DNA from: the human T2T-CHM13v2.0 reference genome, Homo sapiens
Length of the DNA stretch: 64,000 bases
Assembly (NCBI RefSeq): GCF_009914755.1
Contig: NC_060934.1
Direction: 5' to 3' (one strand)
Made by a program: the position numbers and the translations under genes. The notes beneath the pieces were generated by a model. The model was given only the letters and a program-made list of their open reading frames with translations. It did no database searches and was not told the DNA's origin. The number at the start of each line of letters is the position of its first letter. The first letter of the stretch is position 1. Below, piece by piece: positions 1-64,000 of the stretch.

Positions 1-19
1 TTGTAATTTTTAATTTCAG

Positions 20-900
20 AGAAGATATGCAGCTGACGATAAAATTTGAGGGTCATCAGAGTACAAATCCTTCGTAACCATGAGACTAGATTATTTGTAG
101 TTTATGGTAATAATAAAGCCAAAAGTGTGACCTTGGAGGTAAATGGGTAAACTATGGTTGAGAGATAGATTCTTGAAAGATAGAGTGTCAAGGAACTTAG
201 AGATTAAGACATTGAAAGGATCATCGACATGAATATTAAAAACCACCAAAAATGATGGCAATAATAGAATTGGAAAGAGTTCATTGAGCCAGGCTCTAAA
301 AGCTTTAGGCAGTGAGAGAGTAATCTGGGGATCTGAAGAGGAGCACAACTAGAAGGACCAGTCGGTGTTCTAGTTGGATGACCTGTTGTGTAAAGCTCTG
401 TGTGTGTGTAGCAGTAGCAGGAAAGGGGAAGTCAGGAAATGGGAAAGAGAAGTGGTCTGAAGTGGTGATGACAAGGAAGGCATATAACAATCTCCTTCAG
501 AGACCAGCAGCAAGAGGGTTTTAGAGAGAAAATACCCTCCACTTAGGGGTTCTACAAGGAAAGCAGTGAGCTTAGGGTGACCCAGTTTTTAGCAAGATGG
601 CAAAGGAAGCATTCAGAGAATAGTCTGAAGATACGGGAGATTTTGCTCCCGATTGATCTTGAGTCTAAGAATTTACAGTGGAAGGGTTTCAGAGCTTGAA
701 GTAGCATGGGCGATGGATTAGGAGTTATTTGTATGAAGTGACAGGAAGATAAAAATCTGAGGGATAAAGGATGACCTGGGAGTCTGGGCTGCTCTGGTGA
801 TTCGAAGCAGAAATCAATGGCACCATGAGCTGAGCCTTGATGGTGCTGAAGCAGGTGGTAATGATAAGTCTGTGAGTATTCATGAAGGAGAACATGTGGG
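20..900 (-). mobile_element. L2 LINE relic retaining endonuclease-domain and RT-motif remnants
   Basis: Minus-strand peptides KPFHCKFLDSRSIGSKISRIFRLFSE (EN N-terminus), VVFNIHVDDP...GHTFGFII (GDFNIHVD / GHTLDLVI motifs) and LYSDDPQI (YADD) at ~40-66. Confidence 0.75.
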
Positions 901-1000
901 TGTCTGAGTCTCTGCTGGTGTGGAGTCAAAGAAAAGGCCAGGTTTTATCTGCACTGGCCAAGGCTCTGGGGTTTCCTTCTCATTACTGTAGAAGTCACTG

Positions 1001-1075
1001 CATATCCTATTTGTATTTTATCCCCAGTGCCATCCAGTGCACAGAGATGAAGCTCAGTAAATGTTTGTTGACTGA
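1001..1075 (+). mobile_element. L2 3' end fragment
   Basis: tatccccagtgcc...gctcagtaaatgtttgttgactga resembles the L2 terminus. Confidence 0.5.
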
Positions 1076-1985
1076 GAACAGTCCCTGTTTACGATAAACT
1101 AATAATAAACATTTGTTAAATTTGAAGACTGGAAATAATGTACATGAAACAATTGTGAATAACTTGGCATGTCTGTGGAGTTTTTCATACCAGATGCTGT
1201 TAAGCTTCGCATGGCAGAATGATCTGAGAATGAGTCATCACTGACTCATGGATCCAGCTTGTTTCACCTGCAGCGCTCACTTTAAGTCACAATGACCTTT
1301 TCTGACTACTTGTAATGGCAGCACAGTGGGGACTGCAGTTCCTGGAGAGTGCACCATTAATAGAGTAGTTAGCCAGTACTGTTTTGTTGTCCCTCGGAGT
1401 AAAAGGGAAAGTGAAGCAAGAGAACAGAGATTTAATACTACATATTTTTTCACTCAATTGAGAAATACAACTGAAAAAAAATATATATCCTTATAAAACT
1501 TACTGTTTTAAAAGCGCAGTCCTTGCAAGTTGATTTGGGTGTTTTCAGATAGTGAAAAACTTTTAAAAGATATTAAATTATTACTTTTACTTATGAAGAA
1601 TAAAAGGTAACATAGAGACATAGAAATCAAGAAATCCTCGAGTATTTTCTTTAGAAACACCCCGATTAGAGAAGGAGTTTCCGTTTTTAAGAGAAAATTA
1701 AACCAGATGACCTTAAGTCCTTTTTAACACAAGTTTGTATTAATACCAATTAATAAATTAATCAGATTTGAAAGATTTTTGGACAAATGCCTTTATAACG
1801 TTCTTAACTGATATGGACTGAACTGTATGCCCCCCCTTTCCCCCTGGAATTCATATCCTAAAGCTGTAACTCCCAGTGTGACTGTATCTGGAAATAGGGT
1901 CTTTAGAAGGTAATTAAGGTTAAATGAAGTCATAGGGAAGGATCCTAATCCCGTAGGACTGTGGCCTTAAAAGAAGAGAAAGAGA

Positions 1986-2760
1986 TGTATGAGTTCCTTA
2001 TATATTTTGGATATTAAACCTTTATCACATATGTGGTTCGCAAATATTTTCTCTCACTCTGTAGGTTGGCCTTTCATTTTGTTGATTGTTTCCTTTGCTG
2101 TGAAGAAGCATTTTACTTTTATGTAGTCCCGTCTGTTTATTCTTATTTTTTGCTTTTTTGCCTGTGTTTTTGGAGTGATATCCAAAAAATCCTTGCCAAG
2201 GCCAATGTCAAGGGGCATCCCCCTGCCCCATCCTTTTTTTTTTTTTTAGACAGACAGGGTCTTACCCTGTCACCCAGGCTGGAGTTTAGTGGAGCAGTAT
2301 CACAATCATAGCCATGGCATCAGACTCCTGGGCTCAAGCTATCTTCCTGCCTCAGCCTCCCAAGTAGCTGGAACTACAGGCATGAACATATAAACCTCCT
2401 AGGAGTTTTACAGTTTCAGGTCTTACATATTCCGGGCTGTGGGGGAAATGAGGAGATGTTGGTCTGGTTGAAGAGTACAAACTTTCAGTTCTAAGATGAA
2501 TAAGTTCCAATATACAGCATGGTGACTATAGTTAATACTTTATTGTTTATTTGAAATTTGCTAAAAGAGTAGACCTTAAGTGTCCTCACTTCTCTTGGAC
2601 AAACCAAAAGTGCAACTATGTGTGGTAATAGAAGTGTTGATTAATTTGATTGTGGTAATCATTACACAAAAATATACGTATGTCAAATCATAATGTTGTA
2701 TACTTTGAGTATACAAAATTTTTATTTGTCAATTATACTTTAATAAAGCTAGGAGGGAAA
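1986..2760. mobile_element. L1MB-type element with 5' inversion (minus ORF2 piece 1986-2430, plus-strand 3'UTR 2432-2760)
   Basis: tgtatgagttccttatatattttggatatt (antisense ORF2), then sense L1MB 3'UTR ending aataaagctaggagggaaa. Confidence 0.75.
2234..2386 (-). mobile_element. Alu monomer (FRAM/FLAM or AluJ arm) inside the L1MB
   Basis: T-tract then gacagggtctt...cccaggctggag...cctcagcctcccaagtagctgg. Confidence 0.8.
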
Positions 2761-4127
2761 AGAAGATGAAGAAAGAAAGACTTCTCTGTCTTCACCATGT
2801 GAGGACACATCAAAAAGGTGGCCGTCTGCAAGGCCCTCACCAGACACCAACCATGCTGGCACCTTAATCTTGGAATTCCAGTCTCTACAACTGTGAGTCA
2901 TCCAGTTTAGGGCATTTTATTATGGCGGACACCTACCCACCTTTCTAGAAATGATGCTTGTTTGTTTCTGAAGGAATAATAGAATCATAACTTATTATTG
3001 GTTAGGAGCTGAATTCTGAAACATTGTACAACAGTAAAAAATTTGCCATGGAAATATTTAATTATTTTAAGAAATATTAAGAGACATTAAGATCCTCCCT
3101 CAGACTGCTAACGTCTCATTGGTATGGACTGTGCTTACTGGTGCATCACCAGCATACTGAGTGAATGAGCAAAGGCATCCAAAGAATCAGCTGAATGGTA
3201 AGGGATTGTGAAATAAGAAAAATTCTGAATAATATGTTGCCTGAAGAACTCACATGAAATTAAACTTTTAGCTTTCTTCAGCAACCATGTTCATGTTGAG
3301 TGTGGCTCAGGATATCAAAAAATATAAAACTCATTTGTGTTTTTTATTTTTCTGATTTACTACCAAGGAACAATTTTCTAATTTACTACTAAGTCAGTAT
3401 CAAGACTATTTCCCTTGGATCAATAAAGACAATCACATTTTAATGCCATTGTAGATTTAGGTACCTGAGACTTAGTATTACCTGCAAATAGATGTCACCA
3501 CATAAAAAGGTTGATTGCACACAAGCAAATGTAAGTATACTAAACAGCACCAAAACTGATCCCTAGTCATCCCCATGTTACTTTGACATTATTCTTATAA
3601 GTTTATCATCTAAACTTGTAATTTTCCCTTCAGTTAGCGGAGCTTGTAAGAAAAGTCATAAAATGTTATAACTATTATTAAAAATGAAAGGGAAAATTAT
3701 TTTTTAAAAAACTCAGTCTGTTCTCTAGTCAGTTGGTGAGAAATCTGGCCAAAAGGATGCAAAGTCGGGCTTTCTGAAAACAGGAGTTCATCACCTTTCC
3801 AAAAGGCCAGCTGAGGAAATGTGTTTTTTTATCCTCTTCCATAACTCTTGATGGTACATTTTTGCACTGTATTAAGCTAGAAAAGAAGACCTGGACTAAC
3901 TGGATCTCATGAATGTGTGAACTTCGTATTTAAAAAATACTAGCACTGAAAGAATCCATCTTAGTGTCCTGGACCATCCAACTAGAAATAATCTATGACC
4001 CTCGTGTGATGAATTGATAAATGTCTGCCAAGCTTTTTGTTAACTCCTCTTCACTATTCCTTTCTTCTTGAATCTGAAGCTCTTCAATCTACCATTGTCT
4101 TTGTACAATTTCCTCCTTTCTAGGGAA

Positions 4128-4395
4128 GGCAATGTAGAAAGCCAGTAAAGTATTATTTACCAAGCTCTAGAGTCACAACAAGTTTAAGTCCCAGCTCATC
4201 TACTTAAAACATAAATGATCTTGGACAGTTATATTTCCCCTCTCTATGGCTCAGTTTCTTATTTGTAATAGGGAAGCAATCATGGTGCCTAATCAGGTTG
4301 GGTACCAGGTTGCTAGATGGATTAAACACAATAATATAGATAGTTCTCCTTGCCTACAGTAAATGGTCAAAATGTTAGCCACTACCATTTTATTA
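4128..4395 (+). mobile_element. MIR
   Basis: Core cccagctc...gatcttggacagtta...ctcagtttcttatttgtaa. Confidence 0.75.
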
Positions 4396-5059
4396 TTGCA
4401 TTTTAAGATTCTTGTAAACGGGGCCTACTAACCTACTTTTCTCAGTCTTGTAGCTTTTTCCCTCCTATTTCTAAGAATCTTAGGGGAGAAGAATTGGCCT
4501 GCTTCCCCTCTAGAAATTTTTATGTCAGAAAACTATTTCTTTTTACTCCTCAGCTATCTGTGCTTCTCCTCACTTTTTCTTGCAGTATTTCAGTTTTGTC
4601 TTAGTTTTTTCTATAATCTCCTCCCACAAAGCCAAATGGTTTTCATCTCTTTTTTCTAGGAAAAGCTTCAGCTCCCTGTATTCTGTTTCCTTATAATCTG
4701 AGGATCTTCTCTGCACTCATCTGCACAGATGTTCTTTGCATAGATCTTTCTCTCTGTCCCTGTCCCACGTGGCCATGCGTCAGGGCAGACTGGGTTCCCT
4801 TTGTTTTAGTTTAAGGGTCCTGGGAAATTTTCATACCTTAGCCACTTTGCTCCTAAATGTTACAAACAAAATTTATATTTATCTATTGAATTTACAGCAG
4901 CCATTGATAGGTCCTTACCCCTTCACCCTTCCACACATTTTTGCTGCCTGCTTTTTCAGCTTTGTTTGAAATGATTCTCCTGCATGCACATGCTCCTCTG
5001 AATCTACTGTCTGATCAACTTTCAGTTTCCCACAGATACCAGTCTGTCTCTGGGATCAG

Positions 5060-5400
5060 GGTCTTCCCACATGTTCATCTCATTGTCTGGAATTTTCTTT
5101 TCTTTCTTATTCACTTGATCAATTTTTATTCATCTTTTTTATCTCAACTTGGATTTTGGGAAACTTTTTGTAAACTCTCAGGGTTTTGATTTTATGTATT
5201 CCGTGTATAGTGTGCTTCTCAGAGACACATTTATTAAAATTAAATTATATATGCACTTATTTGTCAAATGACTGGCTCCTCTACCCAACTATAGGTTGGA
5301 ATTTTGTTCATTGATATAACTCTAGCACTTAACACAGGTAGTAGATACTCAGTAAATGCTCAATGTATGAATGAATGAATGAGTGAATGGATGAATGAAT
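5060..5400 (+). mobile_element. L2 3' end with (TGAA)n tail
   Basis: ctagcacttaacacagg...ctcagtaaatg...gaatgaatgaatga. Confidence 0.7.
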
Positions 5401-5739
5401 ATGTGATTTGCAGGCCCCTTCCTATTACTTCTCATGGTATGATACATACCTTTCTCTGACTAGTTCCTCTACCAAAGCTAACCATTCTATACTCCTAAAT
5501 GAAATGTGCTAGACAGAGGGTTCATCTTGTCCCCATGCCAGAACTTTATATTTATACTTTTCAGTACAAACTCTTCTTACTTGAACTCTCAGAGATTTGA
5601 AATATCTTTGTAATCAATTCCCAATACAAAGCTATTGATTATTTTATTTTTAGTTTGCTCAGAAGAACCACATAGTCTCTGTCCATTAGGAGCCTCCCCA
5701 GAGATCTCTCTGGCTGAACAGCTGTTCTCAGTGCCTGTG

Positions 5740-5870
5740 AAGTAAGTACCAATTAAGCAGGATGATTGCTTCCCTACTACAAATGGGGAAACTGCGCCAC
5801 AGAGAGGGAAAATAACTTGTACAAGATCATTTATCTATTAAATAGATGAGCTGGGACTTCAACTCATGGC
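5740..5870 (-). mobile_element. MIR
   Basis: acaaatggggaaactg...aataacttgtacaagatca...gagctgggacttcaactc. Confidence 0.75.
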
Positions 5871-6397
5871 CAATCTCCTTTTGACAATGTTCTCTAAATA
5901 GCCTTTTCCTCTCACTGCAACTCCACAATGTTTTTTATTTTCTTTTTTAAAAATACTCTGTTTCTTTATGAATCTTGCTGAAGATGGGAGAGGCATGTAC
6001 AGGTGTCCTTCAAATCTGCTTCTGCTGCCTTTCTCCTGTCCCTCTCTAGTAGGTAGTTTGAGATTTAAGCCCAGAGTGCTTTCATTACCTTCCTGCCTAC
6101 CTGCTCCACTTCCTGGGCAGGTTTCCTGCTTGGCAGCAATTCCTCCAATTGTAGCTCTTCATTCTGTTTTTAAACATTTCTCCATGCAATCTTGATTATT
6201 CTTATGGACTATGGAGGAAACACTTTTGACCCTTATGATAACCTGTGAAGTCAGTAAGCATCAGGATAAAATTGGGACCTCTTAACAGACTCCTGTACTC
6301 CAGCTGAATCTCCGGTTTGGGCTTACAATTTCTTCTCCTAATATGTTGGTGATACATGTTTTGGTAGAGAATATTATTCTCAAAAATTGCTCCATGT

Positions 6398-6751
<354 letters not shown>

Positions 6752-6848
6752 TCAAGGGATTCTGACTATTTACATCCATGGAGAGAGAATACTAGAGGCC
6801 AGTCTTAGTCTGCTCATGCTGCTATAGCAAAATACCTTAGACAGAGCA

Positions 6849-6980
6849 ATTTTTTTTATTTTTTGTAAAGATGGGGGTCTATGTTGCCCATACTGGCCTC
6901 AAACTCCTAGTCTGAAGCACTCCTCCCACCTCAGCCTCCTAAAGTACTGAAATTATAGGCATGAGCCACTGCACCCAGGC
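6849..6980 (-). mobile_element. FLAM_C / Alu left monomer
   Basis: gatgggggtctatgttgccc...ggcatgagccactgcaccc; single arm. Confidence 0.85.
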
Positions 6981-7095
6981 TTGGGTAATCTTTAAAGAAC
7001 AGCAATGTATTTTCTCACAATTCTGGAGGCGGGGAAGTTCATGATCAAGACACTGGCATCTTGGGAGGACCTTCTTGCTGCATCATCACATGTCA

Positions 7096-7519
<424 letters not shown>

Positions 7520-8167
7520 CACTCTTTACTCATGAGGGACAAGTCCTTATGGCCTAGTTACCTCCTCTTAATACCATCACACTGGCCATTATGTTTCAGC
7601 ATCTGAGTTTTGAAGGAAACACATTAAAACCAAACAGAGCCTGACCCCACATATTCCCCCCAAGTCCTGTCTTATTGTAGCCTGGTGTGACCTTTAGTGG
7701 AACCAGAAGTCTTGGTGGTCAGCCACTTGAGCCAGCTAGTGGTGCAGCATTGTGGCCAAAAGAGGGAAGATGGAGAAAAGGTTGAAGAGAAGCTGAGGAA
7801 TGAGGACTAAAGTGAGAATAAAGTAGGGGTATTCAGCAAAAAGGAGTGAAAGCAGCTGTGTAGAGCTGAGGCTTGGAGAGTTGAGAAAAGGAAAAATATT
7901 TCTGTGAATTACAAGTTGCCATTTTGAGATGTTAAACCAATACTGGAATTTCTCTTTAATTATATTTGGTTGTTAGACTGTGTTATTTTAGTGAAATGCT
8001 GTGCATAGGCTGGATCACATTAAGATGCCAGAGGTTTTTGGGTTTTTTTGTGTTTTTTTTTTTTCAGGATTTCTTTTCTTTCCTGTGATTTTGTATTTAG
8101 TTATAATACTCAGTATGCTTCTGAATAACAAATCAACACAGATCTGTGCCAAGGACTTATTTTCACC

Positions 8168-9031
8168 ATGACTGTCTGACTACTGGACACAGGATACAAG
8201 GGAGTAAGGCTAAATTAGATGTGAGTCATAATGGTTCTTGGAATATAAGTACAAAGTCAGTGGGGAGCAAGTTAAGAACTGATGCTGGCACAGCATTATG
8301 CAAAATTGCAGACTTGAAAGGAGGATAGTTTTTAATTTAAACTATATAGATCCTCATTATCCTAAGACTTCAGAGTCCTTTTAAAATGACAAGAGGAAAT
8401 CAATGCCAGACCTCCTTGGAAGGGCTTTAAGTTACTGCTACGCTGTGCCAGTGGAGGCAGGTTCCCCTAAGGACTGGGCTGTTATTGTGGAACTTCAGTG
8501 AAACAGTCATATAATCCATGGGTACAAACTTTCTTCCACCAGAAACTGAGGAAGTTCTTAGGAAGAACTAAGCCAGAGGACAGAGAAAATAACTTTGAGT
8601 CATGGTTCAAACATGCCATTAATAAGGTACTGAGATTTAACTCCTCAGTGGCTGAGAAATGCTTATGCCAAGTGTTCCCAGCCACCTAGTCATGAAGATG
8701 ATCATTGCTGTGGAGAACTGAAGCATTTCTTAGAACAAGGGTGTGGTGGCAGACAGTGCCTCGGACTCACAATACTAACTTATGACCAAGTATCAGTGGA
8801 CAGGGAAGACTTGCTACATCTAAGTTTTCAGAGAGGGAGAACTCCAACAGTGAATTCTCCATCAAGGCTGTAAAGTGATGCTTAGAGTATCAAAGCCAAA
8901 GAAAACAAGCATATAAACCAAAAAAAAAAAAAAAAAAATGCTGGAACAAAATTTTTAATCAATGGTAACCCAAAAAGATCCTGAAATTCTCCCTGCGATT
9001 GAAGTTAATCAGGGCCTGGGATGAAAGAAGG
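8168..9031 (+). pseudogene. Decayed PNMA/MOAP1-like Ty3/Gypsy gag ORF (MamGyp-type internal relic or lost domesticated gene)
   Basis: Colinear blocks MTV*LLDTGYKGVRLN*M*VIMVLGI; KGG*FLI; RLQ..SF*NDKRKSMPDLLGRALS; KLRKFLGRTKPEDRENNFESWFKH...VAEK; SQY*LMTKYQ...VFREGELQQ*ILHQG; RLKLIRAWDE. These follow the order of PNMA-family motifs; multiple stops and frameshifts. Confidence 0.8.
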
Positions 9032-9759
9032 ATTTTATGTCAGTACTTTCAGAATGAGGCAGAATAATGGCATTCTTCTTGGTGATGGCCAAGAAGACCC
9101 AGGCAGCCAGGATGATGCAGGAAGTCAGACCTCTTGAAGTCAGGCTTTCCCTCTCAAGCAAGGTTCAGGAACATTAAGGAAGCTCCCTTATCCCAACAGA
9201 GGGATAGAATCCTGGAAGCTTTTAAAACTGTAATTGAAGACTGAATTCTGGGACTTTCTTCCAATATGGTTGTGTTGCTATAATCATTCCTCTTGTATTT
9301 CATCTCCCATTGCATGATGAAACAAGCTAAATAATCACGTGCATGCTATCTGTAATTTTAGCAGTTGGAGAGAGCTCCGCCTTCAGTGAGAGCTGTGATA
9401 AATCACTGGTAACTTTCTGTTCATGAGAGGTAGGGAAATTATTCTTCGCTTCTCCAGGGTCACAAACCTTTGAGAACAGAAAATTGAAATCTTCAGCCAC
9501 CATTTTTACCTGCAGGAAACTCTCCGTTACCTAAATACACAGATTGTTAAAAAGGGCATGATAAAACATGAGAACTATGCTCTCTTGGGTTTCCATATGC
9601 TTAGCCCTAGGAGGGGCGATGAAGGGTCAGGGAAGAGGGAGTGACTATGACCTCCTGCGATCATCCCAGGATAAACCTCAGCCCTCCAATGGCAGCAGAA
9701 GTAATGAAAGTCTGACAGAGATCAAAAGAGGAAAGGGGAAACTGTTTGTGAGAAGTTGG

Positions 9760-9940
9760 AGTCTCAGGAGAGGCCTGAGCTGTCTTAAAGGATGCATAAG
9801 AGTTGTCAGAAAGAGGATACCGTGGCCAAAAGCATGAAATAAGTAGTTTGAAATTGCTAGAAATTAAAGTGTATACACGGAAATTGCAAGAGATGAATAT
9901 AGCAAGGTAAGCAAGGCCACCATTAGAGAATGTGAGATAT
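9760..9940 (-). mobile_element. L2 fragment
   Basis: gagctgtcttaaaggatg...gccaaaagcatg...aggtaagcaaggcca. Confidence 0.4.
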
Positions 9941-11399
9941 TGACCAAATATATTTGAGGGCTCCTGACCAGTGTATTGGTTAAAACTGTATTACAAGATT
10001 GATGGACACATACAAAGCATAGTGATTTATTTTGTATTGTCAAATGCACCATTCCTAGCTATTTTCATATTTCCTACTGCAATAAAAAGGCATCAGCACT
10101 GTTATAACTACACAATGTCATGGCTTTTCAGAACCTGTTTGTATGAAACACTACAGGCTTTCTTGCCTCTGATGTTCCCTAATGCCACCTATTTAATGCT
10201 GGTTACATCATTAGTCATGATTCTGCATCATTCTCATGCTGCCTGTGGATACTGGCTTCCAATGACTCTTAAAAGCTTTTACTCTGCTTACTTGATGATA
10301 ACTACAAATGTAACTCTTGCAAAAAAATGTGAAAGATAATTTTTTAGCCACAATAGATTTATCATTTAGAACGTTATGGTAGAACAACCCACCTTCCTCC
10401 CATTATTCTCTTGGACTCTTTAGGCCATTACTATGGCATTCCTAGAATGTGACTTGTGTATGCAAATTGCACACCTGTGTCCTGCACACTGCCACAGAAA
10501 GGAAATATAGGAAAGGGGGCAGGCAGGGGAAGAAGAGTAGTCTCATTTGCATAAGTAATCTTTGTCCTTCATCCAGCTCAAGACTGACCTAGGAGAACAC
10601 AATGTCACCACAGGGGTGGAGATAAGAAAGACATGGATCAGCAGGGCCTGTTGATGCTGCCATTTGTAAAAGCCTTCTGATCAGACAAGGGCAGCCACTT
10701 GTAGAGAATGAACTGACATATGCCATGGAGCCTGTGGAGGAGGTGGGATGCCAGCAGTGATAGACACACAGGGAAAAGAATATCCGCCTCCACCCCACCA
10801 CCTTCAGTTGTTATAGACCAGAGGAAGCATCACAGTCAGGACACAGATGGGTGAGAGGCAACATGGGGTTCTACATATATAACTCAAGCATCATCCATGG
10901 ACTGTCAGTAGCCCAGATCCCTGAACTCATCCTGTGTCTAACATGAGGGCAGTAACTCAAAATGAACACATCAGCATCCTTTTTGTGGCTCATTTTCATA
11001 CAATTATGCCAAAGAAGTACCATACTAGTCCTTGAGCTCCTTAGGGTACCTGTTCAACCTCATACGGGTAGTAGAGGGTTGGAGAGCACCTTGAAGAAAA
11101 GAAATATGGACCAGGGCCTACATAGGTCTCAATCTGACCTCAAAGTGCCTCATCCAGATGGTATTTCCATCCCAGTTAGTCTCAAGATTTTCATGAGGAG
11201 AATACAGAAAACTTCAAGGAAGGTGCTCTAAAACATGGTGGACCTCCTGAATCCTAAGCCTAGGTCAGGGCTCTTATTTCACCTGCACGCCACCTCTGAG
11301 ATGGAGCAGCATGGACAGTATTGAAGATAAGCTAGGGACAGCTCATGGAAGACCTTGTAATGCCATGCTCAGGAACTTAAATTCCATCTGCAACTTAGT

Positions 11400-11660
11400 A
11401 ATTCCAACATGCCTTTTCTTTAATGCAATGAATGTTATTAGGAAAAATAAAGACATTCTGGTCAAATATTAATAAGTGGGAAACATGGGACATCTCATAG
11501 CCTTTAATACATTAATCTGAATTTTAAATCTTCTAAAAGTAGATAAACTGTACATATTTGGTATAACTTTGCCTTTAAAAATAACACATGAAATCATTTA
11601 GTTGTTATGAAGTACATTCCTTAATTAGTATTCCACAGAACACACTTTGGAAAAAGCTGC
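11400..11660. mobile_element. hAT-Charlie-type MITE remnant within an L2 fragment
   Basis: Terminal ccacagaacacactttggaaaaagctg typical of MER5/Charlie ends. Confidence 0.4.
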
Positions 11661-11728
11661 AATAGACATGAGAGTCATTGCAAGGGTTTCATGCATAATA
11701 GATTTTCATTTTAGAAAAAAATGGTTTA

Positions 11729-12049
<321 letters not shown>

Positions 12050-12769
12050 TTAATGGATAGAGAAGAGAATAGGAAAGACCAAGAGAAAGGCAGTTATTGT
12101 AAGAATTAGTCAGATGATGATGAGGTCTTACCTAAGCCAGTATTAGCAGTATGTGGAAAAAAAGCACATTTCCTGGATAAATTAAGCTATATACATCTGG
12201 CTAAAAATAACTAAATGAGGAAAAGAGACATTTAATTATTTCAGGCTATTGAGTCTCCCACTACAATCAATGATAGCAAGCCCCAGAATGTATGTGAGAA
12301 TGTATTTTTGGAGTCTTAGTTATCAAGTACATTTTACTTACTGCCAACTGGCCTCTCTGAGTATGATTCTTGTATTTAAGGATTTTTACTTTTTCGTGAA
12401 ACATGGCCTTTAAACAAAAGTCAACCACTTCATTTGCACTCAATATGTTCTGTTGCTGCAGGGAAAGCTGGTCATGTTGAACTTACTGAGAGACAGTATG
12501 TCAGACTCTGATGTGATGATTTCCTAAGGTATTCTCAAGGATGCTTTTGACCATATGTAATTATTCTCCTTTGAAGATGACTTCAGCATCCACTCCCTGT
12601 GTAGGTTATAACTGTGATCCCAGGTAGGACTGATGACCGCATACTTCCCCCTTTCTCTCTAAATCTATTCACTTGATTCTCCAGCCCCGGCTACAAAAAT
12701 ATATTTGCATCCTTTTATAAGAGAGAGTTTTAATAATCTCTAGACAAAAGTAGAAGCACCATGGGCATT

Positions 12770-12930
12770 AGAAGCTGAAAGGACTGAGATTTTATGGCTT
12801 TTCTGGGAATATCAAACACCAATAAAACCAGCCCACTCAATTTTTGAATAATAAAACTGAAATTCAGAGAAAGAAACTGACCAAATCTGATCCAATATGG
12901 CAGAACTGAAAGGTAAACCCAAATCTTTAA
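12770..12930 (-). mobile_element. MIR/MIR3 fragment
   Basis: aaaactgaaattcagagaa...ggcagaactgaaaggtaaacccaaatct. Confidence 0.45.
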
Positions 12931-12991
12931 GAGGTTTTAATCTCTAGAGACTATTTATCTCTCTTAGGATACTCCAGAAAAGGCTTTTCTT

Positions 12992-13307
<316 letters not shown>

Positions 13308-14360
13308 TGAAAAGGCTTTTCTTGAAAGAGCAAACATGTGTTATGTTATTTTCTCTTAATTTCAAAGGACATGCAAACTTTAGCTGTGTGGAATTACATG
13401 GTACAAAGGCATAGAACCTTCATATGTATCTCCTATATTTTAAAATGCCTCATTTTTATCTTCTTCAATATAGAGTAATTCAATACAAACAGAAAACAGT
13501 TGCATTTTGAGAAGTTTGTAAATAATTTGATTTTCCTAGAAGTTTAACAGAAAGATTCATTCTACCTATAAATGTAAAGAAGGTTGTTCCTTACTCCATA
13601 AACACTGGCATACTCCACTTTATCACAAAATACCAGGGGCCGAGTCTTCAATATTGCAGTCCTTTGTAGCTAACCGCCTGTATGGACATTTAGTTACAGC
13701 CAAAGGTATTTGTTCTTCATTTGACTGGATGGGATCCTGAGCCCTTTTGACTATTGGCTGATGTAATTACAGAGCTCTCAACTTTCTACCACAGGAGCCC
13801 CTGATGATGCCTAAGAAGAACTACAGCAAAACATAATGGGCTATGAGTTGAAGAGGAGGGTATCCTGGTGCCTCACTGGTGATGGCTTGGCCAGCCAGGT
13901 TGACATTCCACACCACTGTTAAAGACAGGTGCCCATCAGAAGCAGCAGGCCTTCTGGGAAACTGAGGAACAACAGCTGCAGAGGCTGCAGCAGGGCAGCA
14001 GCCACAATGACACAGTGTTGTTCAAAGAGTGTGGTGATGTTGGGAGTGATAGAGGGAAGGCAGCACGAAGTGGCTTACAGGAGGGAAGTCAAAAGGGGTG
14101 GAAAGCCAAATGCTGCTGACCAAAAGCTGGTGGTGGCACTGTGGTAACGCAGCAATGCCAAGCACATCATCTGTAGCAACCTTGTGGCCCATAAAGGTGA
14201 TCTGCAGAAGAACAAGATCCCAAAGCTATTGGGTGGCAGGAGCACAAAAAAGACAAAGCTAAGTAACCAAACTTCATCTTCACCAGAAGCTTCAGACTGC
14301 AGCTAGGGCATGTTGGAGGAAATGGAAGTTAGAGAATAACAGAGCATAATCCCATCTGCC

Positions 14361-15092
14361 TTTTTTTTTTAATGGACAGATGAAATTGTATGAATTTACT
14401 GTGTACAACATGATGTTTTGAAGTATATATATATATATATATATATATGTTACAGAATGACTAAATCTAGCTAATTAACATATTCTTTACCTCATACAGT
14501 TATCATTTTTGTGGTGAGAACACTTTATATCCACTCTGTTAGAATTTTTCAAGAATGCAGTATATTATTTATTTTAGTCACCATGTTGTACAATAGATCT
14601 CTTGAACTTATTCCTCCTATCTAACTGAAATTTTGTATCCTTTGACCAAAATCTCCCCAACACCCACCAACCACCCAAGCCCCTGGCAACCACCATTTCT
14701 ACTCTCTACTTCTATGAGATCAACTTTTTAAAATTCCACATATGAATGAGATCGTGTAGTGTTTGTCATTCTATGACTGCCTTACTTCACTAAACAATGT
14801 CCTCCAGGTTCATCCATGTTGTCACAAATAACATGATATCCCTTTTATGGCTGAAGAGTATTCAATTGTGTATATGAACCCCATTTTCTTTATCCATTAA
14901 TCCATTGATGGATGTGTCTATTCACCCGTTGATTTCATATATTGACGATTGTGAATAATGCTACAATAAACATGAGAGTGCCGATATCTCTTCTATATAC
15001 TAATTAATTTCCTTGGGATATATACTCAGTAATGGGACTACTGGATCATATGGTAGTTCTGCTTTTAATCTTCTAAGAGACTTTCATACTGC
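14361..15092 (-). mobile_element. L1MA8/9 3' end, 5'-truncated, with (TA)n at ~14424-14448
   Basis: tgtacaacatgatgttttga...gtcaccatgttgtacaatagatctcttgaacttattcc. Confidence 0.85.
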
Positions 15093-15904
15093 CTGTATTT
15101 TAAAAGAAATATGTGTACATGTTTATGCATTTGCATATATATGCATGAGTGTAAGGGGGTATAGATAGATTGTATGAGCATAGGAAAACATTTGGAAGCA
15201 TATTAATCAAATTATTTACTATGATTATCTCTAGTTGAAAAAGAAGACAGGTGGAGGAGGGCACTCTCTTTTCTTAATTATACAAAAAATGGGTTGACAT
15301 CCATGGCAGTAGCAATGGATTTCACTTTTTTTTAAGTGTTTGTTTATTTCTATACATACATTTCCAAAAGTCTAACTCTGTGTTGCAGCTCCATTTAGTG
15401 GGAAGTTAGAAAAAACTTCTTCATATGCGTCATCCTTATTTTATAACTCTGCAAATGGGTATATCCTTCTGACCCTGCAGAAATATGAAGCTCAAGGGCT
15501 TCCAAGAGTGTCCCGTACTTGGGAAAGTAATATGATGAAAATATGATATTGGCTTTTTCCTTTTATTTTCATCAAAAAAGAAAAAAATATACTTGAAACA
15601 TCCTTGTAGGAAAATTGCCATTCCAGAAGATATGGGAAAACCTTGTTATTTTCGCATTCCCCATCAATCCATGCTTTTGAGGTCCTATACCAGTGGCCAT
15701 GTCTATGGATTTGGTCATGCCAAAGGACACTTCTCCAGTGTTTTTACTGCAGGAAGCCAACTGTCTTCCTTCCTATTCTGAATTGAGGAGACCTTAATAA
15801 CATGAATAGCTGAGAGGTAGCCAAAGTAGCTTTATTTATCCCTTGACTTGATGTCTCTATTCTTTTGCCCCAGATTACAGCCCAGACAAGCAAAAGAAAT
15901 GAGA

Positions 15905-17166
15905 ATAAATGGTGCTGGGAAAACTGGCTAGCCATATGTAGAAAGCTGAAACTGGATCCCTTCCTTACACTTTATACAAAAGTTAATTCAAGATGGATTA
16001 AAGACTTAAATGTTAGACCTAAAACCATAAAAACCCTAGAAGAAAACCTAAGCAATGCCATTCAGGACACAGGCATGGGCAAGGACTTCATGACTAAAAC
16101 ACCAAAAGCAATGGCAACAAAAGACAAAATTGATAAATGGGATCTAATTAAACTAAAGAGCTTCTGCACAGCGAAAGAAACTACCATCAGAGTGAACAGG
16201 CAACCTACAGAATGGGAGAAAATTTTTGCAATCTACCCATCTGACAAAGGGCTAATATCTAGAATCTACAAAGAACTCAAACAAATTTACAAGAAAAAAA
16301 AAACCCATCAAAAAGTGGGCAAAGGATATGAACAGTCACTTCTCAAAAGAAGACATCTATGCAGCCAACAGACACATGAAAAAATGCCCATCAGCACTGG
16401 CCATCAGAGAAATGCAAATCAAAACCACAATGAGATACCATCTCACGCCAGTTAGAATGGCAATCATTAAAAAGTCAGGAAACAACAGATGCTGGAAAGG
16501 ATGTCGAGAAATAGGAACACTTTTACACTGTTGGTGGGAGTGTAAATTAGTTCAACCATTGTGGAAGACAGTGTGGAGATTCCTCAAGGATCTAAAACTA
16601 GAATTACCATTTGACCCAGCCATCCCATTACTGGGTATATACCCAAAGGATTATAAATAATGCTACTATAAAGACACATGCACACATATGTTTATTGCGG
16701 CACTATTCACAATAGCAAAGACTTGGAACCAACCCAAATATCCATCAATGATAGATTGGATTAAGAAAATGTGGCACATATACACCATGGAATACTATGC
16801 AGCCATAAAAATGGATGATTTCATGTCCTTTGCAGGGACATGGATGAAGCTGGAAACCATTATTTTCAGCAAACTATCACAAGGACAGAAAACCAAACAC
16901 TGCATGTTCTTACTCATAGGTGGGAATTGAACAATGAGAACACTTGGACACAGGGCAGGAAACATCACACACCAGGGCCTGTCTGAGGGTGGGATGTTGG
17001 GGGAGGGATAGCATTAGGAGAAATACCTAATGTAATTGATGAGTTGATGGGTGCAGCAAACCAACATGGCAAATGTATACCTATGTATCAAACCTGCACG
17101 TTGTGCACATGTACCCTAGAACTTAAAAGTATAATAAAAAAAATAAAATTATAAGGCAAAAAAAGA
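15905..17166 (+). mobile_element. 5'-truncated L1PA (PA5-PA7 range)
   Basis: ORF2 C-terminal peptides ([18 protein letters not shown]...), 3'UTR, A-rich tail, 13-bp TSD aaaagaaatgaga at 15892-15904 and 17167-17179. Confidence 0.95.
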
Positions 17167-17429
17167 AAAAGAAATGAGAGTAATATTCTATTTAAGAAGA
17201 TAAAACAGTTTTTACTTCTTTTCTCAGTTATTAGCATCCCTCCATATAACACTAAGTATACAGTAGGAAAAACTTGTCTTCTAGGAGTCACATATTCATT
17301 AAAATGAATACCAAAGCTTTATTAATGAAGCTTTACAGAATTTTATTCCCAACACCCTCATTGATTATTGCTAACTAAAATTTTAAAACTCCAATCTGTA
17401 ATAATAACTCCCACAAAGAACATTAGCTT

Positions 17430-17600
17430 TGAATTTGTTGTGCATGAGGCTCACCTGGAGTGCTTGATGAATATATAGATTCCTGAGCATCACCTGTAAT
17501 TAGTCTCATTCAGTTCAGGTCAGGCATGAATCCCAGGAATCTCCATTTTATCCCGTACTGCAGGCAGTCTAATGAAAGTAAGCTAAAAGTTGTGGTTCCA
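17430..17600. mobile_element. MER5-type hAT MITE
   Basis: tcacctggagtgcttg...agattcctgag...cccaggaatctccatttta. Confidence 0.55.
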
Positions 17601-17681
17601 TTGTAGTGATTTGGGGGATACGGAATAGGGTACAAGTCTCAATCCTCATTTTTAAAAGATAATAACCTTGGATATGACTAG

Positions 17682-17795
17682 CATTCATTCATCATTCAGT
17701 TTAATAAATATGTATTGATTGCCTACATGTTCCAGGCACTAGGTAGTAAGGATACCAGCACAAGGCAACTTCTGCCCTTGAGGAGCTTATAACTT
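17682..17795 (-). mobile_element. L2 3' end
   Basis: cattcattcatcattcag...ttgattgcctacatgttccaggcact...ctgcccttgaggagctt. Confidence 0.7.
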
Positions 17796-18034
17796 TAGAA
17801 AAACAGGAGCTGAGTTTCTGCTGCCCTCTCCTCATGCCCTAGGTGACCAAATGATATTCTGTTATCATCATTACTTTAAGTATCATCTGGGAACATAAGG
17901 CAAAAGGTTCCTTAAACATTTTAATGTCTTGGACAGAAATGGTATCCAGAGGGCATTGGAGGAGCCATGAAGCCTGCAAATACTGTGTGAGGCAAGGCTT
18001 TATATTTGGTGGGAAATAGGAGGATGGTAAGAGG

Positions 18035-18424
18035 TGTCTATACAACAGCAAAGCACCTTTGTGTTTGCCAGAATCCCTGATACGTAAGTCATGATGGAAG
18101 GCTTAACTATCTGGATAATCATGTCTATGACTTTGACCCTGAAGAAATGCAAATACAGAGGGCCTACCATGATAATATTTGGTACAGAGGTTGGACGGAA
18201 TGTCCAACAGCAGTCTGGAGGGTTCAAATGAACAGTGTTGGCAATGTTTTTGGCAGCACCACAGCCAGACTACTTCTGGGTATGAGGTGATCTACTTCAG
18301 CTCCAACACACTCTCTAAGATTGGTTCTCCAGCCTTCTGATTAGGTCTTTTCAGTAAATTTGTTTTCTACTTTTGTTGTCAGGTCAGTTTCTGCTATTTA
18401 TAATCAAGAACCCCGACTGATACC
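18035..18424 (+). mobile_element. ERVL-class LTR (LTR16/MLT2-like), 5' LTR of the relic provirus
   Basis: Ends aatcaagaaccccgactgatac, directly followed by PBS-like ggtatcag and ERVL internal sequence. Confidence 0.55.
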
Positions 18425-19719
18425 AAAACCGGTATCAGTAGGTAACAGAGAACACATTCTCAGAGAAGTGGCAGGATGAAAACCTGATATGTGGACTACG
18501 TAGGCCCAAAATCATAGAGAATCCCATTAGCACAGGAGACTGAAAGACCCTGGAATGTAATGATAAATCAGCCAACTAAATTATCATCTCTGTTTATCTC
18601 GAATGAAGTGCCCATTGAGGACAGTTCTCTCGGATCAAGTTGCTACTTCCATTTAAAAGTGAAAAGAGCATAGAAGTCAAAGACTACAGAGTGAGATGCC
18701 AGTCTATCACCTTACTGGACAGCTCACAGAAAAAGAATAAGAGTTCCCCAAATTCTCATATAAATGTTGTTTATGATGAAGCTAAAATAATATTTTATTT
18801 ACTGATGCAACAAGGTTCAGGAAATTATGTCTGCTGAATTCACTGCCATTGTTCTAGGGCTGGTGTGACCCCTAAGAATATACAGGAGGTTTGGAAAAAC
18901 TTGGACTACTTGAATCCTCATCTCCCACTGCCAGCCTTCTCCCTGTCAATGAGGTCATCTCTTTTGGCTTGAAGATATTGTCTTAGCTTACCTAAGGGAG
19001 TTACCTTACCAAGTGGACCAACTTTTCTCATGTCCACTTTTTTTTCTTCTTTGTCTTCAAACTTAAAACCACAGCCAGGTTTCAGCATGTCCTGGAAAGC
19101 CAGTTGCAAAGTCAAGCCAAAGAAGAGAAAGCTTACACACCAAACATCTTCAGTACCATACTGACTTATACCACTGGAATCTTGAGAATATGTGTGAAAA
19201 ATAAAATAGATTTATTGTAATTCGAATTGAAATAGATGGATGATGAATCTACCCAAATTTATTATTATGTGTGCCAGAAATTCTACATTAAGCATTCTGG
19301 CCAAACATCTGAGAATAGTTCTAATTCTTTGCTCAGCTGGTTTGTGAAATTCTGAACAATATAAGGTGTTCACATAATATTAATGTGATATTCCAGTAAT
19401 TATTTTGACTAAGGTAGAGAAAGGAATAAAAAAGCACATTAAATAGAAGTCCTGGAGTAGCTTTATCTTATACATCTGACCGACCATTTTTATTTTTGTA
19501 ATTAAGCCCCAAATTAGGTCCAGAGAAATGTCCAGACCTCTTGGAGATTATTACGCTCTGGTTATGAGCTAATTCCAGGAGATTTATAGTGTTACTCTGG
19601 TCTGCAAATCAAAGTGAGGGTTGATGGAGGTCAAGTGATGAGTTCTGACACTAATCTACCTCATACAAAACAAAATGAGACATCAAACCCATCCTGTATT
19701 TATTTTCCCCGTTCTTGAG

Positions 19720-20216
19720 TATCTTAATCCATTCAGGCTGCTATAACAAAACAGTATAAGCTAGGTAGCTTATAAATAACACAAATTTATTTCTCATATT
19801 TCTCTTTATTTGGCTGATTAATCTACCATTACATTCTCAGGTATTTCAGGCTCCTGTGCTGATGGAATTCCCCATGACTTTGGGTCCATGTAGTCCACAT
19901 ATCTGATATCAGGTTTTCATCCTGCCATCTCTCTGGAAGCTGGGAAGTCCAAGATCAGAGCACTGGCAGATTTAGTGTCTGGCAGGGTCCCTCTTCCAGG
20001 TTCATAGATGGCACCTTCTCACTGTGTACTCACATGTTGGAAAGGGGGTAAGGCAGCTCTCTGGGGCCTCTTATATAAGGGCATCAATCCGATTTATGAG
20101 GGCTCTACCCTCACTACCTAATCACCTTCCAACAGCCCTCTTTCTAATACCTTCTCCTTGGGATTAGGATTTCAACATATGAATTTTGGAAAAACACAAA
20201 CATTCAGATCATAGCA
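19720..20216 (-). mobile_element. MLT1A-type MaLR LTR inserted in the ERVL protease region
   Basis: tatcttaatccattcaggctgctataacaaaa...gggaagtccaagatcag...cattcagatcatagca. Confidence 0.85.
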
Positions 20217-21589
20217 TCAAATATATAATTGGAATCAATAATCCTCATCAAATATAGAATCTGCCTCTTTGTTCTTGGCCCATGGAAATTTTTTCTTGGT
20301 GGAAATAGAAATCCCTGGGGCTCTCCATTTCTATCAAATACTAAATCAAAGTCAATTAGGCATTCCTCTGGTATTAGTACCATTCATTATCAATAAACTA
20401 AAGGATATAGTGATGATGACTTCTATCACATCCCCATTCAATCATCTAGATTGCCTCATACACAGCACAGATAATCATAAGCTCAATCAGGTCTGACTCT
20501 TATTAAAGTTTCTAATCCTTGTCTGATTTCATTATTGGAGCCTATCAACACAGTTCCTGATACCTAATATGTAGCCACTGAATTGATGAGTATTTTTTTC
20601 CTCTAAACTAAAACATCACTAGCAGTTTGATTTTTATGTATATCTTTGCAGTGTTTCTTCATGATTACTTCAATGTTTCACTCAGTATCCTAATTTATTC
20701 TGCAAGATATTTTACCAGATATAATGTTGAATGGCATTCTACCACATTGAAGAGATCTTTCTTTTTTAAAGGATCTACAGAGCAGGAGGCAGTAATGCAG
20801 AGGATGACATGATAAGACATGTGTGTAGAGGGTGACGCCTAAAACTCATAAGAAAATATAGAATTGTAACTTCAGGTAAGGTTCTGAGGTTCCAGTGCTC
20901 TGGAGTTATTGAAATATCACCTTTCAAGCATTAGACAAGTTGCTACACATCGTGAACTATGTTTACCCCACTGTTTGGTAGAGCTTTTTTGATTTTGAAA
21001 GAAATATATACCTCATTTGGTCATACTTTTCTGAACCATTTACTCAGTAACCTGAAAAACCTTAAACTTTGAGACAGATGCAGAGCAAAAGGTTCTCTGG
21101 ACCATATTCCAGGCAGCAGTGAAATAATCAATGCCCCTTGACACTCATGACTCAGTAGATTAAATGGTACTTGATATATCTCTGGCAGGCTAGAATATTG
21201 TATTCAACTTTGATATGCCTCAGTAGGAGAAACACAGGAATAGACCCTTAGGCCATGTACTCTTGAGCAAATAACTATATTCCTTTTGGAAAACAGCTCT
21301 TGACTTTCTACTGGGTGCTGATAAAAAGTAAATGCCTAGCCACAAGATATCTGGTGATCTGAGCTGCCAATCATATATATGGTATTATCAGATTCACCTT
21401 ATCATGTAGCTTCTTTTCATTAAGAGGAAGAGGTTCAAATGGACCAAGTTGTGAGCAAGTTCTACAGGCAAAAATCAGAAACATGAACAGGTGAATTTTG
21501 TCACATTATCACCCCTCATCAGCCCACACTATGTTTCGAGGAGAATTAATAACTATGACCTGGAATGAGTTAATAAAGATATGCATGCA

Positions 21590-21750
21590 TGGCTGGGCAT
21601 GATGGTCAAATTCAGAGGAGGGCACTCCTTAAGAAAACAAATAAAACTTATGAGTAAAAATTAAAAAGATACCAGATCTTGGAAGAATCCTTGCATATGA
21701 GGAGTTCTTAAACTTAAGCTTCATTAGTTTCACAGTAAAGCCTACTTTTG
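21590..21750 (-). mobile_element. MER53-like hAT MITE
   Basis: cttaagctttcattagtttcacagtaaagcct end motif. Confidence 0.55.
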
Positions 21751-22560
21751 CTGGTGTCAGCCAGAAGTGTATAAGGGAGGCCTGGGCTCTACCTCAATTC
21801 ATGGGCAAGACGGAAGTTTTTGCCATTTGGTCAGCAACAATAAGATTTAAGAATTGGTGTTGAAGTGTTTGGGGGAAGAAGTAGATAGAAGATCTGTGTC
21901 TCATGTGAATGTGTACCTGAGGTGCTCACCATGAAGGAGATGCTGAGGTAATGGCATTCTCTATGCTCCTTCTCTAAACTCCCAGTGATTGCCCAATGAG
22001 CTCATGAACAAAGTAGCTATGGTGGCAGGGATGGTGGCTCTTCATGGGCTCAAATACATGAATTTACCTCACAAAGACCTACCTGGCTACTGCCTCTGCT
22101 GAGTGCTCAATTTACAAGCAGTAGAGACTAATCTTACAATATATAATAATAATGTACTCTGTGAGGAACAGTGAGATACCTGGTGGCAGGTGATTGTGTT
22201 AAGCCAGAAGAATTTTGCAGAAAGTAAATCTTCATAAACAAGGAAGGAAAAACATCAGAAATTAAGCTTATAAACTCTGGAAAAATCATACAGGTTTGTT
22301 AAACCTTGGAGAGAACCAGTCAGAGAGAGAGAAATAATGCATAGTTAGTATGGTATAATGGTCCACAGTCTTTCAACTATAACTTTAAAGATACTCAGAA
22401 ATCTAGAAGGAATCTTAAAAGAAAGAGTTAAAGTCTCCTTCAATAGCTGCTCCAAAGTTATTCTTCTCATATTCCACTATTTTTTTTTGCCATGGCTTTA
22501 GGGTCCACACATTATAGCAATGGCATTACAATGTGATTATCATGAGGGATTTTATATATA

Positions 22561-22848
22561 CAGGCATCTCCAACTAGCAATGGTTTTTCAGCTTTACAAT
22601 GGGCTTATCAGGATGAAGCCTCATACTAAGTTGAGAATCTCCTTATGACTTAAGATGGGGTTATGGTTTCTACTGAAGGCATATCACTTTCACATCAACA
22701 TAAAGTAAAAGAATCCTAAATCAAACCGTCATAAGTGAAGGACCATCTGCTCTTTTGCCAGCACTATATGCACTTTCCACATAATGATATTTTTAACTTA
22801 TGGTGGGTTTACTGGGATGTAACTCCATTATTCAGTTGAGGAGTCTGT
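22561..22848. mobile_element. Tigger4/MER46-type TcMar MITE
   Basis: TA-flanked; repeated tgggtttactgggatgtaactccatt...gttgaggag units. Confidence 0.65.
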
Positions 22849-22859
22849 GTGTATAGAAA

Positions 22860-22932
22860 GAGACACAGAGAGAGAGAGAAACAGGCAGAGAGAGAGAGGG
22901 AGGGAGGGAGGGAGGGAGGGAGACAGAGAGGG
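22860..22932 (+). repeat. (GA)n/(GGGA)n purine tract
   Basis: Direct reading. Confidence 0.9.
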
Positions 22933-24229
22933 AATTTGTAGTCAGAGAATCACCACTCAAATGAGCAAAGAGTAATTGCAGCAAAGCTAAACACAATTTA
23001 GTTAGTTCCAACTTAGGAAAAGTTCAAGGAGGATTTTGGGCACTTAAGACAAAAAGCAATGCAAGAAGGGCAAGAAAATCACATACATGTGAAAGACTTA
23101 ATGGGACCAGGGTTCTTGAGATACCACTTAAACGTTAATAACCCAGAGCATCTCCTGATGACTCTGATCATGTCAGTGTACGTAAAAATCAATGAAGGTG
23201 TATACTGACACTGCCTTACCTGTCATGTAAGAATTCCTGCCCAGCTGGAATCAAGAACAGGAAAAAGGTATCATCTCACAATCCCATATCCTGTGTAAAG
23301 TGGCTTGGGTTTGGGGGCAACTTACGTTGCATTAGATTACTTTCTTTTTCTCCGCAACCCTTGTCGATTTGAGAAAGGGCACATGGCTTAGGATTAGCCA
23401 ATAGGGTGCATGTGGAGTCGGGGACTGGATTGCACTTGCAAAATAACTGGATGAGCTTGGAGTCCAGGTTTTGGAAGGTGGCAAAGCGTGAGGTGATTGG
23501 GCTAGAAGAGAGGCATAGAGGCAAAGACAGTGGCAAAGCTAAAGTCATCCTGGACCATGTGGTAAATTGTCAGCAAAGTCACTAAAGTTACCAAATGACG
23601 AGTGTGATTGGATTTGCTATGAAGTAGTGAATGGTATGAGGTTCAATGCAAGCAGTGGGGAGACAGCAGAATACTAACAGACAGAGATGTAAATCACAAA
23701 AACATAAGGCAGAAATTGTAGAATGAGCTTTGTGTTGTCACAAGAACTGGAATCAATGTTTTGTCAAAAATACAACCGGCTGTCTCTGTGGTGCTTTATA
23801 ATAGTGTAAACCAGTACTCACTACCTCACCCTAGTTTGGAGAGAAAGGTCTCAGTATACTTGAAAGTACTGAGAAAGGCTCAGCTGTTTTCCCACATCCA
23901 TGTTCCCAGGAGAGCCCTGATGCCCAGGACTAAGGAGGGGGAATGAGGCTGAAAGCTTCCAATATGCATTTTCATATAAATGTCCTGTTGTTTGAGAAAA
24001 AGAAAAAATATCCCTCTCTGTTCAGCTCCAATTCTATGTATCACACTGGCCCACAATGCTGGGGACCTTCCAGGTCCTTTGGTTCTTGTCTATTGCTTCC
24101 CTATGGGGCTTCTCCTGATACAACTTGCAGATCATTTCTCAAAAGGAAGTCACTGGAGAAAAAAAGATCTACTAAGATGTTAATATTTGCTAAAACTTTT
24201 TTAAATTTTGGGGGCTTTAAAAGTCTTTT

Positions 24230-24520
24230 CTGCCTTGTCAGCATGTTTTGGAGGAACAAAGAAGTGTGAGATTAACAGGGTATGGTAAAGACATGGGGAT
24301 GCAAATGAGCATTTGATTTTGAGGCTAGAAGGGGACCAACCATGTTGGTCAAGAATTTATGTTAGGAGGAGAAGGGAGATGAGGCTAGAAAAGAAATAAA
24401 AGAAAGATTGGACTGGGAGATAATTTTTCTGCTGGGATTAGGGGCTTGAACTTCATCTCATAGGTAATTAAGAGAATATGAGAGATTTTAAGCCACAGGA
24501 GTCAGTGAAAGGATGCCGTC
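24230..24520 (-). mobile_element. L2 fragment (continues ~25345-25480)
   Basis: gcatgttttggaggaacaaagaag...gagatgaggctagaaa...cttgaacttcatct. Confidence 0.5.
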
Positions 24521-24799
24521 TTTAACCATAGGTTTGGCAGGGAAGGCTATGGAGATTTTACCCACTTTGTTCCTTTGCCCACTCTTATGGGAGGAAGTTC
24601 TTTAGTACTAGAAAGTGGAAAGACATATACTATACAGGCAAAATGAAAAATATCTACTAAAAAACAATTAATACAAGAGGTATTAACAAGGTTATAGTGT
24701 TGCTACAATGTGAATGGGTGGGTGTTGTAGAAAACCGTTCATAGGCTGGCAGAAAGACAGCATCCTTAATGCAGTTGCGAGTGATGAGGGAATGTTAGT

Positions 24800-25342
24800 A
24801 ATCTATTGCTAATTAATTATCTATTGTTATATAATGGATGATTTTAACACTTAGTGCCCAAGAATCCAGGCATGGCTTAGTTGGATCTTCTGCTTCAGGT
24901 CTCTCACAAGACTATAATTAAGGTGTCAGCCAGAGCTGGAGTCTCATCTGAGGCTTGACAGGAACAGTCTACTTACAAGGGCATATTGTTGTGTATAGGA
25001 TTTAGTTTCTTGCAGGCTGTCAGAAGGCTTCAGTTCCTTGATGGCTGTTGGCCACAAGTCACACCCTCAGTTCCTTGCCATGTGAGCCTCTCCATAGGGC
25101 AGTTCACAACATGGGGGCTTGATTCATCAAAGCCAGCAAGGGAGATAATCGATAGAAAGTGCCTGCTAGCAAAGAGAAGATGTAATCTTATTTCCTGTAA
25201 CTATGGAAGTGATATACTACCATTCTGTTGGTTAGGAGGAAGTCATAATGCATACTCACACTCAAAGGGAGAGGATTACACAAGGGCATGGATACCGCGA
25301 GGCAGTGATAAGTGGGGAGCATCTTAGAGTCTGTCTGCCACA
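24800..25342 (-). mobile_element. MLT1E/F-type MaLR LTR
   Basis: aggtgtcagccagagctggagtctcatctgaggcttgac...atcttagagtctgtctgccaca. Confidence 0.75.
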
Positions 25343-26424
25343 GAGAGATAGACTAAAGATGGTGTCAGTGAGAACAGAAAAGAAAAGATTGGGGAGTGGA
25401 GAGGCATTTAGAGAGAAAAATGGAGCAGGTTTGGCACCTTGGAGATAAAGGGGCTGAAGCAGCTATGTGAGTCTTTGGGACCATTGTTTTTCACATTTGT
25501 CTTTTTCTGAGACAATATTTTGGTTGTCCTTTCGCACATTGCAATAGAAATCTTCTGGCATTAACATTTTAAACTCTTTTTCAATTTTATTAAAAGCATT
25601 TCAAAGGGATGTTTTGTGTTTAACTCTTTAAATCTTCATGATCAGCCTATAATATTTAACAATATGTATAAATTGGCCATTCTTTCTTTATCTATTTCTT
25701 TATTTACCAGAAATGACCTCTGGTCATGACTTACCAGTTTAGAGTTTTCTTTTTTAAATGTTGCTGTTGCTTAACTTATCTTTCCAGAGATTTTTTTCAA
25801 ATGCCAGATAAGTCTGCATTATAATCAATACCTGTCTTCTCAGATGAAATGTTTTTCTTTTGCATATGGAGACAATGTTAATTAACATATTAGGAATGTA
25901 TTTGGTACATTTGGTTGCAAATGCAAACAGTCTAATCTGTTACTCATTAGACCTCTTTGTCTGAAGCATTCAAGTGAGTAACAGGTTGCACTGAGACATC
26001 ACCAAAGTGATTCAGTTATCCTAAAAGTACTCATTTTGTTTTTTTCTGGGAAGATTTATGTATTATGAATTACTCAGATTGCATTTTCATTTTATAACCA
26101 TGGTAACTACTATGACAACACTTAAAAGGATGGTCATGTTAATTACTTCACTAAAGAAGAAATCCTGGCCAAATTTTCTACACTGAACTTAGCAGAGAAT
26201 GTTAACAGTATCAATAGGAACTAAAACATCATTGAAGATTTTGTCCTTTGGGGCTTTATATTGATGTTGGAGAACCCCAGTGAAAAAGCTGAGGTACATT
26301 AAGATATTTAATGGCTGGGCTCCGTTTTCCCTTTTGAGTTCCATTTCATTTCCACTCATTATTTATGTTTATCCTTTATGGAGGAGTTCATCCTTTGCTA
26401 CTGGAGTTCATAAAGGGAAAGTCA

Positions 26425-26545
26425 TGTATCAAGTGCCTACTATGGGTTAATACTTTCTCTATGATCTGATTTTATCTTCCCAACAGTCTTTTTGAGGCAA
26501 GTACTATTGATTTCCTCTTAACAGATGAAAAATTGAGTTCATTCA
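26425..26545 (-). mobile_element. MIR fragment
   Basis: gtgcctactatg...tactattg...acagatgaaaaattgag. Confidence 0.55.
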
Positions 26546-27139
26546 GTGATTCTTCTAATAAATAGGTATTGACTGTGTTCTTTAAGCAACATGGACAAAA
26601 CCTTACAATTAGAATTGAGATACTTGAGATTTAACACAAAGTCCATCTGATTGCAGAGCCCATGCATTTTATGCCACATTTTTTCTTCAGTCTGTCTTTT
26701 CCACTTTAAGATTTTGTCTGACTATAGCAGGGTATGTTATATGAGTGTGTGTGTGTATGAGAGACAGAGAGAGAGACACACACACACAGTCAGTGTGTGT
26801 GCTGTGGGTGGGAATCAGATTTTTCCATATTCACATTCAGAAAGTCATGTTATAATGAACCTACTTCACAAAGAGGCAGAATACATGGTGTAATGTCATT
26901 TACTATGGGAAATGCCCTTTTCTAAAAGAATATCCTTTCCTCCATCTTTTACGAAGGGTAAAATCTTAAACGCAATAATACCCAAGGGTTAACATGCAAA
27001 TGGAAATTAAACTCAAGGAGTTAATTTCACATGTAAAAGTGACTCATAGAAGAGCTTTCCTTTCTTGAGATCCATGTTTCCAGGGCACTGAGCACACTGG
27101 GACTAAAGGTTAGACTGGAAACTTGGAATGAAAGGCTAA

Positions 27140-27606
<467 letters not shown>

Positions 27607-27624
27607 TCATCACATCATGTCACA

Positions 27625-27888
27625 AACAGACAATATGTTAGATGTGGGGATTAAGTGGTCAGTGAAATCAAACACAACATCTGCTCTCCTGGTTCTGGCA
27701 ATTCAGTGATGGAGACTTGAGAATCAAATAATAAAATGATCCCACAAATAAATGTACTATTGCAACTGTTGTTAGAACTATGAAAAAAAGTATAATGTGC
27801 TAAGAGAAGGAATAAAACTGGGGGCTGTCATAGGCAAGGGAGTCAGGGAAGGCTGCTTTCCGAAATGAAATCTGAATTGAGATCTAAA
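27625..27888 (-). mobile_element. L2 fragment
   Basis: gtcagggaaggct...tgaattgagatctaaa. Confidence 0.55.
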
Positions 27889-27894
27889 CCTATC

Positions 27895-28757
27895 ACCTTT
27901 TCCTTAATCCCACCTCTCCGTATGTGTTCTCCATCTCTGTAAATGGCTTCACAATCTATTTGCTAAAATGAGAAATACAGAACTCAGCTCTGACTTCTCT
28001 CTCTCCCTCATCTCCCACTCAATCATCAGATCCTGCCTATCTACAAAAATTATTTTCTTTTTGTCCACTTAGATAAGCCTTTTCTCTGCCACCAGCCAAC
28101 GTCTTTATCTGGAATAACTCAACAGCCTCCTAATTAGTTTTCTTCTGCCTCAGGTCTTGCTCGCCTTCCGACCTTGCCAATCACAATTCATTTCCCACAA
28201 TGCAACAAAAATAATCTATCAAAAATACAAATATAATGGAGTCACAATCCTATGTTAATTTTTTGGACACTCCCATTGCCTTTAGGATGAAATATAAAAC
28301 CTTAAGATGGCTTCAGACCCTTTATTATCTGACCCCTGCTCATTTCTGTAACAGATTTTCTTCCTACTTGCACAGTATCCTCTGGCCATCTTCAATTTCT
28401 CTGTTCCTAGAGTAAATCCTGTTCTCTCTTTCTTCCTTCCTATCCATTTATCTGAAACACTCTTCTTAGTTCCTTCTCTCGTCTCTCCTACACGTAGGTA
28501 TCTTCTACTAATCCTCAAAGTCTTAGCTTTCTGATTTCACTTATTTGTGTAAACTTCGGTTCCCAAAAGTAGATCTGGACTCACATAGCACCTGTCACAC
28601 TGCGTCATAATTGCAAATTTTCATTGTATTAATCCCTTACTAGATTGTGACTTGCCTGAAGGCAGGAGTCATATATTTTCTTGCTTACCATTGTAGCCCC
28701 TACATTAGAACAGTTCCAGGTTCACTGCAATTGCTCCCTGAATATTTATTAACAGAC
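27895..28757 (+). mobile_element. L2 3' region followed by a GA-rich tract
   Basis: ccatctctgtaaatggc...acagcctcctaattag...ctagattgtga...gaatatttatt. Confidence 0.75.
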
Positions 28758-28961
28758 AAGGAAGAAGGAACAAGGGAAAGAAGGGGAGAAATAAAGGAAG
28801 ATGAGAGAGAGGGGGAAGGAGGCTCGGAAGGAAGAAAGAGATAGGGAAATGAAGAAGGGAAGTCGGAAGGGAGGGAAAACAGAAGGAATCCTTAGGAATG
28901 CTTCATTGTTCTTACCTTATTTAAATGGCTTTGAAATGAGGAACTTTGCTCATCTATTTGA

Positions 28962-29149
28962 GCAGGGCAATGTAATAAAACTTCCCACAATAATGAAATG
29001 TTTTGTATTTGTTCTGACCAATGTGGTAGTCACTAGCTACATGGAGCTATTTGAAATGTGGCCAGTGTGACTAAGAAATCAGATTTTTAATATGATTTTA
29101 TTTTAAATTTAAACAGGCTACTTGGTTAGCTACTATATTGGATATCATG
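28962..29149. mobile_element. MER3-type hAT MITE
   Basis: ccaatgtggtagtcactagctacatggagctatttgaaatgtggccagtgtgact. Confidence 0.75.
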
Positions 29150-29716
29150 GCCTAGAGGAGCCAGTGGCAGGGCCAACCTTGTATGCACCCTTTGGACAAC
29201 CCCTCTTTTAACATTTCTGCTTCCTTGCTGCTCAATACCGTGTTCTTCACTGCAATTTTCCTAGTGTGTTTAGGAATTTTTCTAAACTTCTCTTTTGCCA
29301 GGCTGGGCAGCAAAAGTCAAATAAATGTAACACAGAGAATACCATTTACACTTCATTTTTAACAGCCTTAATGAGAGTCATTTCAATTTTGCAAATACTG
29401 GTAAGTAATGTCTATATATATATTCAAAAGCTGCATTTTTCCTGAACATTCTCTCTAACAAAAAAATAGTGAAATAAACAAATAGCCTCTCAGACTATTA
29501 TGCTGAATGCTACAAAATCAGCTAAAAAAATCAACAAAGTTTAATGTGAACATTGCTTTTCATTCCTTTGGCATACAGAGAAAACAACAGGCTGCAGAAT
29601 AGCAGGAGGCAGGCAGGGCAGAGAGAGGCAGAGACAAAGCGTAAGAGGAAAAGTGACTTAATCTTTGCCTCTCACACCAAGCTTAATGACAATTGATCAG
29701 TCATCACTATTAGAAA

Positions 29717-30277
<561 letters not shown>

Positions 30278-31479
30278 TAAAATGTGACCACTCTCTGACT
30301 CGAAATAAAAACATCAGGACTGAAACTAAGCAAAATATATTATTTTCATTGTTTTAACAGCCATACTAGCCCACTTACCTTTCTTCAGTTCATTGAAATT
30401 ATCCTGAATTTTTTTTCTAATCAATATTTCTTACAGGAAAGTATTTACTTCCACACTCATCCTGGAGCCTAGAAGTGCCATATAGTTTTATACCAGTGGC
30501 CACAGTATGTGTTGGTTGAGTAGATGGAGAGGGGAGAAGAACTGGCAGGAGAGCGTTGGAATTCAAGATACAATGATGTCTGCAGATAAAATATATCTTT
30601 GGATCTGTCCTATCCGGTATTTTTCCTTTTAAGTATATACTTCAACTTCCATATTATACTAACTTACTTGTCTGAGCAGGTGCCCACTTACTCTTAAATG
30701 TTATAGTCCAGTTCGTGTGCCAAGACATTTTTTTATCCTTGAGAGAGGTCATCCATTCAATAAGTTTAATTACATTTTCAACTATATTATAACTACGGGA
30801 GGTGCTCCATGAAAAGAAAGAAAAAACCCTTAAGATATCTCCAGTCTGAAGGTGGAACTCAGATGCCTGCAGATGACACAATGAACTAGCAGGGCAGAGC
30901 AAACTAGGAAAAAATAGGCTCTGCCTGTGTGTAATGTAAAACCTCCAGACTTTCTAACAGCCTCCCAGAAGGTTGTAATAAAAGCCACCCATTTTCAATA
31001 GCATTCCTATTTTGAATAAAAAGAATATTGACATTCTGTGGGTGAAAATTTCAATTTGCAAATTTTATTTTCGCTACAGACAAAACCACCAGAAAATGAC
31101 AGCCTAGAAATTAATTACACATGGAGGAGTCCATTACGTTAGATCAGACTAAGTGGTTGCTATAGTCAAAATATGTTTCAATTGATTTTAATAAAGTTTA
31201 ATTATTTACAATATGTTATATTCTATGTGGGAAGATTGCACATATTTTCTGATATATTTCCATTATGAGAATACAGTTCCACTAAATAGGTCTAGCATCA
31301 TTAAAACCTCTATGCACAAATTGTGACCTAAATGAAATATTACCAGTTTTCACAGTTTGTATTAATAAAATGTTTGTAATAATAGATTTATCAACTAATC
31401 AATTGTGACCCATGTATACAAACACAGTTGCTTTCTTTGTGTATCCATCCATCCATGCATCCATGCATCCATCCATCAT

Positions 31480-31650
31480 AGAGGAAGTTTGATATGGAGC
31501 AATAACAAGATGTTTAAAACTGAAGAGACCTGGGATTGAATTTAGATTCTACTATTTAATAATAATTATGTCTCTGGGCCTTGGTTTCTCATTATAACAT
31601 GAATACATACATTACCTAAACAACAAGTTATTGTAGCATTAAGGAGTATA
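31480..31650 (+). mobile_element. MIR, preceded by (TCCA)n
   Basis: agacctgggattgaat...tctctgggccttggtttctcat. Confidence 0.55.
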
Positions 31651-32486
31651 GTAATTGTTGTGGGATTCGTTTTTAAAGTTTAAATTACAATTATCGAATC
31701 TTGGTTGAGATGAGGCAAGGTAAAGCAGCTCTTAGCCTTGTATGGAGGAAGTCCCTCCACTAAATAGTGATAATAGTAATATCACATATCCTCCATTAGA
31801 AGATACCCAAGCCATGTTCATTGTCATGGCTCAGAGACAAGTGTTTTGTGGTTCAGAAATTGTGGTTCAGAAATAATTTTAGACTGGTCAGCATAATCTT
31901 CTTAGATATTTTGATTTCTATTATGTCAAATTATGTCTTTCTAATTAAAGTAGTTGAAAACTAAGTCATTATTTTTAAAATAATTACTTTTTAAACATCA
32001 TTGAAAAGCCAGTCTTACTCTGATGAGCAGAAGCTAGAAGTGGCAGAGCAGCCAGGGTATGGGACTGTGCCAGTTTTTGTGTTCTTGTTCATCTGATATT
32101 TTTTTAACCAACTTTATTCATCCTGACTTCTCCTTTGAGAAGAAGTAAAGTAATAAAAAAAAGAGGGTTCAGCAGCAACCAAGTCTCAATCGAAGATAAG
32201 TCATTGGCATTTGCTCTGTGACCATCTCTGTGTATATTAAGAAAGTCAAAAGGCAGTTGTTGCCATTTCAAGTATTTTTTGGTGTACAAAACCCACATAA
32301 ACAGATCTTTGCCTAATGTCAATACATATTTAACTCAGTCAAAATGTGTGATAGACTAGGGAGAATTAAAACTGGCATATATAAAAGGCTTAGGTTAAAC
32401 TCAGGAGCCATTTCTGAGAAAAGGAAAAAAGAAAAGTGCCTTGAAGAATGCCTGCTACAGAGTAAAAATAAAAAAGATAATACATT

Positions 32487-32720
32487 TCATTCCCCAAACA
32501 TTGACTGAGCCCCTACTGTGTGCCATGTACCATCTATTCTTGGCCAAATTAAACTAGGTCATTGCTCTGGAGAGGCCTATAATTCCATACTAGAGGAATT
32601 CACTGAAAGATATAAATAACATGAGTTTGATAAGTGTGATGATAAAGGCACAGCACACTGTGGCCTCAAATAGAAGGAAGGAGTTCACTCAGCTGACAGG
32701 GGAAGGGGAGGTTAATGTAA
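32487..32720 (-). mobile_element. L2 3' fragment
   Basis: aaacattgactgagcccctactgtgtgcca. Confidence 0.55.
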
Positions 32721-32895
32721 GAGAGTGCTGTTCTCAGAAACATGGAAGACGAGGGGTTTATGAGACTTTGGTCTGTGTCAGTCTTGTGCTTGAACCCAAA
32801 ATGCTGTCTTGGCCTCGGGATCTCTCCCTATTAGTAGAGCAGTTTGGCAATAAAACAATGACACAAATCCTGGCTTTGCTACCCTCCAAGCTGCT

Positions 32896-33700
32896 CTCAT
32901 TCATTCATTTGTTCTTTCATCCTTTCATAAAATATTATCAGAGTATTTACATCATATCCAGCAGTTCCACATCTGTGGATTCAACCAACTAGATGGAAAA
33001 TATTTGAGAAATAAAAGGATGTTTGCATCTGTGCTAAAATATACAGATTTCTTGTCATTATTTCTTAAACAATACGGTATAATAAGTACTTAAAAAGCAT
33101 TTACATTGTATTAGGTATTATAAGTAATCTAGAGATAATTTAAAGTAAGTTGGAGGATGTACATAGTTTATATGCAAATACTACAGCATTTTATACCAGG
33201 GACTTGAACATCAGTGGATTTTGGTATGGGAAGTTGGGGTGGGGTCCTGGAACCAAGCCTCCCACAAATACTATAGAATGATGGTACTTACAATGTGCTA
33301 GGCACTCTGTAAACAGAATTAATAATAAAATGGATATTATTTTTGTGGAGCTTATAATATGTAATAAATAATTTAATAATTGGAAACAACAACAAGGATC
33401 CATAAACATGCTTTTGTAAATTATACAATAGTCTATGGACAAAGAGAAAAAGGGAACACAGAGAACATAGAGTAAACCTACCTTAGGCATTAGCATGTGC
33501 CTCTCCAGGGCTCATGTTTACATTGAGGAGTGAAGGAAGCGGAAGGGTGAGGAGTGGGAAGCATGAGACAGCAGTGGCAGGGGAGGCATTTCAGGGAGGA
33601 GAAGGGTGCCCATGCCCTTAGGTGGGAATGAAGTGTAGCATGCTCAAGCTGGGAAAGGTGGCCAGTGAGGGGCAGCTGTAGTTTGGCAAGGAGGAGGCAA
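32896..33700 (-). mobile_element. L2 interrupted by MER2
   Basis: cattcattcatttg...[MER2]...cttacaatgtgctaggcact. Confidence 0.65.
32950..33286. mobile_element. MER2 (Tigger-family MITE)
   Basis: ttccacatctgtggattcaaccaac...ggtattataagtaatctagagat...ggtcctggaacc. Confidence 0.85.
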
Positions 33701-34075
33701 CACAAAAGTGCTCAGTCAAAATTCAGTTATGATCATTTCAAAGTGTTCTCTATTCAACTCAGGTAGAGTAATGCCAGAGTTACTGAAATAATATGAATAG
33801 AGGTAAGGTGATAACCAGCCCCTACACACAACAAAGAGGCGAGGCAAAACCAGATAAAGTGGATTATCTCCACCTGCCCATTGGCATGCTCTGCCTTCTG
33901 CTCTGCTTGGAACTCTTGAGGGATTCTGGACGCAGATGGTCTCGATTCTGCACTTAAATCCTGCTCTCGTTGTGGTGGAAATATCAAAAACACCTGCTCT
34001 TTGTTATCTGTTAGGCAAGTTCTGTGCGTCAGGCACTGTCCATGGTGCCAGCATCCTATTCTTCCTGACACGTGA

Positions 34076-34596
34076 GCCAGGTCATGGTGCTGATCTGCTT
34101 CCAGCCCACTGAAGGCTTCCGATCTCCTTCAGAGTAAATGCTGAAGTCTCTTTGCTCACTTTCAAGGCACTAGATTTGCTGCCTCCTCTCTATCAACTCC
34201 GAATACTCTCCCTCACTCATTTGGACCATTCTGTAGAGACAGCTCTACAAGCAGCTCAGCTCACCAGGCAGGTGATGCCTCAAAGTCTTTGCTCTGCTAG
34301 TTCCTCTGCTGGAAATACCCTTTGCCCCAGTGACATGGTGGTTCAGTCCCCTTACTTTCTTCAACTCCTTTCCATCGTGAGGCCTTCCCCATGCATTCCA
34401 TCTAAAATTGCACTCCACCCTAACCCTCTGCATACTTGCTTTATTTTGCTCCATAGCATGTATCTTCTTCTAATGAGCTATAAAGTGTACTTAAACCCCA
34501 AGAAGGCAGAAATTTTTGTTTGTTTTGTCCGTTGCTAATCCGTAACTCCAAGAATAGTGCCATAGTAGATATTCAAAGATATTTATTGAAAGAATC
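34076..34596 (+). mobile_element. L2a 3' region
   Basis: cagagtaaatgctgaagtc...agaatagtgccatagtagatattcaaagatatttattgaa. Confidence 0.75.
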
Positions 34597-36653
34597 TCAT
34601 TTAATCTTCACAAAGCAGCATGCAGTGACTAGCTAAAGATGATGGTGAATTAGTTTTCATGAAGTCACAAAAATCATTTCATTGACGAATTAAAATATTG
34701 TATTGATGAATAAAGTAAATGCCCACAAAATAAACTTAAATGTTGCATTCATAAGTTTTGGTAGTTTTTCAGCCTCATGAAACAAAAATCAATTACTTAA
34801 TTTATTATAGCTAATAATTTTCTTTGCTATTAATCATATATTATTTGCATTGTGACAACATTATATCCAGTGACTGGATTTCAATTTGAAATTCAAAACT
34901 GTAGAAATGAAATAAAAAGTTCTGGATAAGATTTCAATTCTATTCTTATAAAATAGTATCTCTTGTCTTCTGGTATTACGGTATAAACTGTACATTTTAA
35001 TAAATTATATATTCAAAGTATAAAGAAAAATTGGTCTCCAACTTCAATTTCCAACAAAACATTGGAAAATGTTTCATTTTGCTGGCATTTTAAATTTAAA
35101 ATGTAAACTTAGATTGCAGAGGGTTTGTTGTTGTTGTTGTTGTTGTACCACTGTAAGAAATGAAATGCAAAATAGAGCAAAATTGAAAGAAACACAACTA
35201 GCCAGACAGATATGTCTCCTTTCTAAAATTATGGTGTTCAAATTTCTCAACTTTGTATTTTTTTGAACTTAATATCTTCAGACACAAGCCTCTCAGGCTG
35301 TTAAATGGCTGAGAAGACTATACACGAAAACACTCCTGTGTAGGCTTTTTAATTAGCTACTTGTCTTTGATAATATAAGGTGTCACTTTTATTCTCCTGT
35401 TGAACTCTAGACTGTCTTCTCCATGAGAATACTGAGATTATTGGGACAAACATGCTCAGTCACTATATTCCTTCTGAGTCTAGTTATAACATGTTGGATC
35501 CAAGAAGCTTCCTTCCAGAATGTAACTGGAGAGGTCAGGTTGTCAATTCAGGCAAGTTGGCTAAGTGAGAGAGTGTGAGTAGGTGGGATCTTAAGTCTAT
35601 GGAGTGACACATTGGGCAAGAGCAGCAGTAGGGAGCTGAGTGAGTAACTTCAGTACAGTGAAGACAGCCATATGCCTTTTCCCTTGACCTCCTTCTTAGG
35701 TATTCTGGTGTATGGGGACATGTGGGCACAGGATTTGGGGGACCTATCCTCAGTCGCTGATATTCCCTTGGCTTACAAATAGATTCCAGGTGAATTAACT
35801 ATAGGCTTCAATTAAAAGGATGGGGTACAGTGATCAGACAGGGCATGGTGGTTCCAAATCCAGGAAAAGTGTCTTTCAAAACTATAGCATCTGTCCTTCC
35901 AGGGAACTACTGGGCTATAACAAAATGATAAAAATTAATCTTTAAAATTCTAACACTAATATTGCTTCACAATCTGATCAAAAACCCTAACAATGTGGTG
36001 CTGTGTGTGTGTGTGACAAACTCTTCTACAGTGATACAAATATTCTTGTAGTTCTGGTAGCTCTACCCTGATGTAAAATCTCCCCAGGTGGTGTACAACT
36101 CAATGCCTTAAGATAGTAATCCCTTAACACGTGGCCATTGACCAGTGAATAAGTGAATGAATAAATGGTCAACAAAGGAACATCCATCTCCTAGCAAATA
36201 TTGGCAGTTTACTCTAAAGAGCAAGTAATGAAGCTTTCTGATAATTAGCATTTTCAACTTAGCTTTTTTAAAGGCTAATGATAAAAAGATTCTTAACAAA
36301 ATTAGACATTACAACACTTTAAAAAATGGAACAATTTATCAGTAATAAAATCATTTTCTTTCAGTGACATATTAGAAACTATATTTAGAAAACAATTTGT
36401 AATCTTACACAAATCATGTGGACTTTAATACATACCAGAAAAAGTTCATTTTGTACAAAGTTGTCTGTCTGCTAATTTTAATTTTCTTTATAATATAGTA
36501 GCTTTCATATAGGTATGTGAACCAATTTGCTGACCTCTCTCTCCTTCTCCTATTCTGCCCCCAAACGGGATGAAGGTAGCACTTCAGAGTGGGCAGATCA
36601 AGGAGACTTAGTCCTAGACAGGCTGTCCTGCATCTGTTTTTCTTCAGACAAAT

Positions 36654-37291
36654 TGAAGCGTTCCAGTTGATGGTGCCAATCAACTGGAAAGCCCATTTGC
36701 ATAACCCCAGGGCATATACCTCTGACAATGTAGAATGAGGTATATGCCCTGGGGTTCCTTGTCTGGCACCAGGAAAATTTAGGACACGGACACACACGAG
36801 GAGTTTAGGAGTGGAGGTTTAACAGGTAGAAAAGAAGAGAAGGAGAAACAGCTGTCTCCATAGAGAGAGGGGTCTCTGAGCGGCAAAGACCGGCTGGTGG
36901 CAAACGCGCCGAGTTTTACAGTCCACATTGAGGAGGCAGTGTCTGTTTAACATAGGGCTCATTTGATCAGGTATGACATTTACATAGTACATGGGGAAGG
37001 CTGCTCACCCCACCCTAATCTTCTTATGCAAATGGACTTTCCAGTTGATTGGCACCATCTTGTCTGCTCCTTTACAGTACACGTGGCTGGCAAAGAAGGG
37101 AAGATGGAGCCACCATCTTGAACACCCCTAGTCCTTAGTTCCCACCAGCATTCATCCAGCAAGCTCCCAGCTTGCAGGATGCTCTTTGTTAGAAAATGAT
37201 TTGGGGCCGCTTTTCATTAAAAAGACAAGCCTTACTGAGGACTCCATGCCCTTCTATCTGCCTAAGTGATTTCTTCTTAACTCCTGTATCA
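36654..37291 (-). mobile_element. ERV1 solo LTR, MER61-like, with rearranged 3' end
   Basis: Sense start tgatacaggagttaagaagaaatcacttaggcagatag, sense end cgcttca; 4-bp TSD aaat at 36650-36653 and 37292-37295. Confidence 0.85.
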
Positions 37292-37304
37292 AAATTACTG
37301 AATA

Positions 37305-37425
37305 TGTCTGGATGGCTTACTTTCCTTACTTGTAAAATGACAGGAAGAACATCTGCCCTCCCTACCACCCAGGTAATGGGGAAAGAGCTTTGAAAATTCT
37401 GAAGCAGAATACAAATGTAAAACAC
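37305..37425 (+). mobile_element. MIR 3' part
   Basis: tttccttacttgtaaaatg...gagctttgaaaattctgaagc. Confidence 0.5.
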
Positions 37426-37748
37426 TAACATGACATATCACCAAGAAAGTCCCTTTTTGCTTCTGGAGAGTGACTCTACAGCTGCAAGCCTTCACCCAAC
37501 TTCTAACTGGAATGTGTGGGAATTTCTAGGGAGACTGGCCTTATCTGGAAGTACACGGAACTATGTGCCTTACTCTGTAAATTCAGAGGCAAAGCTGCTG
37601 AGATTGTGCCAGCTATGCCACAATAGAGTTGGCCAAAAGCATTTATTTAAGATAAACCAATTCGGAAAATCCTACTGGATCTGGTTTATACAAAGAAGCC
37701 TGGGGGTAGAGGGTGTCCTCAGGTTGAGATGATGAAGATGTGACTATC

Positions 37749-38131
37749 TGTTACGGGCTGAATATGCTCCCCTTCCTTCAAATTTTGAAGTCCTAATCCC
37801 CAGTACCTCAGAATGTGAGTGTATTTGGAGATAGGACCTTTAAAGAGATAATTAAGATAAAAAGAAATCACTAGGGTGGGACCTAATCCAATATGACTGG
37901 TGTCCTTGTGAGAAGAGGAAATTTGGACACAGACAGGTACAGAGAAAAGTGTGAAGACAAAGGGAGAAAACAGTCATCTATAAGTGAAGGAGAGAGGCTT
38001 CAAAAGAAAGCAAATTTGTTGACACCTTAATCTTAGACTTCTAGTTTTCAGGGCTTTGAGAAAATAAATTTCCATTGTTTAAGCCACCCAGTCTGGGTAC
38101 TTTGTTATGGCAACCATAGCAAATTAATACA
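37749..38131 (+). mobile_element. MLT1B solo LTR
   Basis: tgttacgggctgaat...taatccaatatgactggtgtcctt...gcaaattaataca. Confidence 0.88.
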
Positions 38132-39237
38132 CTCTACCTTCATCTTTCTTTCCCCCTGCAAGAAGGGAATACACTGGAACTTAAACCTCTTTTTCCCTCA
38201 AAGAGTATGCCCAAGTCTTTCCCCTATTAGGTAGGTCAGTGGTCACTGGCCTTAAAGTTGCTGAGTCACTGAACTTGTACCATATTTGATTATTTGATGT
38301 TGAAAGGGTAAGAAAGATGGTAGGAGACAGAGGGTAAGGCTGCAAGGGAACCCCAAGAGCAGCTTGCATTGGCGCCACTTGGTATGAGAAGAATACTCAA
38401 GTCTCCTGTGGACCTAGTGGATGCTGTATAGAGCAGCTGGATCCCATTTGGAGAGGTTCCTGGTAGAGCAAGAGGTTATAAGGGAAGATTTTCCACTGGG
38501 AGAATGAGAGTCAAGAAGAAGCTAGGCCTTGGCAGACCCACCTTTACCAAGGAGGAGCAGAGATGTATGCCCTCACCTGGAGGAGGTCTCCAATGAGCCA
38601 CAGGTGAACAGCTCTCGGCTATTCAACATTCAAACATGAGCTGCTCAGGAGAATCAGTAGCTGTTTAGGGATAGACCCCAAAGTCAGCAACCTACTAAAA
38701 GGGGGATGGTTAACTTGGAACTGCAACCATGCTGGTGATCAGAAAGAGAAAGTCTGTTTCCTCCTTCCATCATCAAGGAGGTTGTTGGAGAGGACAGACT
38801 ATATCCTTCCTTAAACACACCTTCCTTTCCCCAAGCAGTTCCATCTTCCAAGTCTGGCCCATGAAAGTGGATAAGTGGAAAAATTTTAGTAAATAGTTTG
38901 GGTTATATAAATTAATGACTGACCTAAATTTTACATTGCATTGAGGATTAAAGAAAAAAAAAAGAAAGTCCTTTCTGGCCAGAATGGGAAATTTGGGGTT
39001 CAAATGTGTGCAGCCTTGAGACTCAAGTAAGTTACATCTTGTGTATATCAGCTCTGAAGCTCCCCAGCCAAAACCACTTAGTACAAATGAAATATAACAA
39101 AGTTGCTTGGTGGGTATTTTACTCAAACCTAGTAAAGTTCTCTTTCATCCTCAGCACTTTTTTTTCAAAATTTTGTAATTCACCTCAATCTTATAATCCC
39201 ACTCTGAAATTTCAATGTTGCTTCTGATAAAAAAAAA

Positions 39238-39420
39238 AGACTAGCAGTATGATCCTGAGTAAGTCACTTAATTTCTCTGACAATTAACTCATCTGCAAAA
39301 TGGGGATAATAGTATCAGTTTGCCGGGTGGTTGTAAAGAAAAAATGATATACAGCATATAATGTTAGTCTGGCCCATACTACGTACTTGATCACTGGTAG
39401 TTACTATTATTATTATTAAC
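39238..39420 (+). mobile_element. MIR
   Basis: gagtaagtcacttaatttctctg...catctgcaaaatggggataatag. Confidence 0.75.
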
Positions 39421-39549
39421 AATACTTATATGAGTGAATCTTATATTCTAGGAACACTAATCTATCAACGTTATCCAAACAGGGATACTGATGTTCCCAC
39501 ACAAGCTATCCATCCAGAAAATATATGGCACTCACCCTGGAACACATAC

Positions 39550-39800
39550 CCTGATGTCAGTTGTCACCTCCTTGGTGAAGCCTTTTTTGACTCCTAGTTT
39601 GTCTTCCCTTTATCCTCTTCCCCACACTGCAGAAGTAACTGTTTACTTCACTGTGCTTTGTTCAATATGCTGGAAAAGCACTTAGTACATTAGTCTCTCC
39701 AACAAAACAATGAGCCTAGCCAAATGGCTAGGGATGTGGTTTACTCAGATTTGTGCCTAGTAGATAGTATGCTCAATATTATTACTTTGAATCAAATTGT
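39550..39800 (+). mobile_element. L2 fragment
   Basis: gtcacctccttggtgaagcct...atgctcaatatt. Confidence 0.5.
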
Positions 39801-39854
39801 TGGCTGCTGTATTCTCACTTGCAAATGAGGGGTTGGACTAGGAGATGCTCTACG

Positions 39855-39990
39855 ACAACTGTGTCAGAATCCTCTGGAGAGCTTCTTAAAATGTAAGTTT
39901 CTGGCCTCCATGCTCAGTGAGCCTGACTCAGCCAGTCAGGATGGGGTCCAGGACTTTTTAACAATCTTTTAACCCCTTCCCATGATTACT
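39855..39990. mobile_element. MER5-type MITE fragment
   Basis: tcagaatcctctggagagcttcttaaaatg...ctgactcagc...ggggtccagga. Confidence 0.55.
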
Positions 39991-41563
39991 ATATAAGGGA
40001 TCCATCCACGCTCCCCTTCATCTCTGGGATTCCATGATTACATGAGTCAGATAATTCACATCTGAACATGCCCTTCACTCATTTCCTAATTCAACTCTTT
40101 GTGGGAGAAAAAAAGAGGTTTTACTGTTTTCTTTCCAATGTAGCAGCCAATTTGTACTGAGAATCAATTGCTCACTGTTGAGCATAGAAGTATTTTAACA
40201 TCCAAATTAGTTCAGTATTGATGAAGCATTTCATGAAATTGTTTCAGGGCCCACAAACTAGTCTATTTTCATGCAGATGCCTTAAAATGGCCTATCAAGT
40301 ATCATCTACAGTATTTCCAGCTCCAAACAGTCTTTCAAGGAGCTTTAGGAGCTTTGGAGTTCTAGCTCCAAAGACCCATGGGTAAAATTCTGTGAGCTCA
40401 TGCAGCAGATCTCTAACCTGTAAATCTTGTGTATCAAATCTGGTCACTTTCTTTGTAATAGTACTCTCCTTCCTTCAACTCAAATATCAGTATTAAAAGC
40501 CCTACATTTTTTTAAACAAATAAAAAAATAGCTGCTTTAAGGTTGCAACATCAGCTGTGAAGGACATATATTAGAATAGTTCCAGGTTTTAAAATGGGGA
40601 GTGCCTGGCCATTTTGCATCCTCTGAACTATCCAGCATCTTCTTATCCACTTAGCCTATGTAGCTAGAGGAAAGAGACAAAATATTAAAACCTTTGAAGA
40701 AGGATCTAAGACCTGTGGTCACTGGGCAGAAAAGGAAGAAGCAAAAGAAGTAGGCATCTGGCATCTGGGAAGTTCTGTTTGTCCTTGGCACCTTCTGCCA
40801 ATATTTCCTTTCCCTTAAGAAAAACTACGAGAGAAGAGACATTGGGCATCCTTCCAAACCTCAATTGAATTGCTGGCAAACTCTGATTAATTATTCTGGG
40901 GAATCCTGGTTGAAAACCTAACATGAATATGCTACTTCAGCAACTATCATTAGAAAAAAATAATCAATTTAATGTATCTGCAACAGTGCTCATTGGGAAT
41001 GTTTTCTCCTATGATAAACACAAAATTTACTTCTTCTTTAAAACCTGTAAATTATCTTTGTTCCTCTGTAAATATTGGAGAATGTTCTCTGTTCTGGCCT
41101 TAGTATACTCAGGACAACCCACCTCCAAGCTTGGGTTTCCTAAGACATAGATCATAGAGAACCCTCAAGCACATTATATTTATCCTTAAACATATCTTTT
41201 TCTCCAAATTTCTGCTACTTTTCTACCTTGATTATCTGGTAAGGTCTACATTGCAGAATGCTGGTCTCCACATGGCACATGCACTGCCATTTCTCCTCCC
41301 TATGCCAATAGCAGATTTCATTATTTTTTTATTTTTAAAATTTTAAAACATACTATATAGAGAGATGAGTATACATAACATATATGTACAGTTTACATAA
41401 TAATAAAAAATCAATTTATGCTCTACTCAGGTTAAATATAAAAACATCTATGGTATTTTAGTAGCTCCTCCCTGATTTTTGCCACATTTTACTGCTTTCA
41501 GAGAAAACAACTGTGCTGAATTTTATGATAATATTTTCTTCCTTCTCTTTGTAGTTTTACCAC

Positions 41564-41959
41564 TGTATTAGGCCATTCTCACACACTACTATAAAGGTAT
41601 ACCTGAGACTGGGTAATTTATGAAGAAAAGAGGTTTAATTAACTCACAGTTCCATGGGCTGTACAGGAGGCATGGCTGGGGAGGCCACAGGAAACTTACA
41701 ATTATTGCAGAAGGTGAATGGAAAGAAGGCACATCTTCACATGGCTGGCAGGCAAGAGACAGCGAAGAGGAAGGTGCCACACACTTTACACCAGCCAGAT
41801 CATGTGAGACTCTATCATGAGTCAGCAGGAAGGGGACAGTGCTAAAACATTAGAAACCACCTCCACGATCTAATCACCTCCCACCAGGCCCCACCACCAA
41901 CACTGGGAATTACAATTTAACATGAGATTTTGGTGGGGACACAGATTCAAACCGTATCA
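41564..41959 (-). mobile_element. MSTA solo LTR
   Basis: tgtattagg...cctgagactgggtaatttatgaagaaaagagg...aaaccgtatca; perfect 5-bp TSD accac. Confidence 0.9.
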
Positions 41960-41979
41960 ACCACCTAAATGTATATCCT

Positions 41980-42335
41980 TGCTATAGTCTAAATGTGTGT
42001 CCCCTCAAAATTCATATGTAAAAATTTAGTCCCCAGTGCAACAGTATTAACAGATAGGGCCTTTAGGAGGAATAAATACTATTCATGAGGGCTTTGCTCT
42101 TATAAATGAGACCAGTGTCCTCTAAAAGAGGCTTGAGGGAGCTCTCCAGCTCTTACAGCCATGTTAGGACACAGCTAGAAGGTACCATCTAGAAAGCAGA
42201 CGGTGAGCTTTTACCAGACATCTAAACTGCTGGTGCCTTGATCTTGGACATCCTAGTGTCCAGAACTGTGAGTAACAAATTCTAAATTACCGAGTCTAAG
42301 ATGTTTTGTTATAGCAGCAGGAACAGACTAAGACA
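41980..42335 (+). mobile_element. MLT1A/MSTD-type solo LTR
   Basis: tgctatagtctaaatgtgtgtcccc...gactaagaca; TSD atcct/accct. Confidence 0.88.
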
Positions 42336-42629
42336 ACCCTTAAACAACCCAGTTTTTGTTGCTAGTTTTTGACTTTTATACAAATAAAAACATATTATAT
42401 ATTTTCTTTTGAGAGTTGCTTCTCTTTCTCAATATAATGTAAAATTCTTTCAGTTGATGCATAAAGTTGCAGTTCACTTATAGCCATCATTATCTCCTAT
42501 TCTATCATATAAATTAACCATAATTCATATATCAACTGATGGACATTTAGGTTATTTCCAGCTTGGGCTGGAACTTGGGAAAATGATCCTGCCCTGCCAC
42601 CTCCTCTTTCTTGTTTTCTGATTTTGTCC

Positions 42630-42909
42630 AGAGAACATGACACCTACACCTGCTCTAGCCATATAGTAACGTTAGGAAAGGAATAGCTGAAATGCCGAAG
42701 GTAATAGTAACATTAGGAAAGGAATTGTTGAAATGCTGAAGGTAGCAAATCTGAAAGAAAGGAAGAGAATCCAGTCACATCACTGAACTGTCTCTGGAAC
42801 CACCAACCTCCAGAAATTTTGTTACATAAGATTAATAAATCCCTATTATTTAAGTCACTTTTATACAAATATTCTTATTTGCACAGCCTAAAGCACACTT
42901 CTTCATACA
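42630..42909 (+). mobile_element. Old MLT1 (J-L) LTR fragment
   Basis: aataaatccctattatttaagtcact...gcacagcctaaagc...ataca. Confidence 0.55.
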
Positions 42910-43280
42910 AGGGTCTAAGATGCCCCAGTGACACTGTTCTAAGGAGAAGGATGGTTCCAAGCCTAGCTTCATAGTTGGTGAAAGAACTACCTCTGTGAGA
43001 TGTAGATGATTTGGTCATCTGCCTCTTCCTGGCACTGGTCTTAATCAAATTGCTGAAATAGATAAATTGTCATACCATCCCTCCAACATTCCTTAGTACC
43101 TTCTCCTTAGCTGGGTTATCCAGTAAGAACAATAGGCACATGCTTTGGGCACGAGCAGAGAAAATCCACCAATAATTTATACTAATTGTTATAATCAGAA
43201 AATATAAAAATAATATTTTAATATCACATATACACAAGTTCTGTGATTTACACTAAAATATTGCTTTGAATTTGAGTAAC

Positions 43281-44156
43281 TGTGGTACAGAGATGTGGTG
43301 CACATTCTTATCTGGTTCTTCTCCCCCTCCTGGGCCTACTGGAAAACTGTGCTTCATAGGCCATCACAGGCAGTCAGGGCTGTTGACTAATCCTAGTCCA
43401 TGAAATGTGAGGAGAAAGACTGAAGATTTTCAGAAATGCTGCTGACTAGTGACTACTATGGGTTTTCTACTTTTTTCTTTTCTAAGTGGAAAATTTATTG
43501 TAGTTTCCTGTCCCTGCCTCACTGAGGTATATTGGAAGGGTGGGGAGCAAGATAAACCTATCTTTTTTATTCATAGGTTACCAGACTAAGACATGTCACT
43601 TCTAGAAATAATGGAGAAGGCTATCTAGATGACATGGAGATCTTGAACTATACAAAGGATGTGGCTCAAGGATGGCATTTTTAATACATCTTCCTGAGGA
43701 AGTGATTAAGTGTGTTCTTCATGTACACAGAAGAATTAAACAATTATTTGGTGATCAAGAAGGCATGTTGCACTGGAGATGACATGTGCTCAGATATACT
43801 CTTTCCTACTCTCCTTCCTGGGAAGATTAGAATTCCCAGTCACCTTGCAGTTAGGCAGGGTCCTGTACTAGTTCTAGCTAGTCAAATGAAAGAAGAAGTG
43901 ATATGAATCTCTTCTGAGCCAAGTATTTTAAAGTAAGTGTGCCACCTTTATGATCTTTCTATCTCCTTGAGCAATAAATGTAGTAGCCACATTTTATTAT
44001 AAAATAATGGCCTACAAAATATAGGAAACTTTCCATATAGAAGCAGAAGAGTGCCCCCTAACCTGCAATAGACTTTACATGATATATTGGTTCTAAACCA
44101 CTGAGCCTTTGGAAGTTTGTTGCTGAAGCAGAACCTATTGTGTTCTGACTAATATA
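43281..44156 (+). mobile_element. Cluster of old LTR fragments (MLT1J-like 43281-43420 and 43767-44156; ERVL LTR-like piece between)
   Basis: ttcccagtcaccttgcagttaggcaggg...aaccactgag...tgactaatata. Confidence 0.55.
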
Positions 44157-45001
44157 ATTATATAATTGGAAACAAAGAAGTACCTGCACGATATTTAGGA
44201 CATTGTTTCCCATCTTTCTAGGCCCAGTGCCCCTTAAATGCTTAGAGATAACTCCTTTTGCAGCCCATAAGACTCACGTCTGGACAATCTGATCATACCC
44301 CAAATCTATTCCCTTCTCACTGACTACCAAAGCATCTTCTTCCTGTCTTTGGCAACTCTGTGGTCTTGCAACCTATGTGCTGAAGAATTCACATTTAAGT
44401 ATTAATATGGCAATAGCAATCTCAGAATATGTCAAGGAAAAAAATAGATTTTAAAATTTTACTTACTTGAGCCCCTGGCCTGAGTATCTATATATAAATC
44501 AGTGTCTACAGGAATGCATTTGCTTGGAATCTTGTAAAAGTTACAGTAGGATTTATTGAGAGTCATTGAGACATCTTGTAATAAAAGCTATTTACAGTTT
44601 AAAAATTATGTATTTCTAGAAAACTGTAAGGAATATACCAGTGTACCTGGTTCCAGTCTTCATTTTTTTAATCTGCAAGGAATTGGTGACCATCCTTAAC
44701 CAGAGTTAAGCAAATAATGTAGTCTCCTTAATCTTTATTCTACACTGCTTATGCATCCCTCAGTATCTCACTTCATACTGTTCTCTGTGGGGCATCCTAA
44801 TCTTGCTTTAAGCTCCTTATTACTTACAGGGACACTTGTTTGAATTAATTTATTATTAAATATTCACATAAAATAAAACTTCATTTCAAATTCTCTTAGA
44901 GACATTTGTTGTCTCATTAAGTACAAAGAAATAAGTGAGTACCAGGTATGCTTTGATCAGTGACATAACAATTTCACCAAGAAGCCAGGTACTTCTTTGT
45001 C

Positions 45002-45332
45002 TTTTATTTTCTTTTTTTCTTATTCTTTTTTAATTAATTATTATTTTTTTTTGAGACAGGGTCTTGCTTTGCTGCCCAGGCTGGAGTAGAGTGGTGTGAT
45101 CAAAGCTCACTGCAGCTTTGACCTCATAGGCTCAAGCAATCTTCTCACCTCAGCCTCCTGAGTACCTGGGACCACAGACACATGCCACTATGCCTGTCAA
45201 GTTTTTTATTTTTAGTAGAGACAAAGTCTTGCAAGTTGGCTAGGCTGATCTCAGACTCCTGGGCTCCAGTGATCTTCCTGCCTCGGCCTCCCAAAGCTCT
45301 GGGATTGCAGGTTTGAGCCATTGTTCCCAGCC
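45002..45332 (-). mobile_element. AluJ
   Basis: gagacagggtcttgct...aagctcactgcagctttgacctc...gagccattgttcccagcc. Confidence 0.88.
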
Positions 45333-46142
45333 CCAGTGTGTTGTTTTTTGCTTTTTTTCCCTCTGTTCTCCCATCTTATGCATTTACTTCATTTTATGAT
45401 TGATTTCTTTTGTGGTCATCTGACCGTAGCATTCCCAGAAGTAACATTCAGACAAGACAAAACTTAGAGTCACGGCAGAAAGAAGATGCCCACTTCCCGA
45501 CTTAATTGGAAGCCCCACAGCATACTTTTTTCCTTCAGGTCTCACTAGCCAGGATTGCATCACATATCCATTCCCAAATCAAAATTGACAATGAGAATAA
45601 GAACTTAGAACAGCAGTTTTCAATGTGTGGTGACTGGGTGTCTAGAAAATCAACAGGCCCTTTCAGGAAATTTATGAGGTCAAAACAGTTTCATAATAAT
45701 GCTAACATGGGATTTGTCTTTTTACTGTGTTGTTATTCACACTGATTGTGTAAAAGCAATGGTGAATAAAACTACTTTATCTTAGCATGAGTCAAAGGAG
45801 AGGCACAAGAGTTGTCTCCAGACACGAAGGTGATTGTTTTCCCCATCAAGCCTCCTGGCTCCCAAATTGGCATAAGAAAAGATGCAACAACAAATGACAC
45901 AAGAATTTTGCATAGGAGTTGGAAGATCATGTCAGCTACAAACAAAAACTAAGGTGGTTGTGAGTTCAGTGTAAGCAACAGTAATATTTGAAGATGACAG
46001 TCACAGAAATGACTGTTCAGACTTGAACCAGCAAATACTGTTTTAAAAGAGCCACAAAAAAAAGAAGGGGTTCAATTCTTAAAGATCTTTTGAAATTTTC
46101 CATTAACCAAAAAAAAGACCCAAAACGATGCTAATGCTACAA

Positions 46143-46300
46143 AAAGTGTTGGCAACTATTTCTATAATAAAATATTTTAATAAAGACATTTGTAGGCCAT
46201 ATAATCTCTGTTGCAACTACTCTGCTTTTATAGCAATATATAAAAGAAATAAATATGGCTATGTTTCAGTAAAAATTATTTACAAATAAATTTTTTAGAA
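46143..46300. mobile_element. MER58A-type MITE
   Basis: gttggcaactatttct...tctctgttgcaactactc...ggctatgtttcagtaaaattattt. Confidence 0.65.
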
Positions 46301-47375
46301 GCAGATGTACCATACTTTATTAGTAGTTCTCATATTTTCCTTTGTCATGCACTTGGAGTAAGAAAGAATACCATTTCACTCAAAAATGTCTTTGATGAAG
46401 CCATAAAAAGCAATAATTTAATAAATATTGGTGCTTGAATTTACTTCTTTTTAATGTCCTGTGTGATGGAATTGGAAATATATCCATGATGCATTTCTGC
46501 TGCATATAAAATATATCTCAAAAAATTGTCTGGACAACTGTTTGAGTTTTAAGTTGAACTAGTCACTTTTTAATGCAATATCATTTCCTTTTCAACAACA
46601 AAAGACCGATGGACAAACTATAATTATTCAGCAGACATTTTGCAAGAATGAATAAAGTGAGTGAACCTCCACTTCAAAGAAAGAAAGAGATGGGGAGGGA
46701 GAAACAAAGATAAAGATGATGGAAAAGAGGAAAACAAGAGGAAAAAGAAAAGGAATGGAAAGGAAGGGAAAAAGACAAGATAATAGTTGACTATATTTTT
46801 TGTCAATGAAAAAATTTGAACTTTTAGAGGAAAATTAGAATTCTGAAAAATTTGTCTCTGCCACCATGAGCTTGTCACCTTCCAAATACCTAAAGACATT
46901 TTAAATGAGATTGTTGGTTATATTAATGAATGTAATACTTTTTATACTAACATTTGAGGAAGAGTTACACAATTCCATAAACCAACATTCTTATAATTAC
47001 CAATGCACGATGTTGCAAATTTATGCACGGTTAAAAGATTCACTTAACACATAATATAAGTCAATGGATTTTAAAGCAGTGGATGAAAAATCCATTAATA
47101 TGATTTTAGTTCATCAACTAACCCTTGAGAAACTACCACTTGTCAAGTTTTAGTGTAGTACCGGAGAAATATCTATAATTACATTAAAAGCTTGTCTATT
47201 AAAATGCTCCTTTTTTCCAACAACATGTCTGTGAAAGGACAGATTTTCTTCATATATTTTAATGAAAACAACATATTGCAACAGATTGAATGCAGAAGCT
47301 GATACGGAAATCGGCTGTCTTTTAGTTGAATCAAATATTAAAGATTTTGTGAAAATGTAAAATCATTTAACTCTT

Positions 47376-50300
47376 TTTATTATTATTATCACACTTTAAG
47401 TTCTAGGGTACATATGCACAACATGCAGGCTTGATACATTGATATACATGTGCCATGTTGGTTAGCTGCACCCATCAACTAGTCATTTACATTAGGTATT
47501 TCTCCTAATGCTATCCCTCCCCCAGGCCGTACCTCCTGACAGGCCCCAGTGTGTGATGTTCCCCGCCCTGTGTCCAAGTGTTCTCACTGTTCAGTTCCCA
47601 CCTATGAGTGAGAACATGCGGTGTTTGTTTTTCTGTCCTTGCGACAGTTTGCTGAGAATGGTTTCCAGCTTCATCCATGTCGCTGCAAAGGACATGAACT
47701 CATCCTGTTTTATGGCTGCATAGTGGTGTATATGTGCCACATTTTCTTAATCCAGTCTATCATTGATGGACATTTGGGTTGGTTCCAAGTATTTGCTATT
47801 GTGAATAGTGCTGCAATAAACATACATGTGCATGTGTCTTTATAATAGCATGATTTATAATCCTTTGGGTATATACCCAGTAAAAGGATGGCTAGGTCAA
47901 ATGGTATTTCTAGTTTTAGATCTATGAGGAATCACCACACTCTATTCCACAATGGTTGAACTAATTTACACTTCCACCAACAGTGTAAAAGTGCTCCTAT
48001 TTCTCGACATCCTCTCCAGCATCTGCTGTTTCCTGACTTTTTAATGATCGCCATTCTAACTGGTGTGAGATGGTATCTCATTGTGGTTTTGATTTGCATT
48101 TCTCTGATGACCAGTGATGATGAGCATTTTTTCATGTATCTGTTGGCTGCATAAATGTCTTCTTTTGAGAAGTGTCTGTTCATATCCTTTGCCCACTTTT
48201 TGATGGGGTTCTTTGTTTGCTTCTTGTAAATTTGTTTGAGTTCTTTATAGATTCTGGATATTAGCCCTTTGTCAGATGGGTAGATTGTAAAAATTTTCTC
48301 CCATTCTGTAGGTTGCCTGTTCACTCTGATGGCAGTTTCTTTTGCTGTGCAGAAGTGTTTTAGTTTAATTAGATCCCATTGGCTTTTGTTGCCATTGCTT
48401 TTGGTGTTTTAGCCATGAATCCTTGCCTATGCCTATGTCCTGAATGGTATTGCCTAGGTTTTCTTCTAGGGTTTTTATGGTTTTGCGTCTAGCATTTAAA
48501 TCTTTAATCTATCTTGAATTAATTTTTGTATAAGTTGTAAGGAAGGAATGCAGTTTCAGTTTTCTACATATGGCTAGCCAGTTTTCCCAGCACCATTTAT
48601 TAAATAGGGAATCATTTTCCCATTTCTTGTTTTTGTCAGGTTTGTCAAAGATCAGATGGTTGTAGATGTGTGGTGTTATTTCTGAGGCCTCTGTTCTTTT
48701 CCATTGGTCTATATATCTGTTTTGGTACCAGTACCATGCTGTTTTGACTACTGTAGACTTGTAGTATAGTTTAAAGTCAGTTAGCATGATGCCTCCAACT
48801 TTGTTCTTTTTGCTTAGGATTGTCTTGGCAATGAAGGCTCTTTCTTGGTTCCATATGAACTTTAAAGTAGTTTTTTTTTTTTCCAATTCTGTGAAGAAAG
48901 TCATTGGTAGCTTGATGGGGATGGCATTAAATCTATAAATTACCTTGGGCAGTATGGCCATTTTCATGATATTGATTCTTCCTATCCATGAGCAAGGAAT
49001 GTTCTTCCATTTGTTTATGTCCTCTTTTATTTCGTTGAGCAGTGGTTTGTAGTTCTCCTTGAAGAGGTCCTTCACATCCCTTGCAAGTTGGATTGATAGG
49101 TATTTTATTCTGTTTGTAGCAACTGTGAACGGGAGTTCACTCATGATTTGGCTCTCTGTTTGTCTGTTAGTGGTGTATAGGAATGCCTGTGACTTTTGCA
49201 CATTGATTTTGCAACCTGAGACTTTGCTGAAGTTGCATATCAGCTTATAGAGATTTTGGGCTGAGACGATCAGGTTTTCTAAATATACAATCACGTCATC
49301 TGCAAACAGGGACAATTTGACTTCACCTTTTCCTAATTGAATACCCCTTATTTCTTTCTCTTGCTTGATTGCCCTGGCCAGAACTTCCAACACTATGTTG
49401 AATAGGAAGGGGGAGAGAGGGCATCCTTGTCTTTTGCCAGTTTTCAAAGGGAATTCTTCCAGTTTTTGCCCATTCAGTATGATGTTCGCTGTGGGTTTGT
49501 CATAAATAGCTCTTATTATTTTGAGATACATCCCATCAGTACCTAGTTTATCGAGAGTTTTTAGCATGAAGGGCTGTTGAATTTTGTCAAGGCCTTTTCT
49601 GCATCTATTGAGATAATTATCTGCTTTTGTCATTGGTTCTGTTTATGTGACAGATTACATTTATTGATTTGTCTATGTTGAAGCAGCCTTGCATCCCAGG
49701 GATGAAGCTGACTTTATCGTGGTCAATAAGTTTTTTGATGTGCTGCTGGATTCAGTTTGCCAGTATTTTATTGAGGATTTTTGCATCAATGTTCATCAGG
49801 GATATTGGTCTAAAATTATCTTTTTTGTTGTTGTGTCTCTGCCAGGCTTGGGTATCAGAATGATGCTGGCCTCATAAAATGAGTTAGGGAGAATTCCCTC
49901 TTTTTCTGCTGATTGGAATAGTTTCAGAAGGAATGGTACCAGCTCCTCTTTGTACCTCTGGTAGAATTCAGCTGTGAATCTGTCTGGTCCTGGACTTTTT
50001 TTGGTTGGTAAGCTATTAATTATTGCCTCAATTTCAGAGCCTGTTATTGGTCTATTCAGAGATTCAACTTCTTCCTGGTTTAGTCTTGGGAGGGTGTATG
50101 TGTCAAGGAATTTATCCATTTCTTCTATATTTGCTAATTTATTTGCATCAAGGTGTTTATAGTATTCTCTGATGATAGTTTGTATTTCTGTGGGATCGGT
50201 GGTGATATCCTCTTTATCATTTTTTATTGCATCTATTTGATTCTTCTCTATTTTCTTCTTTATTAATCTTGCTAGTGGTCTATCAATTTTGTTGATCTTT

Positions 50301-51183
50301 TCAGAAAAACAGCTCCTGGATTCATTGATTTTTTGAAGGTTTTTTTGTGTCTCTATCTCTTTCAGTTCTGTTCCGATCTTAGTTATTTCTTGCCTTCTGC
50401 TGGCTTTTGAATTTGTTTGCTCTTGTTTCTCTAGTTCTTTTAATTGTGATGTTAGGGCATCAATTTTAGATCTTTCCTGCTTTCTCTTGTGGGCATTTAG
50501 TTCCATACATTTCCCCCTACACACTGCTTTAAGTGTGTCCCAGAGATTCTGGTACGTTGTGTCTTTGTTCTCATTGGTTTCAAAGAACATCTTTATTTTT
50601 GCCTTCATTTCGTTATTTACCCAGAGTCATTCAGGAGCAGGTTGTTCAGTTTCCATGTGGTTGAGCAGTTTTGAGTGAGTTTCTTAATCCTGAGTTTGAC
50701 TGCACTGTGGTCTGAGAGACAGTTTTTTGTGATTTCTGTTCTTTTACATTTGCTGAGGAGTGCTTTACTTCCAACTATGTGGTCAATTTTAAAATAAGTG
50801 CGATGTGGTGCTGAGAAGAGTGTATATTCTGTTGATTTGGGGTGGAGAGTTCTGTAGATGTCTATTAGGTCTGCTTGGTGCAGAGCTGAGTTCAAGTCCT
50901 GGATATCTTTGTTTGCCTTCTGTCTCATTGATCTGTCTAATATTGAAAGTGTGGTGTTAAAGTCTCCCATTATTATTGTGTGGGAGTCTAAGTCTCTTTG
51001 TAGGTCTCTAAGGACTTACTTTATAAATCTGGGTGCTCCTGTATTGGATGCATATATATTTAGGATAGTTAGCTCTTCTTGTTGAATTGATCTCCTTGCC
51101 ATTATGTAATGGCCTTCTTTGTCTCTATTCATCTTTGTTGGTTTAAAGTCTGTTTTATCAGAGACTAGGATTGCAAACCCTGC

Positions 51184-51214
<31 letters not shown>

Positions 51215-53520
51215 TTGCATTTGCTTGGTAGATCTTCCTCGATCCCTTTATTTTGAGCCTATGTGTGTCTCTGCACGTGAGATGGGTCTCCTGAATACAG
51301 CACACTGATGGGTCTTGACTCTTTATCCAATGTGCCAGTCTGTGTCTTTTAACTGGGGCATTTAGCCCATTTACATTTAAGGTTAATATTGTTATGTGTG
51401 AATTTGATCCTGTCATTATGATGCTAGCTGATTATTTTGCCCGTTTATTGATGCTGTTTCTTTATAGCATTGATGGTCTTTACAATTTGGCATGTCTTTG
51501 CAGTGGCTGGTACTGGTTGTTTCTTTTCATGTTTAGTGCTTCCTTCAGGAGCTCTTGTAAGGCAGGCCTGGTGGTGACAGAATCTCTCAGCATTTGCTTG
51601 TATGTAAAGGATTTTATTTCTCCTTCACTTATGAAGCTTAGTTTGGCTGGATATGAAATTCTGGGTTGAAAATTCTTTTCTTTAAGAACATTGAATATTG
51701 GCCCCCCTCTCTTCTGGCTTGTAGAGTTTCTGCCAAGAGATCTGCTATTAGTCTGATGGGCTTCCCCTTGTGGGTAACCCAACCTTTCTCTCTGGCTGCC
51801 ATTAACATTTTTTCCTTCCATTTCAACCTTGGTGAATCTGACAATTATGTGTCTTGGTGTTGTCATTCTCAAGGAGTATCTTTGTTGTGTTCTCTGTATT
51901 TCTTGAATTTGAATGTTGGCCTGCCTTGCTAGGTTGGGGAAGTTCTCCTGGATAATATCCTGAAGAGTGTTTTCCAACTTGGTTCCATTCCCCATCACTT
52001 TCAGGTACACCAATCAAACGTAGATTTGGCTTTTTCACATAGTCCCATATTTCTTGAAGGCTTCGTTTGTTTCTTTTTACTTTTTTTTCTCTAATCATGT
52101 CTTCTCACTTTATTTCATTAATTGGTCTTCAATCACTGATACCCTTTCTTCCACTTGATTGAATCAGCTACTGAAGCTTGTGCGTGCATCACGAAGTTCT
52201 CATCCCACCGTTTTCAGCTCCATCTGGTCATTTGAGGCCTTCTCTACACTGTTTATTCTAGTTAGCCATTTGTCTAACCTTTTTTCAAGGTTTTTAGCTT
52301 CCTTGAGATGGGTTTGAACATGCTCCTTTAGCTCGGAGAAGTTTGTTATTATCAACCTTCTGAAGCCTACTTCTATTAACTTGTCAAAGTCTTTCTTCAA
52401 CCAGCTTTGTTCTGTTGCTGGTGAGGAGCTGCAATCCTTTGGAGGAAAAGAGGCACTCTAGTTTTTATAATTTTCATCTTTTCTGCTCTGGTTTCTCCCC
52501 ATCTTTGTGGTTTTATCGACCTTTGGTATTTGATGTTGGTGACCTACAAATGGGGTTCTGGTATAAAAATCTTTTTTGTGGATGTTGATGCTATTCCTTT
52601 CTGTTTGTTAGTTTTCCTTGTAACAGTCAGGTCCCTCAGCTCCAGATCTGTTGGAGTTTGCTGGAGATCCACTCCAGACCCTGTTTGCCTGGTTATTACT
52701 AGCAGAGACTGCAGAACAGCGAATATTGCTGCCTGATCCTTCCTCTGTAAGCTTTGTCCCAGAGGGGCACCAGCTTTTATGAGGTGTCTGTCAGCCCCTA
52801 CTTGGAGGTGTCTCCCAGTTAGGCTAAAAGGGGGTCAGGGACCCACTTGAGGAGGCAGTCTGTCCGTTCTCAGAACTCAAACGCCTTGCTGGGAGAACCA
52901 CTGCTCTGTTCAGAGCTGTCAGACATAGACGTTTAAGTCTGCAGAAGTTGTCTGCTGCCTTTTGTTCAGCTATGCCCTGCCCACAGAGGTGGAATCTATA
53001 GAGGCAGTAGGCCTTGCTGAGCTGCAGTGGGCTCCACCCAGTTTGAGCTTCCCGGCCTATTTGTTTACCTACTCAAGCCTCAGCAATGGCAGACACCCCT
53101 CCCCAAGCCAGGCGGCCACCTCACAGTTCAATCTCAGATTGATGTGCTAGCAGTGAGCAAGGCTCCATGGGCATGGGACCCACTGAGCCAGGCACAGGAG
53201 AGAATCTCCTTGTCTGCCAGTTGCTAAGACCTTGGGAAAAGCATGGTATTTGGGTGGGAGTGTCCTGTTTTTCCAGGTAAAATCTGTCATGGCTTCCCTG
53301 GCTAGGAAAGGGAATTCCCCTGACCCCTTGCACTTCCCTGGTGAGGCGATGCCCCGCCTGCTTCAGCTCACCCTCCATGGGCTGGACCCACTGTCCAACC
53401 AGTCCCAGTGAGATGAACCAGGTACCTCAGTTGGAAATGCAGAAATCACCCGTCTTCTACGTTGATCACACTGGGAGCTGCAGACAAGAGCTGTTCCTAT
53501 TCAGTCATCTTGGAATCCCC
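47376..53520 (-). mobile_element. Full-length L1PA6/L1PA7 (~6.1 kb), ORF1 and ORF2 disrupted
   Basis: 5'UTR start ggggattccaagatg...aataggaacagctc; ORF1 and ORF2 fragments (MTGSNSHITILTLNVNGLN, LFADD); perfect 17-bp TSD aaaatcatttaactctt at 47359-47375 and 53521-53537. Confidence 0.97.
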
Positions 53521-55214
53521 AAAATCATTTAACTCTTATTCATTTTGTTTTGAAGAACTTGGTCATTTTCTTTGAAAATGTTATTTATGCAAATATGCAA
53601 AGGGTTTATTTTTATTTTAAAATAAATATATACATAAATATTTAAAATATTTTTTAATTTTAATTTCTAAAATGATAAATGTTGATAGATCCAGACCATA
53701 AAACAGAAGTTCTTTAGGGTCCTGAATTTACTAAGATTGTAAAGAGCTCCTGAGACCAAAGAGTTGGAGAACTGCTGGCTAAGGCTAATCAAGACACATC
53801 CACTGAAACTAAGGTTGTAGTCAGATTTCCTGGAAGCACATAGATCTCTGATGTAGAGATAGATATCAAAATAAATGTAGAGTTCTGTTAGCAAAGAAGA
53901 AGGCGGTATTAATGCTGCAGAAACTTCCTACTGAGTCACTTATTAATGACCCAGCTGCCATTTGGATCATTATTAAGAATAGCTTTGTGATGTGACAGCT
54001 CTAAATCTCTCTGATTTCAATGCTGTGTCCCCTACCTCCACCCAATGACTCTGTTTTCTCTGCCATAATTAGCCCCTCTACATTTTCTGGCTCTGAATCT
54101 GGTTTGTTAAGATAATATAAGAATGAATTGAGTAAGAGACTGGCTTGTTCTTACAGACTAGAGGACTGGGCCATTATCACAGATGATGTTTCTTGGTTTC
54201 AGTCCAGCCAGGGTGGAAATAAAAACTGAGAAAACGTCATAAACTCAGTAACTGTCAGGCAGCAGTGGCTGTAAATTTTCTACATAGTGGAGCGTAAGGT
54301 CAGTAACCTGGTTGGAAAGGAGAGTCTATAAGACTTATTTTCAAGCTACATTTATAGAGCAAGCATGCAGTTGCTGCTGTTTTTAATCCATTTGGTACAC
54401 TACAGATAAATTAACATAGCAAAGTTTGGTCAAGATGTTTTTGTTCATGCATTTCTTCAGATTTAGAAAATGATAACTATCCAGCTTAAATAATAAGCCT
54501 CCAAGGAGTGACCTGCGTGGTGGGATAGTTGATGGAGATTTAAAAGCAGGGAGGTTAAAACGGGACTCATTTTAGTTCTAAAATTACTCTGGAACCATCT
54601 CTGCCTTGAGAAAGATAAGGAGGAAAAGAACGAAGGAATAAGGTACAAAATCCACTGCTAGGTCAAGGTCACTAAGTAAATAATAATACATGTGGTGGGG
54701 TAAACAATTCCTGCTTCCTTTGATACTTGAAGTAGATCAAGGGTGCAGGTGCCAGGGAAGGAGTGATCTTCTGCTGGAGACTTGGCTAAAAGGAAATTTT
54801 TGGCTACTTACAACATTCAGCACATTTAATAGAGTACTAGAAAATACTGAGATGTTGATCACAGAAATAATAGCATCCACAAGGCTGTATGCTTGATTGA
54901 GAAAAGGATTAATGAACAGGGTTCAGGGTCAGGGAAAGACATTATGCAGCCTGAGTTTGCTCATGAGTTATCAGTGACAATGTAAGAGTCTCCCCACCTA
55001 ATATTTGAGACATTAATTACATAATTCCATTAAGTAACTTGTCTAATATAATATTGTGCTGAGAGCTCTTTTCTTGTGTTTCAAATATCCCCAAGAGTTT
55101 TCTGGGATCCATTGGAAAGTGGCATATTATCTAACAATATCCCGTGAAATTGATTATCTGGGGAAACACATTATAAATCTCACGGATGAACAAACTACAA
55201 CTTAGTAACATAAC

Positions 55215-55490
55215 AACAATTATACCTCATGTTTATGTAGGATTTAAGTCTCTACAAAAAGCATTCATATTCTCTGTCACCCTCATAGCATCTAGCATAG
55301 CCCCTGGCATTACCTCAAGATATCCTAAAAACACACCTGCAAGATATGCTTTATCTTCCTTTGACATATGGGAAAACTGTGACATACATAGTATAAGAAA
55401 CTTGCCCCAAATCCAAGGACAAGTAGCGATAGAAATATAATTTGAACCCAGATATTCTAAGTTCTAGTGTCATGTTCTTCCATAACATCA
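55215..55490 (-). mobile_element. MIR
   Basis: gggaaaactgtgac...aaacttgcccca...tttgaacccaga. Confidence 0.6.
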
Positions 55491-55559
55491 CAGCTGGCTG
55501 CTCTTTGTAAACCTGTTCAGCTACATCTGGAAATGTGCATGTAGCTTCCAAAGTCATCT

Positions 55560-55810
55560 GACACTCACTCCATGACACTCATGCTTTGATATCAAGATGA
55601 TCCCCTCCTCCACCTTCCTCTAGTGCTTTACTGTTCCTGTCTGGCTGCACTTACCACTCACTGCCTTACGGTATTCATGTTGTGTAATATGGTTTTCCTC
55701 TGCTGAAAACTCCTTGAGAGTGGATAAGGACTAACCTCAATTATCTTTGTTTTCTCCACAGAACCCAGCTCAGTGCCTGGCCTATGGTAGAAATTAGTAA
55801 ATACTTGCCC
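55560..55810 (+). mobile_element. L2 3' end
   Basis: ctccttgagagtgga...cccagctcagtgcctggcctatggtag...gtaaatacttg. Confidence 0.6.
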
Positions 55811-55984
55811 CTGGTTGATAAAGTGCTCAAATTGCAGCTCTAAGTGCTGTATGGTTCCATAAGAAAATTATCATGAAAAATAAATTATCTGGGGAATTGT
55901 CTCTTTCAACTGAACTCAGGATTTGACTGGAGAAGAAGCTTGACTTCAGCCAGGTCAGCCAGGCTCATTGTGCTCATTGAAGCC

Positions 55985-56172
55985 ATCCTTGGGGGACTTT
56001 GAGCAGGCTTTCTAGCTTCTTCCCTCTTCAATCACAGTGTCTGAATGGCCTTTCTCTTGACTTTCAGTGTTTTCTCCCAAAAGATCTGTTTGAAGTGTGG
56101 TGGTTTATGGATATTTTGGTTCCTCTCTGTGGAAGAGGCATTTCCCAGCTGCATCTAGTCGGCCATCTTGCT
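55985..56172 (-). mobile_element. Isolated 5' end of an old L1 (L1M/L1PB-type 5'UTR)
   Basis: Sense caagatggccgactagatgcagctggga, typical L1 5' start. Confidence 0.6.
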
Positions 56173-56334
56173 GGGAACTTGAGCCCTTCTCCTCGTTTTA
56201 AAATTCAAGTAGGAGAATATTGGTAAGTTGGAAATGAATAGTATTGAGAACAGGGAGGTAGGAGTTGGGGATGTTAATCTAAGAGGGGCTAGTTAGGAGG
56301 GCTGATTAGGGGTAACCAGCAGAGGAAAATACAT

Positions 56335-56530
56335 CATTGTTGAGCTACTGCTTTGCTCTAGGTGCTCTGGTTACATTCACTTATTATTTTATTTTCTTAA
56401 CATCTCTGAGAAGTTGGTATTATTACCCCCATTTTTACATAGTAGTAAGCTGAAGCTCATAGTTCCTCAGAAGCCTCTCAAAGGCACTAAGCTCCTGATT
56501 TGGAGTTGAAACTGAGTTCATGTTCCACCA
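56335..56530 (-). mobile_element. MIR
   Basis: ggtattattacccccatttttacata...gctgaagctc. Confidence 0.65.
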
Positions 56531-58631
56531 CCACCCCACACTGTTTCCCAGCAAACTTGCAGTTGCAAGCGTATATTAGCATGTACTTCACATAAGCTTC
56601 CTGAGCTTCTCATGTTCCCTTTACAGGGCTTAGGAGAGTGGGTCCGGGGCATAAGGGTGATGACAGCCAGGGAAAAAGAGATAGGACAGTGTATCATAGA
56701 ATTGGAGGGATATGGGAAAGGATTTATCTGCTTATTGCATCAGGCTGCCACAATTTTAGAAACCCTATCATTGAATGGGCCTTTCTTGGGAAACTAATAT
56801 ATTGCCAAAGCTCTTCTTTAAATAGCAATAATACAGGTGTTGGTGCTTGAAGAACTGATTTTTGTAGGTCCAATCAATTTTAGTCTTGGATGTGTTATCC
56901 TTCTTCTGTCTTGTGCTACCTTGTGATCTCTTATTCAACAAACATGACAATAGTCATGGTAACTGTAATAATAATAATTGATGCAATTATAATAATAGGG
57001 CCAATCTTAATTCTACTCATATGAGATTTTAGTCATAGTAATTATTATAGTGATGCTTCTATGTGCTTGGCACTTTCTCATGTGCTTTTAAAAGCATTGC
57101 CTCATTTAAATATAAGTGTAGATAAAGTCCCCTGCATTTGTCATACCAAAAACAAGGTAAAAGAGGACATATCAGGTGTGTTTAAACTATCCTCTGTGCT
57201 GTCCACTTGGAGGCTTTAACTCTTCAAGCTTTGTGTCCTCCACTGTGGGTCTCTGTTGGGTGATCTCATTAACGATTTGTCTCCACTTTCCAAGTAGAGA
57301 AAGATGGTGACATTTGAGAAGAGCCTGCTCTAAGTAGGTTGCTTGCATACATTATCTGAGAAAACCTCATGTTCTGTTCATCCATCTTTGCACCATAGGA
57401 AGACTAAGAAATGAAACGTGCTTGGCTCCAGCTCCCAGCGCTTATATCAGGAAATGATTGTCTGGCTGCTTAGAACGGCATCTGTTCTTGCTGAGTGTTG
57501 CTGCACTTGGAGGTCTAAGCCCTGTAGGTCATACCCAGCCAAAAGACCCAGATTCACTATGGCAGAGGTGATTAGGTTTTTACATGTAAAATGGGCTTCA
57601 GGAATAGATGACTTTCTGGAGCTCTGATTTTTTTGCATCCAGATGACCTGTGGCACATTGAAAAGAGAGAATGCACAATTTACTACGGAGAGCTGGGTTT
57701 TTTTTTGTTGTTGTTGTTTGTTTTTTGTTTATTGATTTATTTTTACAGCTCATATATTCCTGCAGTGCAGTGCAGTTGTTAAGTCTTTACACTCTGCTCT
57801 CAGACATTAAGAAAAGAAATTGGGGCTTTTAGTAGAAAGGTTAGTGGTATGACTTTCATGAATTGGCATGTATTCCTAAACTGGTAAAAAATGTAGTCTG
57901 GGCAGACTGGTGCCTATGCACTATTTTGCTCATAGATGAACCGCTCATCTTAGGAGACAGAGTGGAAACCAGGGAAGAATTCTTAGCTGAGGATTCTTCT
58001 CATGGCTGATCTTGTGATTTGTTGTCTGGTGTTCATTAAGTGGCTTAATTTTTCTGGAATCTGAAAGTCATAAATACACTGTAAAATGCTGTTAACCTTC
58101 AGAATCCACAGCTTACCTTCTCTCTCAATGGAGCAGTTCCATTCTGCTTGTCTTTATTTGATGCACTTCACTGGTTACTGAAGATATTCCTTCTAAATAG
58201 CTTTCAGACAGCAATATTCTCCCTTTCCTCAGCTAGAAGTTCACAGTGTGCCCCATTTCTTTCCTAGAGTGTGACTACTTGAGCTCTGCCCCCGGCACAT
58301 CATAGGGGTAAGTCAGAACTAAACTTTTGCTCTCACTTTTTATTAAATATCTTGTGATTCTCTTAGGTTCATGAGTATCCAGGGTGCTTCAGTGCTATGT
58401 AAAACACAGACTGGAAAATTTGCAGGTGATGTACCAAAGTGCAGAAACAGTTGGTGTCTGACTGCAGAGTGACAATCTGTCCAGGCACGTTGTTGTTGGA
58501 AAAGTAGTCTGAAATTGGTCTTCAAATTTGAGCACTGTCTGGGTGTTAACACAATGCTCATGAGAGCTATCCATTTCCCTATTGACTGATAAGAGATCTA
58601 CCAAGCCCTGAACAATTCCAGCATTCCCAAG

Positions 58632-59029
58632 TGTGTTAGGCTGTTCTTGAGTTGCGGTAAAGGAATACCTGAGACTGGGTAATTTATTTTGAAAAAAGAG
58701 ATTGGCTCACAGTTCTGCAGGCCATACATTCATGGCACCAATATCTGCTTGGCTTCTGGTAAGAGCATCAGTAAACTGATAACCAAGGCAGAAGGCAAAG
58801 CAGGGGCAGTGAGTGGGAACAAGGGAGAGGAAGGTGCTAGGCTCTTTAAACTATCAGCTCTCTTGTGAACTATCAAAATGAGAACTCATTCATTACCATG
58901 GGGAGGAGGGCACTAAGTCATCCATGAGGGATCTTCCCCCATGATCCAATCACCTCCTACCAGGCCCCACCCCCCACATTGGGGATTTCAACATGAGATA
59001 TAGAGGGGACAAATATTCAAATCATATCA
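58632..59029 (-). mobile_element. MSTB solo LTR
   Basis: tgtgttaggctg...acctgagactgggtaattt...catgagggatc...aaatcatatca. Confidence 0.88.
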
Positions 59030-59289
59030 CAAAATAATGATGCTGTTGGGTGCCAGATAATTTACAGGCTCAGATTCCCAACATTTTTCCTACATCCTGT
59101 TTCTCCTTTAGAGTGTTCACACTTCACCTTTGAGAATGGGACCAAGAGGTCAAAAGGAAAGATTCCACCTGCCATTCAGGACCTCAAAACTTCCAAAGAC
59201 CTTCAAATCATGAAGGAAACTGGGCATAGACCTTCTCTGTTGCAAAGGTGAATAACCACTTCTCTTAGCCATCTATACCACTAAGTAGC

Positions 59290-59470
59290 ATTTTTACTTT
59301 GGGCAAACCACTTACATGCCTTTGAGTGTTGGGAGTTAAGACCTGCCTTAACAGATTGCAGTGATGATTAAATGAGATGATACTACACTCTGAGGATGAG
59401 AGAAGTGATTTATAAATAGTAAAATTGTGGCACCAACATTAAGTGTCATTTTTGTTATTCTTAGTGATTA
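59290..59470 (+). mobile_element. MIR fragment
   Basis: ctttgggcaaaccactta...gtgatgattaaatgagatga. Confidence 0.55.
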
Positions 59471-59643
59471 TTATTTAATTTATTTATAATTGCAAGTTTT
59501 GGTGAGTTTCCCAATGTAATTAATTTTTAGACCTATTGTTCAGTCTTTCTCAACACTTGTGGAAATTCCAGAAACATAAGACAAGAATTCTCAACCAAGT
59601 TACCATAAAAGATTTAATTAACAGAAACTATTATACACATATG

Positions 59644-59646
<3 letters not shown>

Positions 59647-59696
<50 letters not shown>
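59647..59696 (+). repeat. (TG)25 perfect microsatellite
   Basis: Direct reading. Confidence 0.97.
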
Positions 59697-59700
<4 letters not shown>

Positions 59701-60679
59701 GTTAAGTGGGTAGACAGCATGTAGACATTAAATTTCTGGCCAGTATTGGTCTGAAAATCATTCCCTTCTTATCAAATGCTTGTTAGAATCAGCCTCTTCT
59801 CAAATGCTCATGGAAGTTTTTTAGAGTGCCTTTACTTCCATCTTCAGCCTATGGAAATTTTCTATAACACTATTAAACATGATGAATCTTGAACGCAGGC
59901 AGATGTTAATTCTCTTTTAGCTGGGCCTCCAGCAAAAGGTTATTTCTCCCCTGGAGCCCACTTCTACCCCACTTCTGCACCTGTGCCACCTTTCAGTTTG
60001 CACTCTCTTTACTCCCTCCTTTCATGGAAATGTTCTTGGCAGCAATTGCCCATCCAGTTTCTCCCTCCCCAAGACCTTCCCTAAATTTTCCAGAGAGAGG
60101 GAAATTATTCCCTTCTTGCAATTATTGTTTATTATTTGTATCACATATTCTGCCTCAATAGGGGGTTACTTTCTGTCTCCAATTGGTCTTCAGTGGTGTT
60201 CACTGACCACTGAATACACAGATCCTTTTGTTTTAATTGTGCTGAAAAATAAGCAGCAACAGTGTACCAAGTTGGACTCATAACTGGAAGAATTTAATGC
60301 AGCTTCCCAAATTCATGAGTTATTCCCCAAAAGTTATGTTTGAAGAATCTGACTCATGAACTATATGATCTATATAAACAGAAACATTTCCTAAGAGAAA
60401 TTACCATTCCACAGTTTTATTTTTCCCTGAGACACAAAGCATGAGAAATAATGTAATTTAATACAACATAATGCAAAGAGTAGACCATTACTCACACAAA
60501 ACAGCGCATTGCTTTGCAGCTGACAAGAATTCCTAGGAAACTTCCTGCAGTAGCAATCTACATGAGCAATAGCTAAAGAATATAGTTCTCTCTTTCTCTC
60601 ACCGGATGGTCAATATACACTATTTTCGCTACATAGGAGAATTCAGAATCATAGAAGAGCATTTAATACAATCCATCAA

Positions 60680-60870
60680 CAGTGCTTCTCAGAAATCAGT
60701 ATAAATAAGAATAACTGAAAGATCTTGTTAAAAATTCAGACCCCCACATCCTCATTCCATAGATGCTGGGCAGGTGTAGATTCAGGTAGAGACCAAGAAA
60801 ATGTGTATTTAATGAGTACTCCAGGGAATCTGGATGCAGTTGATCCATAGGCCACACTTTAAGTAACATT
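60680..60870. mobile_element. MER5A/B inserted in a minus-strand MIR (~60637-60965)
   Basis: cagtgcttctca...cttgttaaaaattcagac...ccacactttaagtaacatt. Confidence 0.7.
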
Positions 60871-61089
60871 ACTTCTACACCACAGATACAAAACTGCAAA
60901 TGCAGAAATATAAATCAGTGTGCCCAAGGTCAAAGACTCACTTATCAGCAGAGCCAGAACAAGGAATAATAATACTGTGTAAAATGATTTATGTATAATC
61001 AGAAACAAGTGTCCTGCATTCCATGCAGAAAAAAAAAAATCCCACCCATAAGTTATCTTTTAGTTCCTTACATACCTTTCCTCATCATC

Positions 61090-62050
61090 CAGACTTCATT
61101 AAAATATTTATTGAGCATCTACTATGATAAAACACCAAGAGTGAAATGTTTAAAGATAGAGACTTGGTCTCCTTCCTAATAGAGCTTACAATATAGCAGA
61201 TTATTTACAGAAATAAGAAAGAATATATAATAAAAATGAAAAAAATGTTCTGGTTAAAGCAAGACATTCTTATGAATCTGCTCAATAATCTAGCAGTTAA
61301 TGTAATAAGAATGAGGAGAGATATTTCAAATAATCACTGGTCCATTTATTCCTTTATTCCACATTTTTATGCTTTGTACATATGTGCAAAGCACTATGTT
61401 AGGCATTGTGGATACAGCAGAAAATATGAAAGGCAACATCTCTGGCTTCTTGGAGGATAATTTCTAGTGGGATGAGGAATAAATAATAAACATAACTAAA
61501 CAACACAGATGCATACTAAGAAAAGTGCTCCAAAGGAAATAAATAGGTTAGTGCAATACCATATGAGGAAGGAGTAGAGGGTAGTTGAAATATAATGGCC
61601 AGAGAAAGCCACTTTGGGAAAATAACATTTTATCTGATATCTAAAAACTACATGGGAAGCAGCCATGCAAAGCATTGGAGAAGAGAACAGCATCCCAGGT
61701 AAACAGAACAGCAAGTAGAAAACCTGTGAGATAGGTGTAAGCTTGTCATGTTATAGAAACAAAAGGAAGACCAACTTGGCATTGTATTGGAGCATAGGGA
61801 ATGAAAAGCAAAGTGGTATGACATGAAGTTTGAGATGCAGTCAGCGGCCAGAGATTTTAGGATCCTATAGGTCACGTTAAGGAATTTGCATTTCATACCA
61901 TGTGCAGTGGTCAGCTGTGAAAAGCAGGAAGATTAGATTATTATTTGCATTTTTAAAGCTTACTGGATAATGGGTGAAGAATGAATTGAAAGGGAGAATG
62001 GACATAGGAGGAAAACAAGTTTAAAGACTACTACTGTAGTTCAAGGATGC
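61090..62050 (-). mobile_element. Two L2 3' fragments (61090-61240 and 61340-62050)
   Basis: aaatatttattgagcatctactatg; agcatcccaggtaaacagaacagc...ggtcacgttaaggaatttg. Confidence 0.7.
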
Positions 62051-62989
62051 TTCCATGCTCAAAGTGTGAGGACGGCCATTATGCAGAAGCAAGGAAAAGG
62101 GAGATGGATGGGTATTGGGACATCTCTTGTCATTTTGAGTAGATCTGACTATGTGCACAGGTCCTCCTGGCTAAAGAAGTAAGCAAACATTGCTCAGCCT
62201 GGCATCCTAGGCCATCTTCACCACGGCCCAGCCCCACATTGTCAGATTTATTTTGTTACCTGGGTACCAACTAAATTGGACTGCCTGTTCTTCTGTCAGT
62301 ATCTGTGTCTAGCAACCTATGTGTTCTCATTTTATTCCCTTCCATCATAATTTTTTCTTGCCCATACTCTCTTTATCTAAATTTGAGACTTTTACAAATG
62401 TTTCTTTCTTCATTAAATTATTTCTCTCAATCATATACAATATCTTCCTCTTTGGAAACACATTTTAAATCACATGGTTAGCCCCAGAATAATTGCTATT
62501 TATTTGCACGGCTTTCTTTGTCTACGACACCACATGCTGCTGAAAGAAGAAATGAAGTCTCACTCATTTTTATGACTCACAGTGCTTTGCACAGGGTCTC
62601 AGAATGGAGTATAAGGAGTTCTCTAACCTGAGCTGGATACACTCCAGAGCCTCATTTCTCACGCTCACCCACTACCTGCACATGCTGTTTCAACTTGCAG
62701 TTCTGTGGAAAAGACTGTGCTATGTTATGGCTCATGACTTTATTCTTCCTATACCATATCTTTGTATGCTTTTCAGACTCTTGTCTACCCAGCAAATTCC
62801 TCTTTATTTTTAAGACTTAGCTGAGGGTGAACTTCTTTATGAAATATTTTCATGGCACCCTCCCTAGGTGCCTCTCTTCAAGTAGAACTAACGGTTCCTT
62901 GTTATATGTGCTCTTCTACATGGTATACGCTTAAAATACCACACTCTACATATACAATTTAATATGAAATGTAAAATATCTTGCAGAAC

Positions 62990-64000
62990 ATTGCTATTAT
63001 ATGAAAATATGTAAATGTAAAAGTTATGAACCGACAATGACAAAGAGAACAAGAGAAGAGACAATAGACCAAAAATATGATAAATTTTTAGAAGGTGGAA
63101 ACACTAGTTAGCAGAGCAGACAAAGTTGAGTTCCAAAACGGCTGGATACTCAGCTAATCTTTCTACAGTGACACTTACCACTTCAAAAGCCCTGTATACA
63201 CACAACAACAATCACATTAAATTTGTGCGTGTATGCATGCATATGCCTAGCTCTTAATATGCACATATGCACACTAAATATTTGTGAAAAGCCTCTAACA
63301 TGGACAAAGGGTATTCAGAAGCTATAGAAACAGACAGCAGTGGGAAATGGCTCCAAATCTATAATTAAGTTCTCCAAAGAAAAGTGGAAAGATGCTATAA
63401 AGAGTAACAATCATACAATTTCAAAAAGAGCTCTCTGAAATTAAAAATATGTGAGAGCAAGAACACACACACACACTCACATTTGAAGATATGATTGAGA
63501 ATATCTCAAGCATCTCCCTCAGAAAGTAGAACAAAATGACAAAGAGATGAAAATAATATTTTTTAAGGATAAAACTAGGGGATCAATCTGGGAAGTTCAA
63601 ATAACAGAAAGAAAGTCTAGGAAATATGGAAGGTAGTATTTAATACAATATCAAAGAAATGATATTCAAAACACTCCCAGAACCCGTATTTCTGGAAGGA
63701 AAATATTCACTGAAGGCCCAGCTTAGTGATTGGAAACGCTTACTATGGCACATATTTGTCAAATTTCAAAACTCTGGGTTTAAAGAAAAGATCTGAAAAA
63801 AAGGCCCAGAGGAAAAAAAATTCAGCTCATTTACAAATAATCAAAAATAAGTATACCATCAGATACACTAGGAATACTGGAAGCTAGAGAACAATTGAGT
63901 CATGCCTTCAAACCTTTAGGGAAAATGATTTTCAGCCTGGAATTCCATCATTGGAACCATGGTTGATGTTTAAGGGTAGAATAAATATATGTTTAGGCAT
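62990..64000 (+). mobile_element. HAL1 / old L1M ORF1 region (runs off the window end)
   Basis: cagaaagtagaacaaaatgacaaagagatgaaa; actggaagctagagaacaattgagtcatgccttcaaa...gaaaatgattttcagcctggaattc. Confidence 0.65.

What the first reader, a model, noticed from the sequence alone, without database searches (positions are those of the whole stretch)
8168..9031. Whole-length fossil of a PNMA/MOAP1-like Gypsy capsid gene
Seen, translating across stops and frameshifts: MTV*LLDTGYKGVRLN*M*VIMVLGI (8168), KYKV/VGSKLRTDAGTAL, KGG*FLI (~8317), RLQ/SF*NDKRKSMPDLLGRALS (~8365), SPKDWA, FHQKLRKFLGRTKPEDRENNFESWFKHA..SVAEK, DSQY*LMTKYQ..VFREGELQQ*ILHQG (~8765-8868), NAGT, PEIL/RLKLIRAWDE (8980-9025). Known (recalled): MOAP1/PNMA proteins read [106 protein letters not shown].IRE in the same order. 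They derive from Ty3/Gypsy gag, and some form virus-like capsids. The first TGA fits CpG decay of Arg. No pol remnant follows. Inference: either a gag-only MamGyp-type element related to the PNMA ancestor, or an unannotated lost PNMA paralogue that might be intact in other mammals.
Basis: partly seen in the sequence, partly recalled or inferred. Interest (0 to 1): 0.82.

Follow-up and report, generated by a model that had tools for sequence, protein, structure and literature searches.

The report
Decayed PNMA-type gag gene fossil

Summary
The core (8495-8659) matches the start of the PNMA capsid domain. All 11 intact human PNMA-family proteins hit it by tblastn, best E 3e-6. In a six-frame search of the whole genome, 6 of its 9 non-self hits are PNMA genes or a PNMA pseudogene.

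A frameshift-aware, codon-decay profile alignment joins 8319-9025 into one colinear match to PNMA profile positions 111-359. It places 8168-8290 on PNMA residues 1-41. Neither flank score is reached by any of 200 dinucleotide shuffles. A reversed-profile control fails, 52.4 against 15.7.

The copy carries 13 in-frame stops and at least 4 frame changes. It lacks about 47 positions of the N-terminal domain. It is single-copy DNA.

I found no pol, zinc knuckle or LTR. At least nine similar fossils lie elsewhere in the genome.

Verdict: an ancient gag-only relic of the MamGyp/PNMA lineage. I cannot tell a dead retroelement copy from a dead PNMA paralogue. The one related sequence from another species also looks broken. 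Interest is low.

The parts
8168..8290 (+). Remnant of the N-terminal PNMA_N (putative RNA-binding) domain, from the start ATG through PNMA residues 1-41. It has 5 in-frame stops (8177 TGA, 8216 TAG, 8222 TGA, 8246 TAA, 8273 TAA).
   Evidence: Codon-decay profile alignment scores 23.1 against profile 23-63. 0 of 200 shuffles and 5 of 280 null windows reach it. The reversed profile scores 9.7. tblastn places it on residues 1-26 of 4 PNMA proteins, but at E 35-176. No Pfam hit.
8291..8318 (+). Junction where about 47 profile positions (the middle of the N-terminal domain) are missing and the frame changes.
   Evidence: The gap lies between the two alignments: profile 63 maps to 8290 and profile 111 maps to 8319.
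8319..8492 (+). End of the N-terminal domain and the linker (profile 111-170). Includes RRIVFNL.., SF*NDKRKSMPDLLGRALS and SPKDWA, with a stop at 8382.
   Evidence: Part of the single colinear alignment scoring 52.4.
8495..8685 (+). Core: start of the capsid (PNMA, PF14893) domain. It lies in the 72-aa open piece 8471-8689 and is reached by a 2-base frameshift.
   Evidence: tblastn hits by 11 of 11 PNMA proteins, best E 3.3e-6. hmmsearch E 2.4e-7. Pfam PNMA E 0.03-0.04, below cut-off. Genome-wide, 6 of 9 non-self hits are PNMA loci.
8686..8998 (+). Rest of the capsid domain (profile 238-350) in a third frame, with 7 in-frame stops. It contains the A19 run.
   Evidence: The C-terminal test scores 23.5. 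0 of 200 shuffles and 3 of 166 null windows reach it. The reversed profile scores 14.3.
8920..8938 (+). Run of 19 A inside the capsid remnant. It is not a 3' tail, because homology resumes after it.
   Evidence: Sequence. The alignment continues to 9025. P0001 carries a lysine run at the same place.
8999..9025 (+). C-terminal end of the capsid domain, LKLIRAWDE against consensus LxLIREEEAWE, after a 1-base frameshift.
   Evidence: The consensus of 10 human PNMA proteins is.

Best explanation
Window 8168-9025 (+) is a real, nearly full-length, non-functional fossil of a PNMA-type metaviral (Ty3/Gypsy, MamGyp/'Barthez' lineage) gag ORF. The order is N-terminal putative RNA-binding domain, linker, then two-lobed capsid domain.

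Shown:
- colinear homology from the start Met to the end of the capsid domain
- 13 in-frame stops, at least 4 frame changes and one deletion of about 47 codons
- single-copy DNA
- no recognisable nucleocapsid zinc knuckle, pol or LTR

Inferred:
- A gag-bearing copy was inserted or duplicated here very early in mammalian history. The stop density is about 0.047 per codon, against roughly 0.065 expected for random sequence of this composition.
- It has decayed neutrally since and does nothing today as a protein.
- It belongs to a small class of dispersed gag-only PNMA-like relics, at least 9 others in this genome. RepeatMasker vocabulary would call them MamGyp-int (a recalled label, not tested).
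For: - Core:.
- Whole-length colinearity: profile 111-359 to 8319-9025, score 52.4; profile 23-63 to 8168-8290, score 23.1.
- Robustness: the flank scores hold at d = 0.15, 0.3 and 0.5, and 0 of 200 or 0 of 100 shuffles reach them.
- Reversed-profile control: forward 52.4 against reversed 15.7. An Alu gives 68.1 against 66.6, which is pure composition.
- Across 158 tiles of the window, forward minus reversed is 36.7 and 20.4 for the two tiles covering the fossil. The next best is 9.0.
- Disablements are counted.
- The DNA is unique in the genome.
- No pol-type Pfam family in 70 ORF pieces of 30 aa or more on the + strand of 9000-16500 at E <= 0.1.
- No tail or zinc knuckle: 28 of 158 null windows reach the tail score, and no CCHC pattern is found.
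- Only Alus appear as direct repeats in 5500-12500.
- P0001, from another organism, keeps 'FS' where human has 'FL'. Together the two sequences match the invariant PNMA F-S-G.
- Similar fossils scored with the same method: chrX:107.84M 182.8, chrX:52.98M 109.6, chr11 95.3, chr17 67.4, chr7 66.7, chr3 62.4, chr1 57.5, chr4 53.9, chr21 53.2.
- Literature (passages read): the PNMA2 ORF is the Gag part of MamGyp-int; mammals keep only fragmented Metaviridae fossils, and PNMA comes from the Barthez lineage (PMC3670739); the RBD-CA-NC layout is ancestral in metaviruses (PMC11011659).
Against: - The Pfam PNMA match is below the gathering score (13.8-14.2 against 25 bits), and two unrelated families score alike.
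- Whole frames read through with X give no Pfam hit. The flank pieces give none either.
- Genome-wide scans with PF14893 and PF20846 did not list this locus. Only 40 and 25 candidates were scored.
- With ordinary amino-acid scoring the flanks are no better than chance.
- The support for the flanks rests on a scoring scheme of my own. It is composition-sensitive, since Alus reach 68, and it was the second scheme tried.
- Absence of pol and LTRs is weak evidence at this level of decay.
- MamGyp-int membership could not be tested, because no Dfam or Repbase library is available here.
Confidence: 0.85

Rival explanations
1. It is a dead paralogue of the already domesticated PNMA gene family, created by DNA duplication or retrocopy of a host PNMA gene. 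It served as a host gene for a time and may still be intact in some mammals.
For: - It is gag-only, like every PNMA gene, with no pol or LTR.
- Best tblastn identities are to PNMA6-type genes, 40-41% over about 40 aa.
- A T-rich tract plus CAG lies about 100 nt upstream of the ATG (8033-8066). Eight of 10 PNMA-family genes have an AG acceptor preceded by a pyrimidine-rich tract 70-128 nt upstream.
- None of 4 better-preserved fossils whose 8 kb downstream I scanned has pol either.
Against: - nhmmer with a profile of the PNMA 5'UTR and acceptor region finds nothing at 8000-8167.
- Tree placement is unresolved and sits on the longest branch, 1.95.
- P0001 shows the same locus broken in another organism, apparently sharing the frameshift near 8495.
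- Stop density is near random expectation, which leaves no sign of a late loss.
Confidence: 0.3
2. Only the core (8495-8659) is a true PNMA-like fragment. The N- and C-terminal 'matches' are chance products of reading across stops and frames.
For: - Plain amino-acid profile scoring gives non-significant flanks, and its best N-terminal hit is at a different place, 8446-8493.
- No Pfam hits for the flank pieces.
- tblastn of the N-terminus gives E 35-176.
Against:
- 0 of 200 shuffles reach either flank score.
- The reversed profile fails.
- LKLIR..AW.E at 8999-9025 matches the family's C-terminal motif.
Confidence: 0.1
3. Chance resemblance; there is no gag-derived sequence here at all.
For: The Pfam E-value is only 0.03-0.04, with unrelated families at similar E.
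Against: - 11 of 11 PNMA proteins hit the same 55 codons at the homologous position.
- In a 3.1-Gb six-frame search, 6 of 9 non-self hits are PNMA loci.
Confidence: 0.02

Closest known systems
Human PNMA family genes (PNMA1-3, PNMA5, PNMA6A/E/F, MOAP1, ZCCHC12/18)
   Same: Same domain order, with the PNMA_N domain followed by the PNMA capsid domain, and the same start and end points. The fossil is gag-only. It shows 20-24% identity over about 220 aligned codons and 20-35% in the core.
   Different: It is not an open gene: 13 stops and at least 4 frame changes. The middle of the N-terminal domain is deleted. It lies on chromosome 10, away from the family's loci seen on X, 8, 14 and 19. No conserved 5'UTR or acceptor could be detected.
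MamGyp-int, the Repbase/Dfam internal sequence of an ancient mammalian Gypsy element with MamGypLTR1/2 LTRs
   Same: In print, the PNMA2 ORF is called the Gag-derived part of a MamGyp-int element. The family is listed as the Gypsy relic of the human genome (PMC5753468). This locus is a decayed gag of that type.
   Different: No LTR or pol was seen. The hub's list of the longest masked stretches has none in 7524-11696.
Other PNMA-like fossils of this genome (chrX:107.84M, chrX:52.98M, chr11:132.39M, chr17:52.31M, chr7:117.10M, chr3:83.82M, chr1:117.35M, chr4:133.40M, chr21:21.47M)
   Same: All are broken gag-type reading frames matching the same profile. Some are near whole-length (chrX:107.84M, chr11). 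No pol family was found in the 8 kb downstream of the 4 examined in full.
   Different: The chr10 copy is among the most decayed (score 52.4, against 53-183). Its pairwise identity to the others is 8-31%. No reliable grouping was obtained.
Marsupial PNMA-MS1 and PNMA-MS2 (Iwasaki et al. 2013, PMC3789554)
   Same: They are gag-only PNMA-type insertions lacking pol and LTRs. MS2 is regarded as a pseudogene.
   Different: They lie at different loci: LAMA3 intron 8, and an olfactory-receptor cluster syntenic to human chromosome 9. They are therefore not orthologous to this chromosome 10 relic.

Membership tests
Pfam PNMA capsid domain (PF14893) | Score at or above the curated gathering cut-off (25 bits) | tested here: not met
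   13.8 bits, E 0.041. 14.2 bits, E 0.031. Only profile positions 1-35 of 161 are matched. Whole frames read with X give 0 families.
PNMA-type gag (homology, not gene status) | Colinear similarity to full-length PNMA proteins at homologous positions, above controls | tested here: met
   The flank support depends on my own codon-decay scoring.
Pfam PNMA_N (PF20846) | Recognisable N-terminal domain | tested here: inconclusive
   No Pfam hit for 8168-8290 or 8319-8441. The locus is not listed in the genome scan, in which 25 candidates were scored. The custom test is positive for residues 1-41. About 47 positions are missing.
Functional PNMA-family gene | Open reading frame across the domains | tested here: not met
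   The longest open pieces are 79, 72 and 67 aa. There are 13 in-frame stops and at least 4 frame changes.
Functional PNMA-family gene | Conserved 5'UTR with splice acceptor 70-128 nt upstream of the ATG | tested here: inconclusive
   An AG acceptor behind a pyrimidine-rich tract is seen in 8 of 10 family genes. A T-tract plus CAG is present at 8033-8066, but nhmmer with the family profile gives no hit there.
Metaviridae LTR retrotransposon (MamGyp) | Flanking LTRs | tested here: not met
   Direct repeats in 5500-12500 are Alu copies plus one A-run pair. LTRs this old could be missed by the tool.
Metaviridae LTR retrotransposon (MamGyp) | pol (protease, RT, RNase H, integrase) downstream of gag | tested here: not met
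   0 of 70 ORF pieces in 9000-16500 (+) hit a pol family at E <= 0.1. Sensitivity is low at this level of decay.
Metaviridae LTR retrotransposon (MamGyp) | Nucleocapsid CCHC zinc knuckle after the capsid domain | tested here: not met
   No CCHC pattern in 8900-10600. The tail profile score of 14.0 is reached by 28 of 158 null windows.
MamGyp-int (Repbase/Dfam) | Match to the family consensus or HMM | not testable with these tools
   No Dfam or Repbase library is on hand. The link rests on passages.

The most novel reading that the evidence does not exclude
The relic is one of a class of gag-only PNMA-type units that spread through early mammalian genomes without pol. This genome holds at least 10 such units, and none of the 4 examined in full has pol nearby. 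They would be either retrocopies of an early domesticated PNMA gene or a non-autonomous gag-only element. Under this reading the chromosome 10 copy could be an extra PNMA paralogue that is lost in primates but retained in some other lineage.
Probability: 0.1. Interest if true: 0.5.

Novelty: new member of a known kind. Interest (0 to 1): 0.2.

Why it matters
It adds one more, apparently undescribed, relic to the record of the metaviral lineage that produced the PNMA/MOAP1 capsid genes.

Gene-centred surveys would have missed it by design:
- Henriques et al. 2024 used ORFs of at least 100 codons (PMC11011659, passages).
- Iwasaki et al. 2013 used tblastn at E < 1e-9 and ORFs above 100 aa (PMC3789554, passages).

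My paper searches for 'PNMA' with 'MamGyp', and for 'PNMA' with 'Dfam', 'gag' and 'remnants', found nothing on this locus.

Dated across mammals, such relics could show when and how often PNMA-type gag copies were inserted. The relic itself has no sign of present function.

Tried and rejected
- Whole-frame read-through with X against Pfam: no hits.
- Plain amino-acid profile alignment with frameshifts: it found only the core, and the flanks were at chance level. I then moved to codon-decay scoring.
- Estimating the age from the best-fitting decay parameter: the score fell steadily with d, so it carried no information.
- Searches for closer intact relatives:
  - phmmer of the 72-aa piece against 1.84 billion representatives found only P0001.
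  - A word-indexed search for longer gag-pol proteins found none.
  - The near-length search returned only eutherian PNMA-family proteins among the 120 listed of 306.
  - As a result there was no non-mammalian outgroup, and the tree is unrooted and unresolved.
- Searching with P0001 returned only P0001 itself, without a name.
- 5'UTR and acceptor homology by nhmmer: no hit.
- LTR search by direct repeats: Alus and one A-run pair only.
- Downstream Pfam scan of other fossils: I scanned only the first 150 of 325 ORF pieces. These cover 4 loci and part of a fifth. Besides exons of a neighbouring guanylate-cyclase gene there were two weak unrelated matches (CdvA E 0.0027, Lmo2445-like_C E 0.0097); no pol family was hit.
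- PNMA-MS1/MS2 orthology: rejected from the published locations.
- Loci L021, L024 and L030 from the genome scan are Alu composition artefacts, not fossils.

Full report
**What is there**

Window 8168-9031 lies in an unannotated, gene-poor part of T2T chromosome 10. No frame is open for more than 79 codons.

**Is the core more than chance?**

I took 11 intact PNMA-family ORFs from the window's own genome, at loci found with Pfam PF14893.
- All 11 hit the same stretch, 8474-8659, in the same frame and at the homologous position, which is the start of the capsid domain. E-values run from 3.3e-6 to 2.2. The best unrelated hit in the 64-kb window has E 0.09.
- An HMM of the 11 proteins gives 18.5 bits, E 2.4e-7.
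- A six-frame search of the whole 3.1-Gb genome with the 72-aa open piece (8471-8689) returns 9 non-self hits. Six are PNMA genes or the known X-linked PNMA6-like pseudogene.
- Pfam itself is weak: PNMA at 13.8-14.2 bits (cut-off 25), with two unrelated families at similar E.
- The DNA is single-copy.

**Is it whole-length?**

With ordinary amino-acid profile scoring and frameshifts allowed, only the core aligns, and the flanks are at chance level.

Stops in a pseudogene are single-base accidents, so I rescored with a codon-decay model. A profile of 131 PNMA proteins was passed through an HKY substitution model at d = 0.3 and scored against the window's trinucleotide frequencies.
- The best local alignment then runs from profile 111 to 359 over 8319-9025, with a score of 52.4.
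- It has 233 matched codons, 8 stops, 3 frameshifts and 16 skipped positions.
- A separate test puts 8168-8290 on PNMA residues 1-41, with a score of 23.1 and 5 stops.

Controls:
- 0 of 200 dinucleotide shuffles reach either flank score. The result holds at d = 0.15 and 0.5.
- 5 of 280 (N-terminal) and 3 of 166 (C-terminal) real null windows reach them. Those windows start at or just before stretches the hub lists as masked repeats. I inspected only the top one, which is an Alu that scores by composition alone.
- A reversed profile gives 15.7 against 52.4 for the fossil, but 66.6 against 68.1 for the Alu.
- Over 158 tiles of the window, only the two tiles covering the fossil stand out.

'KYKV/VGSKL..' and 'NAGT' are not. 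About 47 positions of the N-terminal domain are missing between 8290 and 8319.

**Surroundings**

Nothing retroelement-like follows.
- No pol family in 70 ORF pieces of 9000-16500.
- No zinc knuckle or tail match.
- No LTR-like direct repeats.

All three are weak negatives at this degree of decay. The A19 run at 8920-8938 lies inside the capsid remnant, and homology resumes after it.

**Cross-species hint**

The only protein in 1.84 billion representatives that matches the 72-aa piece is P0001, an unnamed 199-aa prediction (E 9e-5, 57% identity).
- It follows the human DNA from 8371 to 8911 through three different frames at similar identity. The likeness is therefore at the nucleotide level, and I read it as an orthologous locus. 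That is an inference.
- It reads the human non-PNMA frame across 8448-8546 and then switches. I take this to mean that the frameshift near 8495 is shared and a further one is private.
- It keeps 'FS' where human has 'FL'. Together the two sequences match the invariant PNMA F-S-G.

**Context in the genome**

The same scoring finds at least nine other broken PNMA-like gag relics on X, 1, 3, 4, 7, 11, 17 and 21, with scores of 53-183. I scanned 8 kb downstream of four of them and found no pol family (150 of 325 pieces scanned). The chromosome 10 copy is among the most decayed. A FastTree of aligned columns puts it on the longest branch (1.95), next to the chr7 and chr17 relics, but with supports of only 0.24-0.28 and no outgroup. 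The placement is unresolved.

**Gene or element?**

Eight of 10 PNMA-family genes show an AG acceptor behind a pyrimidine-rich tract 70-128 nt upstream of the ATG. The fossil has a T-tract plus CAG about 100 nt upstream. A DNA profile of the family's 5' region finds nothing there, so this lead is open.

**Compared with what is known (passages read)**
- The RBD-CA-NC layout is ancestral in metaviruses. Henriques et al. scanned T2T only for ORFs of at least 100 codons and report two human pseudogenes (PMC11011659).
- The PNMA2 ORF is called the Gag part of a MamGyp-int element (bioRxiv 10.1101/2023.02.09.527862).
- MamGyp-int and its LTRs are the listed human Gypsy relics (PMC5753468).
- Mammals keep only fragmented Metaviridae fossils (PMC3670739).
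- PNMA-MS1 and MS2 lie at other loci (PMC3789554).

I could not see Dfam or RepeatMasker annotation, nor the supplements of these papers. Either might already list this locus.

**Verdict**

This is a genuine but ordinary molecular fossil of PNMA-type gag. It is gag-only as far as can be seen, and dead. Whether it died as an element copy or as a gene copy cannot be decided here.

Noticed in passing
window 8033-8066: A T-rich tract ending in CAG lies about 100 nt upstream of the fossil's ATG. Its position resembles the 5'UTR splice acceptor that most PNMA genes carry 70-128 nt upstream of their ATG. A DNA profile search gave no support for homology.
   Followed up: partly
loci L001, L002, L004, L006, L008, L009, L012 (upstream of the ATG): PNMA paralogues on X and 14 share a conserved intron end and exon start (..GGGTGGGCATTAAC..., pyrimidine-rich tract, CAG|GCTGTG..GAGACCTGGG). 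This points to DNA-level duplication of a gene that already had its 5'UTR intron.
   Followed up: partly
G000 C23:107841526-107842533 (L013/L017): A well-preserved whole-length PNMA-like pseudogene (score 182.8, about 11 frameshifts). Guanylate-cyclase exons (Pfam Guanylate_cyc, HNOBA) lie within 8 kb downstream on the same strand. It groups weakly with the chr8 gene (support 0.81).
   Followed up: partly
G000 C1:117345473-117346655 (L050); C11:132391891-132392753 (L018); C17:52309936-52310513 (L016): Further decayed PNMA-type gag relics on autosomes, some spanning both the N-terminal and capsid domains. They are not among the two human pseudogenes reported in the T2T survey passages I read.
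   Followed up: partly
window 8920-8938: An uninterrupted run of 19 A sits inside a very old relic. The unnamed protein P0001 has a lysine run at the same place. Why so pure a run persists is unexplained.
   Followed up: no
window 6397-6668, 7204-7520, 11729-12030, 12978-13315: Alu copies flank the fossil. The last one produces high, purely compositional scores with PNMA profiles on both strands.
   Followed up: yes
window 9968-10336 (+) and 15847-16452 (+): Open pieces of 123 and 202 codons with no Pfam match. The second lies in a stretch that the hub lists as masked repeat.
   Followed up: no
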